Origin: Candidatus Poribacteria bacterium
GTDB taxonomy: Bacteria; Poribacteria; WGA-4E; WGA-3G
NCBI GenBank assembly: GCA_965205025.1
Contig: CBDBFU010000028.1
Coordinates: 32,001 to 96,000 of the forward strand
Direction of reading: 5' to 3'
DNA: 64,000 nt
Position numbers and translations under genes: made by a program. Below, piece by piece: positions 1-64,000 of this stretch. Under the pieces are notes generated by a model. The model searched no databases. It was not told the DNA's origin and saw only the letters and a program-made list of their open reading frames with translations. Each line of letters starts with the position of its first letter. Within the stretch, counting starts at the first letter, position 1.

Positions 1-765
1 CTGCCTCGTCGTCCAGATAAATAACTTGTGGCTTATCTTCTGAAGGCGGATAGAGAAGGTTTCTGCCTGCTAAACTTGGAGAAGCATTGGCTGCGGTAAT
101 CCTATAATTGTCTGTTCCATCTGCGATAATAGTGCCTTGTGGTGTTTCAATGTGCGTTCCTTGAAGAAGAACGCCATTGGTGTCAACAATACCTGTGATT
201 TCAAGTAAGCGTGCTTCTCCTGTTGTACCGGAAAGCACACCGACCGCGAACATCACGTGTAAGGGAACTGTAGTCAGAGAGACGATCAGCATCCTTGGCA
301 CGGACGAGAAGCGATTGCCGAAACTTGATATGTCCCGATGTAAAGACAACGATTGGGTTGCCTGCCGCGTTTTGTGTCCGAGAATCAAGGATTGTGATTC
401 CACCGCCGATAATGTCATATTCAGGTTCGGTAGCTTTGAGCCAGATTCCTGGCCATTTCTGCGATGGCACTCCGAGTGAAGGATATACCGGCATCTTCCA
501 TCATTTCAAGGGCTGTTAATAGGTCTGCTTCATAACCTTGATGGGTGTTGAATCCATCAGCAGTTGGATCTTCGTTGGCACTGTAACTCACAGGTGCAAA
601 ATAGGCAAAGAAACCTACGTTGAGAACACGTTTACTGTCGGTACATGTTTGGTCCGTTGTTATTTTGTCATGGGTGATTACCTTCTGAATCTGTTGACAC
701 CCTAAGAACATAGGTGTGAGTATTAGAAAGAAGATTAAATATGTAAAAGATAGTGTGTATCGCAT
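1..765 (-). pseudogene. Amino-acid ABC-type substrate-binding lipoprotein (SBP family 3), two apparent +1 frameshifts, runs off the window
   Basis: ORFs 421..816 (lipobox-like FLGC, VGFFAYFAPVSY, GYEADLL) and 201..494 (WPGIW..YDIIGGGITI) join if one base is removed at ~457; removing another at ~244 gives VGVLSGTTGE and an open frame to position 1. Confidence 0.7.
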
Positions 766-864
766 GAAATCCTTTGATGTTTGTATTATTCCGTTACAAC
801 CGTGGTGGGAATACATTTTAATATGGATGCATTGCTGTGATCTTCTTTCTACTTTTGCTTATTT

Positions 865-1016
865 AACGTGAGTTTGATAAATCAGATATTAATACTCGAA
901 TCAACGGTATGAATGCTATTTAACATTCCCAGCGGTTAGGAAACCGCACCTACCGAGTCTATGGGAGTGATATTTTTGGATAATGTAGCTTATTTGCCTA
1001 TTATCAAACTCACGTT
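865..1016. repeat. MITE-like palindromic element with 16-bp perfect terminal inverted repeats, enclosing a family-B repeat and a REP-like hairpin
   Basis: AACGTGAGTTTGATAA (865-880) / TTATCAAACTCACGTT (1001-1016); interior GAATCAACGGTATGAATG..CATTCCC and GCGGTTAGGAAACCGCACCTACC. Confidence 0.75.
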
Positions 1017-1098
1017 TGTTTATATTTTCAGTTGGTGTAGTTGTCTTGTATCCGATTTATCATTTTCACATTACTTTTTTGTTGTGAGTTTCAACGCG

Positions 1099-1431
1099 TT
1101 ACGACACATTGGTATTCACATGGATGACTTGTCCGTGTTGTACGTCCCTGATGACTTGATTCACTTCCAGCATAACAGGTTGAATATCCTGTAGTTTATT
1201 GCTTCTGGCAGAGATGATAATGACACCGATAGCGTATTCGCTGATGTTATGTTGATATTCAATGCTCTTGTCCATTGTTACCAACACATCAAATGTTTCC
1301 GCGGCTTGCTCAAGGAGTTCGCCATTTCGCTTTCCTTTCCATCCTTGCCGATCTACAGTTGTCACGTGGCAATCGGGATCAAAATATCGGATCAATCGCC
1401 AGTTTAAGTTTTCGTCAAGTAGAACACGCAT
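1099..1431 (-). CDS. DUF5615 PIN-like toxin
   Basis: MRVLLDENL...GWKGKRNGELL...FDVLVTMDK motif; downstream of a DUF433 gene. Confidence 0.85.
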   Translation of the reverse strand: MRVLLDENLNWRLIRYFDPDCHVTTVDRQGWKGKRNGELLEQAAETFDVLVTMDKSIEYQHNISEYAIGVIIISARSNKLQDIQPVMLEVNQVIRDVQHGQVIHVNTNVS

Positions 1432-2000
1432 GTTGGATTGTCTTCCGATTTTATCGTGTTTAATGTCTCAAATACCGTTTCCAATGCGAACTCTAAAAAG
1501 GCGATTGCCTGCTCTCTCGACACAGAAGTGAACCCATCAAGAAAGTCATCAAGGCTTTCTCCTGCTTTTAGATGATCAATCAGCGACTTTATCGGCACAC
1601 GAGTGCCAATAAACACTGGCTCGCCGCCGTGAATGTTGGGATCTTGATTTATCATTGCTTTGTATAAACGAAATGCAGTCCACTCGGTCCCTAAATTTTT
1701 CCGAGAACATTCAGAACCGCTTTTGTAGAACCGACCTGGGGGACACACTTCTGACATAAGTGGAACATTAATCGCTTTAGATAACCTATCACATATATCT
1801 TCAATAACACTTCCATCCCGTTCTGTCCGCTCCATTTTTGGTTTTACTCGGATATATAGTTCATCATTTCTCACTCGCTCCAAAAAATCTTCTGATAATT
1901 TTTTAGACACCTGATCACTATATTCCAAGAATGGATAATCTTCTTTTAGAATACGCTCCAGTTCATTTACAACAAACTGGTTTTCGTGTAGTTTTTCCAT
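1404..2000 (-). CDS. DUF433 antitoxin domain with ~115-aa N-terminal extension
   Basis: C-terminal DPNIHGGEPVFIGTRVPI...GESLDDFLDGF..VSREQ is typical DUF433; overlaps the PIN gene. Confidence 0.75.
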   Translation of the reverse strand: MEKLHENQFVVNELERILKEDYPFLEYSDQVSKKLSEDFLERVRNDELYIRVKPKMERTERDGSVIEDICDRLSKAINVPLMSEVCPPGRFYKSGSECSRKNLGTEWTAFRLYKAMINQDPNIHGGEPVFIGTRVPIKSLIDHLKAGESLDDFLDGFTSVSREQAIAFLEFALETVFETLNTIKSEDNPTCVFYLTKT

Positions 2001-2177
2001 GATTATTCCTTCTGATATTCTGCTAAGTCAGAATAGTAGAAAAGTGGCTAAAAAATTGGATAGAGTTTAATAAACAGTTCTCTAATCCTTAACACAATTA
2101 GAGGATAATAACAATACACCAAAAAGTCAAGTAAATCACTACAGCTGAAATCCGTATGTTTTTAGGTTGTTTTGAGT

Positions 2178-2475
2178 TGTCTGAATCACAGATTACACGG
2201 ATTACGCGGATTACACGGAAAAGAGAGGTATTTATCAGTAAGATTTTCTTTCAATGCAGATACTAAGGCAGGGGAATCAACGGTATGAACGCCTTTTGGC
2301 TTCACCGAGTATGAATGCCATGAATCAACGGTATGAATGTCATAAGGCATTCCCCAGGAAACCGCACTTACCATGGGATGGAAAAGATCCTAATCCCCTC
2401 TCTACAGAAGAGTCGGGAATTGGAATTCCCTCCTACAGAAGAGAAGATCGAAAATCGGATTCCTATCCTACAGTT
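2178..2475. repeat. Cluster of intergenic repeats: family E (TGTCTGAATCAC-GATTACACGGATTACGCGGATTACACGG), family B (GGGGAATCAACGGTATGAA...ATTCCCC), REP-like halves ending CCTACAG
   Basis: Motifs read directly; related copies at 898, 7334, 7441, 12499, 16425, 20126, 21290, 37480. Confidence 0.65.
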
Positions 2476-2502
2476 AAAAATAGTGTGGACTGTTCATTAG
2501 AT

Positions 2503-3262
2503 TCAAATTGGAAATTGGTGATTGCCTGCAGTTAAGCCACCATCAATGACAAAGATGGCACCCGTTGCAAAACTTGATTCATCAGAGGCAAGGAATAGGG
2601 CTGCATTTGCTATGTCAAGAGGTTTTCCGATTCGACCTAACGGATACCAGGGTGTGATTTCGTCCAAGATCTTCGGATTGCGTTCTATCATGGGTTCCCA
2701 GACTTCTGTTTGTATAGTTCCGGGGCATATACAGTTTATCCTTATGTTATCTTTTCCGTGTGCGACTGCCATTGATCGTGTCAGTGAAATAACACCACCT
2801 TTTTGCTGCGGAATAGGCATGAATTCCTTGCAGTCCTATGAGTCCATTTACGGATGCGATATTCACAATGTTTCCACCACCTGCATGTTGCATAATCGGT
2901 ATAACAGCATTGCTACAATGACTTGTGCCTTGAAGAGCAACGGCTAAGTTTGCTTCCCAGTTGTTATTGAGGACATCGGCGGTGGAACAGATAGCGTTGT
3001 TTACGAGTATGTCTATTGTTCCGTAGGTTTCAACGGTTTTGTTAATAAGTGCTTCTGCTTGTGTGGAATTGGAGACATCTGCGTTGACAAATAGTGCTTC
3101 TCCACCAGTATCGGTGATTGTGGAAACCGTTTCTGTTCCGTTTGCATCGTTAACATCATCTACAACGATTTTTGCTCCTTCTTCAGCGAAACGGATTGCT
3201 ATTGCTTTTCCGATTCCGCGTCCAGCTCCTGTGACTATGGCTATTTTATTTTTTAATCGCAT
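2503..3262 (-). CDS. SDR family oxidoreductase (FabG-like), apparent +1 frameshift in a T5 run at 2800-2804
   Basis: TGAGRGIG, NNA, YSAAK in 2747..3262; continuation GGVISLTRSMA...NCICPG...DGG in 2503..2820. Confidence 0.85.
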
Positions 3263-3427
3263 AAGGTGATACCTGTTAATTTATGATTTTAAATGGAACG
3301 TAGTATTGAGAATTGATTTTATATTCTTTTCTGTATTATGTATGGTATAATTTTACAATTCTATCGGATGAGTTTACATTATCAAGGTTAGGAATGAGGC
3401 TATTTTCATCAATAAGTATATTTTAGA

Positions 3428-3530
3428 ATATAGACATTTCGTCCCTACGGGACTCCAAGAATATGCGTTCTGTTTTTCTATAGACATTCCGTCCCTACGG
3501 GACTTTAGAATACGGATACATACGTTTTCT
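3428..3530. repeat. Two tandem family-A REP-like units TATAGACATT(C/T)CGTCCCTACGGGACT
   Basis: Same unit as the array at 12324-12600; GTCCC-TAC-GGGAC hairpin. Confidence 0.8.
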
Positions 3531-3698
3531 TATAGTATATCTGATAAATCGCTTTTATGGGTTTTTTATTCTTGCCAAGTCCTATATATTCAATTAACGA
3601 ATGGGGAGATCTCGCCCCTAATTGGTGCGTATGTTTTGTATTGATAAAATTCACTATAGTTTTATTGCATTACCGTACAAGGCAAAATCACGGCAATT

Positions 3699-3899
3699 CT
3701 ATTGGACTCGCTGGATTAATTGAATGTTGTGTCGTAGTAATTCATTCACAAGTTCACCTACATCTTTACCCTTTACGTCCGCAAGATGTTGTATAAAATC
3801 CCCTACATCTTTTTCAAGGTAAATTGGTATTTGGAAAACCGCATCTTGATTATAGAATTTACCCCGTTCACCTTTTGAAAAAATGTATTCGTCTTTCAT
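3699..3899 (-). CDS. BrnA/CopG-like orphan antitoxin
   Basis: MKDEYIFSKGERGKFY...IPIYLEKDV motif; no toxin recognised upstream. Confidence 0.65.
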   Translation of the reverse strand: MKDEYIFSKGERGKFYNQDAVFQIPIYLEKDVGDFIQHLADVKGKDVGELVNELLRHNIQLIQRVQ

Positions 3900-3969
3900 A
3901 GTTGTATTTATTTACCATTTTTATAAATGACTATTCCATGAAGGATTGTTAAGCCTGCCTTGAAATAAT

Positions 3970-4105
3970 GCACAAACTGAATGAGGATTAAAATAATAAT
4001 TCGGTAATGTGTTAGAAATTCGGTTCGGTTAGGAAACCGAACCTACCAAGTTTGGGAAAATGGGAATTACCGAATTTAAAACTTAATCCTCATAAAGTTT
4101 GTGCT
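3970..4105. repeat. Long imperfect palindrome enclosing a REP-like hairpin
   Basis: Arms GCACAAACT..ATGAGGATTAA..AATTCGGTAAT / ATTACCGAATT..TTAATCCTCAT..AGTTTGTGC around GGTTCGGTTAGGAAACCGAACCTACC. Confidence 0.7.
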
Positions 4106-4143
4106 ACATTAAAGAGACAATTATTATCAGAAATGGTATGACA

Positions 4144-4905
4144 TTAATGTTGTAAGGTTTGTGATATAAACAACTTTGTCCGTTCATGTTTGGGGTTATC
4201 AAAGAATTCTGCTGGTGCAGCGTCTTCAATTATCATTCCCTCATCAAAGAACAGGATTCTATCAGCGACTTCACGAGCAAATCCCATCTCATGGGAAACA
4301 ACCAACATCGTCATTCCGGATTGTGCGAGTTCACGCATTACATCCAATACCTCCGAGATCATTTCAGGATCAAGTGCACTTGTAGGTTCATCAAAGAGCA
4401 TGATTTTAGGTTCCATAGCTAATGCTCTTGCGATGGCAACCCGTTGCTGTTGTCCACCTGAAATTTCTGATGGATATTTATTTGCTTGATCCTCAATATC
4501 CATTCTATCTAAGAGAGCCAATGCTTCTTTTTCAGCCTGATGTTTGGGTATTTTTCTAACTCGAATTGGTCCTAATGTAATATTCTGTAGGTTTGTCAAA
4601 TGTGGGAAGAGGTTGAATTGTTGGAAGACCATTCCGACTTCCTGACGGATGAGATTTATATTCCGTAGGTCATTGGTTAGCTCAATACCTTCGACGATAA
4701 TCCTGCCTTGTTGATGTTCTTCAAGTCGATTGATTGTCCGAATAAATGTGGATTTTCCGGAACCTGAGGGACCACATATTACCACCTTTTCACCAGTTTG
4801 GAAAGATGTGGTAATTCCCTTAAGGACATGAAAATCGTCGTACCATTTATGTATATCTTCACAGACAATAATTGGATCGTTTGCCATGTTTTCTTGATTA
4901 TCCAT
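4144..4905 (-). CDS. aapP: General L-amino acid ABC transporter ATP-binding subunit
   Basis: [26 protein letters not shown]; downstream of two permeases. Confidence 0.85.
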
Positions 4906-4931
4906 TATAGTTTCCTTATGGAAATTAGGTG

Positions 4932-6113
4932 TTATGCATTTCCAACACCGAGTGAGGTTTCAACTTCCGTACTAACATAAGACATTGAATAACTAAAGAC
5001 AAAATAGATGACGGCGGCTAATAGATATACCTCCGCTTGTAGTCCTAACCATTCCCGATTTGCAGTAATACTTTTCGCTACCCCTAATAGGTCAATGAGT
5101 CCAATAATTGACACTAATGAGGTGTCCTTAAATAGTGATATGAATTGTCCAACAATCGCAGGAATTACGGAACGAAGTGCTTGTGGTAAGACGATAAAGA
5201 GCATTGTTTTGGGGTAGTTTAGACCTAATGCTTGTGCTGCTTCAGTTTGACCGCGCGGAATCGCCTGAAGTCCTCCACGGACATTCTCAGCCATATATGC
5301 AGCGGAGAAGAAGGTAATACCGATCATCATACGGATTACTTGGTCGATATTTATATCTGGCATAAAAATCGGAATTAGGACACTCCCCATGAATAGTATT
5401 GTAATCAACGGTACACCGCGTATCGTCTCAATATATGTGGTTGAAATCCATCGAACTGCGGGGAGTTTACTCTGACGACAGAGAGCTAAGAACACCCCAA
5501 GTGGGAAGGAGGCGATAATTCCAACTATTGCCAGTATAAGTGTTAGTAGCAGTCCACCCCAGTTGCTTGTGAGAACAGCATTTTCGCCGAACCCGCGAAG
5601 AACTATCATTGTAATGGGAAACGAGAGTATCCATCCTATAACTATCCAACGATACCAACTGCTTTTATTCAGTGTTAAAAAATAGAGGACGACGATTGCT
5701 AATACAATTCCCAGAAACCAACCACGGGTTGATAGTTGAAATGGTATAATCGCACATAATAACCAAACACTGCCAAGTATTATAGCAAACGTTCGAACTA
5801 TACCTCCCCATATACCCGCACTCATAGCTAAGAGAGCACTCAATAGATATATTACAGTCCAGACACGCCAAATTTGATCACGGGGGTAAGATCCGATTAG
5901 TATGAGTTGAAGGTTGGCAGGAATCACACTCCATTTTGCTTCTGTTAACGCCCAAGTTAATATCCCATAAACTACAAATAGTATAAATGCAATGGATGCC
6001 AGTGTGAGAATGACATTATACCAAGTATTAAATAGGTTTTCCCGTAGCCATTCCCGTGGACCTTTTACGTTTCTTGGGGGTTTGGGGGATTGTACCATTT
6101 CTTGTGATTCCAC
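4932..6113 (-). CDS. aapM: General L-amino acid ABC transporter permease
   Basis: [37 protein letters not shown]. Confidence 0.85.
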
Positions 6114-6137
6114 GATGTTCTGTCCTTTAGTTTTGGT

Positions 6138-7307
6138 CTATGATCGTCCTTTACGGTTCACCCAACTATTATACCAATTCATTACTGCTGATGTGGTTAA
6201 GCTTATTGTTAGATAACTCACCATAACCATAGCGAAAACAGGGATGGATTGTCCAGTTTGTGACAATATGGTATTCCCAATAGCGAACATATCAGGAAAA
6301 CCCATTGCGACAGCCAAGCTTGAGTTTTTCACAAGGTTTAGGTATTGACTGGTGAGGGGAGGAATAATAATCGGAACTGCTTGTGGGAGTACAATTAAGC
6401 GTAAGGTCTGTGCTCCATTTAACCCAACTGCTCTTGATGCTTCGCGTTGTCCTTTTGAAACGGCTTGGATTCCACTTCTCACGATCTCTGCGATATATGC
6501 ACCTGTGTATGCTGAGAGACCTATTAACACTGCTGAAAACTCAGGCGTTAGACTTACGCCTCCACTGAAGTTGAAGACGCCGAGTATTGGAATTTCTGTT
6601 GTCAAAGGTTTTCCTGGTGTAAGAAACCATCCACAAATTGCAACGATAACAAATGCTGGGAGTGCCCATTTTGCTCGAAACCCGGGTAAGTCCAACTGTT
6701 TGAGTTGTCGCCATCGAACAATATATAGAATTGCTGCTATTATAAATCCTATACACAGAAAAGCAATCCAAGTTGAAAAACCTGAGGAGGGTTCAAGCGC
6801 GGGAAAATAGATACCCCGGTTATTGATGTAAATGGAATCAAAAAATGAAAAACTCTCTTCAACTAATGGTAATCTAAGTATGGCAGCGTACCAAAACAGT
6901 ATTTGGAGTAGGAGAGGTATATTACGAAAACATTCTACATAGATGGTTGCTATTTTGCGTACTAACCAGTTGCTGGATAATCGTGCTATACCAAAAAACA
7001 GTCCGAGTAGTGTTGCACAGACAACACCGATGAGACTTACACGGATTGTGTTCATGACACCAACCCAAAATGCTTTTAGGTATGTATCGGCTGGGTCATA
7101 ATCTATACCTTCAGATATAAGAAATCCTGCTTCATTCTCTATAAAACCCATGCTAAGTTCTAAATTGAGATTCTTTAACCCTCTCTGCATGTTGGTGTAG
7201 AGTAATGCTGCTAATAGGATGACACCGACGAGAAACAGAATTTGGAAAAGAATACGTAATACACGGATATCACGCCAGAATGGTATGTTTGATGGGTTTT
7301 GTGCCAT
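6138..7307 (-). CDS. aapQ: General L-amino acid ABC transporter permease
   Basis: FWRDIRV, RNIPLLLQILFWY, IAEIVRSGIQAVSKGQ, LTSQYLNLVKNSSLA. Confidence 0.85.
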   Translation of the reverse strand: MAQNPSNIPFWRDIRVLRILFQILFLVGVILLAALLYTNMQRGLKNLNLELSMGFIENEAGFLISEGIDYDPADTYLKAFWVGVMNTIRVSLIGVVCATLLGLFFGIARLSSNWLVRKIATIYVECFRNIPLLLQILFWYAAILRLPLVEESFSFFDSIYINNRGIYFPALEPSSGFSTWIAFLCIGFIIAAILYIVRWRQLKQLDLPGFRAKWALPAFVIVAICGWFLTPGKPLTTEIPILGVFNFSGGVSLTPEFSAVLIGLSAYTGAYIAEIVRSGIQAVSKGQREASRAVGLNGAQTLRLIVLPQAVPIIIPPLTSQYLNLVKNSSLAVAMGFPDMFAIGNTILSQTGQSIPVFAMVMVSYLTISLTTSAVMNWYNSWVNRKGRS

Positions 7308-7478
7308 TATAATTTTTGGTTTTTATTTATAGTTGTCTGAATCAGAAGGTGTATTTTATAAGATTATACCACATTTACACAAGAGATATACATAAAATCT
7401 TACTTATGGACGTGTTCTTAGTGTTGAATGTGAAATTTGTCGGGAATCGGAATCCACTTTTACAGAAGAGAAATACAT

Positions 7479-10457
7479 CTAATCCCTTGTTTGTAAGGTT
7501 GTGGACATTTGGTCACGATAGGCACCGTAGAGGAGTTTTTTGATGGATTCATTAATTTCTGGTTCAGAAAGTTTATTGTAGAGTTCTAATCTGTTATTCA
7601 CGAGTTCTAATAATATAACCTCGAAAACCTCATCAAACTTATATTTTTTGTTTTCTTCTGTATTGTTTCCTTCGAATACCTGTCGAAGTTCCTCGTTTTC
7701 ATTAACCTTTTGTTGTATGGTTTGAATATCCACCTTATCTTCATCGGTAAAATCTGTCTGATGTGCGTCGTTTAAGGACTTAATGAGATTTGATAGAAAT
7801 TCAAGTTCTGGTTCACTTATTGTTCCAACCCCACTGCTAATCCCGTCTACCTCGGTATCCTCCGGTTCAAGTGGAATTTGTAGACTCTCATACGTTCTTT
7901 GTATTCTTAATGAGTCTAAATCTACAGATGATAATAGATCTCCCAAGTCTTCTTGTTCACGTTTTGGGAGTTTCTTATTTAGACTATGTGCAAAGATATA
8001 CAGTTTTTCTAAATCTATATCGCTGTATGTAATCAGTTGTGTGATGTAAGCGTAAAGTCTGATATAACTTTGTAATGTGGAACGAAACTCCTCGCGCGCA
8101 TCTCTTTCCAATTCTTTCCATTTCTCAACGACAGGATCAAGAATCGGTTGAAACGCTTCCTTTTCCTGACTATCGTAAAAAATCTGACAGAATTCATTGA
8201 TAGTATGGTCATCATATAATTCAAAGCTTTCCAGCAGACTTTGTTTGTCATACAACAGATTCGGGTCTGTTTCTTCAGCAAGGGTAGTCATCTGATAGTA
8301 TTCCTGGAATGCTTTCTGCACACGATCAGGATCATTCACAAAATCAATAACTAATGTATCTGTCTTACCAGAGGCAACACGATTAAGCCTACTCAAGGTT
8401 TGGACACACTGGAGACCATCCAATTTCTTATCCACATACATGGTATGTAGCATGGGTTCATCGAATCCCGTTTGGAATTTATTGGCGACAATGAGAATTC
8501 GATATTGTGGACTTTTGAATGCATCGGCAATGGAAGTGTTTGGTGGTAAGTTGTTCATACTGTTTTCAGTGTATTCCACATCACTGTCGGTATCGTGAAT
8601 AGTGTCACTGAATGCTACCAGACATTCATAAGGTAATTGCATCTCTCGCATCTGCTTATCGAATTCAATTTTGTATTTGACGCAGTGAAGTCGTGACCGG
8701 GTTGCCAACATGGCGCGTCCCTTTCCACCAATTGTTTTTTCTGTCCGATCAGTAAAGTGTGTAAGAATAATACGTGTTTTTTCTTCAATACTGCGGGGTT
8801 GTAGGTCTACAAAGTTGGTGAGTGCGCGAAGTGTACGTGATTTTTCATACTCTTTATCTTCCTGCACACTTTTGATCAATTGGAAATATCTCTTATATGT
8901 GGTGTAGTTTTGTAGGACATCAAGGGTATAACCTTCACTGATACTTTGTCGCATTGAATAGAGGTGGAACGGGATGAATTTACCCTCATCGTCTTTATTT
9001 CCAAATAGTTCTAAGGTCTTATTCTTGGGTGTACCGGTAAACCCAAAATATGAGATATGCTCCTGCATTCTGCGTTGTTGCATCTGTTCAAGAATTTTCG
9101 CATCAATATCTGATGCTTCCTCTAAATCATCATCGTCGTCCTGATCTTCGTTCTGCATCCCTTGGGAGAGAGAAACTCTAAGATTCTTCGCAGATTCACC
9201 ACTTTGTGATGAGTGTGCTTCGTCTATAATTACAGCGAATGATTTGCTGTCGAGTTCACCTATTGTTTGAGCAATTACAGTGAACTTTTGGATTGTTGAG
9301 ACGATAATACTTTTTCCGGATTCAAGAAATTCTCTGAGTTGTGCGGAGTTTTTATCGACTGCATGGACAACACCGTCGACTTGTCCAACCTGTTTAATGG
9401 TGTCCTGCAGTTGTTTGTCCAGTAGTCGTCGGTCTGTTACGACAATAATCGAATCGAAAATGCGATTATTATCTGATGGGTTCTGGTATAGATGTGTGAG
9501 TAGGTGTGCTAACCATGCGATGGAGTTTGATTTTCCGCTTCCTGTTGTGTGTTGAATGAGGTATTTACCGCCAACACCATCTGTTATAACTGTCTGTTTC
9601 AATTTGCGAATTACATCCAGTTGATGGTATCGTGGGAAAATGAGTGTTTTCCGTTTTTCATCTCTCACCTCACCACTTCTCGGATCATAGACTTTTTCAG
9701 TGGTCTCCTGTTCATGGATAAAGTTTTGGATTAACTCCATCAGGTTATCGGGTTGTAGTATGTCTTCCCAGAGGTATGCAGTCTTGTGTCCGTTTGGATT
9801 CACGGGATTTTCAATACCTTTATTAAAGGGAAAGAATCTTGTATCTTGTCCTTTCAGGTGGGTTGTCATTGACACCTTCTCGTTCCCGACTGCAAAGTGT
9901 ACCAGACAGCGTTTGAATTGGAATAAGGTTTCTCTTGGATCTCGATCCGTCCGATACTGTTTTTCCGCATCAGTGAAAACTTGTCCAGTGAGACTGTTTT
10001 TTAGCTCCATTGTAACTAACGGTAGACCGTTGAGGAACAACACCATATCCAGTGTATTACCATTTTGCAGTGAATACCTTAACTGTCGAATTAACGAGAA
10101 TCGATTCTGACTGTATAGTTCTTGATGGGTTGGGTTCATCCCACTTGATGGAAGGAGGTAAGTTAGTTTAAAGTTACAACCCCTATCCTTAACGCCGTTC
10201 CGAAGGACATCCAATACACCACGTTGTTCAATTTGTTGGCTGATACGGACAAGGAGTTTCTGTGGTGTATCTTGTCCATATTGGCGTTCCAATTTCTGAT
10301 ATGTTTTGGACTGTGTATCCCGTATAAACTGTAGTATTTCAAGTGGCATTAGGCAGTGAGATTTGTCGTAACTGATAGGATCTGAAGATCTGTAACCTGA
10401 CCGATTCAGGTGTTTTTCTATGTGATCTTCAAAATTCTCTTCAGTATATGTCGGCAC
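7479..10457 (-). CDS. hsdR: Type I restriction enzyme R subunit
   Basis: D..LFLNGLPLVTMELKN nuclease motif, HTTGSGKS, DEAH, FTGTPK, FQTGFDEP; likely GTG start at 10457 with GAGG upstream. Confidence 0.92.
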   Translation of the reverse strand: MPTYTEENFEDHIEKHLNRSGYRSSDPISYDKSHCLMPLEILQFIRDTQSKTYQKLERQYGQDTPQKLLVRISQQIEQRGVLDVLRNGVKDRGCNFKLTYLLPSSGMNPTHQELYSQNRFSLIRQLRYSLQNGNTLDMVLFLNGLPLVTMELKNSLTGQVFTDAEKQYRTDRDPRETLFQFKRCLVHFAVGNEKVSMTTHLKGQDTRFFPFNKGIENPVNPNGHKTAYLWEDILQPDNLMELIQNFIHEQETTEKVYDPRSGEVRDEKRKTLIFPRYHQLDVIRKLKQTVITDGVGGKYLIQHTTGSGKSNSIAWLAHLLTHLYQNPSDNNRIFDSIIVVTDRRLLDKQLQDTIKQVGQVDGVVHAVDKNSAQLREFLESGKSIIVSTIQKFTVIAQTIGELDSKSFAVIIDEAHSSQSGESAKNLRVSLSQGMQNEDQDDDDDLEEASDIDAKILEQMQQRRMQEHISYFGFTGTPKNKTLELFGNKDDEGKFIPFHLYSMRQSISEGYTLDVLQNYTTYKRYFQLIKSVQEDKEYEKSRTLRALTNFVDLQPRSIEEKTRIILTHFTDRTEKTIGGKGRAMLATRSRLHCVKYKIEFDKQMREMQLPYECLVAFSDTIHDTDSDVEYTENSMNNLPPNTSIADAFKSPQYRILIVANKFQTGFDEPMLHTMYVDKKLDGLQCVQTLSRLNRVASGKTDTLVIDFVNDPDRVQKAFQEYYQMTTLAEETDPNLLYDKQSLLESFELYDDHTINEFCQIFYDSQEKEAFQPILDPVVEKWKELERDAREEFRSTLQSYIRLYAYITQLITYSDIDLEKLYIFAHSLNKKLPKREQEDLGDLLSSVDLDSLRIQRTYESLQIPLEPEDTEVDGISSGVGTISEPELEFLSNLIKSLNDAHQTDFTDEDKVDIQTIQQKVNENEELRQVFEGNNTEENKKYKFDEVFEVILLELVNNRLELYNKLSEPEINESIKKLLYGAYRDQMSTTLQTRD

Positions 10458-10541
10458 GGGTCTACACCTCGTCAAATAGATAAGGATTGTTCCTGGACCA
10501 CGGGGATCACGTGACTCCGAATCGTCACACTATCAATCATT

Positions 10542-10811
10542 TCAGGGAGAGTTTAAGCATAAATGCGTATCTATTTCATCTAAACTTTGCGCGTTCATCG
10601 CTTGCTCTAAGAGCATATCAAGGCGCGATAAGTTGTGGATATTGCTTATTTTGTGTGAGAGCGTTTCAGGCACGTTTTGAAATCGGAACTGCAAGAGTTT
10701 GAGGACCGCGTCTTGTTTACCTTCTGCTCTACCTTCTTCTCTGCCTTCTGCTTTACCTTCTTCTCTGAGAAATTCGGCTGTTGTCTGTGCCATCGTTTCT
10801 AACTCCTTCAA
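10542..10811 (-). CDS. Rpn/DUF4351-type C-terminal fragment (EGKAEGREEG repeat)
   Basis: MAQTTAEFLREEGKAEGREEGRAEG...LLQFRF..VP, typical tail of Rpn/YhgA-like proteins; nuclease domain absent. Confidence 0.6.
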   Translation of the reverse strand: MKELETMAQTTAEFLREEGKAEGREEGRAEGKQDAVLKLLQFRFQNVPETLSHKISNIHNLSRLDMLLEQAMNAQSLDEIDTHLCLNSP

Positions 10812-10917
10812 TAGTTGAAGAAAAACATTTTACAAAGTATAGCATAGAAATACCGAAAAAATCAACGCGATATGTATAGCAGTATCGCACGCCAAATCAG
10901 AAAACAAAAAATAGGAT

Positions 10918-12213
10918 CTAAACCTCGGTTCGGACATCAATTTTGCCTGTTACTGCTTCTGAGATAAGGGATTGTCGGTATTCTTTTAGGAGTTCTATTT
11001 TACGGTGTTCTGTGGTAATGAGTTCGTCAATCTGTTTGTTTTTCTGGTCAAGGAAGTTAACGATTTGTTTCAGCTCTTGGGGCAAAGGAATAGGGAGACG
11101 AAAATTTGAATACTTTTCACCATTAACATTCTGGATTGTTGAGATGATTACCTGCTGCTCAAGCCAATTTCTATAAAAATGTGATAGTGTTACGTAGTAG
11201 ATAAATTTCGATGTCCAATAATCATCAAAGTTAAATCTAACGAGATAACCCGCACTGGTATATTTTCCTGTTTCAAGATGCAGATAAGATTTTCCCACTG
11301 TTGCTCCACTACGAGACAAAAGCAAATCATAACTATTGAGCATCTGTTCTTGAGGAACATAATCTTCTGATAGATAAACTCCTTTCTGTGCAAGACTTCC
11401 ACCTTCACCAATATCAGTGATTCTGATCAATCTGATCCCTTCTGTGATATATCTATCTGCCTCAATATTAAGACCATATGTCACTGGAATATTGGAGACA
11501 TACTTCAATCTTGTAATGGTCCAATGTGCTGGGATATCCCCAATCCATTCCACACTTGATGGTTTCATCTCCACATGTGGGTTAAGTCCTTTTGTCACTG
11601 CATGATTTATGAGTGCTGTGCGTTGTTCTTGTAGGAGTTCTATCTTTCGTTCTTTGATGCGGATGAGTTCGTCGATTTGCTCGGTTTTTTGGTCGAGGAA
11701 GTTGGCGATTTCATCTTGTTCATAAATTGGTGGAAAAACTAAAGGGATTTGACCAAATTGATCAAAATATAATCTTAATCTGACTTCTAAAATACCTCTT
11801 GAACGCTTTTTAAATTCCGTAAAATAGAGACCGCATCGAAACAGATACTCGTAGAAATGTTCATTTAAGGGACGGCTCTTTCTCAGAATATCGTATGCCG
11901 GACTTGTAACACCCTCGTAATTAGATAAACCAATCGCACCCATCCAGGCAAGAAGTTTATTGACAATGAAATCTCCTTTTTTTACTAACCAATAACCATC
12001 CGTTGTAGTAGCTTTGTTTCCTCTCTCTTCTAACTCTTTTCTTGGTTTAACACCAATATTTGTATATATTGATAAGAGTTCAAAATCATTGTCTTTGGGA
12101 GCTTGTTCTGTGATTAACTGAAATAGATATTTTGTATTTATCACATCCCAATGTACTGGTATTTCCCCAATCCACTCCACACCGCTGTCTTTATATTCTG
12201 GATATTTTCTCAT
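10918..12213 (-). CDS. hsdS: Type I RM specificity subunit (copy 1)
   Basis: YPEYKDSGVEWIGEIP, two TRDs, central IANFLD..T.QID..LLQEQRTALI.HAVTKGL, terminal EYRQSLISEAVTGKIDVR. Confidence 0.93.
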   Translation of the reverse strand: MRKYPEYKDSGVEWIGEIPVHWDVINTKYLFQLITEQAPKDNDFELLSIYTNIGVKPRKELEERGNKATTTDGYWLVKKGDFIVNKLLAWMGAIGLSNYEGVTSPAYDILRKSRPLNEHFYEYLFRCGLYFTEFKKRSRGILEVRLRLYFDQFGQIPLVFPPIYEQDEIANFLDQKTEQIDELIRIKERKIELLQEQRTALINHAVTKGLNPHVEMKPSSVEWIGDIPAHWTITRLKYVSNIPVTYGLNIEADRYITEGIRLIRITDIGEGGSLAQKGVYLSEDYVPQEQMLNSYDLLLSRSGATVGKSYLHLETGKYTSAGYLVRFNFDDYWTSKFIYYVTLSHFYRNWLEQQVIISTIQNVNGEKYSNFRLPIPLPQELKQIVNFLDQKNKQIDELITTEHRKIELLKEYRQSLISEAVTGKIDVRTEV

Positions 12214-12323
12214 AATTCCATCATCTCTTTATCTACATCGCGGATTATGCTGATTACACAAGTTTCACATATTAGATCGGTAGATTGTAATACCAATTTT
12301 TACTTAATTAGTTTACAAAGAAA

Positions 12324-12600
12324 TTCTATAAACATTCCGTCCCTACGGGACTCATTCGGTTAATTGATCCGTTTTCTATAGACATTCCGTCCCTACGGGA
12401 CTCAAGATAATGGATAAACACGTTTTCTATAGACATTTCGTCCCTACGGAACTCAAAATAGTGGATAAGCACGTTTTCTATAAACATTCCGTCCCTACCA
12501 AATCAAGGAATCAACGGTATGAATGACATAAGTTATTCCCCGGGACTCAATATATAAGATATTCCCCTTTTTCTATAGACATTCCGTCCCTACGGGACTG
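12324..12600. repeat. Tandem array of five family-A REP-like units (~50-bp period), fourth unit interrupted by a 43-bp insert
   Basis: TTCTATA(G/A)ACATT(C/T)CGTCCCTACGG(G/A)ACT at ~12324, 12374, 12425, 12476 (split) and 12571. Confidence 0.85.
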
Positions 12601-12701
12601 GAATTTTTACAACTAATTAATCCTATTTAGATGAAAATCGTAATGTAGATATTTCAATTGAAAATGGTATAACTTCATTACATTGTTAGACTTTGTTTAT
12701 A

Positions 12702-13272
12702 TTGGTCTTGAGAATTCTCTTCAATCACAGATTCTTCTGGTTGTTAAAAAGGTGTAAAATCAGATATTTAATCCTAATATACAGACAAAAAATTAATCCT
12801 AAAAACAGACTTTTAATCCTAAATTCTGAGACAGTTGATCGTGTTGTTGCATTTCTCTATGTCTCGAAAAAATGAAAAAAGTTACACTTTTTGTCACACG
12901 GTGTGACATTGAAATTGGTACATATTATCCCTGTAACGCCTGTCATAGACTGCGTTTACGGCACTTTGAATTGATTTTATAAGAATTTCGAAAAAATGTA
13001 GTTTTGTGTTTTTGTTGTTCTTGCGGATTTTGGTGTTCTCTACGGTTAAAAAGGTATGCTTTTTTGACGTATATGAAACTTTGTAATTAGGATCGTTTTT
13101 ATAGATTGTCATTTGTTTTTAGTTATTAGTTTTTGTTTGTGATCTAACCCGTAATTTATTTTCATTTTGAGAAATATTATGAATTTGTTTTTACGTTTTT
13201 GTGATATATATGTTAGTTGTTAGAGGTAGGTGTTTTCTTCATATTTTTAGAAATTTATTTAAGAATGTTTGA
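12702..13272 (-). repeat. ~570-bp conserved intergenic element, copy 1
   Basis: Collinear with 38932-39499 on the opposite strand; contains a 31-bp IR (12931-12961), a 35-bp double palindrome (12876-12910) and 3x TTAATCCTAA. Confidence 0.85.
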
Positions 13273-13491
13273 AAGGTATCCGATAACATCTTCTGGATCA
13301 GAAAGCCGTTCCATTAAAATTTCATGCCATGTTCTGAATCGTTCCATATAAAAAATATGGGCGTGTATACTGGAGTAAGCCACACGCCCGACAATTTACT
13401 TAGGTGTTATATAGTGGATTTAACGATACACATGTAACAATTTGACATATACCTTGTTTATAGAATCTCTTTATCAATGGATACTATTAGA

Positions 13492-13974
13492 TCATGGTGG
13501 AGTCGGTTCTATTGTCCATCCATTCTCATTGGCAAGTGTAGATAATGCTATTGTTAACAAATCAAATGCATTCTTTTGTTTGCTTTTTGAACCAAAGTAA
13601 TTTGGATTTACAACAATTATTGCATGGGCAGAATCCAATAGAGTAGAATTAATGTCAACAATAGGATCCGCTATAACATCCACTGTATGTTCTTCGATAA
13701 CTTTTCCTTCGTGTTTAGTTACCACATTTCCTATTTGACGAATTTGTATAGTTATTATTTCAACAATTCCGTTTTCTACTTTATCTTGAGGTAACTGAGT
13801 ATTGTGATTTATTAATTCCGCCCGATATACAGAAGGCGTTAAATATCTATCCCAGAAAGCACCAGGAAGAATTCTGAATTGCCCATTCATAACTGAATAG
13901 GCGATACCTTCTAATTCTGCTGGAATCCTTCTATATACACTTTCATCATCTCGAACATTATCTTGATTATTCAT
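13492..13974 (-). CDS. Hypothetical protein, possible toxin (YRR...PSV...H motif pattern)
   Basis: 160-aa ORF whose start overlaps the stop of the repaired upstream gene. Confidence 0.6.
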   Translation of the reverse strand: MNNQDNVRDDESVYRRIPAELEGIAYSVMNGQFRILPGAFWDRYLTPSVYRAELINHNTQLPQDKVENGIVEIITIQIRQIGNVVTKHEGKVIEEHTVDVIADPIVDINSTLLDSAHAIIVVNPNYFGSKSKQKNAFDLLTIALSTLANENGWTIEPTPP

Positions 13975-14396
13975 TAATTAGCCATTCCCAGAGCTCAATA
14001 TAATGCTCAGATTTTAGAAAATTGACTTCCATTTCTGTGTTAATATTTGGTCCCCAAACTTTAAAATATTCTACCTCAATTTCTCCGATTTTAAAATGTA
14101 ATTGACGTTTTTGGTTATACCATAATTGCTGTTACATGACCATTACCATCAGTAGAAATGATGGGAGTAATAAACGTATAGTCAGCAGAAATGATTATGT
14201 CTAATAATTTTTCTATCACAGTTTCTGCATGAGATATAGTTAAATCATTAGGTCTATCAAATCCATACTCATTCCAGATTTCTTTCCATTCCTTCAAAAC
14301 ATGAAATTGTCTTGAGATTTCATCTTGCTGAATACGAAGATCTGAATATATAGTTTTAGGTCTATGTTTAATGTCTTCAACATTATCAATGTGCAT
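13967..14396 (-). CDS. Hypothetical protein with apparent +1 frameshift at ~14124
   Basis: Removing one T after GHVTA gives IWYNQKRQLHFKIGE...ELWEWLINE* ending at 13967, overlapping the next ATG. Confidence 0.55.
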
Positions 14397-14527
14397 AAAC
14401 TCACCTTTTTATAAGGTTTGGTCATCTTACCTTCTTGAATTATACAACAACCTACTATATTTATTCAAAGAAAAACACCTGTCGAATACAAGCTAACACC
14501 TCGTTCAGCAAACCATCACTTTTCTGG

Positions 14528-16381
14528 TCAAGTGCTTTGATGCAATAGTTGTATATCATCTTTACAAATAAAATCGACTGTCACACCGTTCTGTTGCAAT
14601 GCATTTTGGAAATCTAACCACCGACTATCTACTGCTTGCAAAATAGGTGGATTTTCTTTATGTGCACATGCGACTGCGATGAATTTACGATCATCTGGAT
14701 CAAAGTCATCCAACGCAGGATCGTCTGGGAACTCCTCAAACTCGTTATCTGAACCGTTAATAGGTGAAATCGAGACCAAGTCGCACTGTGTATCCTTGTT
14801 TCTCAAAAGCCATAAGAGAAATCTATCACCTGCTCCCGGTTCTCCACTGGTGCGAAGATTTCGTAAGTATTCAGCGAGTATTTTCCATTTATCATCAAGA
14901 ACCAATTTCTCTTCACCACGCATAATGCTTGATAGCCGATTGATACATGTATCAATACAATTACCAGATGCTTGGGACGATTTACCGTTGGCAACAACTG
15001 CAACGTTTGTATCTATAATGACATTCATTGAAGCCATCACTTTCCGTCGCCGCATTTCAACTCTCGTTTTTTCTATCAAATCTCCTATATCATCCCCAAA
15101 GAAGTCTTGTGGCCAATTCAGTATATTACCGTATTCATCAACCTTCAGTCTTTCAATTTCGGATGTTCCGTCGTTGATTTGGCAAAAATAGAGGGCTGTA
15201 TCCTCTGGATCAATTTGCTCTTCTGCAATACGACGTTGTAATCTGTGCAGTAGGAGTGCACTGTGGCTTTCCAAAATGATCTGTACGTTTCGATTTTTTA
15301 CCACATCAATGAGGACATCTGCTAAATCTGATTGTACTTTTGGATGTAAGTGTATCTCTGGTTGTTCAAGGATAATGGTCGTATTTTCTGGTACATAGTA
15401 GCATAGGACAAGAACGGGTAGCAGTTGAGATACACCAAAGCCAACATCGGTAATTAACACTTCAGAACTGTTTCGACTCTTTTTTACTCGGAATTCATAA
15501 TCTTTCCGATTTTCAGCGATCGGTTCAAGTGAAAACGAATCAATTAATTCCATTTTTTGTAACCATTCTAATATACGGTATTCAATGGGTTTATGAGAAC
15601 GTTTTACATTGACAAGTCGAGGAGAAGTTAAACCTTCTGCTCGTGCAGCAAGCAGAGCTGGGATTGCTTCTTCTCCACTGATACCTACATCTTGTGGTCG
15701 TTCACCTGACCAGATATAACTCCGTCGTGGATATTCCCGTAGTGGACCGAGGTATGTTATATCTGAAAATAGATTTTCAAAGGCAAGCACAAAATCTGAA
15801 AGGAAACCGAGGTTTTGATAATTCCCACCGACTTCAACGGGAAATCCATAACATTTCACAGGTGGTGGTAAATCCAATGGTCTTCCTTGGTGTCGAATAG
15901 CCTTAAATCCATCATGAATGAGTTCATACTGATTTCTACCATTTTTCTTATTATTTTCTTCTCTTTTCATCCCAAATTTGTAGGCATCAGTTGCGTAATG
16001 GAAATGTTCGACTTGGATACGGTCATTTTCTTCACGAATCTCTGTGTGGAAAGTGAGTTCGTTAGTTGGAAAAAGAGATCTTTGCAGAGACAAGGGTTTG
16101 GATGGTTTCCATGATAACTCTAACTGTAGGGTTAGATCCGTATTATGTGTATAAAGTAGATCTTGGAATGTGCCAAAGTCAACAAGTGCCCTGTCATCAC
16201 CTAAGTGTAACACACGGTTACGGTCTGGTGATTCAGAAGTCTGCATGAGCATCAGCAGAATTTGTAAAATACTGGTTTTACCTGAGCTATTCGCACCGAA
16301 TAAACCTGTTAAAGGCGCGAATTGGAGCGTTTTTGTATCTTGCCATGATTTGAAGTTTTGTGCTCTGAGTTCAGTAATCAT
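14528..16381 (-). CDS. AAA_15/AAA_21 ABC-type ATPase with DUF3696-like tail, in frame with a PIN-like domain
   Basis: MITELRAQNFKSW start at 16381, GANSSGKTS, DVGFGVSQLLP, LEQPEIHLHP, ESHS, WPQDFF; then VIIDTNV...DPDDRKF. Confidence 0.8.
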   Translation of the reverse strand: MITELRAQNFKSWQDTKTLQFAPLTGLFGANSSGKTSILQILLMLMQTSESPDRNRVLHLGDDRALVDFGTFQDLLYTHNTDLTLQLELSWKPSKPLSLQRSLFPTNELTFHTEIREENDRIQVEHFHYATDAYKFGMKREENNKKNGRNQYELIHDGFKAIRHQGRPLDLPPPVKCYGFPVEVGGNYQNLGFLSDFVLAFENLFSDITYLGPLREYPRRSYIWSGERPQDVGISGEEAIPALLAARAEGLTSPRLVNVKRSHKPIEYRILEWLQKMELIDSFSLEPIAENRKDYEFRVKKSRNSSEVLITDVGFGVSQLLPVLVLCYYVPENTTIILEQPEIHLHPKVQSDLADVLIDVVKNRNVQIILESHSALLLHRLQRRIAEEQIDPEDTALYFCQINDGTSEIERLKVDEYGNILNWPQDFFGDDIGDLIEKTRVEMRRRKVMASMNVIIDTNVAVVANGKSSQASGNCIDTCINRLSSIMRGEEKLVLDDKWKILAEYLRNLRTSGEPGAGDRFLLWLLRNKDTQCDLVSISPINGSDNEFEEFPDDPALDDFDPDDRKFIAVACAHKENPPILQAVDSRWLDFQNALQQNGVTVDFICKDDIQLLHQST

Positions 16382-16393
16382 AATTTCGCTTTC

Positions 16394-16454
16394 TGTAGGA
16401 GCGATCTCCGAATAACGACACGTTTGTAGTCGGGAATCGGAGTTTCCTCCTACC
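16394..16454. repeat. Degenerate GTAG-type REP doublet
   Basis: TGTAGGAGCGATCTCC...GTCGGGAATCGGAGTTTCCTCCTAC; related to 29591 and 37308. Confidence 0.55.
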
Positions 16455-16553
16455 TTAAGGTCTTTGGTATGGAAAAATTTGCTGAATATAGACTCAGACG
16501 AGACGAACATGTGAAATGTCAACATACCAAATGGTAACTAACATAAGACATGC

Positions 16554-16835
16554 TTAATAAATATCACCACGATTGTCTATTTGTACAATGTGGATTATTT
16601 GTTCTACTTTGTCGACTTGATAAATGAAACGGAGATGCCCTATCCGATAACGATAAAGTCCTTTTTTCTTCCCATGTAGTGGTTTGATGGTTGTAGGATT
16701 TTCGTGCCGAAACGGAGATCTAAGGATGTACTCAATTGCAGTACTGATTCGCACTTGTGTTTCTTTGTCTAACCTTCTGATAAAATTTTCCACCTTTCTT
16801 GGAAGTGGAGCAAGCGTATATAGTCTGGAATTCAC
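16554..16835 (-). CDS. RelE/ParE family toxin
   Basis: IKPLHG...YRYRIGHLRFIYQVD...IDNRGDIY; GTG start overlaps the antitoxin stop. Confidence 0.85.
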   Translation of the reverse strand: MNSRLYTLAPLPRKVENFIRRLDKETQVRISTAIEYILRSPFRHENPTTIKPLHGKKKGLYRYRIGHLRFIYQVDKVEQIIHIVQIDNRGDIY

Positions 16836-17161
16836 AGTCCAATTTCCTGTTTGATCTGTGTCCATTCCTTGCCGCCGCCAGAGTCTAATTCCTGCTGTGC
16901 TTCAACAATATCTGCTAAGACATCTGGTTCAGAATTAATCAATGCAGTTTCGCGCCATTCAGTGAGAAAAATTGAAAGTAGTTCAGCGTCTTTTTTGCCT
17001 TCTGAGATTCGTGTTAGCAGCTTGAACAATTCAGCAAAAAATTCTACAAGTTCCTCTGTCTCTAACCATTTAAGCCAATCAAAGGACTTTGAGGTAGTAA
17101 CAGATTTTACGAGTAATTGATCATTCATGAGGTGTCCAACGACAAGTTTTGATTTTTTCAT
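16832..17161 (-). CDS. Putative antitoxin of the RelE pair
   Basis: Acidic 109-aa protein, EWRETALINS.PDVLADIVEA..EL..G.G..W; coupled to the toxin. Confidence 0.7.
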   Translation of the reverse strand: MKKSKLVVGHLMNDQLLVKSVTTSKSFDWLKWLETEELVEFFAELFKLLTRISEGKKDAELLSIFLTEWRETALINSEPDVLADIVEAQQELDSGGGKEWTQIKQEIGL

Positions 17162-17285
17162 CTAATACCTCTGTAGGAAGGATTATATTAATGTTTATTG
17201 TACAGGATTAAGCTGCAGGATTCAAAGTTTTATGGTATTGAACAGCGGAATTTAATGTGAATTCGGAATAGATAGTAGTCGGTAA

Positions 17286-19013
17286 TCATAAATCCAACAC
17301 CTCATTCAGCAATCCTTCACTTTTCTGTTCCAGTGCTAACAATTCGTCCGTGATTTCCTTTAGGGATCGCAGGGGTGTGTATTGATAGAAATACTTGTTG
17401 AAATTGATTTCATAACCAACCTTATCCTTCTTCCTGTCCATCCAACTATCGGGAACATGTGGTTTCACTTCTCTTTGGTAGTATTCGTTTATATCATCGG
17501 AAAGGGGTACACGTTCATAGTCGCGCAGTTTAGTATCTGGTTTCGGATTTCCTTTCTTGTCAGTGAGAATATCCCCTGTTTCTTCGTCTATGAGTGGTCT
17601 CTCAATGGTGACCTTCGTATATCCAAAATAGTCATTTGAGAAGATTTTGCAGTGGTCGGTTTCTTCAAAATTCGTGTATAATTCGATTATCTGTGCAATA
17701 TGGTTTTCAGTGATTATGGCGTTCTTGTCTCCGAGATTCCTTTTCATACCATCATAGAATTCAACTGCATTTATGAGTTGTATTTTACCTTCGCGTTCCG
17801 CAGATTTTCGATTTGTTAAAATCCAGATGTAGGTTGCGATACTGGTATTAAAGAAAAGCTTTTCGGGTAACGCAATAATACACTCCAGCCAGTCGTTTTC
17901 GATGATCCATCGTCGTATTTCACTTTCACCGCTGCCAGCATCACCTGTGAAGAGGGGTGAACCGTTAAAGACGATTCCAACACGACTTCCCTTTTCTCCC
18001 ATCTTTGAGAGCATGTGTTGCAAAAATAGAAGTGCACCATCAGAGGAACGTGGTGTACCTGCTGAGAATCTACCTTGAGGATTTTCTGCTTCTGTTTTCA
18101 CTACGGCTTCGTCCGATTTCCAACTGACACCGAAGGGTGGATTGGTAATCATGTAATCGAACCGTTGTCCTTGAAATTGGTCATCAGAGAGGCTGGAACC
18201 GAGGCGTATATTATCAGGATCTTCTTCTGTAATGAGCATGTCAGACTTACAAGTTGCATAACTTTGTGCGTTCAGTTCTTGACCTAATAAACGAATGGTG
18301 GCATCTGGATTTATATGTTTTTTGAAATACTCCTTACCAATAGTCAGCATCCCACCTGTTCCACAACATGGATCGAAAATACTACGAACAATACCTTGTC
18401 CTTTTAGATCGTCTGTGTGTTCCGCGAAAAGGAGTGAAACTAATAGTCGGACAACATCCCGCGGTGTGTAGTGTTCCCCACTGGTTTCGTTGGACATTTC
18501 TGAGAAGCGTCGTAGCAGTTCCTCAAAGATTTGTCCCATAGTGTGGTTATCTACTTGCTTGGGATGTAAATCGACTTCGGTGAACTTGTCACAAAACAGA
18601 TATAGACGGTTGTTGTTGTGTAGTCTTTCGATAAACCCATCAAGATTGAAATTATCTATGATGTCTCGAACTTCCTGACTGAATCCATTGATGTAGTTTT
18701 CAAAGTTTAGACGGATGTTGTTGGGATCACCTTTTAGTCGAGAAAGGTCATATTGAGAAGTGTTGTAGAATTTGGTTTTTATGGTATTCAGAATTATGGG
18801 TGATAATCTATCATCGGGTACATTTTGGTTGTACTTGTTGTAAGCTTCGATTGCTTTCTCTTTCCGATCGTCCTCTTCTAAGATGCAGTCCAATCGGCGT
18901 AGCACCAGAAATGGGAGGGTGATGTCGCCATATTCATGTGGTTTGAATAGTCCTCTGAGAACGTCGTCTGCTACATTCCAAACGAGATTTGCCAGTTCTT
19001 GGTAATTCGCCAT
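17286..19013 (-). CDS. hsdM: Type I RM N6-adenine methyltransferase subunit
   Basis: GEHYTPRDVV, DPCCGTGGML, NPPFG, GSPLFTGDAGSGESEIR. Confidence 0.93.
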   Translation of the reverse strand: MANYQELANLVWNVADDVLRGLFKPHEYGDITLPFLVLRRLDCILEEDDRKEKAIEAYNKYNQNVPDDRLSPIILNTIKTKFYNTSQYDLSRLKGDPNNIRLNFENYINGFSQEVRDIIDNFNLDGFIERLHNNNRLYLFCDKFTEVDLHPKQVDNHTMGQIFEELLRRFSEMSNETSGEHYTPRDVVRLLVSLLFAEHTDDLKGQGIVRSIFDPCCGTGGMLTIGKEYFKKHINPDATIRLLGQELNAQSYATCKSDMLITEEDPDNIRLGSSLSDDQFQGQRFDYMITNPPFGVSWKSDEAVVKTEAENPQGRFSAGTPRSSDGALLFLQHMLSKMGEKGSRVGIVFNGSPLFTGDAGSGESEIRRWIIENDWLECIIALPEKLFFNTSIATYIWILTNRKSAEREGKIQLINAVEFYDGMKRNLGDKNAIITENHIAQIIELYTNFEETDHCKIFSNDYFGYTKVTIERPLIDEETGDILTDKKGNPKPDTKLRDYERVPLSDDINEYYQREVKPHVPDSWMDRKKDKVGYEINFNKYFYQYTPLRSLKEITDELLALEQKSEGLLNEVLDL

Positions 19014-19079
19014 TTATTTCCTTTCTATGAAGAGGTAGTTTCGCTATTGATAAGAAGACAGCTAAAAGAGTGGTGAAAC

Positions 19080-19119
19080 AACATTAAACCCTACAAGCTT
19101 ACCTGTAGGGTTTAATGTT
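19080..19119. terminator. 16-bp perfect stem-loop between the protease gene and hsdM
   Basis: AACATTAAACCCTACA-agcttacc-TGTAGGGTTTAATGTT. Confidence 0.6.
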
Positions 19120-19177
19120 TAAATTATGAGTAGCATGTTATGATATTAAGATAAGTTTATAAACCTACTTATGAAAA

Positions 19178-19606
19178 TCAAGGTGTAATCAAGGTAAGCT
19201 GATTTTCAATAGGTTTGATATTGATTTTTCTATTAGAGTATTTGATTGATATATCAAAATTAGAAAGTATGTCTATTCCAAGTAATCCATCAATATACTC
19301 ATCTTCAGGAAAATCTATCACACCTACATTGATGTTTTCGAATTCTTTTCCAAACACAGTTAACCTACTGAGTTCTATAAACCCATTTTCTACATATCCA
19401 CCAGCAGTAAGAAATTCAACTTTATCTTTAGGATTTGATATATCATAACCTAAATGTGATAAGACTTTGGAATTTATTGAAGTTACTGAAGCTCCAGTGT
19501 CAAGCACTAAATTCACACTTCTTAAATCTTTGTCATTAAAACTATAAATTGTAATGTCTATTTTGATTAGTCCATTATTAGGAATACTAAAACTTAGACT
19601 GTCCAT
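19178..19606 (-). CDS. Clan AA (retropepsin-like) aspartyl protease
   Basis: LVLDTGASVT and DGLLGIDIL motifs. Confidence 0.85.
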   Translation of the reverse strand: MDSLSFSIPNNGLIKIDITIYSFNDKDLRSVNLVLDTGASVTSINSKVLSHLGYDISNPKDKVEFLTAGGYVENGFIELSRLTVFGKEFENINVGVIDFPEDEYIDGLLGIDILSNFDISIKYSNRKINIKPIENQLTLITP

Positions 19607-19836
19607 TATAATAGATACATTCTGTCTTTAGGGATTTCACCGGTAAAACGTATCGCAGCTTTACCTTTATATTTACTTGATATATTGTCTATATCTCGAC
19701 GATGTTTTTTATTAGCAAACACTACACCGGATATAAGTTCTGTAGTTTTTGGACTGATTTCACAATCAACAATAAACAACCACTTATTGGGAAATTTCCT
19801 AATCATTTCTTCATAAGTAAGACGTTGCTTAGACAT
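19606..19836 (-). CDS. Small DUF5678-like protein coupled to the protease
   Basis: LTYEEM...FPNKWLFIVD...GVV; stop overlaps the protease start. Confidence 0.6.
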   Translation of the reverse strand: MSKQRLTYEEMIRKFPNKWLFIVDCEISPKTTELISGVVFANKKHRRDIDNISSKYKGKAAIRFTGEIPKDRMYLL

Positions 19837-20185
19837 TTTAATCTCCTAAATTTATCATCCTAATGAATATAAAGTGAACATGCACATAAGGTTATACACT
19901 TTTATATATAAAATGTCAATTAAAAATCAACTTGACAAGGCTATTTAGTTTTAAGATTAGATGATGTTACCAATCGTACCTCTCCTCTGTATGAGGATAC
20001 TCAAGGAATACAAATGGAATTCATACTCTTGATTTGGATTCCCGATTCATCTCCTGTGTTCTCTGATCCAACTAAAGAACCTTAAACCTTCTTTTCGGCG
20101 TCCTCTGCGTACTCCCTCCTATCCGTGATTCAGACACAACACAAACCAACAAAATACATAGTTTATTATAAAACAGAAACTGATT

Positions 20186-21202
20186 CTACCGGAACGGCAT
20201 AGCATATAGCAAACCGCCCTGGGACCACGGTTTGTTTACACCGCGAGGGAGTCCAAGGGGTGTGAGATTACGATCAAAGATTTCACCGTAATTTCCTACG
20301 TTAGCGATGACTTGACGCGCCCAGTCATTCGGTAATCCGAGTTTTTCACCCATACCCTCTGTCTCTCCAAGAAACCGTTTAATCTCAGGATTTCCAGATT
20401 TGAAGGTCTCGACATTTTCCTGTGAAATTCCATACTCTTCTGCAAAGAAAGTTGCATATACAACCCAACTTACAATGTCGTTCCACTGGTTATCTCCGTG
20501 AATGGTTACTGGTCCTAAGGGTTCTTTAGATACGGTTATATCCAATATAATATGTTCATCAGGATTTTTTAAGGATTGCCGACGGGAAAGTAGTTGGGAT
20601 TTATCACTGGTCACAACATCACAGCGTCCATGGTCATAACTCTGGTATAGGGTTTCTGTTTCTTCATAAACGATGGCTTCAACATCAATTCCGATTGCCC
20701 GTACTGTATCGGCTAAATTCAACTCGGTTGTACTGCCTGCGGTAACACCGAAAGTTGCACCTTCCAATTCCTTTAGGGAGGTAATTCCGAGTGCTTTCCG
20801 TAGCATGAACCCTTGACCATCGTAAAAAGTAGGTGGACAAAAGTCAACGCCATTAGCTGTATCGCGTGTAAGTGTCCAGGTTGTGTTACGAATTAGGACA
20901 TCAATCTCCCCTGTTTGTAACGCTGGGAAACGATCTGCACCTTTTAGGGGACGAAATTCGACTTTATCAGGATCACCAAAGACGGCTGCGGCAATTGCTC
21001 TACCGTAATCTACATCAAATCCTTCCCATCTACCATCTTGACTGAGGTATCCGAAACCGGGAAGTTCTTTATTGACACCACATATTAGACGTCCTCTGTC
21101 TATCACTTTTTGCAGAACGCTATCTCCGTTTTGTGCGAACAGTGGGGTGATAAAGGAGAGAGCGATAATTAATATGGATGTTTGAAATAATATCTTTTTC
21201 AT
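20186..21202 (-). CDS. aapJ: General L-amino acid ABC transporter substrate-binding protein
   Basis: Signal peptide, CGVN..LPGF, RNTTWTLTRD, SKEPLGP, GNYGEIFDRN, GGLLYAMPFR. Confidence 0.88.
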   Translation of the reverse strand: MKKILFQTSILIIALSFITPLFAQNGDSVLQKVIDRGRLICGVNKELPGFGYLSQDGRWEGFDVDYGRAIAAAVFGDPDKVEFRPLKGADRFPALQTGEIDVLIRNTTWTLTRDTANGVDFCPPTFYDGQGFMLRKALGITSLKELEGATFGVTAGSTTELNLADTVRAIGIDVEAIVYEETETLYQSYDHGRCDVVTSDKSQLLSRRQSLKNPDEHIILDITVSKEPLGPVTIHGDNQWNDIVSWVVYATFFAEEYGISQENVETFKSGNPEIKRFLGETEGMGEKLGLPNDWARQVIANVGNYGEIFDRNLTPLGLPRGVNKPWSQGGLLYAMPFR

Positions 21203-21289
21203 GAGTCCTCTCTATATTTATATTGTATTTAACGTGAGATGAGTATAAGTAATATTAAGTATCGTGCGATAAATCAACACCGAATCCGT

Positions 21290-21396
21290 CAAATCAAGGA
21301 ATCAACGTATGAATGACATTCCTGGTATGGAATTCATCGGGGAAACACGACAGATGTGTCAAATTAAGTATACACCTTTCGCCCCGCTGGGGCTAT
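21290..21396. repeat. Family-B repeat plus GCCCC-GCT-GGGGC hairpin
   Basis: CAAATCAAGGAATCAACGTATGAATGACAT matches the insert at 12499 except for a 1-bp deletion. Confidence 0.6.
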
Positions 21397-21481
21397 TCAA
21401 AATTCTATCAGTTTTTCCAGAAAATAGAAATGCTAAATCCGAACAAATATGATCAATTGATTGGTCAGGGATTCCTTCACA

Positions 21482-22681
21482 TTAATACGCTATCAGTGCT
21501 CTACCGGTTTTATCTTGACCTTGAAATACTGCGATGTTGTTATCAGCACTATCTTTTACTAACCAGATATGACCTGCATGACTCCATTGGACGCTAAACG
21601 CATTGGCAGCAACACGTCCCCGGTAATTCTCATTACCCTCGGCGTCAATCCAATAGTATGAGATTTCTGAATCGGTTACATTCACAAACAAAATTGAACT
21701 GCTGTCCCCATCCTCAGATTCAAGTTGTGATAAAACATCAGGGTTGTGTCGTTTTAAATCAATCCATTTTTCGCCACCGTTCCCGTTTGGATCAAACAAT
21801 TTATCATATTCTGCTGACAGATCGGGGGGCCATTCAAACTGTGGTGATTCATCCGGGTGGAGTTCTTTTAAATGAGGCAAATGTGTACGTGTTATAGCTT
21901 GTGTATATCGCCACTCCGTATCTCCAAAGATTTCAGTGAGTAGTGCTGCGAGACCTGGATCATAGTCCTTTAAAATATGTCGTTTACTAACATGATTGTG
22001 TTGTGCGTCGTTTTCTCGATTGGTGTCAAACCAAGACTGCGTGCCTTCTGCCCAATACTCTTCCTTGTTCGTTGAGGCATAAGTCCCCTTCCACAATCCT
22101 TTTTCCATTGCTGCTTCATACAATAACTTCAGTCGACTATCGAAATCTGGATCAACACTACTCAATCCCATTTGGTGTATTGCGTGGCTAAATTCATGGA
22201 TAAGTATATTCTCTGTGAGATAAGGATCACCATCATAATTTAGCAGATTCTCTTCCCCACAACTCGTTGATGGACGCGAAGCAGTGGCACCGAGACCGCG
22301 TGCTCTCCTGTCCCAATAGAAATCGGGGTGTAGATCGCTATGTTCAGGAATATCAGTTGTCATCTCGTTATATGCCATGACAGAAAATCGAACGTTGTTA
22401 TTTGCTAATGCTTTGAGAATATCAGGACGATGACCAATCATACGTCGAATGAGCCATGCAGCCTCTTGTACAGCCTGCGGATTCGCTTTTTCTGATGCGA
22501 CAACGGGGAAACCCTCTACATCAATCCACTGTTTGTAGAAAGATGACAATTCAAACTTCTTACGAATCATCTCTGGCGGTTCGACTGGTGTTCTAATTGT
22601 AACGGTATCTGTTGGTAACCCTGTATTTATTAATGTAGAAATGGCAGTGACAGCAGTAAGTATTGTAGGTGTTATGTTCAT
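21482..22681 (-). CDS. Secreted zinc-dependent metallopeptidase with C-terminal VHL-beta-like domain
   Basis: HEFSH plus downstream EYWAE zinc motif; C-terminal ILFVN.T...ISYYWID.EG...Y....Q.S.AGHIWLVKD. Confidence 0.7.
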   Translation of the reverse strand: MNITPTILTAVTAISTLINTGLPTDTVTIRTPVEPPEMIRKKFELSSFYKQWIDVEGFPVVASEKANPQAVQEAAWLIRRMIGHRPDILKALANNNVRFSVMAYNEMTTDIPEHSDLHPDFYWDRRARGLGATASRPSTSCGEENLLNYDGDPYLTENILIHEFSHAIHQMGLSSVDPDFDSRLKLLYEAAMEKGLWKGTYASTNKEEYWAEGTQSWFDTNRENDAQHNHVSKRHILKDYDPGLAALLTEIFGDTEWRYTQAITRTHLPHLKELHPDESPQFEWPPDLSAEYDKLFDPNGNGGEKWIDLKRHNPDVLSQLESEDGDSSSILFVNVTDSEISYYWIDAEGNENYRGRVAANAFSVQWSHAGHIWLVKDSADNNIAVFQGQDKTGRALIAY

Positions 22682-22806
22682 TATGTTCTTTTCTTCCTAT
22701 AATTTTAAAGATCTTTAGTAATGTGCAACTATAGTTTTGACAGTTTCTGTCGGTCTCATGTCGTGTTTTCAAGGTTTTCTCTTTTTTCCTGATAGTTTGG
22801 TGATAG

Positions 22807-22872
22807 CACTCCGCTGGAGTGCGGCACTCTCTGCCTCTTATTTTTATAGACATATCACACCGCTGGTGTGAG
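22807..22872. repeat. Two hairpin units CACTCC-GCT-GGAGTG and TATAGACATAT-CACACC-GCT-GGTGTG
   Basis: Share the TATAGACAT leader with family A but have a different stem. Confidence 0.6.
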
Positions 22873-23356
22873 GAGACATCGTAATGTCGGTATCGTTAGT
22901 TCTGTATTGATTACGTCTAACACACGGATAAGTTGTGGACTTGCTCCAGTTGAATATTCTCCAGTACAGATGTCTAATATTGTTTATGCCGAACTTAAGT
23001 TATGATTAGGTGACTTTTGACCAAAATATAGACAATTGTGTTCAATTTAATTGTAGGAATAATAGTAATGAGTATAACACCAATAGGTTTATTTTTCACT
23101 GATAAATTCATCCATAAAGAATCCTGGATAGGAGTTCCTTCTACCGAGAATTAATTTTATATGAATGCCCTATATCGTGCAATCAGGAATTTAGTATGCA
23201 CATTTGTGTGCAATTTACAGATATTTTGGAAAAGGGATTCCTATATTCATACAGTTAGAGTTGGCATATAAATTGCTCATATAGAGACATTGGGAGTTAA
23301 CAAATATACCGTAAATTGATTTTATATGGTAGTGAAATTGATCCTATTATTTCAAC

Positions 23357-23385
23357 TTGACATCTTAAAGGTGCGTCTTTACAAT
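23357..23385 (+). promoter_or_regulatory. Sigma70-like promoter
   Basis: TTGACA-17 bp-TACAAT, 40 bp upstream of the TPR gene. Confidence 0.6.
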
Positions 23386-23425
23386 TAGGTTGATATTTTG
23401 ATTTCATAGTGCAAAGGAGAAAAGA

Positions 23426-24676
23426 GTGAAAAAGCTGATAATCGCGGAAATCTGTGTTATTGTTGCAATTGCATTAGGTTTTTGGCTCGGTAGAATTACA
23501 AGTCCATTTAATAATTACGCGAAGTATTACCAAAATGCAGATAAAGCCTGGGGAAAAGTACGGGAAATAAATACGCCAACTGTGACACACGATGATCCGG
23601 ATACAAAACGACTACGTCAGGTGCGTGCTGCTTGTCGTGCTGTATTTGAAAATTATCCAGACAGTCGTTGGGCAGATGATGCGCTCCATCTCCTTGGATC
23701 TCTTCCACGTACTGATGAGGAAGGATTTGCCCTGCTTCGTCGGTTGATAAGAGAGTATCCAGATAGTGAATTTGCGGATGATTCAATGTATGCTATTGCA
23801 ACAGCAACTTATGAGATAGCGGAAGAATTGAAAAAGACTGGAACCCTTGAATCTATTTCAGCTTATTATGATAGAGCCCTTGCCCTTTTCAATCAATTAA
23901 TCGCAACTTATCCGGGAAGTATACTTGAAGCTGATGCACAATATAATGCTGCAATGTGCTATTACGGGAGAGGAGATTTGAATATTGCACTCAGTGAACT
24001 TGAGAATCTAAAAATTGAATCCGGAAATAATCCTATAATCTATAAGATTCTATTCCAGATTGGGTCAATTTATCTTGAGCAACACGATTACGAAAATGCC
24101 CGAATTGAATTCACCAATATTGTTGATTCAGGAGATCCTGTACATTCACCAGTAGCAAATTTCTCAATTGCACAAGCCTACTTTGCTGAAGGAAAATTCG
24201 AAGAAGCAGCAAGAGAATACCAGAAAGTCATTGACATCTATCCTGATACAGAGTATGGAAAAGACGCACATTTTTATATAGGGTGGGCGTATGCGAATCT
24301 TGAAGATTATGATAATGCCATTTCTCTACTTGAAAATGCCGTTGAGGATTACCCAGATAATAAGAATACAACAACTACGAAATTCTATATTGCTCAACTT
24401 GCTGAAGCCAACAAAGATCCTGCACTGGCAATTGCTACATATCAAGAATTTGCTGATGATCCCTCACACAACTATGATAATCGTCTATCGGCACAATATC
24501 ATGTAGGTAGGATTTATGAGGAAACAGGGGATATTACACAAGCGGTTGATGCATACGAAAAACTGTTGAAAGATTATCCTGAACTTCATCAAAATCCTGC
24601 ACATCATTCACGGAAAATTACTGAAAATTATATACGCGATTTAAGAGTTGATAATTTAGGTGAGGAAGAGAATTAG
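23426..24676 (+). CDS. Membrane-anchored tetratricopeptide repeat protein (BamD/CpoB-like repeats)
   Basis: N-terminal TM, repeated YP.S..ADDA TPR motifs. Confidence 0.8.
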   Translation: MKKLIIAEICVIVAIALGFWLGRITSPFNNYAKYYQNADKAWGKVREINTPTVTHDDPDTKRLRQVRAACRAVFENYPDSRWADDALHLLGSLPRTDEEGFALLRRLIREYPDSEFADDSMYAIATATYEIAEELKKTGTLESISAYYDRALALFNQLIATYPGSILEADAQYNAAMCYYGRGDLNIALSELENLKIESGNNPIIYKILFQIGSIYLEQHDYENARIEFTNIVDSGDPVHSPVANFSIAQAYFAEGKFEEAAREYQKVIDIYPDTEYGKDAHFYIGWAYANLEDYDNAISLLENAVEDYPDNKNTTTTKFYIAQLAEANKDPALAIATYQEFADDPSHNYDNRLSAQYHVGRIYEETGDITQAVDAYEKLLKDYPELHQNPAHHSRKITENYIRDLRVDNLGEEEN

Positions 24677-24684
24677 ATTTACAC

Positions 24685-25905
24685 CTAAGTGAGTAGACAC
24701 TCTAATCCTTGATCAAGGTCAGCGATAATATCTTCTACATCTTCCAAACCAATAGAAAACCTTACCAAACCATCCGTAATTCCTGTGCGTTGTCTAACTT
24801 CACTTGGTACATGGGAATGTGTTGTTGATGCTGGATGACAGACTAAAGTACGTACATCCCCTAAACTAACAGCAAGTGAACACAATTGTAGTTTATTTAC
24901 TAACGTTTCACCTGCTGCCCGTCCACCTTTCAATTCCATTGTAATCATTCCTCCAAACCCATTCATCTGACGTTTTGCAAGATGATGTTGTGGATGACTT
25001 GCTAATCCAGGATAACGAACCCAGGCTATTGCAGGATGTGATTCAAGGAATGCAGCGATAGTTGAAGCATTCTCACAGTGACGGGAAAAGCGAAGTGGTA
25101 ATGTAGGAATACCGAGAAGTGTTAACCACGCATTAAATGGACTAATCACCGCTCCAAAATTTCGTAAGGCTCCTTGTTTTACTCTTACAATAAAATCCTT
25201 CTTCCCTACAATTGCACCCGCAACAACTGCACCATTACCACTCAAGTATTTCGTGATACTATGAAGTACTACATCTATACCCATTGAAATTGGTTGTTGA
25301 CTGCATGGGGTGGCAAATGTGTTATCAATAATCGTAGTGATATTATGCCTTTTGGCTATCTCAGCACATGCAGACAGGTCAACCAATTTTAGTAATGGAT
25401 TTGTAGGACTCTCAAGATAAATGACCTTCGTATCTGGACGAATAGCATCTTCAACGAGGTTTAAATCCGTTGCATCAACAAAGGTTGTTTCGATCCCCAT
25501 CCGTGGCAGTTCTTCATTTAGGATGTTAAATGTAGCAGAATACAGGGTCTCCATCGCCACAACATGTCCACCATCAGATAAGGCTGTGAGTAAAGCAGAA
25601 CTGATAGCACCCATACCAGAAGCGGCTGCCAATGCTGCTTCTCCACCCTCCAATGTTGCGATTTTCTTTTCTAATACATCCTGTGTAGGATTACCCCAAC
25701 GTGTATACACATATCCACTATCTTCATCTTTAAATGCAGAAGCACATTCTTCAGCATTATTAAATTGGAATGTACTGTTTTGATAGATTGGAGGTAACAG
25801 AGGGATACCAGTTTTTCCAGATTGACTATCCTGAGTAGATGTATGTGTTTCTTCACCTGCATGTATTGCCACAGTTGATTTTCCTTTGAACTTCCTATTC
25901 TCCAC
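24685..25905 (-). CDS. PLP-dependent trans-sulfuration enzyme (methionine gamma-lyase/cystathionine lyase family)
   Basis: YTRWGNPT, ASGMGAI, ESPTNP, DNTFATP, SITKYLSG, SLGDV. Confidence 0.9.
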   Translation of the reverse strand: MENRKFKGKSTVAIHAGEETHTSTQDSQSGKTGIPLLPPIYQNSTFQFNNAEECASAFKDEDSGYVYTRWGNPTQDVLEKKIATLEGGEAALAAASGMGAISSALLTALSDGGHVVAMETLYSATFNILNEELPRMGIETTFVDATDLNLVEDAIRPDTKVIYLESPTNPLLKLVDLSACAEIAKRHNITTIIDNTFATPCSQQPISMGIDVVLHSITKYLSGNGAVVAGAIVGKKDFIVRVKQGALRNFGAVISPFNAWLTLLGIPTLPLRFSRHCENASTIAAFLESHPAIAWVRYPGLASHPQHHLAKRQMNGFGGMITMELKGGRAAGETLVNKLQLCSLAVSLGDVRTLVCHPASTTHSHVPSEVRQRTGITDGLVRFSIGLEDVEDIIADLDQGLECLLT

Positions 25906-25907
25906 AA

Positions 25908-26528
25908 TTATGCACCCTTTTTCGGTTGTTTCAGTGTTGTAATCGGATATTTCTCAATGGACAGTAAAATTTTTTTACGTTCAATCCCTCCACCGTAACC
26001 TCCTAAACTTCGATTACTTCCAATGACACGATGGCACGGAATGACAATAGAAATAGGATTCTTTCCAGTAGCATTTCCAACTGCGCGATAAGACTTTTGT
26101 CTACCTATCTTATTTGCAATCCATTTGTAGCTGCGCACTTCACCATAAGGAATTTCGCGAATTGCTTCCCAGACCCAATCCTGAAAATATGTACCCCAGT
26201 CTATCTTAACAGGTATTTCACGAAAATCAACAGGTTTACCTGAAAAATATCTATCCAACATCTCCTTTGTTTGTTGGAGAACTTGGTTACCAGGAGTAGT
26301 TGGTGGTTCATAGAATGTAGTATCGTCGTTAAAAAACAGATGTGTTAAATGCAAATCGTATTGAGAAGGTTGTCTTGCTATAATATCAATATGTCCTATA
26401 GGGGATTTATATCGAAATGAATCTGGACCATACCATTTCTTAAGATCTCTTATTATCTGACCTTTATTGTATAACTCTGGATAATGTTCTAACCCGTATG
26501 TATAATTTTCAAATGCATTTGTATACAT
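25908..26528 (-). CDS. ogt: Methylated-DNA-protein-cysteine methyltransferase
   Basis: IPYGEVRSY, RAVGNA, IPCHRVI, GGYGGG. Confidence 0.88.
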   Translation of the reverse strand: MYTNAFENYTYGLEHYPELYNKGQIIRDLKKWYGPDSFRYKSPIGHIDIIARQPSQYDLHLTHLFFNDDTTFYEPPTTPGNQVLQQTKEMLDRYFSGKPVDFREIPVKIDWGTYFQDWVWEAIREIPYGEVRSYKWIANKIGRQKSYRAVGNATGKNPISIVIPCHRVIGSNRSLGGYGGGIERKKILLSIEKYPITTLKQPKKGA

Positions 26529-26576
26529 TTTTTATTTGACCTCCAATATATTATCATATATGCTATATCGCAAACT

Positions 26577-26960
26577 ATGGCATTATTTAAAACACCTGAC
26601 CAACTTTACGATTATATAAGTGAATTGTTTGATGAAATTTCATCTTTACCTGAAGCACAGCAAGCACTTAAGACATTAAAATTGTGTGTAAAATTCAATT
26701 ACACAGTACCGGACTGTGAAATTATATTAAATGTAGCGGATGGTGGTTATACTATCTCCCGTGAGTTATCACCTGACGTTACGCCGGATGTAGAGTTAAG
26801 TATGAGTGGTGATATTGCTCATCAACTTTGGACCGGTGAACTCAATGTGATGGGAGCAATCACTTCACGCGAGATAGGTATAAACGGTTCACTCGGTAAA
26901 ATCATGCGTTTAACACCACTTATTAAGACTGCGATTCGTCATAACAAAAATCGTTCTTGA
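26577..26960 (+). CDS. SCP2 sterol-binding domain protein
   Basis: PDVELSMSGDIAHQLWTGELNVMGAITSREIGING. Confidence 0.75.
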   Translation: MALFKTPDQLYDYISELFDEISSLPEAQQALKTLKLCVKFNYTVPDCEIILNVADGGYTISRELSPDVTPDVELSMSGDIAHQLWTGELNVMGAITSREIGINGSLGKIMRLTPLIKTAIRHNKNRS

Positions 26961-27031
26961 ACTTTCATTTTACAAATGACATATATTAGATATGAATTGT
27001 TATTTCCTTTCCAATTTCATAGGAGCAGAAT

Positions 27032-27823
27032 ATGAGTACAGACACTGTATCAGATGCCATTAATCCTTATGTATCACAGTTGCGTGAAGAAGGCTATTGT
27101 GTATTGGATGATGTAATTCCATCAGATGTTGTTGATTCAGTTCGTGAGGAGGTAGAAACCTCAGAAGCAGACTATAGTGCATTCAGTAAAGATAACGGAC
27201 ATTGGACACGTAATGTTATTAGTTTTATGCCTGGATTCGCTGAACATCTTGCGAATGAACGACTCCTCGCTGTTATCCGTGAATTACTCGGACCCCAGGT
27301 GCGTATCTCTCAAACTGAATATAAAATTCGTCCTCCTCATTATCAATTAGTACGTGCATATCATTCCGATTTTCCGTATGACTTGAACCAAAAATGGCAC
27401 ATTACACAACCCTTTCCAACTGCTGTAATTGGTATAACCACACTTTGGATGCTAACTGACTTCACAACCGAAAATGGGGGTACATGGATCGTTCCGAAAT
27501 CTCATGTAGACCTTCGAAATCCTCGAGGTAAAGAGGATGGTATCGGAGATCGTAACCCACTTGAAGGTGAACTGCAAGCTACTGGAAGTGCCGGTAGTGT
27601 GCTTATCATGGATAGTCGTATTTGGCATTCCAATGCTGAAAATCCAAGTGATGGACGCCGAACCGCGGTTGTTGTCAGATACGCTCCATGGTGGTTAAAT
27701 TTAGAACTTTTTGGTGTCAATACTGCGACTATCCCTGGTGATGTATTTGATAATATGTCCGATGATGTTAAACTACTCTATGAACATCGCGCTGAAGAAC
27801 ATGAACCTACTGTATGGGTTTAA
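27032..27823 (+). CDS. Phytanoyl-CoA dioxygenase (PhyH) family protein
   Basis: HSD, LTDFTTENGGTWIVPKSH, GSVLIMDSRIWH. Confidence 0.88.
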   Translation: MSTDTVSDAINPYVSQLREEGYCVLDDVIPSDVVDSVREEVETSEADYSAFSKDNGHWTRNVISFMPGFAEHLANERLLAVIRELLGPQVRISQTEYKIRPPHYQLVRAYHSDFPYDLNQKWHITQPFPTAVIGITTLWMLTDFTTENGGTWIVPKSHVDLRNPRGKEDGIGDRNPLEGELQATGSAGSVLIMDSRIWHSNAENPSDGRRTAVVVRYAPWWLNLELFGVNTATIPGDVFDNMSDDVKLLYEHRAEEHEPTVWV

Positions 27824-27856
27824 TTCCAAAACATTTTTCATTAAAGGAGATTACCA

Positions 27857-28285
27857 ATGTCAACAACACTTGTACATATCGGTGTTCGTACAACTAACCT
27901 CGAAAATAGCATCCGTTTCTGGCGCGACGCACTGGGTTTGAGTGTCTCTTCCACACATAAAGGATGCTACGACCTGACCGATGGATATCACAACTTTCGT
28001 GTCTTTCAACACAACGGACCTGACCGTCCAAAACATGTGGGAGGTATGTTAGACTATCTACATATCGGTGTCCGTGTACCTAATCTCCATGAAGCAGCTA
28101 AACGTTGTGAAGATCTCGGTTTTGAAATCACGTGGGAAGGTTTAGACGGTACGAAACCTTACGAGAAAGACACTAACGAATTGCCTTCTATAGCTTTTAA
28201 AGTTGAAGATCCTGATGGAATCGTCGTTGACATAACCGAACGTGATGATCAATGGCCCGGTGTTGATATTGAAAGCAAAGGTTAA
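27857..28285 (+). CDS. VOC/glyoxalase family protein
   Basis: HIGVR..NLENSIRFW, HIGVRV, DPDGIVVDI. Confidence 0.85.
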   Translation: MSTTLVHIGVRTTNLENSIRFWRDALGLSVSSTHKGCYDLTDGYHNFRVFQHNGPDRPKHVGGMLDYLHIGVRVPNLHEAAKRCEDLGFEITWEGLDGTKPYEKDTNELPSIAFKVEDPDGIVVDITERDDQWPGVDIESKG

Positions 28286-28292
28286 ACTTCCT

Positions 28293-28323
28293 TTAGTGGC
28301 GCGGTGTCAAGACGCGCCACTAA
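28293..28323. terminator. Stem-loop between convergent genes
   Basis: TTAGTGGCGCG-9 nt-CGCGCCACTAA. Confidence 0.6.
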
Positions 28324-28362
28324 TTCTACACTCAATCCTTCTATCTAACTTACCTTCAATTA

Positions 28363-29067
28363 TTATTCATCCCCTCCTAATAATCCTGATCGTATCAGAA
28401 AATAGAGTAAAGTTAGTAGACTTGTAACTGCTGCAGCCAGATAGGTTAGAAATGCAGCGTTAAGAACTTTACTTGCATGTCGCGTTTCATCAGGAGAAAG
28501 CATCCCAGCTTCATCCATTCCTATTTTTGCACGACGACTTGCATCCCACTCAACTGGCAGTGTGACAAGTGAAAAAACGACTGATACTGTAAAAAGTGCA
28601 ATACCTAAATATATTAACGGTTGAATGATAAAACCTACCATAAATAGGATATAAGAGAACATTGAACTGAAGTTTGTAGCTGGTACAAGAGCACTTCTAA
28701 GACTTAACATCCCATAATTCTGAGCATCTTGCATTGCATGTCCTGCTTCGTGGCATGCTACTCCTATTGCAGATAAGGAATTGCTTGAATACACATCATT
28801 GGATAAGCGAAGCACTTTATTCCGTGGATCGTAATGATCACTTAACCATCCATCTGAATGTTCAATTTTCACATTCCTAATACCATTCCTTTCTAACATG
28901 ATTGTTGCTGCTTGTGCACCTGTCATCCGCTTTTGTGGTCCAACCTGTGAATATTTCTTGAATGTGGATTTTGTCCGCCATGTAGCGTAAAAAGAGAGTA
29001 GAAGCCCCGGTGCTAAAATTATGAAATATAATGGGTCAAAGAAACCAAACATAGTAAATACCTCCAA
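28363..29067 (-). CDS. Neutral zinc metallopeptidase (YugP-like)
   Basis: LSDHYDP, VACHEAGHA, TLPVEWDASRRA, AAFLTY. Confidence 0.88.
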   Translation of the reverse strand: MEVFTMFGFFDPLYFIILAPGLLLSFYATWRTKSTFKKYSQVGPQKRMTGAQAATIMLERNGIRNVKIEHSDGWLSDHYDPRNKVLRLSNDVYSSNSLSAIGVACHEAGHAMQDAQNYGMLSLRSALVPATNFSSMFSYILFMVGFIIQPLIYLGIALFTVSVVFSLVTLPVEWDASRRAKIGMDEAGMLSPDETRHASKVLNAAFLTYLAAAVTSLLTLLYFLIRSGLLGGDE

Positions 29068-29169
29068 TGTGTTTTTAACATTTCGTTTGTGTTTTTATTA
29101 TGTATAAATTATATGAATTTAGAGGTGAAAATTCAATGTGTTTATATATTCCTATTTTCTTGAGTTTGG

Positions 29170-29255
29170 AAAAAGTTACACTTTTTGTCACATCGTGTGA
29201 CATTCATTTTAGCCTAAATTATGGCTGTAAACCCAGTTATAGTATAGGTTTATAG
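29170..29255 (-). repeat. Core of the conserved intergenic element, copy 3
   Basis: AAAAAGTTACACTTTTTGTCACATCGTGTGACATT (29170-29204) + 20 bp + CTGTAAACC..GGTTTATAG (29225-29255). Confidence 0.8.
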
Positions 29256-29590
29256 TGATTTAAATTTAAGATTGTAAAATTTCTATTTTCTGTGTTTTTC
29301 TCTCTTTTTTAATTTTCAGAAAATCAATTACTGCACTCCGATTTTGAAATAAGAATAGATGAAAATACGATATAATGTTATCAATAATTATTCTAAAGTG
29401 CAATATAATTATTATTTGTAATTTATAGTATAACATATATAAAAAGAGTTGTCAAGAAAAATGTGATTTTATTTTTAACATGGACTTAAAAAAGTGAAAA
29501 TATGGAAATCTGTCTAATTCATGATAGAGACAACAATCGGATAAAATATTCAAACTATAGTAAACTTTAGATTTAATTAGACACTTTACT

Positions 29591-29634
29591 TGTAGGAGCG
29601 ACCTCCTGGTCGCGACCGGGAGGTCGCTCCTACA
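29591..29634. repeat. GTAG-type REP doublet, near-perfect palindrome
   Basis: TGTAGGAGCGACCTCC-TGGTCGCGACCG-GGAGGTCGCTCCTACA; left half repeated at 37308. Confidence 0.8.
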
Positions 29635-29926
29635 GAAGAGGTGTGGGACGCGAACGTAAGTTGAGCCAATAGAAAATGTAGTATTCATTTTATTGTTTAC
29701 TATAAATTATCTCAACCAACATATTTTTCAATGAAAATAAAAATAATAAAGAAAATACTATCGTCGGTAATCATATATGACATGATGGTGATTATGCCCT
29801 AAGGTATTAGGTATAACAATACTACACATGTATTTGACATTAAATGACTGATTCGGTATTGATTTGAGGTTTCAGACAGCTTAACTGATAACTAAAAACT
29901 GTAAACGTATGCCATCCATGTTTTCT

Positions 29927-29955
29927 TTGACACATCATATTGGGTTTGATAAACT
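29927..29955 (+). promoter_or_regulatory. Sigma70-like promoter
   Basis: TTGACA-17 bp-TAAACT upstream of the enolase-family gene. Confidence 0.5.
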
Positions 29956-30021
29956 TGAGCATCAATGTAAGCATACTACGATGTAGTTGTTTATAATCCT
30001 GATTATAGGAGTACAGATATT

Positions 30022-31215
30022 TTGGAAATAACTGATGTCAAGACTATTCTGACTGCCCCAGATGGCATTCGACTCGTCGTTGTGAAGATAGAAACAAGTG
30101 AAGCCGGTTTATACGGTGTGGGGTGTGCAACATTTACACAACGACCCCTTGCCGTGGCAACCGCTGTTGATGAATACTTAAAACCTTTTCTTATTGGAAA
30201 AGATCCAACCAACATTGAGGACATATTCCAGACAAGTTTCGTGAGTTCTTACTGGAGAAATGGACCTGTATTAAACAATGCTCTCAGTGGTGTAGATATC
30301 GCATTGTGGGATATTATGGGAAAAAGAGCAGGAATGCCAGTCTACCAACTCCTTGGGGGTAAATGCCGAGAAGCGGCTACACTTTATGGACACGCTGGTG
30401 GTGGAACTTTTGAAGAGGTAGAAAATAGTGTGCGTCGGTATATGGAACAAGGGTATAGATATGTACGCGCACAGGTTGCTATCCCAGGATATACCACTTA
30501 TGGTGCAGGTGGTGGCAAGCGGAGTTCTCCAGCATTTGAACCTACTCCGTATGTCAACACTGTCATAAAACTATTCGATCATTTACGAAACACGTTAGGG
30601 GATGAAGTGGAACTGCTTCACGATGTCCATGAACGGATACCGCCAATTCAGGCAATCAATCTGGCAAAAGGTTTGGAACCGTATAATCTCTTTTTTCTTG
30701 AAGACCCTTTTGCTCCAGAAGATGTTGATTATTTCCAACTGATGCGCCAACAAACCAGTATCCCAATTGCAATGGGAGAACTTTTTAACAACCCAAATGA
30801 ATATACCCATCTTATTAAGGATAGACTGATTGATTTCATTCGTGTACATATTTCACAGATTGGTGGTATTAGTCCTGCGCGGAAACTTGCAGCCTTTTGT
30901 GAATTTTTTGGTGTCCGTACTGCATGGCACGGTCCGGGAGATGTCTCTCCGGTTGGTCATGCTGCGAATGTTGCATTAGATTTAGCATGTTATAATTTCG
31001 GTATTCAGGAACAGCATGTTTTCGGTGAAAATACAAAAGAGGTATTCCCCGGTTGTCCTGAAATACGCGATGGATGTTTTTGGGCAAATGAAGAACCAGG
31101 GCTCGGTATTGATGTAAACGAGGAATTGGCAGAACGATTCCCATTTCCTGAACACCCTCTCAATGGTAGTTGGGCACCAGTCCGTAGAATGGATGGAACA
31201 GTCATTCGTCCATAA
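30022..31215 (+). CDS. Enolase superfamily RspA/ManD-like sugar acid dehydratase
   Basis: YWRNGPV, LLHDVHER, FLEDP, MGELF, WHGPGD. Confidence 0.88.
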   Translation: MEITDVKTILTAPDGIRLVVVKIETSEAGLYGVGCATFTQRPLAVATAVDEYLKPFLIGKDPTNIEDIFQTSFVSSYWRNGPVLNNALSGVDIALWDIMGKRAGMPVYQLLGGKCREAATLYGHAGGGTFEEVENSVRRYMEQGYRYVRAQVAIPGYTTYGAGGGKRSSPAFEPTPYVNTVIKLFDHLRNTLGDEVELLHDVHERIPPIQAINLAKGLEPYNLFFLEDPFAPEDVDYFQLMRQQTSIPIAMGELFNNPNEYTHLIKDRLIDFIRVHISQIGGISPARKLAAFCEFFGVRTAWHGPGDVSPVGHAANVALDLACYNFGIQEQHVFGENTKEVFPGCPEIRDGCFWANEEPGLGIDVNEELAERFPFPEHPLNGSWAPVRRMDGTVIRP

Positions 31216-31324
31216 ATAAATGTGTCTGACTACAGAATGGTTATGAATATCCCTGAAACTGATTGACGCTTATATAATGATGTGGTAGGATGGAACAAAA
31301 CATGAACATACTTCGGTTGTTAAA

Positions 31325-32887
31325 TTGACCTTTGTAAAACACTACCGTTATTGGCTTTCTGCCTGTTCGGGTATATTGCTATTTTGTAGTTTTCCTAATA
31401 TTAATTTCTATCCAATTGCATGGATTGCTTTAGTACCCTTATTAGTAGTCCTAAACAAAGTAGATAATTGGAAATCTGCATTTATATTTGGATATATTTC
31501 AGGACTTCTTTTCTTCGCAGGTTTATTATTTGCCATTGTCCTCTTGTATCCGTATGCAAATATCTTTGTAACCCTTCTTGGATATGTTCTTTTAGTTGCG
31601 TACACTGCAGTCTATTTTGGAATTTTTTCGGTAATAATTCATCATTTGCGGTGGAAGTCAGGAATTCTATACCCATTAGCAGCTGCCACAATATGGGTGT
31701 CATTAGAATGGGTTCGAGGTTGGTTGTTGACAGGATTTCCTTGGGGTTATTTAGGGTATACACAATGGAACAATCCTTCAGGCATTCAAATTGCTTCTAC
31801 AACAGGGGTATACGGTGTTAGTTTCCTCATCATATTTCTCAATGCGGGGATAGCATCAATTATCGTTCATCGAAATGAATGGAGAAAAGAGTTAACGACG
31901 GTAGGTATTCCCATTTTATTGACTATAGTATGTATTGGTTACGGTGTATTTGTTCTTAATAGAAATAAGCCTACTCCTAAGACTGATGTTAAAGTTGCGT
32001 TGATACCCGGCAATATAGATCAAATTGATAAATGGAATTCACAGAAATTCCCTGAGATTTTCAGAAAATATATTCGATTAACCCGTAATGCAGCAAATGA
32101 GAAACCTGATTTAATTGTCTGGCCAGAGACAGCCATTAGAGGAGAAATATTAACAGGGGAATGGACTGACTCCCATAAACTTTTTTCACAGATGATGAAT
32201 TCTAATGGTGATATACCAATGCTAATTGGTGCAACAGATCCAGATGCATTTGGGGATATATATAATCGTGTCATATCTATAGCTTCAGATGGTGAAATAC
32301 TGGGTAAGTATGCAAAAATGCATCTTGTTCCGTTTGGGGAATATGTTCCTCTAAGTGATTTTTTGCCCAACTTCGTTCAATTCTTACCCTTTCAACATGG
32401 AAGATCTGTTGAGATATTATCAATTACAAAATCTGGAGAAAATAAGGATATAAAGGATTCAGTAAAAGTTGGTACATCCATCTGTTTCGAATCCGCTTTT
32501 CCTAATCATTTTCGTAAATTTGTGAAAAAAGGTGCGAATGTGATGGGGATTCTTACAAACGATGCGTGGTTCGTAGGGACAGCATTTCCAGAATTACATT
32601 TAGCAATGGCACCATTCCGTTCGGTAGAAAACAGAATTGACGTATTTAGGTGTGCGAATGGAGGTTACACATGTACAGTTGATAAATTCGGCAGAATTAA
32701 ATCCTCTTTTGTAACACCAGATAATGATAAAGAGTATGTAATAGCTGGTATTTCACTATTTGATGGTAGGCAGACAATTTATACCCGTTATGGAGATTGG
32801 TTTCCAATTCTATCAATATTCGTTACATTACTTATAATATCAGTTCAGATCAAACTTCACATAAACAATACACGTTTACAGAAATAA
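31325..32887 (+). CDS. lnt: Apolipoprotein N-acyltransferase
   Basis: GFPWG, VWPETA, KMHLVPFGEY, ICFES, TNDAWF. Confidence 0.92.
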   Translation: MTFVKHYRYWLSACSGILLFCSFPNINFYPIAWIALVPLLVVLNKVDNWKSAFIFGYISGLLFFAGLLFAIVLLYPYANIFVTLLGYVLLVAYTAVYFGIFSVIIHHLRWKSGILYPLAAATIWVSLEWVRGWLLTGFPWGYLGYTQWNNPSGIQIASTTGVYGVSFLIIFLNAGIASIIVHRNEWRKELTTVGIPILLTIVCIGYGVFVLNRNKPTPKTDVKVALIPGNIDQIDKWNSQKFPEIFRKYIRLTRNAANEKPDLIVWPETAIRGEILTGEWTDSHKLFSQMMNSNGDIPMLIGATDPDAFGDIYNRVISIASDGEILGKYAKMHLVPFGEYVPLSDFLPNFVQFLPFQHGRSVEILSITKSGENKDIKDSVKVGTSICFESAFPNHFRKFVKKGANVMGILTNDAWFVGTAFPELHLAMAPFRSVENRIDVFRCANGGYTCTVDKFGRIKSSFVTPDNDKEYVIAGISLFDGRQTIYTRYGDWFPILSIFVTLLIISVQIKLHINNTRLQK

Positions 32888-32904
32888 GAAAGGAATTACA
32901 TATT

Positions 32905-34009
32905 TTGGTTGAATTAAAAACACAAATAGATGCATATACAACTCGACTTCAAGAACTCAGGGGGTATCTTTGACCTTGAAGTAAAACAGAAAGAACTTGA
33001 AGATCTTGAGAAAGAGGCATTCAGTACTGAATTCTGGGAGAATACACAAAGAGTTCAAACAGTTAATCAACGGATCTCATCTCTAAAAGAGGAAATAAAC
33101 GAATTTGATAATTTAGCAAATGCAATAGACGATCTTCAAGTACTCTTTGAATTGGCTATTGAGGAGAATGAGACTGATCTCCAATCCGAAATTGAAACTG
33201 GGTTAGAATCAATTGGTCAACAATTTGAGAAAATTGAGCTCAAATTAATGTTGGATGATGAGTTTGATGAAAATAATGCAATCATCAATATTCATCCTGG
33301 GGCAGGGGGTGTGGACGCTCAAGATTGGGCTGGTATGTTGATGAGAATGCATCTTAGATGGTGTGATCAACACAATTACACGACTGAAGTTGTAGATATT
33401 ACAAGTGGAGATGAAGCAGGAATTAAAGGCGCAACCATCTTAGTTAAGGGAACTTATGCTTATGGGTATCTGAAAGCGGAATCTGGGGTACACCGTCTCG
33501 TTAGACTTTCTCCGTTCGATTATAATAACAAGCGGCATACATCGTTTGCTGCAGTCCATGTAACCCCAGAAATCGATGACAGTGTTGAGGTGGAAATTGC
33601 CAATGAAGACCTTAGAATTGATACATACAGAGCAAGTGGCGCAGGTGGTCAACATGTAAATGTAACGGATTCTGCTGTGCGAATTACACATATACCCACT
33701 GGAATTATAATCCAATGTCAAAATGAACGTTCACAACACAGGAACAGAGAGATTGCAATGAAAGTGTTACGTTCCCGTTTGTATGAACATTTACGAGCTC
33801 AAAGAGATGAAGAGATAGCGAAACTCCAACCCGAAAGAAGAAATATCGACTTTGGTAGTCAAATTAGATCTTATGTTCTACATCCGTACCAACGTGTAAA
33901 AGACAATAGAACTAATCTTGAAACCGGAAATGTTGATGCAGTGTTAAATGGTGATTTGGATATGTTTATTGAAGGTTATTTGAAAATGAAACCCACAGGA
34001 AGTAATTGA
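32905..34009 (+). CDS. prfB: Peptide chain release factor 2 with programmed +1 frameshift
   Basis: TTG start 32905; AGGGGG-TAT-CTT-TGA-C at 32959-32974; SPF and GGQ motifs in the +1 frame. Confidence 0.93.
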
Positions 34010-34032
34010 AACATCACATACTGGAGGAACAC

Positions 34033-35466
34033 ATGTATAAAATACAAGATTATATTTACATAACACTGTTCTTCTGTTTGTTCTTGGTAGATTATAACGC
34101 ATGTGCAGCTGTGATTAATGTTCCAAATGAAGAATTTACGATCCAATCAGGAATTGATGCTGCCGAAAATGGTGATACCGTTTTGGTTGCAAAGGGAGTT
34201 TATAAAGGTCCTGGAAATGTCAACATCGATTTTAAAGGCAAACAGATAATAGTAAAATCTGAGAGTGGACCAAAAACAACAATAATTACATGTTCATATC
34301 AATCCAATACACGCGGGTTTAGTTTTACGAACAAAGAGACAAATGACGCTGTGTTGGAAGGTTTTACAATTCGCAATGGAATCCATATAAATGGTGGTGG
34401 AATTTACATTTTTAATTCTTCTCCAACAATAAAGAATTGCATTGTTGAGTGGAATCGAACTGTGAGAGACGGTTCAAGGACAGGACAAGGTGGTGGCATT
34501 TACGCTAAGAATTCGGATGTTGTGTTAAGGGGATGTACTATTAGCAACAACCGTGCTGTCTCCTACGGTGGTGGTGTTTTCTTTGAAGGATCCGAAGAAG
34601 ATGATATTGAAAAAAGAGACGGATTCTATCAACCAAGTGTGATTGACTGTACTATATCACATAATACGGGTAGTGGTATTCATAGTATAGAGAGTGTACG
34701 CACTATTATCAAAGACTCAAAAGTTTCTCAGAATTCAAGACGGGGTATAGTAGCTGCAATTTTTCAAAGGGGTGGCACTTTCGTAACGAACTGTGTAATC
34801 TCTCAAAATACTGGTGGTGGTGTGGAATGTAACGAATTCTCTATTTTGAAGATCCAAGATTCTGTCATCAAACAAAATACTGGAGAGATCGGTGGGGGAA
34901 TCTACGGAAGTCCGTCAGCAGAAATTGAAGCTACGAACTGTGTTATCGCTCAGAATATAGCGCAGCGATGGGGTGGTGGTATTGGCATAACATCTAAATT
35001 CGGTGGTACGACCATAACCAATTGTACCATTACACGTAATGTGTCAGAAGAAAAAGGTGGTGGCGTTTACGCTTCATTATTTGGTGCTGGTTTAACAATG
35101 TTAAACTCTATAGTTTGGGGAAATAGTTCTAACCGTACTCATAATGAAATCTTTGGCAGTGGACCAACAATCACCATTAGAAATTCTGATATCAAGGATG
35201 GAATCAAAGGCTTTGTAATACCACCATTTGATGAATGGCTAATCTATGAGGATAATATCGAAGCTGATCCGCTTTTCGTAAATCCTGATAGTGGGGATTA
35301 TAGTCTTGAACCAAACAGTCCAGCCATAGGAATGGGGCATACGGCGGAATTAAAGATAGATGTCGAAGAAGATGAACAAGAACAAGAAGAAGAAAAGGCT
35401 CCAGTTAATGTAACTTCAGCTGGAAAGCTTGTTGTAAAATGGGGTGTTTTGAAACAAGAAGATTAG
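34033..35466 (+). CDS. Secreted right-handed parallel beta-helix protein (paralog 1)
   Basis: TIQSGIDAA..GDTVLV..G.YKG, repeated GGGIY...I.NC.I..N, ADPLFV, C-terminal GKLVVKWGVLK. Confidence 0.85.
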   Translation: MYKIQDYIYITLFFCLFLVDYNACAAVINVPNEEFTIQSGIDAAENGDTVLVAKGVYKGPGNVNIDFKGKQIIVKSESGPKTTIITCSYQSNTRGFSFTNKETNDAVLEGFTIRNGIHINGGGIYIFNSSPTIKNCIVEWNRTVRDGSRTGQGGGIYAKNSDVVLRGCTISNNRAVSYGGGVFFEGSEEDDIEKRDGFYQPSVIDCTISHNTGSGIHSIESVRTIIKDSKVSQNSRRGIVAAIFQRGGTFVTNCVISQNTGGGVECNEFSILKIQDSVIKQNTGEIGGGIYGSPSAEIEATNCVIAQNIAQRWGGGIGITSKFGGTTITNCTITRNVSEEKGGGVYASLFGAGLTMLNSIVWGNSSNRTHNEIFGSGPTITIRNSDIKDGIKGFVIPPFDEWLIYEDNIEADPLFVNPDSGDYSLEPNSPAIGMGHTAELKIDVEEDEQEQEEEKAPVNVTSAGKLVVKWGVLKQED

Positions 35467-35486
35467 CTCTAAAGTTGGAGAAATAC

Positions 35487-36884
35487 ATGAAGAGATATTG
35501 CCAGCAAGTTTATTTAATTATCATTCTATGTTTCTTTTGTATGGATACCTCAATTTTTGCTGCTGTGATACAAATTCCTGATGATCTTCCTACAATACAA
35601 TCTGGCATTGATGCTGCAAAAAATGGTGATACGGTCTTGATCGCAGATGGAATCTATAAAGGTGATGGTAATGTTAACTTAGATTATAAAGGGAAACAGA
35701 TAATAGTAAAATCTGAGAGTGGACCAAAAACAACAATTATCAACTGTTCACATCAACCCAACACCCGGGGGTTTACTTTTACAAACAAAGAGACAAATGA
35801 CGCTGTGTTGGAAGGTTTTACAATTCGTAATGGAATCCATATAAATGGTGGTGGAATTTATATTTTTAATTCTTCACCAACAATAAAGAATTGCATTATT
35901 GAGTGGAATCGTGCAGTGAAAGAGAGTACTGTGACAGGACGAGGTGGTGGGATTTATGCGAAAAATTCGGAAGTAGATATTATTGGTTGTACAATTAGCA
36001 ACAATCAAGCCGAACATACCTATGGTGGTGGTATTTGCTTTGAAGGTGACAAAGAAGATCCTGACTTTTTTCTTGTAAGATTCTATCAACCGAGTATAAG
36101 TAATTCTATCATTGATCAGAATACTGGTAGCGGTATCCACAATATAGGGTATATACAGACACACATCAAGAAATCAATAATCTCTCGAAATACGCTACGC
36201 GGTATAGTAGCTACAGATTTTCAACGAGGCGGTACCTACATTACGAACTGTGTAATCTCTCAAAATACTGGTGGTGGTGTGGAATGTAACCAACACTCAA
36301 TAATGGAGATTAAAGATTCTGTCATCAAACAAAATACTGGAAAGATCGGTGGGGGAATCTACGGAAATACGGCAGCATCAATTGAGGCTACGAACTGTGT
36401 TATCGCTCAAAATATAGCACAGCAATCAGGTGGTGGTATAGGTATAGAATCTAAATGGGGTGGTACGACCATAACCAATTGTACCATTACACGTAATGTG
36501 TCAGAAGAACAGGGAGGCGGTGTATATGCTTTTTCATTTGGTGCAGGTTTAACTATGTTAAACTCTATAGTATGGGCAAATAGTTCTAATGGTACTCATA
36601 ATAATCTATTTGGAAGTGGACCAAGTATTGTTATAAAAAATTCAGATATCAAGGATGGAATTCAAGGTATTGAAATTCCACCATTTGATGAATGGTTAAT
36701 CTATGAAGATAATATTGATTCAGACCCACTGTTTGTTGATCCTGATAACGGGGATTATAGGTTAATGCAAGGGAGTCCAGCTGTAGGAATGGGGGCTAAT
36801 ACATTATCTCAAATTCCAACGAGTGTCAGGTCTGTTGGTAAGAAATGGTTGAAATGGGGAGAACTCAAACTGAATACACGTTAG
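35487..36884 (+). CDS. Secreted right-handed parallel beta-helix protein (paralog 2)
   Basis: Tandem paralog of 34033..35466; C-terminal GKKWLKWGELK. Confidence 0.85.
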   Translation: MKRYCQQVYLIIILCFFCMDTSIFAAVIQIPDDLPTIQSGIDAAKNGDTVLIADGIYKGDGNVNLDYKGKQIIVKSESGPKTTIINCSHQPNTRGFTFTNKETNDAVLEGFTIRNGIHINGGGIYIFNSSPTIKNCIIEWNRAVKESTVTGRGGGIYAKNSEVDIIGCTISNNQAEHTYGGGICFEGDKEDPDFFLVRFYQPSISNSIIDQNTGSGIHNIGYIQTHIKKSIISRNTLRGIVATDFQRGGTYITNCVISQNTGGGVECNQHSIMEIKDSVIKQNTGKIGGGIYGNTAASIEATNCVIAQNIAQQSGGGIGIESKWGGTTITNCTITRNVSEEQGGGVYAFSFGAGLTMLNSIVWANSSNGTHNNLFGSGPSIVIKNSDIKDGIQGIEIPPFDEWLIYEDNIDSDPLFVDPDNGDYRLMQGSPAVGMGANTLSQIPTSVRSVGKKWLKWGELKLNTR

Positions 36885-36990
36885 AATGAAATGGGTCAAA
36901 CATTCTCATATAATTTACTGAATCAGATAGCAAGACTATTCTGATGAAATCTCCCAATTCGGCTCGCTTATCCGACGACAAGGAGGCATC

Positions 36991-37278
36991 ATGAAAAACG
37001 CTGAACTTAAACAACAAGCGATTGCTTATATTGAACAACTTTCGACTGAAAAACTTGAGACCGCCCTTAACTACCTCGCTGCTCTTCGGAATTCTGATCT
37101 TTGGGTAGCCGAGACGGAGTCGGAAGAACGAAAAAGTTCGGATCAGGTGTCTCCACTCCTTGCATTGGCGGGAACGTTGGAATGTGACGAGGAGAACATC
37201 AGTGATCGCCACGATGAGTTGATCGGTGATGGGTTACTAACAGAGCTATGGGGGCGTGCGGATACCTATAGTGGGTAG
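36991..37278 (+). CDS. DUF2281-like small antitoxin-type protein
   Basis: IEQLSTEKLETALNYLAAL..., PLLALAG....ISDRHDE; AGGAGG RBS. Confidence 0.6.
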   Translation: MKNAELKQQAIAYIEQLSTEKLETALNYLAALRNSDLWVAETESEERKSSDQVSPLLALAGTLECDEENISDRHDELIGDGLLTELWGRADTYSG

Positions 37279-37307
37279 TCCACGTTAATTTTGTGAGTAG
37301 TTTCTTC

Positions 37308-37366
37308 TGTAGGAGCGACCTCCTGGTCGCGACATGATTTTTCGTAGCGCAAACTGTTAGTTTGCG
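37308..37366. repeat. Two GTAG-type REP units
   Basis: TGTAGGAGCGACCTCCTGGTCGCGAC and GTAG-CGCAAACT-GTT-AGTTTGCG. Confidence 0.65.
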
Positions 37367-37519
37367 TCCTCACAGGCACAATCTAAGCAATATTAAATAA
37401 TTAATTAGCAATTTTCCGATTTTTACCACAGACACTGAACCCGTAATTGACGCACAATATACATATCTAATATGTGAAATCCGTGTAATCCACAATTCAG
37501 ACAAAGTGGTAATGGAATT

Positions 37520-38848
37520 ATGAAACGTTATCCTGAATATAAAGACAGCGGTGTGGATTGGATTGGTGAGATACCAAAGGATTGGAATGCAGTTCCATTG
37601 ACAAAGTATTTGGAGTCTATCATTGACTACAGAGGTAGAACGCCGGAAAAGACAGAGAATGGAAGGTTTCTTGTTACCGCCAAAAACATAAGAGATGGTC
37701 AAATTGATTATGAACTTTCTCAGGAATTTACATCAGAAGATGAATATCAAAGATTAATGACCAGGGGTGTGCCACAAATAGGTGATGTGCTTTTCACAAC
37801 AGAAGCACCGTTGGGTGAGGTGGCAAATGTAGATGATGTCTCAATTGCTCTGGCACAGCGGATTATTAAGTTTAGACCTAAGACAGATTTACTTAATCCG
37901 TATTTTCTGAAGTATTGGATACTCTCCTATTGTTTCCAATCTGACCTACAGCGATATGCAACGGGTTCAACAGCACGAGGCATAAAAGCGAGTAAACTCT
38001 GTTTATTAAAACTCAATCTACCCCCTCTTAAAGAACAAACCAAAATCGCCAACTTCCTTGACCGAAAAACAGAACAAATCGACAAACTCATCCGCATCAA
38101 AGAACGAAAAATAGAACTCCTACAAGAACAACGCACTGCACTGATAAATCACGCAGTGACAAAAGGACTTGACCCAAATGTGGAGATGAAACCATCGGGT
38201 GTGGAGTGGATTGGGGAAATTCCAAAGCATTGGGTAGTTAAACGACTAAAATATTTAGCAAGATTAATATCAAAAGGGACAACTCCCACAACACTTGGGA
38301 GAGAAATTATGGATGAAGGTGAAATTCGTTTTATTAAAGGTGAAAACTTAGTTGATAGTCAAATCGAACTCGAACCTGCATACTTTATTGATGAAGAAAC
38401 AAACCAATTGCTAAATAGATCTAAATTAGAGGAAAATGACCTTCTTTTTGTTATTGCGGGAACAATAGGAAAAGTTGGAATAGTTCGATCAATTCATTTA
38501 CCTGCAAATACTAATCAAGCTTTATCATTTATAAGACTTAACGAGGATGAACTACCCGAATTTGTTTTTTATTGGCTGCAATCGGATAAAATTCAAAATA
38601 TGGTTTGGTTAGATGTAGTAAAATCAGCACAACCTAACTTATCTATGGAGAACTTAGGTAACCTGTATATACCATATCCATGTCTTACTGAACAAAGACA
38701 GATTATTCGATACATTAAGGAGAAATCAGAAACCATAGTTAATCACATTAAACAGTCTTATGAACAGATTAAACTCCTAAAAGAATACCGACAATCCCTT
38801 ATCACCGAAGCAGTGACAGGTAAAATTGATGTCCGAAACGAGGTTTAG
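37520..38848 (+). CDS. hsdS: Orphan type I RM specificity subunit (copy 2)
   Basis: Same conserved N-terminal, central and C-terminal blocks as 10918..12213, with unrelated TRDs. Confidence 0.93.
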   Translation: MKRYPEYKDSGVDWIGEIPKDWNAVPLTKYLESIIDYRGRTPEKTENGRFLVTAKNIRDGQIDYELSQEFTSEDEYQRLMTRGVPQIGDVLFTTEAPLGEVANVDDVSIALAQRIIKFRPKTDLLNPYFLKYWILSYCFQSDLQRYATGSTARGIKASKLCLLKLNLPPLKEQTKIANFLDRKTEQIDKLIRIKERKIELLQEQRTALINHAVTKGLDPNVEMKPSGVEWIGEIPKHWVVKRLKYLARLISKGTTPTTLGREIMDEGEIRFIKGENLVDSQIELEPAYFIDEETNQLLNRSKLEENDLLFVIAGTIGKVGIVRSIHLPANTNQALSFIRLNEDELPEFVFYWLQSDKIQNMVWLDVVKSAQPNLSMENLGNLYIPYPCLTEQRQIIRYIKEKSETIVNHIKQSYEQIKLLKEYRQSLITEAVTGKIDVRNEV

Positions 38849-38931
38849 ATCCTATCTTGTTATTTTTTTGATTCGGCGTACAATATAGGGGTATAAAGTT
38901 TATGGCAGTAACAAGCATAAAATGAAATGGG

Positions 38932-39539
38932 TCAAACATTATTAAATAAAAAATGAAGAAAAAATCCATATCTAACAACTAACATACATATATCACAAAA
39001 ATAGAAGCACACTTTAAGAATATCTGTCAAAATGAAAATAAAATTAAGGGTTAGAACACAAACTAAAAACCAATAACTATAAACTAATGACTATCTATAA
39101 AAGCGATCCTAATTACGAACTTTTATATACGTTAAAAAACACGCATCTTTTGACGGTTAGAAATGTCAAAATCAGGAAGGACAACAAAAACACAAAAGCA
39201 CATTTTTTTGAAATTCTTATAAATCAAGTCCAAACTGCTATAACCCCATTCTATGACAGGGGTTATAGGGGTAATTTACACCAATTTCAATGTCACACCA
39301 TGTGACAAAAAGTGTAACTTTTTTCATTTTTTCGACGCATAGAGAAATGCAACAGTAATACGATCTACTGTCTGAGTATTTAGGATTAAATGTCTGTTTT
39401 TATAGTTTATTTTTGTATGTATATTAGGATTAAATGTCTGTTTTTATACCTTTTTAACAATCAGAAATATCAGTTATTGAAGAGTATTCTCAAGACCAAG
39501 TTACAATCTACCGATCTAATTCGGGAAATTTGTGTAATC
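38932..39539 (+). repeat. ~570-bp conserved intergenic element, copy 2, plus 39-bp hsdS-leader-like segment
   Basis: Collinear with revcomp of 12702-13272; 39501-39539 matches revcomp of ~12252-12290; 25-bp direct repeat at 39380 and 39424. Confidence 0.85.
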
Positions 39540-39607
39540 TTTCTATTCCAAACACAAGATAGGGATTTCAAGCCAAAAACTTTACTTATCTATAAATTGG
39601 TTTCATG

Positions 39608-39636
39608 TTGCATAGATTAGGAAATAAGGGTATAAT
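39608..39636 (+). promoter_or_regulatory. Sigma70-like promoter of lysS
   Basis: TTGCAT-17 bp-TATAAT. Confidence 0.55.
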
Positions 39637-39682
39637 TAAAAGGTCTATAATATGTATGTAAGAGGGGAAGGAGGGTAGATAT

Positions 39683-41155
39683 ATGGAAGAATCAAATGAC
39701 TTAATGCGACAACGAAAAGAAAAAGTAAATGAAATCCGTGAAGCGGGTATTAATCCTTATCCGCATCAATATACACCTACACACTCAACGTCACTCATTC
39801 ATAATGAATTTGAAGATGCGGATGATACACCAGATGAGAAAAATAAAGTCACTATCGCTGGAAGGATAATGACAAAACGCGATCATGGAAAAAGCAGTTT
39901 TGCACATATACAAGATAGTGAAGGACAAATCCAAATATACATACGACGGGACAATGTTGGACAAGATGCCTACCAGATATATCGAAAAGTTGATGTTGGT
40001 GATATTATCGGTGTGAGTGGCGTCGTTTTTCGGACACGTACTGGTGAGTTAACTATACTTGCTGATACAGTCGAATTACTCTCCAAATCTATCAGACCTC
40101 TCCCTGAAAAATGGCACGGTTTACAAGATAAGCAGACAAGATACAGACAACGTTATGCTGATCTTATCATGAATCCTGAAGTAAAGGATGTATTTATCAA
40201 GAGAACACATATTATACAAACTATACGGGACATGTTAAATGATGACAATTTCATTGAAGTAGAAACACCTGTCTTACAACCTATTTACGGAGGGGCAAGT
40301 GCGCGGCCATTTACGACTTATCATAATACATTAGATCAACCTTTATATCTCAGAATCGCGAATGAACTTTACTTAAAAAGACTAATTGTCGGTGGATTTG
40401 ATAGAGTCTATGAATTTTCACGTGACTTCAGAAACGAAGGAATGGACAGAGATCATAATCCAGAATTTACCATGTTAGAACTCTATCAAGCTTATGCTGA
40501 TTATCGAGAAATAATGGAACTAACAGAGAATCTTATTGCACAGACTGTTGAAAAACTACACGGCACAACAAAAATACAATACCAGGAGCAAGAGTTAGAT
40601 TTTACACCACCTTGGAACAGAATTACAATGGTGGAATCAATTCAGCAACACAGTAATTTTGATCCTGTTTCCTTATCTGATGACGAACTATACACTAAGT
40701 CTATTAATGCTGGAATTGAATTAGAAGGTGATGAATCAAGAGGTGAAATTATAGCAGAACTGTTCGATACATTTGTTGAAGATAAACTAATTCAACCCAC
40801 CTTTATTTATGATTACCCTATAGAAGTTTCTCCTTTTGCTAAAAAGAAACCTGAAAATCCTGAATATGTTGAACGGTTTGAATTCTTTATTTCTGGAATG
40901 GAAGTTGGTAATGCTTTTAGCGAACTAAATGATCCAATTGATCAACGACAACGTTTCTTAGAACAAGCAAGCAATTTAGAGAAAGGTGATGAAGAAGCCT
41001 TTATGGTTGATGAAGATTATCTACGCGCATTGGAATACGGAATGCCACCCACAGGTGGACTTGGAATAGGAATTGATAGATTGACAATGTTGTTGACTGA
41101 TCAATATTCCATTCGTGATGTGATTCTGTTTCCGCAAATGCGACCAGAAAGTTAA
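39683..41155 (+). CDS. lysS: Lysine--tRNA ligase (class II)
   Basis: PLPEKWHGL, GGASARPF, FRNEG, YGMPPTGGLGIGIDR. Confidence 0.96.
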   Translation: MEESNDLMRQRKEKVNEIREAGINPYPHQYTPTHSTSLIHNEFEDADDTPDEKNKVTIAGRIMTKRDHGKSSFAHIQDSEGQIQIYIRRDNVGQDAYQIYRKVDVGDIIGVSGVVFRTRTGELTILADTVELLSKSIRPLPEKWHGLQDKQTRYRQRYADLIMNPEVKDVFIKRTHIIQTIRDMLNDDNFIEVETPVLQPIYGGASARPFTTYHNTLDQPLYLRIANELYLKRLIVGGFDRVYEFSRDFRNEGMDRDHNPEFTMLELYQAYADYREIMELTENLIAQTVEKLHGTTKIQYQEQELDFTPPWNRITMVESIQQHSNFDPVSLSDDELYTKSINAGIELEGDESRGEIIAELFDTFVEDKLIQPTFIYDYPIEVSPFAKKKPENPEYVERFEFFISGMEVGNAFSELNDPIDQRQRFLEQASNLEKGDEEAFMVDEDYLRALEYGMPPTGGLGIGIDRLTMLLTDQYSIRDVILFPQMRPES

Positions 41156-41716
41156 ATGCTTACACCACCGATACTAAATACAGAAAGGCTGTTACTACGA
41201 CCATTTAAGCTGGAAGATGCTTCAGAGGTACAACGACTGGCTGGGGAAAGAGATATAGCTGCAAACACAGCTGTCATTCCACATCCCTATGAAGATGGGA
41301 TGGCAGAGGAGTGGATTTTTTCACATAGCAAGGGATATGAAGAAGGAACTGCACTCAATTTAGCAATTACACAAAAAGATAACGATACCTCTCAAGAAAC
41401 TCTTCTAATAGGTGCAATCGGTATAAGTATTGATCTCACAGAAAAAATCGGAGAACTAGGATTTTGGATTGGAAAACCGTATTGGAACAAAGGTTATTGT
41501 ACAGAAGCTGCAAAAGAAGTACTCATGTACAGTTTTAATGATATAGGTTTAAAGAGTATTCACGCCTTTCATTTTGGAAGAAATCCTGCATCAGGAAGAG
41601 TATTGCAAAAAATCGGTATGCAATATGAAGACTCCTTTCCAAATGCTATTGAAAAATGGGGAAAGAAGGAAGACCTAATCAAGTATAATATTCAAAGTAA
41701 TGTTATTGATTCCTAA
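41156..41716 (+). CDS. RimJ/RimL GNAT acetyltransferase
   Basis: TERLLLRP, ELGFWIGKPYWNKGY, NPASGRVLQKIGM. Confidence 0.88.
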   Translation: MLTPPILNTERLLLRPFKLEDASEVQRLAGERDIAANTAVIPHPYEDGMAEEWIFSHSKGYEEGTALNLAITQKDNDTSQETLLIGAIGISIDLTEKIGELGFWIGKPYWNKGYCTEAAKEVLMYSFNDIGLKSIHAFHFGRNPASGRVLQKIGMQYEDSFPNAIEKWGKKEDLIKYNIQSNVIDS

Positions 41717-41781
41717 TACACCTTAATCTGAGATAATTTATCAGGCTACGGCTGATATAGAAAATTAATTTAATCTATTAT

Positions 41782-43242
41782 ATGAAATTTGAATGGTTCG
41801 TAGCTTCACGTTATTTACTCTCTCGACGAAAACAATCTTTTATTTCGATTATTAGCGTTATATCTATAGTTGGGGTTTCACTTGGTGTTGCAACTGTAAT
41901 ATTGGTAATTGCTGTCTTGGATGGGGTTGAACATGGACTCAGAGATAGATTCCTTGCAAATGAAGCACATGTAGCAGTCAGCAAAATAGACAGAGGTTTT
42001 TTTGATGATTATGAGAAAAGAATTGATGCTATTCAAAAGGTTGATGGTGTTGTCTCTGTATCCCCAGTAGTATATACGCAATCAGCTATTTTTCAGAAAG
42101 GTAGTCAACGCATTGAAGATGTAATTTATATCAAAGGAATTGATCCTGAAGTAGAGGATACAGTTACAGGTTTTTCTAAATTTGTTGAAGGATCAGTAGA
42201 TTTTCAGGATCAGAAGATAATTGATCAAGCAAGTTTCCTCAATGATGAGTCAGTTACAGGAGGAATAGTACTTGGTGCACGTTTAGCAAGAAATCTAACA
42301 TTACATGAAGGCGATATACTCAGACTTGTAGTAAACTTAGAAGAAGATCCACATTCAGCTGGTGCATTTCTGCCAAGAATAAGAAATTTTGTTGTAATTG
42401 GTTTTTATGAATCAGAATTAGCTGTTTATGATAGTAGAATGGCTTTTATCCATTTGGATACTGCCCAGAAAATATATGAAAAAGAAGGTAATATTAATGT
42501 AATATTGGTTCGATTGGATGATCCTGAACTTGCACCTACAATTGGAGAAGAACTTATTGAGGTTGCTTCATTCGATATACTTGATATGCCTATTGCAACC
42601 ACTTGGTTGGATACACATGCACCACTGTTTGCAGCATTAGAGTTAGAAAAAATGGCAACTGTCATTATAGAGGCACTAATTATTCTGGTTGCAGCATTTA
42701 ACATTGCAAGTACATTGATAATGACGGTAATGGAAAAAACGAGAGATGTTGGCACGCTTCGCACACTTGGCGCGTCCCGTGGTAATATCATGTCTATATT
42801 CATGATTCAGGGATGTGTAATTGGCATGTTAGGTACACTTCTGGGAACAGCTTTGGGATTAGGCGTCTGTAAATTACTGAGTACAAATGTAATTCGACCT
42901 TCACCATTGATAGCATTTGCAACTATAGGACTATTAATACTCCTACAAATTAGTATTACCTTCAAAGTGGTATTATCAAGAACAAAACTAAAAAATATCG
43001 TAATGCTGGTTTTTTGGATTGTTGGAATTGCGTTTGTGTTATATTGTTTAGTTCAACCGATCTCATTAGAAGAATTAGGTTTGAGTGAAATATATCAGAT
43101 GAATCAACTCCCTATAAAAATTAATTGGTTTTTTGTTGGTTTTATTAATCTTCTCTCATTCTCTATCTGTTGGTTAGCTACGATTTATCCAGCATTTCAG
43201 GCATCCAATATGAGACCAATTGAGGCGTTGCAATATGAATAA
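41782..43242 (+). CDS. Lipoprotein-releasing ABC transporter permease (LolC/E family)
   Basis: FISIISVISIVGVSLGVA, VAAFNIASTL, EKTRDVGTLRTLGA, YPA..AS...PIEAL. Confidence 0.88.
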   Translation: MKFEWFVASRYLLSRRKQSFISIISVISIVGVSLGVATVILVIAVLDGVEHGLRDRFLANEAHVAVSKIDRGFFDDYEKRIDAIQKVDGVVSVSPVVYTQSAIFQKGSQRIEDVIYIKGIDPEVEDTVTGFSKFVEGSVDFQDQKIIDQASFLNDESVTGGIVLGARLARNLTLHEGDILRLVVNLEEDPHSAGAFLPRIRNFVVIGFYESELAVYDSRMAFIHLDTAQKIYEKEGNINVILVRLDDPELAPTIGEELIEVASFDILDMPIATTWLDTHAPLFAALELEKMATVIIEALIILVAAFNIASTLIMTVMEKTRDVGTLRTLGASRGNIMSIFMIQGCVIGMLGTLLGTALGLGVCKLLSTNVIRPSPLIAFATIGLLILLQISITFKVVLSRTKLKNIVMLVFWIVGIAFVLYCLVQPISLEELGLSEIYQMNQLPIKINWFFVGFINLLSFSICWLATIYPAFQASNMRPIEALQYE

Positions 43243-43245
43243 TCC

Positions 43246-43989
43246 ATGATTGTGATAACTCCATTAATGGAAATCTCTGATGTAATGGAAAAACTAATAA
43301 AAGTAGTAAATTTAGAAAAATCGTTCTTTGATGGTGACTCAGAACTGAAAGTCCTAAAAGGTGTTAACCTTGAGGTAAATGAATCTGAGATTCTGGCAAT
43401 TATGGGTGCATCAGGTGCTGGAAAAAGTACGTTACTGCATTTAATCGGAACACTTGATCGTCCTACATCTGGTAATATCTATTATGAAGATGAAGATATT
43501 ACAACCTACTCAGAACGGGAACTTACCCAATTCAGAAATGCCTCAGTCGGTTTTGTTTTTCAGTTTCATCAATTATTACCAGAATTTAACGCACTTGAAA
43601 ACGTGTTAATGGGAAAATTAATCTCAAATCGTAAATCTGGCTATACTGGAGGACAGCAGCTTAATCGGAACGAAATGAACGATAGAGCTGAGAACTTACT
43701 TGGAAGTGTTGGTCTATCAGAAAGATTAACACACTTTCCAAGTCAACTATCCGGTGGAGAACGACAACGAGTTGCTATTGCAAGAGCATTGATGAATCAA
43801 CCTAAAGTTATCCTCGCTGACGAACCAACCGGTAATATTGATGATATTACCAGTGAAGTTGTTTTTGATGTTTTGCTACAGGTTAATGAAGAACTCAACC
43901 AGACAATTATTATTGTAACACATGATTCACGCCTATCAAACCAAACAACCAGAACTGTGAACCTTGTTGAAGGAAAAATTACATATTAA
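43246..43989 (+). CDS. lolD: Lipoprotein-releasing ABC transporter ATPase
   Basis: GASGAGKS, GFVFQFHQLL, LSGGERQR, ADEPTGN. Confidence 0.85.
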   Translation: MIVITPLMEISDVMEKLIKVVNLEKSFFDGDSELKVLKGVNLEVNESEILAIMGASGAGKSTLLHLIGTLDRPTSGNIYYEDEDITTYSERELTQFRNASVGFVFQFHQLLPEFNALENVLMGKLISNRKSGYTGGQQLNRNEMNDRAENLLGSVGLSERLTHFPSQLSGGERQRVAIARALMNQPKVILADEPTGNIDDITSEVVFDVLLQVNEELNQTIIIVTHDSRLSNQTTRTVNLVEGKITY

Positions 43990-44026
43990 CCACAAATTAT
44001 AATAAGTATACAGGAAGGTTTAGTGA

Positions 44027-44899
44027 ATGTTGATATATCTTGACGGAGAATTTGTACCATGTTCGGAGGCAAAGATTTCCGTGTTCGATCATGGATTACT
44101 CTATGGTGACGGTGTTTTTGAAGGGATTCGTTGCTATAATGGTAATGTCTTCAAATTGGATGAACACTTAGAACGACTTTACGATTCAGCGAAATCGATT
44201 ATGTTACAAATCCCAATATCAATTGAAGAAATGAAGGAGAATCTACTTGAAACCCTCCGACGAAATGACCTTCATGAAGGGTATATCCGATTAGTTGTTA
44301 CCCGGGGTATAGGAGATTTAGGATTAGATCCAGAAAAATGTCCAAATCCTTCTGTTATTATTATTGCCGACAAGATAACTTTGTATCCACTGAATTTCTA
44401 TGAAGATGGATTAGAGATTGTCACTGTTTCTATACGACGAAACTATCCAGAAGCAATTAATCCTCGAATAAAATCTCTTAACTACCTGAACAATATACTT
44501 GCAAAAATTGAAGCTAAACAATCTGGTGCAGTTGAAGCATTGATGTTAAACAATGATGGGTATGTAGTTGAATGTACTGGAGATAATATTTTTTGGATAA
44601 AAAATGAAGTAATTGTTACTCCACCGCAACATATAGGTATATTAGAGGGTGTTACACGTAATTGTGTAATTGAATTAGCACAAGAAGCAGGATTTGAAAT
44701 AGAAGAACGTGTTTTCACACGACACGACTTATATATTGCTGATGAATGTTTCTTGACTGGTACGGCTGCCGAAGTAATACCGGTTGTAAAACTTGATCAG
44801 AGAGTAATTGGGAATGGAAAACCAGGGATAGTCACCCAAAAATTAATCGCCGCATTTCGACAATTAGCAAACAATAGTGGAACACCTATATATACTTAA
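44027..44899 (+). CDS. ilvE: Branched-chain amino acid aminotransferase
   Basis: HGLLYGDGVFEG, KSLNYLNN, ILEGVTR, TGTAAEV. Confidence 0.92.
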   Translation: MLIYLDGEFVPCSEAKISVFDHGLLYGDGVFEGIRCYNGNVFKLDEHLERLYDSAKSIMLQIPISIEEMKENLLETLRRNDLHEGYIRLVVTRGIGDLGLDPEKCPNPSVIIIADKITLYPLNFYEDGLEIVTVSIRRNYPEAINPRIKSLNYLNNILAKIEAKQSGAVEALMLNNDGYVVECTGDNIFWIKNEVIVTPPQHIGILEGVTRNCVIELAQEAGFEIEERVFTRHDLYIADECFLTGTAAEVIPVVKLDQRVIGNGKPGIVTQKLIAAFRQLANNSGTPIYT

Positions 44900-44919
44900 G
44901 CAAGTTTAAACTCAATAGA

Positions 44920-47403
44920 ATGATAAGGATGTATTCTTACGAATGCTTAAGGAGGAACTTCAAAATGAATATTAAAAGACCACCTATTCAGCTACTCATA
45001 TTTAGTATAATTGCAATTTCTATCTCTCCATATATATGTTTCAATACGTTTGCTGGTCAATCAGAAGATAACACTTACGGACCAAAACTTTCTACTGAAA
45101 CGGTACAAGAAAATAAAACAGAATCATCTCAAGAAGAAACTCCTATAGTTGATGAATCATTACTCGTGAAAAAGATAGACTTTATTGGAGTACAATCCTT
45201 ACGTAAGGAAATGTTGCAGACTCTAATACAAACACAAATAGGACAAGAAGTATCTTCTGAAATACTTACAAAGGATATTGAAAGTCTTTACAAGGATACA
45301 GGATTCTTTTCTGATATTAGGGTCGAAGCTAAACCTGCATCAGATAGTGGACTTGAAATACATTTTATTTTTATAGAGAGTCCTAAACTTGAAGGGATTA
45401 CTATTATTGGTAACGAAGACTTGGATACTGGTAAACTCATGGATAAAGTTACCTTACGGAGATCAGAAATCTATAGTGATCGTCAAAGGTGGGAAAGTGA
45501 ACGCGCTATCCGCCAATTCTACCATGAGAAAGGGTATTATCTGGTAAGTATTCAAGTCCATGATGATTTAAATAAAGAAGAAAATACTAACCACATAACT
45601 TTCGAAATTGATGAGGGACCACGGGTTCGAATTACTGAAATTAACTTTATTGGCAATAATCAAGTAAGTGCGAAAAAGCTCATGAAAAAAATGAAGACCC
45701 GTGTTGGAAAACACTTTGATGAAATCCTTTTTGAAGAAGAAGATATAAGTCTAAATCTTAGGAATTATTATCAAGATCTCGGTTTTGCTCAGGTGAAGAT
45801 TCTGGGTCATGAGAAACGTTTCACTGAAGATAAAACTGGACTGATGCTTGACATTTCTGTTGATGAAGGACCTCAATTCGTTGTTGGAACGTATATAATT
45901 AAACTTCAGAAGGGAGAGAAGACTGTCTATTCTGAAGATAAGATACGTGGAATGATTGATCCGGCTGAAGGTGAAATATTTAATCGAGACACTTTCGAAG
46001 AATCAATCGCAGAACTACAGCAATCATACCTCGATAAAGGTTATCTTCTATCCGAAGTTAACCCAATCCCCTACTACGATGAAGCCAATGCTCTGGTTAA
46101 TATCACATTGAATATCAACCAGGGAGATGTAATTATTATTGACGATGTGCCTATACGTGGATTAGCAAAGACGAAAGAAAATGTCATCAGACGGGAACTT
46201 GATTGGTTAAATATAAAATCAGATGAACTCCTCGATGTTAAAGTCCTTCGTAAAGCTCGTCAACGACTCTTCCAGATGGGACCATTCATTCGTGCAGTAG
46301 ATTTTGTGCCAAGTGATACACGGAATGATAGCCGTAAGAATCTTGTTGTAAATATAGCTGAATCCCCTACTACAGGAACGCTTAGTGTCGGTGGCGGATA
46401 CGGGAGTGAAGGTGGAATTTTTGGTACTGCAGAAATAGGACAAAATAACTTGTTTGGCAGAGCATATAGAGTTCATCTAAAAGGTGAGTTAGGAACTCGT
46501 GATCATCATACTGCTCAAGCAAGTTTCGGCTCACCATGGATTTTTGGAACACCCACTCGGTTAAATGCACGCATATATAACAACCGACGGTTTAGACGAC
46601 ATTATAGTACTGTCGCATCCGCACTTTACCAAAACTTTGAAACTGACCGATATGTTTGGGAAACAAGAGGTGCATCAGTTTCACTCGGACGACCTATCAG
46701 CTACGATATTGATCTGTCTGTAAGATTCCGAAACGAATACGTATTAATTGAAATACCAGATAGAGAGCCATCTAATCGGTCCACACGGAGTATTCTATTC
46801 GCAGTAGGACGAGACACGCGGGATTATCGGACTTCTCTTTATGATCCTATGGGGGGAAGTTCGAGTAGTATATCTTATGAATACTCAGGGGGACTCTTAG
46901 GGGCAGATAACCAGTTCCAAAAGTATACTGCGGATACAGGTTGGTTCTACAATCCCTGGTGGAATCATGTATTTGCCTTCCATTCACGCGCGGGTTATAT
47001 GATTAGTAGAAGCAGTGATAATAGGGAACTCTACTACGAAAGATTTTACCTGGGTGGTGTTGATACTGTCAGAGGGTATGAAGATTATGAGATTTATCCG
47101 GATCCAGATGAAAATGAACAGTTTAATCCTTTTGGTGGTAACAAAGTGTTTTTTGCTAATTTTGAATATCGCATTCCTGTTTCACCACAACTCACCACTG
47201 CTCTTTTCTTCGATGTTGGACAAGTTTGGGATGAATCAGTGATGAATCCATTTAACCAAATTAATCTAAAACGTGGTGCAGGTGTGGAGGCACGATTACA
47301 AATGTTAGGTATGTTAGCACGCTTTGGCTGGGGATATGCTTTTGACAGGCAAACTAGACCGCCACAAGGCAGATTCTATTTCACGATTGGACCAGGATTT
47401 TAA
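44920..47403 (+). CDS. bamA: Outer membrane protein assembly factor
   Basis: POTRA repeats, VRGY motif, C-terminal FTIGPGF; followed by skp and lpxD. Confidence 0.9.
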   Translation: MIRMYSYECLRRNFKMNIKRPPIQLLIFSIIAISISPYICFNTFAGQSEDNTYGPKLSTETVQENKTESSQEETPIVDESLLVKKIDFIGVQSLRKEMLQTLIQTQIGQEVSSEILTKDIESLYKDTGFFSDIRVEAKPASDSGLEIHFIFIESPKLEGITIIGNEDLDTGKLMDKVTLRRSEIYSDRQRWESERAIRQFYHEKGYYLVSIQVHDDLNKEENTNHITFEIDEGPRVRITEINFIGNNQVSAKKLMKKMKTRVGKHFDEILFEEEDISLNLRNYYQDLGFAQVKILGHEKRFTEDKTGLMLDISVDEGPQFVVGTYIIKLQKGEKTVYSEDKIRGMIDPAEGEIFNRDTFEESIAELQQSYLDKGYLLSEVNPIPYYDEANALVNITLNINQGDVIIIDDVPIRGLAKTKENVIRRELDWLNIKSDELLDVKVLRKARQRLFQMGPFIRAVDFVPSDTRNDSRKNLVVNIAESPTTGTLSVGGGYGSEGGIFGTAEIGQNNLFGRAYRVHLKGELGTRDHHTAQASFGSPWIFGTPTRLNARIYNNRRFRRHYSTVASALYQNFETDRYVWETRGASVSLGRPISYDIDLSVRFRNEYVLIEIPDREPSNRSTRSILFAVGRDTRDYRTSLYDPMGGSSSSISYEYSGGLLGADNQFQKYTADTGWFYNPWWNHVFAFHSRAGYMISRSSDNRELYYERFYLGGVDTVRGYEDYEIYPDPDENEQFNPFGGNKVFFANFEYRIPVSPQLTTALFFDVGQVWDESVMNPFNQINLKRGAGVEARLQMLGMLARFGWGYAFDRQTRPPQGRFYFTIGPGF

Positions 47404-47495
47404 GAGAACTTTAATTACTTAGTTTACTATTCTAATATTGATATTTACAAAGCAGAGACTATAGTAAAAGGTGTTCTGCTATAAGAGGATTTTTT

Positions 47496-48041
47496 ATGAA
47501 AAAGTATGTTTTAATTTTATGCTCAATTATGCTATTCAGTATGTTGAGTGGTAGTATTGGACAAGAAGGTTTTAAATTTGGTGTTGTAGACACACAACTT
47601 GTATTGGATAACTATGGGAAATTTAAGGATGCTAATGAAATTCTCCAGACTGCAGATAAACGGTTGAGAGACAAGCTTGAAGGGTTATTTCAAGAAATTA
47701 GAACTTTACAAGAGAAATTAACAAAAACAGAACTATTTCTTGAGAAACCTCAGACTGAAGAACTGCAAAACCAAATTAAGACTAAAGAAGATGAATTCAT
47801 GCGGGAAAGACAAGCTGGTGAACAAGCATTGCTGGATAAGCAGAAAGAACTAATGGAACCAATCCTGAAGGAAATTGAAGAATTGATTAAGAATACTGGA
47901 AAAGAACAGAATTATGATCTGATAATTAGTAAACAAGCAGCACTATATTACAATGAAAAGTATGATATCACTGATAGTCTGATTGAAACTATAAATAAAT
48001 TGCCAGAGAATAACGCTGAAAAGAAACCTGCAAATGAATAG
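47496..48041 (+). CDS. skp: OmpH/Skp periplasmic chaperone
   Basis: Signal peptide, GVVD, coiled coil, YDLII...DITD; position between bamA and lpxD. Confidence 0.85.
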   Translation: MKKYVLILCSIMLFSMLSGSIGQEGFKFGVVDTQLVLDNYGKFKDANEILQTADKRLRDKLEGLFQEIRTLQEKLTKTELFLEKPQTEELQNQIKTKEDEFMRERQAGEQALLDKQKELMEPILKEIEELIKNTGKEQNYDLIISKQAALYYNEKYDITDSLIETINKLPENNAEKKPANE

Positions 48042-48083
48042 ATTTATTTGTTTGGCATGAACATCCGTGAAACGAGGTGAAAT

Positions 48084-49145
48084 ATGAGCATCAAACTCAA
48101 AGATATATGTAAACACCTTGGTGGTGATCTTTCTGGAGATGGAGAGATTGAAATTACGGGTGTATCTGGCATAAAGGAAGCTGAACCAAATCAAATTACC
48201 TTCGTAGCGAATGCAAAATACCTTAGTGCTATTGCAACAACCCAAGCTTCAGCAATCATCATAGGGAGAGGCGTATCAGGAAATGGTAAAGCAACAATAT
48301 GTGTAGATAATCCATATTGGGGTTTTGTAAAAGTTCTGGAATTGTTTGCCTGGGATTCCGAAACTATACCTCAGACAGGTATACATGAGACAGCAATATT
48401 AGGTGAAAACGTCTCTATCGGCGAAGGTGTAACTATAGAACCATTTGCCGTGATTGGTGACAATGTGGAAATTGGTGATGAGACAATTATTAAGCCTCAT
48501 GTCTACATAGGGACAGATAGCAAAATTGGCAAGAATGGATTAATATATTCACAGGTGAGTATACGAGAAAATGTGACTATTGGGGATAATGTCATTATAC
48601 ATTGTGGGGCTGTAATTGGTAGTGATGGATTTGGATTTACACCAAATCCGTCAAATAATAGTCCCTACAAGATTCCACAGATTGGAACTGTAGTTATTGA
48701 GGATAATGTAGAAATTGGGGCAAATACCACTATAGATCGTGCAACTATTGCTGAAACACTCATAAAGAGTGGAACAAAACTCGACAATCTTGTTCAAATT
48801 GCTCATAATGTAGTTATCGGGGAAGATTGTTGTTTGGCTGCACAATCTGGTATGGCTGGTAGCAGTACACTTGGTGATAGGGTCAATATTGCAGGACAAT
48901 CAGGTGTGGTAGGACATTTAACGGTAGGTGAAAATAGTGTTCTTTATGCAAAATCCGCGATCACAAAAGATACACCCCCAAATAGCCAACTCTCCGGTTT
49001 TCCTGCCCGTCCACATAAACAGGAATTACGTTTTCAGGCAGCAACTCGAAAATTACCTGAACTTATGCAGGAATTTAAACATCTTCAAAAAAAAGTAGTA
49101 GAACTTGAAGAAAAGTTAAAAACTCTTGAACATACAGAAGACTAA
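48084..49145 (+). CDS. lpxD: UDP-3-O-acylglucosamine N-acyltransferase
   Basis: Hexapeptide repeats, GSDGFG, KIPQIG, IDRAT, DNLVQIAHN. Confidence 0.93.
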   Translation: MSIKLKDICKHLGGDLSGDGEIEITGVSGIKEAEPNQITFVANAKYLSAIATTQASAIIIGRGVSGNGKATICVDNPYWGFVKVLELFAWDSETIPQTGIHETAILGENVSIGEGVTIEPFAVIGDNVEIGDETIIKPHVYIGTDSKIGKNGLIYSQVSIRENVTIGDNVIIHCGAVIGSDGFGFTPNPSNNSPYKIPQIGTVVIEDNVEIGANTTIDRATIAETLIKSGTKLDNLVQIAHNVVIGEDCCLAAQSGMAGSSTLGDRVNIAGQSGVVGHLTVGENSVLYAKSAITKDTPPNSQLSGFPARPHKQELRFQAATRKLPELMQEFKHLQKKVVELEEKLKTLEHTED

Positions 49146-49258
49146 TATCTAACAAAATCCAATACACATCACTTCAATAGATTAACACATTTCTTCCACT
49201 CCTCACCGTTTAAATACTGCAAGTAATCCAAATAATATATACATTTTTTAATATTGAT

Positions 49259-50113
49259 ATGAAACAGATTCTATCGTATGTTGAATTGACTCGTCCTCTT
49301 AATGGGATGATTGCTTTTGTTTCAGCATGGTTAGGTGGTATGTTTGCAATCAATGAAACCTTGCTGACCATCACAGATTATCGACTCTTTCTGGTGTCTA
49401 TAGCTGCGTTATTATTATTATCTGCTGGAAATGCAATTAATGATTATTGTGATTATACCACAGACAAGATTAATAAACCAAATAGACCCATACCTTCTGG
49501 AAGGATAAAGAGAAGTAATGCTTTGATTTTTGCCTTGATTCTAATGAGTATTGGAATTCTAATAGGATTATACATAAATTTCTACGCATTCTGTATTGCA
49601 ATTATAGTTATTCTTTTACTTATATTCTATGCTAAATGGCTAAAGAGAACTCCTTTCTTAGGAAACATAGTAGTTAGTTGTTTGACCGCTATAACCTTTA
49701 TTTCGGGAGGGGTGGCTATTGGATCAATAAAGGGGACTATCATTCCAGCAATCTTCGCGTTTTTATATACTACTGCACGGGAAATCGTAAAAGACATTGA
49801 AGATATTGAAGGAGATCAAAAAACACAGGTTAAAACATTAGCTATTATCAATCCAAAACTTGCTGTAAATATAGCATTGAGTTTCATGGGTTTTGTTATT
49901 TTTTTCAGTCCAATACCTTATCTAATTGGATTTTATTCTTGGCATTATCTCCTCCTAATAATATTTGGTGTTGATATAATACTTGTCTATTTAGGATTAC
50001 GACTTTGGAAGGATTCTTCAAATAGTAATTGTGCTTTCATCCAACGTTGTATGAAATGGGATATCTTTATTGGATTAGGGGCAATTTATCTGGGATCTGT
50101 AATGAATGTATAA
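49259..50113 (+). CDS. UbiA-family prenyltransferase, DGGGP-synthase-like
   Basis: LTRPLN, NAINDYCDYTTDKINKPNRPIPSG, AREIVKDIEDIEGD. Confidence 0.8.
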   Translation: MKQILSYVELTRPLNGMIAFVSAWLGGMFAINETLLTITDYRLFLVSIAALLLLSAGNAINDYCDYTTDKINKPNRPIPSGRIKRSNALIFALILMSIGILIGLYINFYAFCIAIIVILLLIFYAKWLKRTPFLGNIVVSCLTAITFISGGVAIGSIKGTIIPAIFAFLYTTAREIVKDIEDIEGDQKTQVKTLAIINPKLAVNIALSFMGFVIFFSPIPYLIGFYSWHYLLLIIFGVDIILVYLGLRLWKDSSNSNCAFIQRCMKWDIFIGLGAIYLGSVMNV

Positions 50114-50148
50114 AGAGGTAGGACATACTACTTTTTGTCCTAATTAAA

Positions 50149-51393
50149 TTGAAAGACTACAATCAAATATTAGCATTCTTAGATAATCAGAACTCCGAGT
50201 GTGAGTGGATAAATAGATTTACACAATCCTATCATATCTTCACTCGTACAGGAAAATGGGATCATGAATATCAGATATATACATCTGGATGGAAAGAAAT
50301 AGAAGGAGTTATGATTCTTCACCCAGAACCAGAGGACGGTATTGACTATAATGTAATATTAAGTGCCAAGACTGAACGGAGCTTACGAGAATTACTATTA
50401 AAATTTCCAAGATGCCGTATAGGTAATTTTTCATTCACTAAAACTTGGATGAAATCCAGAAGTGAAAACATATTGACATATAATAATGATCAATTTAAAA
50501 ATGGAGATATATTTCGGGGAATGAAACGAGGAAGTGAAGGAAGTGAAAAAAATAGAACCATAGATAAGAAAAAAGATTCAATTGTTACAGAAATTCGTAA
50601 ACTATCTCAAGAAAAAGGGAGAAGTGAATTAAATCAATTCATGGTTGAAGGTGATCTGTTGGTAAACCGCGCTTTCAAAGATGGTTTACCAATAGAATCT
50701 ATAATATATACTTCTAAATATATTACATCTCAGGACGGAAAGAGTTTTCTAATGGAAGCATCAACAGATAATATTTCAATCTATAATGTTAACGATGGTG
50801 TTATGGGGTCAATCACAAAAACCCGTCCAGTTCCAACAATACTGGCTTCAATACATTACTTTTACGCTCCATTTTTCTTAGATACTGAAGAACTGAACTT
50901 TCAATATTCACACAATTGTACGCTATTAATTGCAGAAAACATTGAAAATCCTGATAACTTAGGTATGACTATACGGACTGCTGATGCAGCAGGTGTCTCA
51001 GCAGTATTGATTACTGGGGATGGATGCAGTCCATTTCATAAGAATTGTATACGTGCATCACGTGGAGCTATTGGTCGTCTTCCATTGTTTCATAGTCCAT
51101 CATCAGTATTAGCAGTTGAAGAATTAATCCGGGCTGGATGGAAAGTATATGGAACAACATCAAATACAGATAATGATTTATATGGAATGGAGATGTCATT
51201 TCCTAATTCAGTGATTGTTGGTAATGAAAATACTGGAATACTACCTGAAACATTGGAAAAATGTACGAATATAATTAGGATTCCAATGGCACAAGGACAG
51301 TCTTCTTTAAATGTTGGTGTTGCTGCTGGAATTCTCCTATTTGAAGTTTCACGCCAAAAACAACCTAATCAATCCAACTCTCCTATGTACTAA
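50149..51393 (+). CDS. TrmH/SpoU RNA methyltransferase with N-terminal extension
   Basis: ENPDNLGMTIRTADAAG, VGNENTG, IPM....SLNV. Confidence 0.85.
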   Translation: MKDYNQILAFLDNQNSECEWINRFTQSYHIFTRTGKWDHEYQIYTSGWKEIEGVMILHPEPEDGIDYNVILSAKTERSLRELLLKFPRCRIGNFSFTKTWMKSRSENILTYNNDQFKNGDIFRGMKRGSEGSEKNRTIDKKKDSIVTEIRKLSQEKGRSELNQFMVEGDLLVNRAFKDGLPIESIIYTSKYITSQDGKSFLMEASTDNISIYNVNDGVMGSITKTRPVPTILASIHYFYAPFFLDTEELNFQYSHNCTLLIAENIENPDNLGMTIRTADAAGVSAVLITGDGCSPFHKNCIRASRGAIGRLPLFHSPSSVLAVEELIRAGWKVYGTTSNTDNDLYGMEMSFPNSVIVGNENTGILPETLEKCTNIIRIPMAQGQSSLNVGVAAGILLFEVSRQKQPNQSNSPMY

Positions 51394-51503
51394 AAATCTT
51401 TCAGTCAATATTTTCAATTGAAGGTAGTTTGACAATATGATAAGATAGGATTTATAAGATCTTGGGTTAAAAATACTCATCATTAATACAAGAGGAAAAA
51501 ATC

Positions 51504-52790
51504 ATGAGACTATCCATTTTATGCATAATGTTAAGTCTGGTGATTTCTTTAGTGTCTGCTGAAGAAGCACCAAAGCAAGATTCTAATATTGAACAGGTGA
51601 AATCATGTACTGAAAATCTACAAGAAATTGGTAAAGCAATCCAATCCTATAGGGAGGAACACGGAGAATTTCCAAATTGGCTTTCAGACCTTCATCCTCA
51701 ATATATAACCGATAAGAATATACTGATCTGTCCATCAGATAATAATGATGGAAAGGTGCTCTACTCACGAGCTGTTGATCCCAATTTACCTGTAAGTTAT
51801 AACTATGAACTTTACTCTGGACAAAGAAAGACTGTGAAGGAAAACCGAGTCATGTATGGTGATGTTGTACCAATTGTTCGTTGTATGCATCACTTAAACA
51901 ACACTGGTTTTTCCATAAATTTATGTTTTGATAATAAGGTTAAACAATTACCATATCAATGGAATAGTTCGCTTGTAGAATTGTATGGGGATGTTGAGAA
52001 AGCGATTAAATCGTTAGAGGAAGGTTTTGAGAAACAACCGAAAAATAGACAATTCTTCAATGTATATCCAATTCTCGCAAAACTATATGTAGATGCTGGA
52101 CGACTTGATGATGCAGATAATCTCATTAAACGCTATAAGACACTAATAATAACCAATAACTATTCGCACCACCTTTATTTGGGTAATATGCTCAGACTGT
52201 TGAATCGTCAGGATGAGGAGCTTGAATTGTATCTGGAATTCGACAAAGAATATCCAAAGAATCGGTTTATATTAGAGAGAATAGCAAACATATACAAGGA
52301 TCAAGGAAAAACTGAATTAGCCTTGGAATACAGAAAAAAATTTGTACCAGGATTAGCATACATTGGAAAGATGGTACCAGATTTTAACGCAACAGATCTT
52401 GATGGCAACGCAATATCCATTGAAACATATCGTGGAAAAGTTGTATTGGTTGATTTTTGGGCAGTATGGTGTGGACCCTGTGTTGCCGAAACGCCTAATA
52501 TGAAGAAGGTATATGATGCCTATAAGGATAAAGGGTTTGATATTATAGGAATTAGTCTTGATAATGATGAAGCAAATCTAAGAGAATATCTCAAAGAGAA
52601 AAACATTACTTGGCGACAAGTATTTAGTGGAAAAGGATGGGATAGTCCGGTAGCAAGACAATATGGAATATATAGTATTCCAAATATGTGGCTTATTGAT
52701 AAAGATGGGAAATTAATATCCAATAATGCCAGAGGGAAAAAATTAGAGAGTTTGGTAGTTGAAGCATTGAATGATAAGACAATTGAATAA
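51504..52790 (+). CDS. Exported TlpA/redoxin protein with TPR-like middle region
   Basis: DFWAVWCGPC; N-terminal CTENLQEIGKAI..Y.....FP...CP resembles a pilin-associated DUF1559-like domain. Confidence 0.8.
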   Translation: MRLSILCIMLSLVISLVSAEEAPKQDSNIEQVKSCTENLQEIGKAIQSYREEHGEFPNWLSDLHPQYITDKNILICPSDNNDGKVLYSRAVDPNLPVSYNYELYSGQRKTVKENRVMYGDVVPIVRCMHHLNNTGFSINLCFDNKVKQLPYQWNSSLVELYGDVEKAIKSLEEGFEKQPKNRQFFNVYPILAKLYVDAGRLDDADNLIKRYKTLIITNNYSHHLYLGNMLRLLNRQDEELELYLEFDKEYPKNRFILERIANIYKDQGKTELALEYRKKFVPGLAYIGKMVPDFNATDLDGNAISIETYRGKVVLVDFWAVWCGPCVAETPNMKKVYDAYKDKGFDIIGISLDNDEANLREYLKEKNITWRQVFSGKGWDSPVARQYGIYSIPNMWLIDKDGKLISNNARGKKLESLVVEALNDKTIE

Positions 52791-52867
52791 TCAAACTGTA
52801 ACCTAATTGGAGTGGTGTTCTTTTTACCAGAATTCCACTCCTACCCATTATGTATCTTCAAATGTAA

Positions 52868-53941
52868 ATGAAAATTGTTGTCTTAAGTGATAATAGACCT
52901 GGGCATTACAAGCAATCTTTGGGTATGGTACAAAACCTTACCGATTATACTATTGAATGGCAAGACATACGATTCCGTCAAAAATGGCGTGACAACCTAT
53001 TACGAATTTTTATCTGTATATTCGGTAGGTTTTCCCTACCAACGCCATTCATAAAATCCCTCCTCGAATGGAGTCTTCATTCTACTGACTATAAGTCTCT
53101 ACTCATTAAAAACAATGTAGATATAGTAATGTCTACAGGTTCATCTCTTGCTACAATAAATCTTCTTCTTGGAAAACTCTATCAAGCAAAAACCATTACT
53201 TGTCGTAGGCCATCCCCAATCGGAATACGTCATTTTGATCTTGCAGTCCTCCCTATGCTTTCATGGCATACAAGTAAAAATCAGAAAAATGTTTGTAAAA
53301 CTATTGGTGTGCCAAACCCAATCTCACCTGAACTTCTAAATAAAAAAAAAGATGATTATGCCAAGACTCTAAACTTGGATAGGCGTAAATTCATAGGAAT
53401 ATTAATTGGAGGAACTGATAAATCTGAGACTATCACAATTGATGATGCAAAACAACTATACAAAACCATTGAAACAGTTATAAGACACCTTGATTCACAG
53501 ATTCTCCTTACAACTTCTCGACGCACTGCCCCAGAGGTCACCGATTACTTAAAATCTACATTGGAACCAACGAATTGGTGTCCACTTTTCATTGAACCAA
53601 ACACACCATCGACTATTGATGATCCTTATGAAGCCATACTTTCATTAAGCGATCTTATTATTGTTACTGGGGACAGTTTTTCAATGGTATGTGAAGCAGC
53701 GAGTAGTGGAAGAAGTGTAATAGTTCTTCCTATGACTCTTAAAGTTACAAAAGAACCAAGAAGATATGAAGTATACAGATACATGGAGGAACAAACGATG
53801 TTAACCATAAGCAATTGGAATCAGCTTAATCTACATATCAAAGAACAATTCAAAGGTAATACATCAACTAAAATACTACAAGATACAGAAACAGCAGTCC
53901 GAGCAATACGGAAACTACTAAAATCTAAACAAGAGAAATAG
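52868..53941 (+). CDS. ELM1/GtrOC1-family putative glycosyltransferase
   Basis: SDNRPGHYKQSLG, LIGG, TTSRRT, VTGDSFSMVCEA. Confidence 0.8.
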   Translation: MKIVVLSDNRPGHYKQSLGMVQNLTDYTIEWQDIRFRQKWRDNLLRIFICIFGRFSLPTPFIKSLLEWSLHSTDYKSLLIKNNVDIVMSTGSSLATINLLLGKLYQAKTITCRRPSPIGIRHFDLAVLPMLSWHTSKNQKNVCKTIGVPNPISPELLNKKKDDYAKTLNLDRRKFIGILIGGTDKSETITIDDAKQLYKTIETVIRHLDSQILLTTSRRTAPEVTDYLKSTLEPTNWCPLFIEPNTPSTIDDPYEAILSLSDLIIVTGDSFSMVCEAASSGRSVIVLPMTLKVTKEPRRYEVYRYMEEQTMLTISNWNQLNLHIKEQFKGNTSTKILQDTETAVRAIRKLLKSKQEK

Positions 53942-54110
53942 AGCAACAAATCGATATTCTCAGTGTTATCAATAAAAATTGCAACTAATGTAATTCTAAT
54001 ACAAAAGTAAAATACGATGGTTTCATTTCTGAAACTTTATCTACTTAGACAACACCTCTAAAGGAAGGTCTGGATTTCTATTCTACCTCATATACTTAAC
54101 AGCAAATAAC

Positions 54111-54136
54111 AAAGGGAGGTAAATATACCTCCCTTT
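54111..54136. terminator. Bidirectional intrinsic terminator
   Basis: AAAGGGAGGT-AAATAT-ACCTCCCTTT between convergent genes. Confidence 0.65.
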
Positions 54137-54171
54137 TGAATCAAGTAATTCTGAAACAAGTCAACAAGTTG

Positions 54172-55107
54172 TTAATTCATATCGTCATCAGTATCTTCCA
54201 TCATAGGTTCATAATACCCAGAACCAAATAAATATCCATCATGCCGAATTGCCCAAGTCCGTTTCAGTTCATCCATCATATTCTCAGGATTCGGCCACAT
54301 ATACTCAACCCATAAACCTGTGCCAGTGGCTTTGGCTATATTTTCCCCAACCTGTGTGCCGTCATCTCCAACAACATTCTTAAGATCTGTACCTATAAAA
54401 TCCGGTCTTGGGGCATGGGCAACAAAACTATCATTTTCACCTGTAATGAATACATACCACTGTCCATCAATGTTTGCTTTATCATTGTAATAGGTTGCTG
54501 TTGCTTCAATACCTAATGCTTCATACCGTGCTATAGCTTCTAATACAATTTCGCGTGTATAAGCTTCTGGATTTTCTTTTGTAGCTTTTACAACTGTAGA
54601 TGGATCTGGTGTCCATGGTACATAATAGCCTGTCGCAAAAAGATAGCCTTCGTATCGAATTGACCACGTGCGTTTAATCTCTAACTTATTTGTATCAGGA
54701 TTTGGCCATAAATATTCTGTCCAAAGACCACTTTCTGTAGCCATCGCTATATTTGCACCTACAGGTGTTCCATCAATACTATCAATTTCTTTAATATCTT
54801 TACCAAGGAAATGCTGTGCCAATGGATGAGCAACATAAATATCATCTTTATCTGTAATGAAAACATACCATTGACCATCTATATTCGCTGGATCATGGTA
54901 ATAGGCAGCTGTAGCATCAGCACCATCGGTTTTGTATTTATCAATCGCTTGTTGAACAAGGGCTATTGCGTAGGTTTCGGGCATATCTTTTGTGGGTATT
55001 TCAGCTTGTTCGACAGAATCCATTAAAGACTTGGTTAAATTCTCACACCCAATTATACTTAGAACTGTAAAAGAAAAAATAAGCAGTATTACAAATTTCT
55101 GTTTCAA
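54172..55107 (-). CDS. Lipoprotein with two tandem single-Cache-like domains
   Basis: Lipobox IIGC; duplicated NIDGQWYVFIT...HP/HA...W.EY.WPNP...KRTW.IR..GYLF..GYY. Confidence 0.8.
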   Translation of the reverse strand: MKQKFVILLIFSFTVLSIIGCENLTKSLMDSVEQAEIPTKDMPETYAIALVQQAIDKYKTDGADATAAYYHDPANIDGQWYVFITDKDDIYVAHPLAQHFLGKDIKEIDSIDGTPVGANIAMATESGLWTEYLWPNPDTNKLEIKRTWSIRYEGYLFATGYYVPWTPDPSTVVKATKENPEAYTREIVLEAIARYEALGIEATATYYNDKANIDGQWYVFITGENDSFVAHAPRPDFIGTDLKNVVGDDGTQVGENIAKATGTGLWVEYMWPNPENMMDELKRTWAIRHDGYLFGSGYYEPMMEDTDDDMN

Positions 55108-55309
55108 ATTTGACTCCTTTTATGACATAAATTATAGAAGAATTAAATAATTTTTTATAAACATACATAATTGTATAATCTAAATTTTGGAATGTCAAAT
55201 TGCTTATACCCTTGTATTCAATTTTGTGTTAGTATAGTTGTAGTCTCATAAATGGCAGAATATGTATATTATGATTATATTCTAATCTTACTTATCATTG
55301 GAGATTCAA

Positions 55310-56539
55310 ATGGCAGATACATTGGCAATTTCAGGTGGAACTCCTGTTCGAAACACAGAAACTCACCCTTGGTCTTCCTGGCCCCAGAATACATCTGAGG
55401 AATGGAATTCAAAAGTTGAACCATTACTTCGAGATGTTTATATGAGTAGTAATGAAGGTTCAGGTGGGACTATGATACCTCGTTTTTGTGAACAATATGC
55501 CTCTTATACAGGAACTAACTACGCACTATTTATGCCACACGGAACAGATTCTATTAGTGCCGCATTAGCGGGTGCTTTAGATTTGGATGGTTTCAGTGAT
55601 GGAGGTGAAATCATCGTTCCAAACTATACATTTGTGGCAACGGCAAGTGCAGTATTGGAACGAAGGTGTACTGTTGCTTTTGTTGATATATCTCCTGACA
55701 CATTCACAATTGATCCTAAGGCTGTAGAAGCTGCAATTACACCTAAGACAAGGGCAATTCTTCCTGTCCATCTTGGTGGACACCCTGCAGATATGGGGAC
55801 ATTGCAAGAAATAGCCAAAAAGCATGAGTTATATCTGATTGAGGATTGCGCACAAGCACACGGAGCAGAATATCAGAATAAGAAAGTTGGAAATCTCAGT
55901 GATGTAGGTGCATTCAGTTTCCAAGCATCAAAAAACCTTACTTCTGGTGAAGGTGGTATGGTTACAACAAATGATAAAGATATCCATGACCGAGTCTGTG
56001 CATTTATGAATGTAGGACGCGCTCCCGGTGGGGCAAGGTGGGAATATCCCCGATTAGGATGGAACTATCGACCTTCAGAATATCTTGCTGCTATTTTACT
56101 TGTTAGGTTAGATCTTCTTGAAGAACAGACAAATCTACGGAATCGAAATGCTGTATATCTCTCATCATTGCTGGATGAAGTTCACGGTATTACTCCTCCA
56201 ATACATGCAACATGGGTAACAAAACACGGGTATCATTTGTATTGTATGAAATATAATCCAGAAGGTTTCGGTGGGAAATCACGTGAGGAATTCGTAAAAG
56301 CTCTCTCAGCAGAAGGCATTCCATGTTCAAGTGGTTATCGTTCACCATTGTCAAGAGAACCTGGTATGGCACATGTGGGAGAGAAATATCCTGATCTTAT
56401 TCGAACACTTCCTTGTCCAAATGCAGAATTAGTTTGTGAACAAAGTATTTGGTTATTCCAAAACCTGCTCTTAGGTTCTGAATCTGATATGAATCAGGTC
56501 ATTGAAGCAATAACTAAGATACACATCGCATGGAACTAA
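55310..56539 (+). CDS. DegT/DnrJ/EryC1/StrS aminotransferase
   Basis: YTFVATA, IEDCAQAHG, FSFQASKNLTSGEGG. Confidence 0.9.
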   Translation: MADTLAISGGTPVRNTETHPWSSWPQNTSEEWNSKVEPLLRDVYMSSNEGSGGTMIPRFCEQYASYTGTNYALFMPHGTDSISAALAGALDLDGFSDGGEIIVPNYTFVATASAVLERRCTVAFVDISPDTFTIDPKAVEAAITPKTRAILPVHLGGHPADMGTLQEIAKKHELYLIEDCAQAHGAEYQNKKVGNLSDVGAFSFQASKNLTSGEGGMVTTNDKDIHDRVCAFMNVGRAPGGARWEYPRLGWNYRPSEYLAAILLVRLDLLEEQTNLRNRNAVYLSSLLDEVHGITPPIHATWVTKHGYHLYCMKYNPEGFGGKSREEFVKALSAEGIPCSSGYRSPLSREPGMAHVGEKYPDLIRTLPCPNAELVCEQSIWLFQNLLLGSESDMNQVIEAITKIHIAWN

Positions 56540-56574
56540 TTTGATTTGGATATTAAACAAAAACCAATTCTCTG

Positions 56575-58404
56575 ATGCAAGAACAAAATAATAAACCACT
56601 TCTTGTTTATGACGGTGATTGCGATTTCTGTAAATATTGGATTACACAGTGGCAACATATCACACAGGATAGAATAAAGTATGTTCCATATCAGCAAATT
56701 GCATCAGAATTTCCCAATATACCTCTCTCTTCATTCCAATCGTCCATCAAATTAATACACACTGATGGTCAGGTTCATTCAGGTGCAGAGGCAGTCTTTC
56801 GTGCTTTGAATAATAGAATCCTGCTTTGGTGTTATACTAAGTTGAAGCTCTTTTCTGTTATATGTGAAGTATCATACCGAATTATTGCTAATAACCGTTC
56901 ACTATTCTCAGCATTAACCCGATGGTTATGGGGAACACATAATGAAAGAGTTACACTTTCATTTTCGCGTTGGATTTTTCTTAAAGGTCTTGGGTGCATC
57001 TATCTGTTTGCTTTTCTATCACTATGGGTTCAAATTCAAGGGTTACTTGGAAGTAATGGGATACTACCAATCGATCGGTATTTATCTAATATACAACTAC
57101 AGATAGGTTTTAAGTCCTACACCCTTTTACCTACACTTTTCTGGCTAAATTCTTCCGATTTTTTCTTACATATACTTTGTGGAATAGGGGTTGGTCTTTC
57201 ATTATTACTAATCGTTGGCTATATACCAACCCTCTGTTTAACAACCCTATGGGTTCTATACCTATCTCTCGTAACTATCGGACAAGTCTTTCTTAGTTTT
57301 CAATGGGATGTACTACTACTGGAAACTGGTTTTTTGGCAATCTTCATCTCTTCCCTTAGAATAAAGGATAATATAAATGCCAATTCATCATACCATTCAT
57401 TATATATATGGTTATTACGTTGGCTTTTATTCCGTTTAATGTTCGCTTCTGGTTATGTAAAATTAGTTAGTGATGAAGTTTGGCGTAACCTTACAGCACT
57501 CAACTTTCACTATGAAACACAACCATTACCCACATTGTTTGGATGGTATATACACCAATTACCTGAGTGGTTTCATAAGGCTTCAACATTCTTTATGTTT
57601 GGTGTTGAACTTGTCATACCATTCCTGGTTTTTGCCCCGCGTCGACTTCGTACATTAGGATCTTTCATTCTCATTGGTCTGCAACTATCGATTATACTTA
57701 CTGGTAATTACTGCTTTTTTAATCTACTAACTATATTACTATGTCTGCTACTAATAGACGACATCACTTGGAAAAAATTAATTCCAAAAAGATTCATTCA
57801 TACAAGACCTATTATTGATAAGTCCCTGAGAACTACCAGTAGGATTTGTTTGGTATCTTTAGCAATTCTACTTTTCTCATTGAGTTGTCTAAGATTTACC
57901 GGTCAACTGTTACCTGAAACTAAGATTAGAGAATTAGTTTGGAAAACACCGTTACAATGGATTACCCCTTTTCATTTAGTAAATACCTACGGTCTCTTTG
58001 CCGATATGACAGAAACACGACCTGAGATTGTAATTGAAGGGAGTAATGATAGGATTAACTGGATTCCTTATGAGTTTAAATGGAAACCTGGCGATCTATC
58101 AGAATCACCAAAATGGGTTGCTCCACACCAACCGAGATTAGACTGGCAAATGTGGTTTGCAGCACTTAGAGGAAATGTGAGAAACACGCCATGGTTTCTC
58201 AACTTTATGGAAGAATTGCTAAGAGGAAATCAAGATGTGGTAAATTTATTGAAAGAAAACCCATTTCCTAACGCTCCGCCAAAATATTTACGTGCCAATT
58301 TATACAACTATGAATTTACCGATATTGAAACTAAGAAGACTGAAGGCAAATGGTGGAGAAGAGAGAAAATTGGTACATACTGTCCAGTAATATCACTTCG
58401 TTAG
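56575..58404 (+). CDS. Lipase maturation factor family protein with N-terminal DCC1/DUF393 domain
   Basis: YDGDCDFC; FQWDVLLLE, HYETQPLP, PHQPRLDWQMWFAAL. Confidence 0.88.
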   Translation: MQEQNNKPLLVYDGDCDFCKYWITQWQHITQDRIKYVPYQQIASEFPNIPLSSFQSSIKLIHTDGQVHSGAEAVFRALNNRILLWCYTKLKLFSVICEVSYRIIANNRSLFSALTRWLWGTHNERVTLSFSRWIFLKGLGCIYLFAFLSLWVQIQGLLGSNGILPIDRYLSNIQLQIGFKSYTLLPTLFWLNSSDFFLHILCGIGVGLSLLLIVGYIPTLCLTTLWVLYLSLVTIGQVFLSFQWDVLLLETGFLAIFISSLRIKDNINANSSYHSLYIWLLRWLLFRLMFASGYVKLVSDEVWRNLTALNFHYETQPLPTLFGWYIHQLPEWFHKASTFFMFGVELVIPFLVFAPRRLRTLGSFILIGLQLSIILTGNYCFFNLLTILLCLLLIDDITWKKLIPKRFIHTRPIIDKSLRTTSRICLVSLAILLFSLSCLRFTGQLLPETKIRELVWKTPLQWITPFHLVNTYGLFADMTETRPEIVIEGSNDRINWIPYEFKWKPGDLSESPKWVAPHQPRLDWQMWFAALRGNVRNTPWFLNFMEELLRGNQDVVNLLKENPFPNAPPKYLRANLYNYEFTDIETKKTEGKWWRREKIGTYCPVISLR

Positions 58405-58441
58405 ACATTAGAATCAAATAACAACTATATTAGGTGAGAAA

Positions 58442-59203
58442 ATGCAAAGTGAATTTATATCGGTTGCATTAGATGCAGCCAAAAAAGCTGAAGATATCAT
58501 TCTATCATACTATAATGGAGATATTAATGTTGAGTTAAAAGAGGATGAAACCCCGGTTACCTATGCAGATAGAGAAGCTGAAAAGGTAATTAGAGAAACA
58601 ATTAAACATACATTTCCAGACCACGGTTTCTTAGGTGAAGAGTATGGAATTGAAAAAGGGGATTCACCTTATATCTGGATAATTGACCCTATAGACGCTA
58701 CCAAGAACTATATCAGAAAAATACCAATTTTTGGTACACAGATCGCATTAATGAAAGATGATGAATTAATCGTAGGTGTCTCTAATGCACCACTCTTAAA
58801 TGAAGTCCTATATGCAGAGAAAGGACATGGAGCATTTCTAAATGAAAACCCAATCAATGTATCAGAAATTACAGAACTGAATGATGCAATGATATGTCAT
58901 GGTGGGATAAAATGGTTTGTTGAAAAAGGTACATTCCATGGGATATACGACCTAATCAACGATACTGCTCGAAGTAGAGGGTTTGGTGACTTTTATATGT
59001 ACCATCTTCTGTCTTCTGCAAGAGCAGATGCAGTAATTGAAGCTGCAATTAGTATTTGGGATATAGCTGCAATTACTGTAATTATACAAGAGGCAGGTGG
59101 CAGAGTGACAGATTTACAAGGGAATGATATTATAACAAGGACGAATTCACTATTGGCTACAAATGGAATACTACATAATGAAATACTAAGCTATTTTCAG
59201 TGA
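58442..59203 (+). CDS. Inositol monophosphatase family protein (HisN-like)
   Basis: PVTYAD, GEE, WIIDPIDAT, RGFGDF, WDIAA. Confidence 0.85.
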   Translation: MQSEFISVALDAAKKAEDIILSYYNGDINVELKEDETPVTYADREAEKVIRETIKHTFPDHGFLGEEYGIEKGDSPYIWIIDPIDATKNYIRKIPIFGTQIALMKDDELIVGVSNAPLLNEVLYAEKGHGAFLNENPINVSEITELNDAMICHGGIKWFVEKGTFHGIYDLINDTARSRGFGDFYMYHLLSSARADAVIEAAISIWDIAAITVIIQEAGGRVTDLQGNDIITRTNSLLATNGILHNEILSYFQ

Positions 59204-59360
59204 AGAACTGATCAATAAATTATCATATCATTTCATAGCAGTCTTGTAATCTTGAAAGACATTTCTACATCTGTGATTCTATTGCTTGAACTTTAAGCAA
59301 TTACTATATATAATAATACTCATTTAGATTCGTAGTGGTTAATCCAAATTAAAGAAACTT

Positions 59361-60077
59361 ATGCCAGAAAAAATAATCCCAGATAAGCTTGTAGTTTTAA
59401 CATTTGATGATGGTTGTAAGTCTCAAGCGACCTTTGTTGGACCATTATTGGAAAGTTACGGTTTCGGTGCCACCTTCTATATTACGGAAGGACTTGGATT
59501 CTTAGATAATAAAGAAGCATATATGACTTGGGAAGAGGTATTATCACTCCATGATGCAGGCTTTGAAATAGGTAACCATACCCAGCACCACCGAAATGTA
59601 TCCACCCAATCTAAAGATGAACTGACGGAAGACCTACTCCATATAGATAAACGATGTGAAGAATATGGTATATCAAAGACGACTACATTTTGCTATCCTG
59701 GTTATAATTATTCAGATGAAGCAGTTCAGGTCGTTAAAAACTACGGTTTTCAATTTGCAAGACGTGGCATTGCCCCAGAATTTCCTTACGATTCTGAAGG
59801 TGGTAGAGGACCTGCCTATAACCCATTAATACATGATCCTCTCTTAGTTCCCACTACGGGGGCATCCGGACCAAATTGGGATTTTGACGATTTCAAATGG
59901 GCATTAACTCAAGCAACAGATGGTAATATAACCATTTTAACTTTTCATGGAGTTCCGGATATAGAACATCCGTGGGTACACACAGAACCCGATATATTTG
60001 AAACATACATGACATATCTTGCCGAGAACGACTTCACTGTCATTGCCCTCCGCGATTTATCAAGTTATATTTCTTAA
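59361..60077 (+). CDS. Polysaccharide deacetylase family protein
   Basis: LTFDDG, EIGNHTQHH, FCYPG, LTFHG. Confidence 0.85.
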   Translation: MPEKIIPDKLVVLTFDDGCKSQATFVGPLLESYGFGATFYITEGLGFLDNKEAYMTWEEVLSLHDAGFEIGNHTQHHRNVSTQSKDELTEDLLHIDKRCEEYGISKTTTFCYPGYNYSDEAVQVVKNYGFQFARRGIAPEFPYDSEGGRGPAYNPLIHDPLLVPTTGASGPNWDFDDFKWALTQATDGNITILTFHGVPDIEHPWVHTEPDIFETYMTYLAENDFTVIALRDLSSYIS

Positions 60078-60457
60078 TATAACTGAATCGGTTGTAGAAG
60101 ATTTACAGTTATTAATCCTTATATTCTACTTCATAACCACAGTAGGTTCGGATCTAACTTAGGAATAAGTTTGTTTTTCAGGTGTAAATGTTGTATACTT
60201 ATTAGGCTTTTTCTGATACATCAGGAGTAGGTATAGTTATTTTGTAATATTTATCTTAATCCTTGATATTTAAAATATCACTATTAACCTAAAACATTCT
60301 GTATCTATATGAGTTCTGATACGTAGTAATTGATTAGTTCTGAAAATCTATTTAACTTTATCAAAGACAAGGTGACATTATTATTATATCTTAAATTCAT
60401 TAATATTATATAAAGGGGTATATTACATCAGATCAATTCCTTGTATGATGTAATGAA

Positions 60458-61033
60458 GTGCACAGTCCATATACTTGTGTTGATTTTACGTTCATGTTAA
60501 AAGAAATTACAAATAATGTTACCCGATGGGACACGTATATATTCCAACGTATTTTCGGTTGGGGTGATAGGAGATTTCTTACCCGTTACTTCCGTATACT
60601 ATCCTGGAGTGCTAATGGATATCTATATCCGTTAGTAGCAATGTACGTATTAATTACATTCGAAACATCAATTACGAAACCTTTCTTACTTTCAGCCGCG
60701 GTTGCATTCCCAATAAAAGGTATTTTATACCATTTGATAAAACAAACTCTAAAACGTGATCGTCCTTATCAAAAAATTGATGAAATTACATTTAGAGTCC
60801 GACCACCAGATCGTTTTAGTTTTCCTTCCGGTCATACTGCTTCGGCATTTCTTGTTATGACCCTGTTATCAAGTTTTTTCCCTATTCCAATCTTGCATTT
60901 TACAACGTTTATCTGGGCTTCTATGGTTGGCGTAGCCCGTGTGTATTTAGGTGTTCATTATCCTACCGATGTCCTTGCTGGTTCAATGCTCGGTATATTC
61001 TCAGCAGAATTTGCTATGTTGATTGTTCAATAA
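60458..61033 (+). CDS. PAP2-family phosphatase
   Basis: K....[26 protein letters not shown]. Confidence 0.88.
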
Positions 61034-61368
61034 ATTGCACATAATTTACCCGATAATATGTAAAGTATTTTGAATACTCCGAAATAGAGACTATAGTCAG
61101 TTAATTAACTTGTACCAAACAATCAATCTTCTCGGTAATCTACACATTAATTAAATAAAACCTATCGTTGTTTTATTTCCTTTTGTTATCGGCATTTCTA
61201 TGACAATAGAATTACCGCAGCATCGAATTTGAATTCCGTATTTCTCAATCTATACAGTAATTCCTAATTCCTGTAATTGAATTGTATTGTGATGATATCT
61301 ATCATCAAATAGATTAGTTTATTCTTAAAATATACTATAATCAAGTTTGCAGTAAAGGTTTGTAAACT

Positions 61369-63267
61369 ATGTATAGACATCTCTTAGCATTAACTATATT
61401 CCTGATTTCCCTCTTCCTTTATATACAGAACATCTACGGACAACAAGAAAATCCAGATTTTTTGTTGCCATCAAATGCTGTAAAACGCATAGGAAAAGGA
61501 TTCCTATATGACCTTGAATACTCACCTGACAGATCAAAACTTGCTGTTGCGACTACTTTAGGTATTTGGATTTATGATACTACTAATGGAAATGCACTGA
61601 ATCTATTAACCGGTCATACTCAAGGTGTAACTTCAGTATGTTTCAATTCTGATGGAAGAATACTTGCAAGTAGCAGTTATGATGATACAATACGTTTATG
61701 GGATATGGAAACGGGGAAATTCATAAGAAAGTTTTCTGGTCACACCAGTAATGTCTATACAGTGGCATTTAGTCCTGATGATCGTACCATTGTAAGTGGT
61801 AGCAGGGATGAGATGATAGGATTTTGGGATGTCGAAACCGGTAATTTAGATAAGACTATAGCAGGGCATGTAAACGGAGTCTATGGGGTTAGATATTCTC
61901 CTAATGGAGAAATTCTGGCAAGTTATGGGGGTAATGAGAGGATTAATCTTTGGAATACAGAAACTGGGGAATTTATCAATACGCTGAATCCAAAATATCA
62001 TCCTACCTTAGTTGGAGCAACTGGAATTGAAGCAATAGTATTCTCTCCAGACAATACCACTCTTGTATCTGCAAATAGTAATGGAACAATTCGAGTATGG
62101 GACCTTAACAAGCTAAAAATAAATCGGACATTTGAAACAACTCAAAGTGAGGTATATGCAGTCAGATTCAGCCCTGATGGGAAAACACTGGCAATAAATG
62201 GTCCTCTCAATAATGAGAATACTATTCAAATTTGGGATATATCCACAGGAAATCAGATATCAGCTCTCAACGGACACACTGATATAGTTGCATCATTAAA
62301 ATTTTCACCTGATGGAAATTCCTTAGCGAGTTATAGTTATGATAATACCATACAATTTTGGAATGTTAAGACGGGAGCTCGAATACGAACTATTACAGGT
62401 CATAATAATGGAGTTATTCGCTCTGTCATGTATTCATCGGATGGAAAGACTGTAGCATCTTTTACTCATAGAGGAATTATGCAGGTATGGGATGCAACAA
62501 CATATAGTTTGATAAGTAATACAAAGGTGGAATTTCAGTCGTTTAGGTGTGCTGACTATTCACCGGATAGTCTGACATTTGCTTTTGGTCATAATAATGG
62601 AAAGATAAAAATAATCAATAGGATTTCAGGTGAAAATATACATACAATTAAGAATGCTCATTCAGGAGTTATAACATCTGTAGCATTTAGACAAGATACA
62701 AGAATACTTGCAAGTGGAAGTTATGACAAGATGGTGCGTTTATGGGATGTTTCTACTGGTAAACTTATAGATACATTAGCAGGTCATGAATATGCAGTCC
62801 TAACAGTACAATTTTCACCATCAGGAGATATATTGGTAAGTGGAAGTAGTGATGGAATCCTATATTATTGGGATGTTAATACCGGAGACCCTATACGAAC
62901 AATTGCTGCACACACAGATCGGATTGAAAACATCTCATTTTCAAAAACAGGAGATAAACTTGCTACTTCTTCTGATGATGATACTATTCGATTATGGGAT
63001 GTTTCTACAGGCAGCTTTCTGAGAACTATTACACCAAATAGGAACATCTATTCGGTGAAATTTTCTCCAGATGGAAAGACATTAGCAAGTTCACATCTAC
63101 GAGCAGTTTTTCTTTGGAATGTTTCTACAGGTGAATTCATAAATATGTCCACAGGACATAGTAGAGCTATTTATGGTTTGGCATTCTCTCCTGATGGAAA
63201 AACATTGATAAGTGGTAGTCATGATCATACGATGATTGTACGGAAAATGAATCCAGGAAACAATTGA
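61369..63267 (+). CDS. Secreted WD40-repeat protein
   Basis: Signal peptide, many GH...V.FSPDG..LAS.S.D.TI..WD repeats. Confidence 0.92.
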   Translation: MYRHLLALTIFLISLFLYIQNIYGQQENPDFLLPSNAVKRIGKGFLYDLEYSPDRSKLAVATTLGIWIYDTTNGNALNLLTGHTQGVTSVCFNSDGRILASSSYDDTIRLWDMETGKFIRKFSGHTSNVYTVAFSPDDRTIVSGSRDEMIGFWDVETGNLDKTIAGHVNGVYGVRYSPNGEILASYGGNERINLWNTETGEFINTLNPKYHPTLVGATGIEAIVFSPDNTTLVSANSNGTIRVWDLNKLKINRTFETTQSEVYAVRFSPDGKTLAINGPLNNENTIQIWDISTGNQISALNGHTDIVASLKFSPDGNSLASYSYDNTIQFWNVKTGARIRTITGHNNGVIRSVMYSSDGKTVASFTHRGIMQVWDATTYSLISNTKVEFQSFRCADYSPDSLTFAFGHNNGKIKIINRISGENIHTIKNAHSGVITSVAFRQDTRILASGSYDKMVRLWDVSTGKLIDTLAGHEYAVLTVQFSPSGDILVSGSSDGILYYWDVNTGDPIRTIAAHTDRIENISFSKTGDKLATSSDDDTIRLWDVSTGSFLRTITPNRNIYSVKFSPDGKTLASSHLRAVFLWNVSTGEFINMSTGHSRAIYGLAFSPDGKTLISGSHDHTMIVRKMNPGNN

Positions 63268-63332
63268 CTTTTCATATCAAAATGCATCCATGATTATGTT
63301 TATACTCTTTCAAAATAACAATACAATTATCT

Positions 63333-64000
63333 ATGAAATATCTTAATTACCTATATATTACAATCGTTCTCTTATGTTTAAATCTATCCATAAATGAGAC
63401 ACATAGTCAATTAGATCCCCAATTGAATCTTCCTGATGGGGCAATTGCACGGATCGGGACCGGACGTGTATATGATATGGAGTATTTCCCTGATGGGACA
63501 AAACTTGCAGTTGGTAGTAGTATTGGAATTTGGATATATGATGTAAAAACTGGTGTGCCTCTTGACTTACTTAGAGGTCATACCGGACCTATAAATACAA
63601 TTATGTTTAGTCCCGATAAAAATACAATTGCTTCTGCAAGTGATGATAACACCGTAAGGTTATGGGACGCATATACTGGAAAACAATCTGAAACTCTATT
63701 TCAACATCCTGATGATGTTAATACAGTTGCATTCAGCATTGATGGATCAAAACTCGCTACTGGTGGGGATGATAATAGGGTCAGACTATGGGATAGACAT
63801 ACAGGTGAACTAATTTCTATTCAAGAAGGACATACAAGAGATATAAGTACAGTGATCTTTTCTCCAGATGGGAAATCGCTTGTAAGTGAGGCAGCACATA
63901 GTGACACCTACATTCGGATTTGGGATGCAGCTACTGGTGAATTTCTATCTGCAATTTACGAAAATGCTTGGGTAGAAGCTATTGACATATCTCCTGGTGG
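63333..64000 (+). CDS. Secreted WD40-repeat protein (partial, runs off the window)
   Basis: ATG 63333: MKYLNYL...LPDGAIARIGTG.V.DMEYFPDGTKLAVGSSIGIWIYD, followed by WD repeats. Confidence 0.88.
   Translation, partial: MKYLNYLYITIVLLCLNLSINETHSQLDPQLNLPDGAIARIGTGRVYDMEYFPDGTKLAVGSSIGIWIYDVKTGVPLDLLRGHTGPINTIMFSPDKNTIASASDDNTVRLWDAYTGKQSETLFQHPDDVNTVAFSIDGSKLATGGDDNRVRLWDRHTGELISIQEGHTRDISTVIFSPDGKSLVSEAAHSDTYIRIWDAATGEFLSAIYENAWVEAIDISPG

What the first reader, a model, noticed from the sequence alone, without database searches (positions are those of the whole stretch)
36885..38940. Orphan hsdS on a 2,036-bp segment bounded by an exact 20-bp direct repeat, docked against the conserved element
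Seen: AATGAAATGGGTCAAACATT starts immediately after the stop codon of the beta-helix gene (36885) and recurs 72 bp after the hsdS stop (38921). Between them lie only a small antitoxin-like ORF, REP units and a complete hsdS. The last 9 bp of the repeat (TCAAACATT) are also where homology between the two ~570-bp element copies begins (copy 1: 13272-13264 on the minus strand). Inference: a specificity-subunit cassette integrates or excises at the element's edge, supplying alternative TRDs to the HsdM/HsdR 20-30 kb away. No recombinase is encoded in the window.
Basis: partly seen in the sequence, partly recalled or inferred. Interest (0 to 1): 0.75.

Follow-up and report, generated by a model that had tools for sequence, protein, structure and literature searches.

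The report
Transposon-relic insertion of extra hsdS
A spare DNA-recognition gene of a restriction enzyme was inserted once into the relic of a promoter-seeking transposon, probably by recombination between copies of that relic; this may give the cell an extra anti-phage target sequence, but it is not a dedicated switchable cassette.

Summary
The exact 20-bp repeat and the 2,036-bp segment are real, and the closest relative has the empty site. The 20-mer is not an edge or att site. It is positions ~35-54 of a dispersed, non-autonomous ISKra4-derived element (159 ends; 46 lie 15-17 bp from a -35 box). The copy at 38887-39591 sits 16 bp upstream of the lysS promoter. Both cargo ends are element sequence in register. 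The hsdS 3' junction is a proven ISKra4 target, hit independently in two other genomes. Both 20-mers share variants that are rare or absent in 24 other copies, so the resident copy was duplicated after the split from the relative. Best reading: one-off recombination between element copies moved an hsdS allele to lysS. HsdS2 is intact, has new TRDs and probably uses the single cognate HsdM/HsdR in trans; a second orphan sits on another contig. No reversible cassette system is supported: no recombinase in the window, no hsdS at this site in 20 relatives, no circle seen. Orphan HsdS and ISKra4 promoter targeting are both published, and this scan noted ISKra4 MITEs in other Poribacteria before.

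The parts
35439..36884 (+). second beta-helix gene; left flank of the insertion
   Evidence: Pfam Beta_helix; adjacent to lysS in 20 of 20 relative loci
36885..36904 (+). first 20-mer = positions ~35-54 of the ISKra4-derived element, fused to the gene end through a 5-bp AATGA microhomology
   Evidence: (G004 has the same junction; G018 has AATGA followed by unrelated DNA)
36886..36914 (+). sigma70-like promoter (10 of 12, perfect -10) spanning the left junction and facing the cargo; activity not shown
   Evidence: best of 4 sites in the region; chance about 0.007 at a fixed junction; the same perfect -10 occurs in 2 other copies and is missing in the G004 empty site
36905..36922 (+). cargo left end: continues as element sequence (positions ~55-72)
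   Evidence: 13 of 18 identical to two other copies, P about 0.012
36991..37278 (+). orphaned antitoxin-position ORF (95 aa); the PIN toxin start is deleted between GCGGAT repeats, leaving a remnant at 37264-37278
   Evidence: 87-90% nucleotide homologues in 6 of 39 relatives; followed by a PIN gene in 3 of 3 ORFs scanned; no Pfam or NCBIfam hit itself
37269..37445 (.). three short dispersed repeats (REP-like hairpins)
   Evidence: multi-copy matches in own and related genomes
37454..37490 (+). relic of the element's right part fused to the hsdS leader; junction shared with hsdS1 and hsdS3
   Evidence: 5 sites genome-wide at 8 or fewer mismatches: itself, hsdS1 and hsdS3 leaders (6 each), element copy 2 (8), one REP array (8)
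37520..38848 (+). hsdS2, intact 442-aa Type I specificity subunit with two distinct TRDs
38849..38887 (+). hsdS trailer ending at an ISKra4 target site (left target-duplication copy about 38879-38887)
   Evidence: same nucleotide is occupied in G034 (9-bp duplication, 16 bp from the -35) and G032 C85
38887..39591 (+). non-autonomous ISKra4-derived element, about 705 bp, both ends decayed but recognisable
38921..38940 (+). second 20-mer, inside the element
39608..39636 (+). lysS promoter-like site (-35 at 39608, 17-bp spacer, TATAAT), 16 bp from the element tip; read by eye, below the scan's threshold
   Evidence: conserved in relatives that lack the element
39683..41155 (+). lysS (lysyl-tRNA synthetase; name inferred from Pfam domains)
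12252..13272 (-). element copy 1, truncated at both ends and interrupted by a repeat array, fused to the hsdS1 leader
   Evidence: sister to the copy before hsdS3 (94%, 100/100)
10918..12213 (-). hsdS1, the operon copy
10874..10889 (-). doubled 8-mer (7 of 8 alike) at the same ISKra4 target behind hsdS1; possible footprint of a lost element
   Evidence: also behind hsdS3; single in the 6 unoccupied trailers of relatives
17286..19013 (-). hsdM, the only cognate copy in the genome; NPPF motif present
7479..10475 (-). hsdR, 998 aa, Walker A and DEAH motifs present

Best explanation
A single ectopic insertion of an hsdS allele, driven by recombination between copies of an ISKra4-derived non-autonomous element. 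(1) Shown by comparison: an element inserted 16 bp upstream of the lysS -35 box. (2) Shown by comparison: it lost its left end onto the beta-helix stop, leaving the 20-mer there, as in G004. (3) Junctions shown, order of events inferred: in this lineage an hsdS allele became bracketed by two same-direction copies, one fused to its leader and one inserted at the promoter target just behind its stop. (4) Inferred: that unit, as a circle or as an incoming fragment from another strain, recombined into the lysS copy within positions 35-54, and repair left two copies of the resident's private 20-mer. (5) Inferred: HsdS2, possibly transcribed from the element-derived promoter across the left junction, assembles with the single cognate HsdM/HsdR and adds a specificity, as orphan HsdS do in lactococci.
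For: G004 has the empty site, and 19 of 20 relatives have no element there. The family ends are those of a 1,502-bp IS present three times in G007, whose transposase passes the ISKra4 cutoff (249 vs 205 bits). 46 of 159 ends have a 5/6 or better TTGACA at 15-17 bp, against 2% background, as described for the ISKra4 group (PMC3942029). Both cargo ends are element sequence in register. Of 11 hsdS ends with this trailer among 34 examined, 3 carry an element end at the same nucleotide, one of them intact with a 9-bp duplication. All three G000 hsdS share the element-leader junction. Position 11 G is in both local 20-mers, in 0 of 24 other copies and not in G004; fourfold-site divergence from G004 is 47/171 and 39/124, so the duplication postdates the split. 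Only 4 of 24 paired elements keep a target duplication, which points to frequent rearrangement at these copies. The six G000 TRDs are 33% identical or less, while the central conserved regions are 85-86% identical.
Against: No circle or donor locus was observed. A plain single crossover would give hybrid 20-mers, so conversion or repair must be added to explain two resident-type copies. Twenty base pairs is short for RecA. The body of the lysS element does not group with G004's copy (78% identical; G004's groups with its own subfamily, 100/99), so conversion or replacement also happened. Only one empty-site genome was found, about 92% identical in the flanking genes. In G032 the three extra hsdS carry a different repeat, and the sister genome has no resident repeat at those sites, so docking into a resident copy is not the general route. 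Expression, complex formation and methylation are untested.
Confidence: 0.6

Rival explanations
1. One reading: a dedicated, reversible cassette that integrates and excises at the 20-mer as an att core through a recombinase encoded elsewhere.
For: Exact direct repeat with an empty site in G004. Two tyrosine recombinases exist elsewhere in the genome.
Against: The 20-mer is internal to a transposon relic and varies across copies. No hsdS or small ORF at the site in 20 relatives. No comparable case among 11 element-touching unique repeats. The cargo is a mosaic of debris. Both recombinases lie on other contigs, and the family rings in all 14 control genomes.
Confidence: 0.08
2. Transposase-driven event: an ISKra4 transposase made a cointegrate or one-ended product joining the element's left end to the target behind hsdS, duplicating the resident element, and later deletions trimmed the left copy.
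For: The right junction is an exact ISKra4 target. Replicative fusion would explain identical private variants. The family transposes through circles (PMC3942029).
Against: The resident had already lost its left end before the split from G004, whereas the duplication looks later. G000 holds only transposase fragments.
Confidence: 0.15
3. The filled state is ancestral, a relic of a larger restriction island, and G004 lost it by deletion between the repeats.
For: Other orphans in the genus are relics of whole operons: hsdM fragments at the groEL locus in G006 and G029, and a full operon in G009 at the locus where G027 and G032 have only hsdS.
Against: It needs two 20-mers to stay identical, and share a G000-only base, across about 30% fourfold-site divergence. 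No hsdM or hsdR fragment lies in the segment.
Confidence: 0.1
4. On function only, and compatible with the best explanation: hsdS2 is a silent TRD reservoir that recombines with hsdS1 by inversion or conversion, or is neutral debris, rather than an expressed subunit.
For: hsdS1 and hsdS2 are inverted, 25 kb apart, and share exact 23-, 25/26- and 32-bp repeats at the 5', central and 3' conserved regions. That meets the screen of PMC7394358 (20 bp or more within 30 kb).
Against: There is no recombinase at the locus, and the repeats are only 79-90% alike overall. The 26-kb interval holds housekeeping genes and has the same relative orientation in G025. A promoter-like site faces the cargo.
Confidence: 0.25
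5. Assembly artefact joined through repeats.
For: The genome appears to be a metagenome assembly rich in repeats; no listed contig piece spans the right junction.
Against: Unitigs with 0 differences bridge the left junction in X19 and X20 (36480-37031; X19 may be the source sample). Element copies are about 85% alike, too different to misjoin. The right junction falls on a biologically targeted nucleotide.
Confidence: 0.03

Closest known systems
ISKra4-group insertion sequences (p-MULT 4; Guerillot et al. 2014, PMC3942029) and their non-autonomous derivatives
   Same: Near-perfect terminal inverted repeats, 8-9-bp target duplications, insertion about 16 bp from sigmaA/70 -35 boxes with promoters at either end. 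A cognate transposase passes NF033572.
   Different: The local copy has no transposase, is decayed, and here acts as portable homology that received a passenger gene rather than transposing.
Orphan Type I HsdS subunits of Lactococcus plasmids (PMC12418389) and of Staphylococcus epidermidis (PMC6918075)
   Same: A complete hsdS away from hsdM/hsdR, with new TRDs and conserved interaction regions, expected to act in trans.
   Different: It is chromosomal, not plasmid- or SCC-borne, and was placed by a transposon relic. Activity is not shown here; 43% of the lactococcal reservoir is described as silent.
Inverting Type I loci with duplicated hsdS (SpnIII, S. suis; PMC7394358)
   Same: Two distinct hsdS in inverted orientation within 30 kb, with exact repeats of 20 bp or more before and between the TRDs.
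   Different: No recombinase at the locus, the second hsdS is not in the same locus, the repeats are short and diverged, and no inversion was observed.
Mycoplasma genomes with many hsdS per hsdM/hsdR (PMC3874165, passage read)
   Same: Several hsdS for one cognate hsdM/hsdR (3 in G000, 4 in G032).
   Different: Few copies, and each orphan arose separately and is lineage-specific.
IS26 translocatable units and mobile insertion cassettes (recalled, not looked up)
   Same: One element copy plus adjacent DNA docks next to a resident copy.
   Different: Different transposase family; only 20 bp are duplicated; no transposase involvement is shown.

Membership tests
ISKra4-derived non-autonomous element | Terminal inverted repeats shared with an autonomous ISKra4-family IS | tested here: met
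   Same end motif on three 98.8-99.9% alike copies in G007, two with both ends seen; transposase 249 bits vs cutoff 205
ISKra4-derived non-autonomous element | Insertion 15-17 bp from a -35 box | tested here: met
   46 of 159 ends (34 at exactly 16 bp) vs 2% background; local right tip 16 bp from the lysS -35
ISKra4-derived non-autonomous element | 8-9-bp target duplication | tested here: inconclusive
   Kept in 4 of 24 paired copies and in G034; absent at the local copy, whose two ends come from different sites
ISKra4-derived non-autonomous element | No transposase of its own; supplied in trans | tested here: met
   No ORF of 80 aa or more in 38887-39591; only fragments in G000, intact genes in several relatives
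Site-specific integrative cassette | Direct repeat at both ends and an empty site in a relative | tested here: met
Site-specific integrative cassette | Cognate recombinase linked to the site | tested here: not met
   None in 55 window ORFs scanned; two unlinked tyrosine recombinases elsewhere
Site-specific integrative cassette | Reuse of the site by this or other cargo | tested here: not met
   0 of 20 relative loci with hsdS or the small ORF; no second case among 11 element-touching repeats
Site-specific integrative cassette | Excised circle | tested here: inconclusive
   Only contigs were available; no such joint among the 15 listed, 9 not shown
Orphan Type I HsdS acting in trans | Complete two-TRD hsdS unlinked to hsdM/hsdR | tested here: met
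Orphan Type I HsdS acting in trans | Conserved regions match the resident system's HsdS | tested here: met
   Central 85%, N-terminal 77%, C-terminal 77% to hsdS1; one cognate hsdM
Orphan Type I HsdS acting in trans | A distinct m6A motif dependent on the orphan | not testable with these tools
   No methylome; a search for Poribacteria plus methylome returned 0 papers
Inverting (phase-variable) Type I locus | Exact inverted repeats of 20 bp or more within 30 kb in a second hsdS | tested here: met
   23, 23, 25, 26 and 32 bp
Inverting (phase-variable) Type I locus | Second hsdS in the same locus, with a recombinase | tested here: not met
   25 kb of unrelated genes between them and no recombinase

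The most novel reading that the evidence does not exclude
In this genus, dispersed promoter-associated repeats serve as a recurring, selected route for scattering hsdS alleles around the chromosome, each arriving with a promoter. One HsdM/HsdR core then runs several specificities at once (three HsdS with six different TRDs in G000; four HsdS in G032, through a different repeat). This would be a chromosomal, repeat-driven counterpart of the lactococcal plasmid HsdS pool, needing no dedicated recombinase.
Probability: 0.3. Interest if true: 0.6.

Novelty: new variant of a known kind. Interest (0 to 1): 0.38.

Why it matters
Each ingredient is known: orphan HsdS working in trans, ISKra4 promoter targeting, and recombination between dispersed repeats. 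The value is a well-resolved case of how an orphan hsdS arises on a chromosome, with an empty site, a nucleotide-exact donor junction and an independent parallel in G032. If the extra subunits are active, these symbionts widen their restriction range without a shufflon or plasmid, and one long-read methylome would test it. My paper searches listed no report of MITE-mediated hsdS dispersal or of a Poribacteria methylome; the library lacks most subscription journals.

Tried and rejected
Rfam scan of 36800-39800 at E up to 1: no match. A metagenome scan for the left junction found 0 loci. Contigs of 4 of 21 listed runs were laid. No empty-site or circle joint appeared among the 15 joints listed (9 not shown), but contigs drop rare variants. 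In X1 and X2 (about 95% identical) contigs leave the window at 36910 with 74 unaligned letters that were not shown, so filled versus empty stayed undecided. X1 covers TRD1 (7 differences in 507) but not 38308-38755, and a gap in cover proves nothing. A genus-wide pattern for the trailer-element junction recovered G034 only, plus two 2-mismatch hits not examined, and it missed the G000 and G032 cases. PF00872 found nothing in 5 genomes; PF06782 found only G007. The idea that hsdS is a passenger between two element ends was rejected: no element end lies just behind hsdS3, and the end behind hsdS2 faces away. The idea that the G032 orphans docked into resident repeats was not supported: G033 has neither repeat nor hsdS at 3 of 3 syntenic sites. 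Orthology of the G000 and G004 element bodies was not supported. TRD splits mis-parsed some genes and are superseded, where the G014 copy (mis-set start) and the broken G027 C362 copy were left out of the clustering. The PDB search gave only generic HsdS relatives, so the Type I subfamily was not assigned. No complex or structure prediction was run, because an M-S pair would pass by likeness to solved structures.

Full report
Observation. The 20-mer is exact at 36885 and 38921 and far beyond chance. It is the only exact pair in the genome, but 8 sites match at 2 or fewer mismatches and 12 at 3 or fewer. The contents are as described. No recombinase was found in the 55 of 86 window ORFs scanned. 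The label Poribacteria comes from earlier scan notes, not from a test of mine; the runs holding the DNA are mostly sponge or marine metagenomes.

What the 'conserved element' is. It is a dispersed family: 130 hit clusters and 46 copies with a long core. Alignment of left flanks shows that it starts about 34 bp before the second 20-mer, at a terminal motif GGGTGTGTAAAG. Of 159 ends, 46 have a 5/6 or better TTGACA 15-17 bp outside, 34 at exactly 16 bp, against 2% background. Relative G007 has three 98.8-99.9% alike copies of a 1,502-bp IS with the same ends, and its transposase passes the NCBIfam ISKra4 cutoff. G000 retains only fragments. PMC3942029 (passages and section 12 read) describes this targeting, with promoters on either side and 8-9-bp duplications, for the ISKra4 group. 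The local copy spans 38887-39591 and ends 16 bp before the lysS -35 box. The second 20-mer is therefore internal to the element. Earlier scan notes reached the same family in other genomes, after I had identified it.

Empty site and timing. I fetched 20 syntenic loci from the 36 same-genus genomes searched. None has hsdS or the small ORF between the beta-helix genes and lysS, and only G004, the closest, has the element. In G004 the beta-helix stop is followed by one 18/20 copy that runs straight into the element. G018 has only the first five bases, so the left truncation arose at an AATGA microhomology. Both G000 copies carry T8 (shared with G004 and 1 of 24 other copies) and G11 (0 of 24, and not G004). 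Fourfold-site divergence from G004 is about 0.28-0.32. The duplication is therefore of the resident copy and later than the split. Against a simple picture, the element bodies of G000 and G004 at lysS are only 78% alike and do not group together.

Anatomy of the cargo. The first 18 bases continue as element sequence (13 of 18, P about 0.012) and complete a 10/12 promoter-like site facing the cargo, which the G004 empty site lacks. The small ORF has 87-90% homologues in 6 of 39 relatives, followed by PIN genes in the 3 scanned; here the toxin start is deleted. A 37-bp relic of the element's right part is fused to the hsdS2 leader, and the same junction precedes hsdS1 and a third copy, hsdS3, on contig C20. 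The elements before hsdS1 and hsdS3 are sisters (94%). The right end of the cargo is the element's first 34 bp, joined 38 bp behind the hsdS stop. Of 34 hsdS 3' ends examined, 11 have this trailer, which in most unoccupied copies leads into a promoter. Three of the 11 carry an element end at the same nucleotide: hsdS2, G032 C85 and G034, the last intact with a 9-bp duplication 16 bp from the -35. Two (hsdS1, hsdS3) carry a doubled 8-mer there, and six are unoccupied.

Mechanism. An hsdS allele bracketed by two same-direction element copies recombined into the truncated lysS copy within positions 35-54, and repair left the resident's sequence on both sides (confidence 0.6). The junctions, the empty site and the timing are shown; the intermediate and the enzyme are inferred. 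Rearrangement at these copies looks common, since only 4 of 24 paired elements keep a target duplication. This exact outcome is unique by my reading of the flanks of the 11 element-touching repeats among 1,417 unique direct repeats. A transposase cointegrate (0.15), an ancestral filled state (0.10), a reversible site-specific cassette (0.08) and an artefact (0.03) are weaker. Contig data support the left junction in X19 and X20 but could not test circles.

Function. G000 has one cognate hsdM and hsdR with their motifs intact and three intact hsdS. Their six TRDs are 33% identical or less and their central conserved regions 85-86% identical. TRD1 shows 35 synonymous against 10 non-synonymous codon changes to a G027 copy, and it occurs as the second TRD of an operon hsdS in a metagenome contig. 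Action in trans follows from precedent, not from a test here: PMC12418389 and PMC6918075 (passages read) report active orphans, but also many silent ones. hsdS1 and hsdS2 also meet the inverted-repeat screen of PMC7394358 (passages read), without a recombinase or a shared locus. PMC3874165 (passages read) notes Mycoplasma with many hsdS. All other papers were seen as search listings only. No supplements were opened; the junction tables of PMC3942029 could bear on the end comparison.

Breadth. The family's hsdS was found in 23 of 40 genus genomes and its hsdM in 22 of 40. Five genomes have two or more full central matches: G000 3, G001 3, G032 4, G029 2, and G011 2 (fragmented, 7% contamination). 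Some orphans are relics of whole operons. In G032 all four copies share a 450-470-bp leader that is a different multi-copy repeat, and the sister G033 lacks both repeat and hsdS at the 3 syntenic sites. This parallels G000 but by an undetermined route. Other orphans (G018, G001 C2, the groEL-locus copies) show no element end nearby.

Verdict. The feature is real and the insertion is supported, but it is not a dedicated cassette system. It is a new variant of known kinds; interest 0.38. The boldest reading still open, repeat-driven and selected dispersal of hsdS alleles onto one M/R core, has probability 0.3 and interest 0.6.

Noticed in passing
L108:6842-13175 (G000 C20 315841-322174): Second orphan, hsdS3, behind an element with a complete left end and three cargo ORFs, one of which matches cargo inside G018's hsd operon. 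Its two TRDs match those of G004's operon hsdS in swapped order (84% and 81%).
   Followed up: partly
L112:2771-8391 (G003); L103:11049-13196 (G020); L165:5606-6153: A unit made of the last ~35 codons of hsdS, a promoter and an Rpn/YhgA-like gene (PF04754) sits between hsdS and hsdR, once in G020 and three times in tandem in G003. It looks like a circle integrating at the hsdS 3' end. The window's 10542-10811 ORF is a remnant of it.
   Followed up: partly
window 10874-10889 and behind hsdS3 (L108): Doubled 8-mer at the ISKra4 target with no element between: a possible excision footprint that keeps both target copies.
   Followed up: partly
L122:11384-11860 (G032) and 19 further matches in that genome: A different ~450-bp promoter-bearing dispersed repeat, absent from G000, precedes all four G032 hsdS; it starts a few bases from an ISKra4 tip in the operon copy.
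   Followed up: partly
L099, L115, L119, L120, L121, L124: Several relatives have hsdS with two closely similar TRDs (G059, G024) or half-size hsdS of 218-235 aa (G009, G022, G006, G027), implying symmetric targets.
   Followed up: no
window 34006-36884; L021-L040: The beta-helix genes between prfB and lysS form a variable tandem array of 1 to 6 copies across 20 relatives.
   Followed up: no
L106, L107, L111, L114 (after groEL); L097, L109, L119: Two further hotspots where this hsd family survives as hsdS alone, with hsdM fragments, or as a full operon.
   Followed up: partly
genome-wide, G000: 20 of 24 paired ISKra4-type elements have unmatched flanks, and several right ends share the same outside 20 bases, suggesting nested or recombined copies.
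   Followed up: no
window 12300-12620: A ~50-bp-period repeat array interrupts element copy 1.
   Followed up: no
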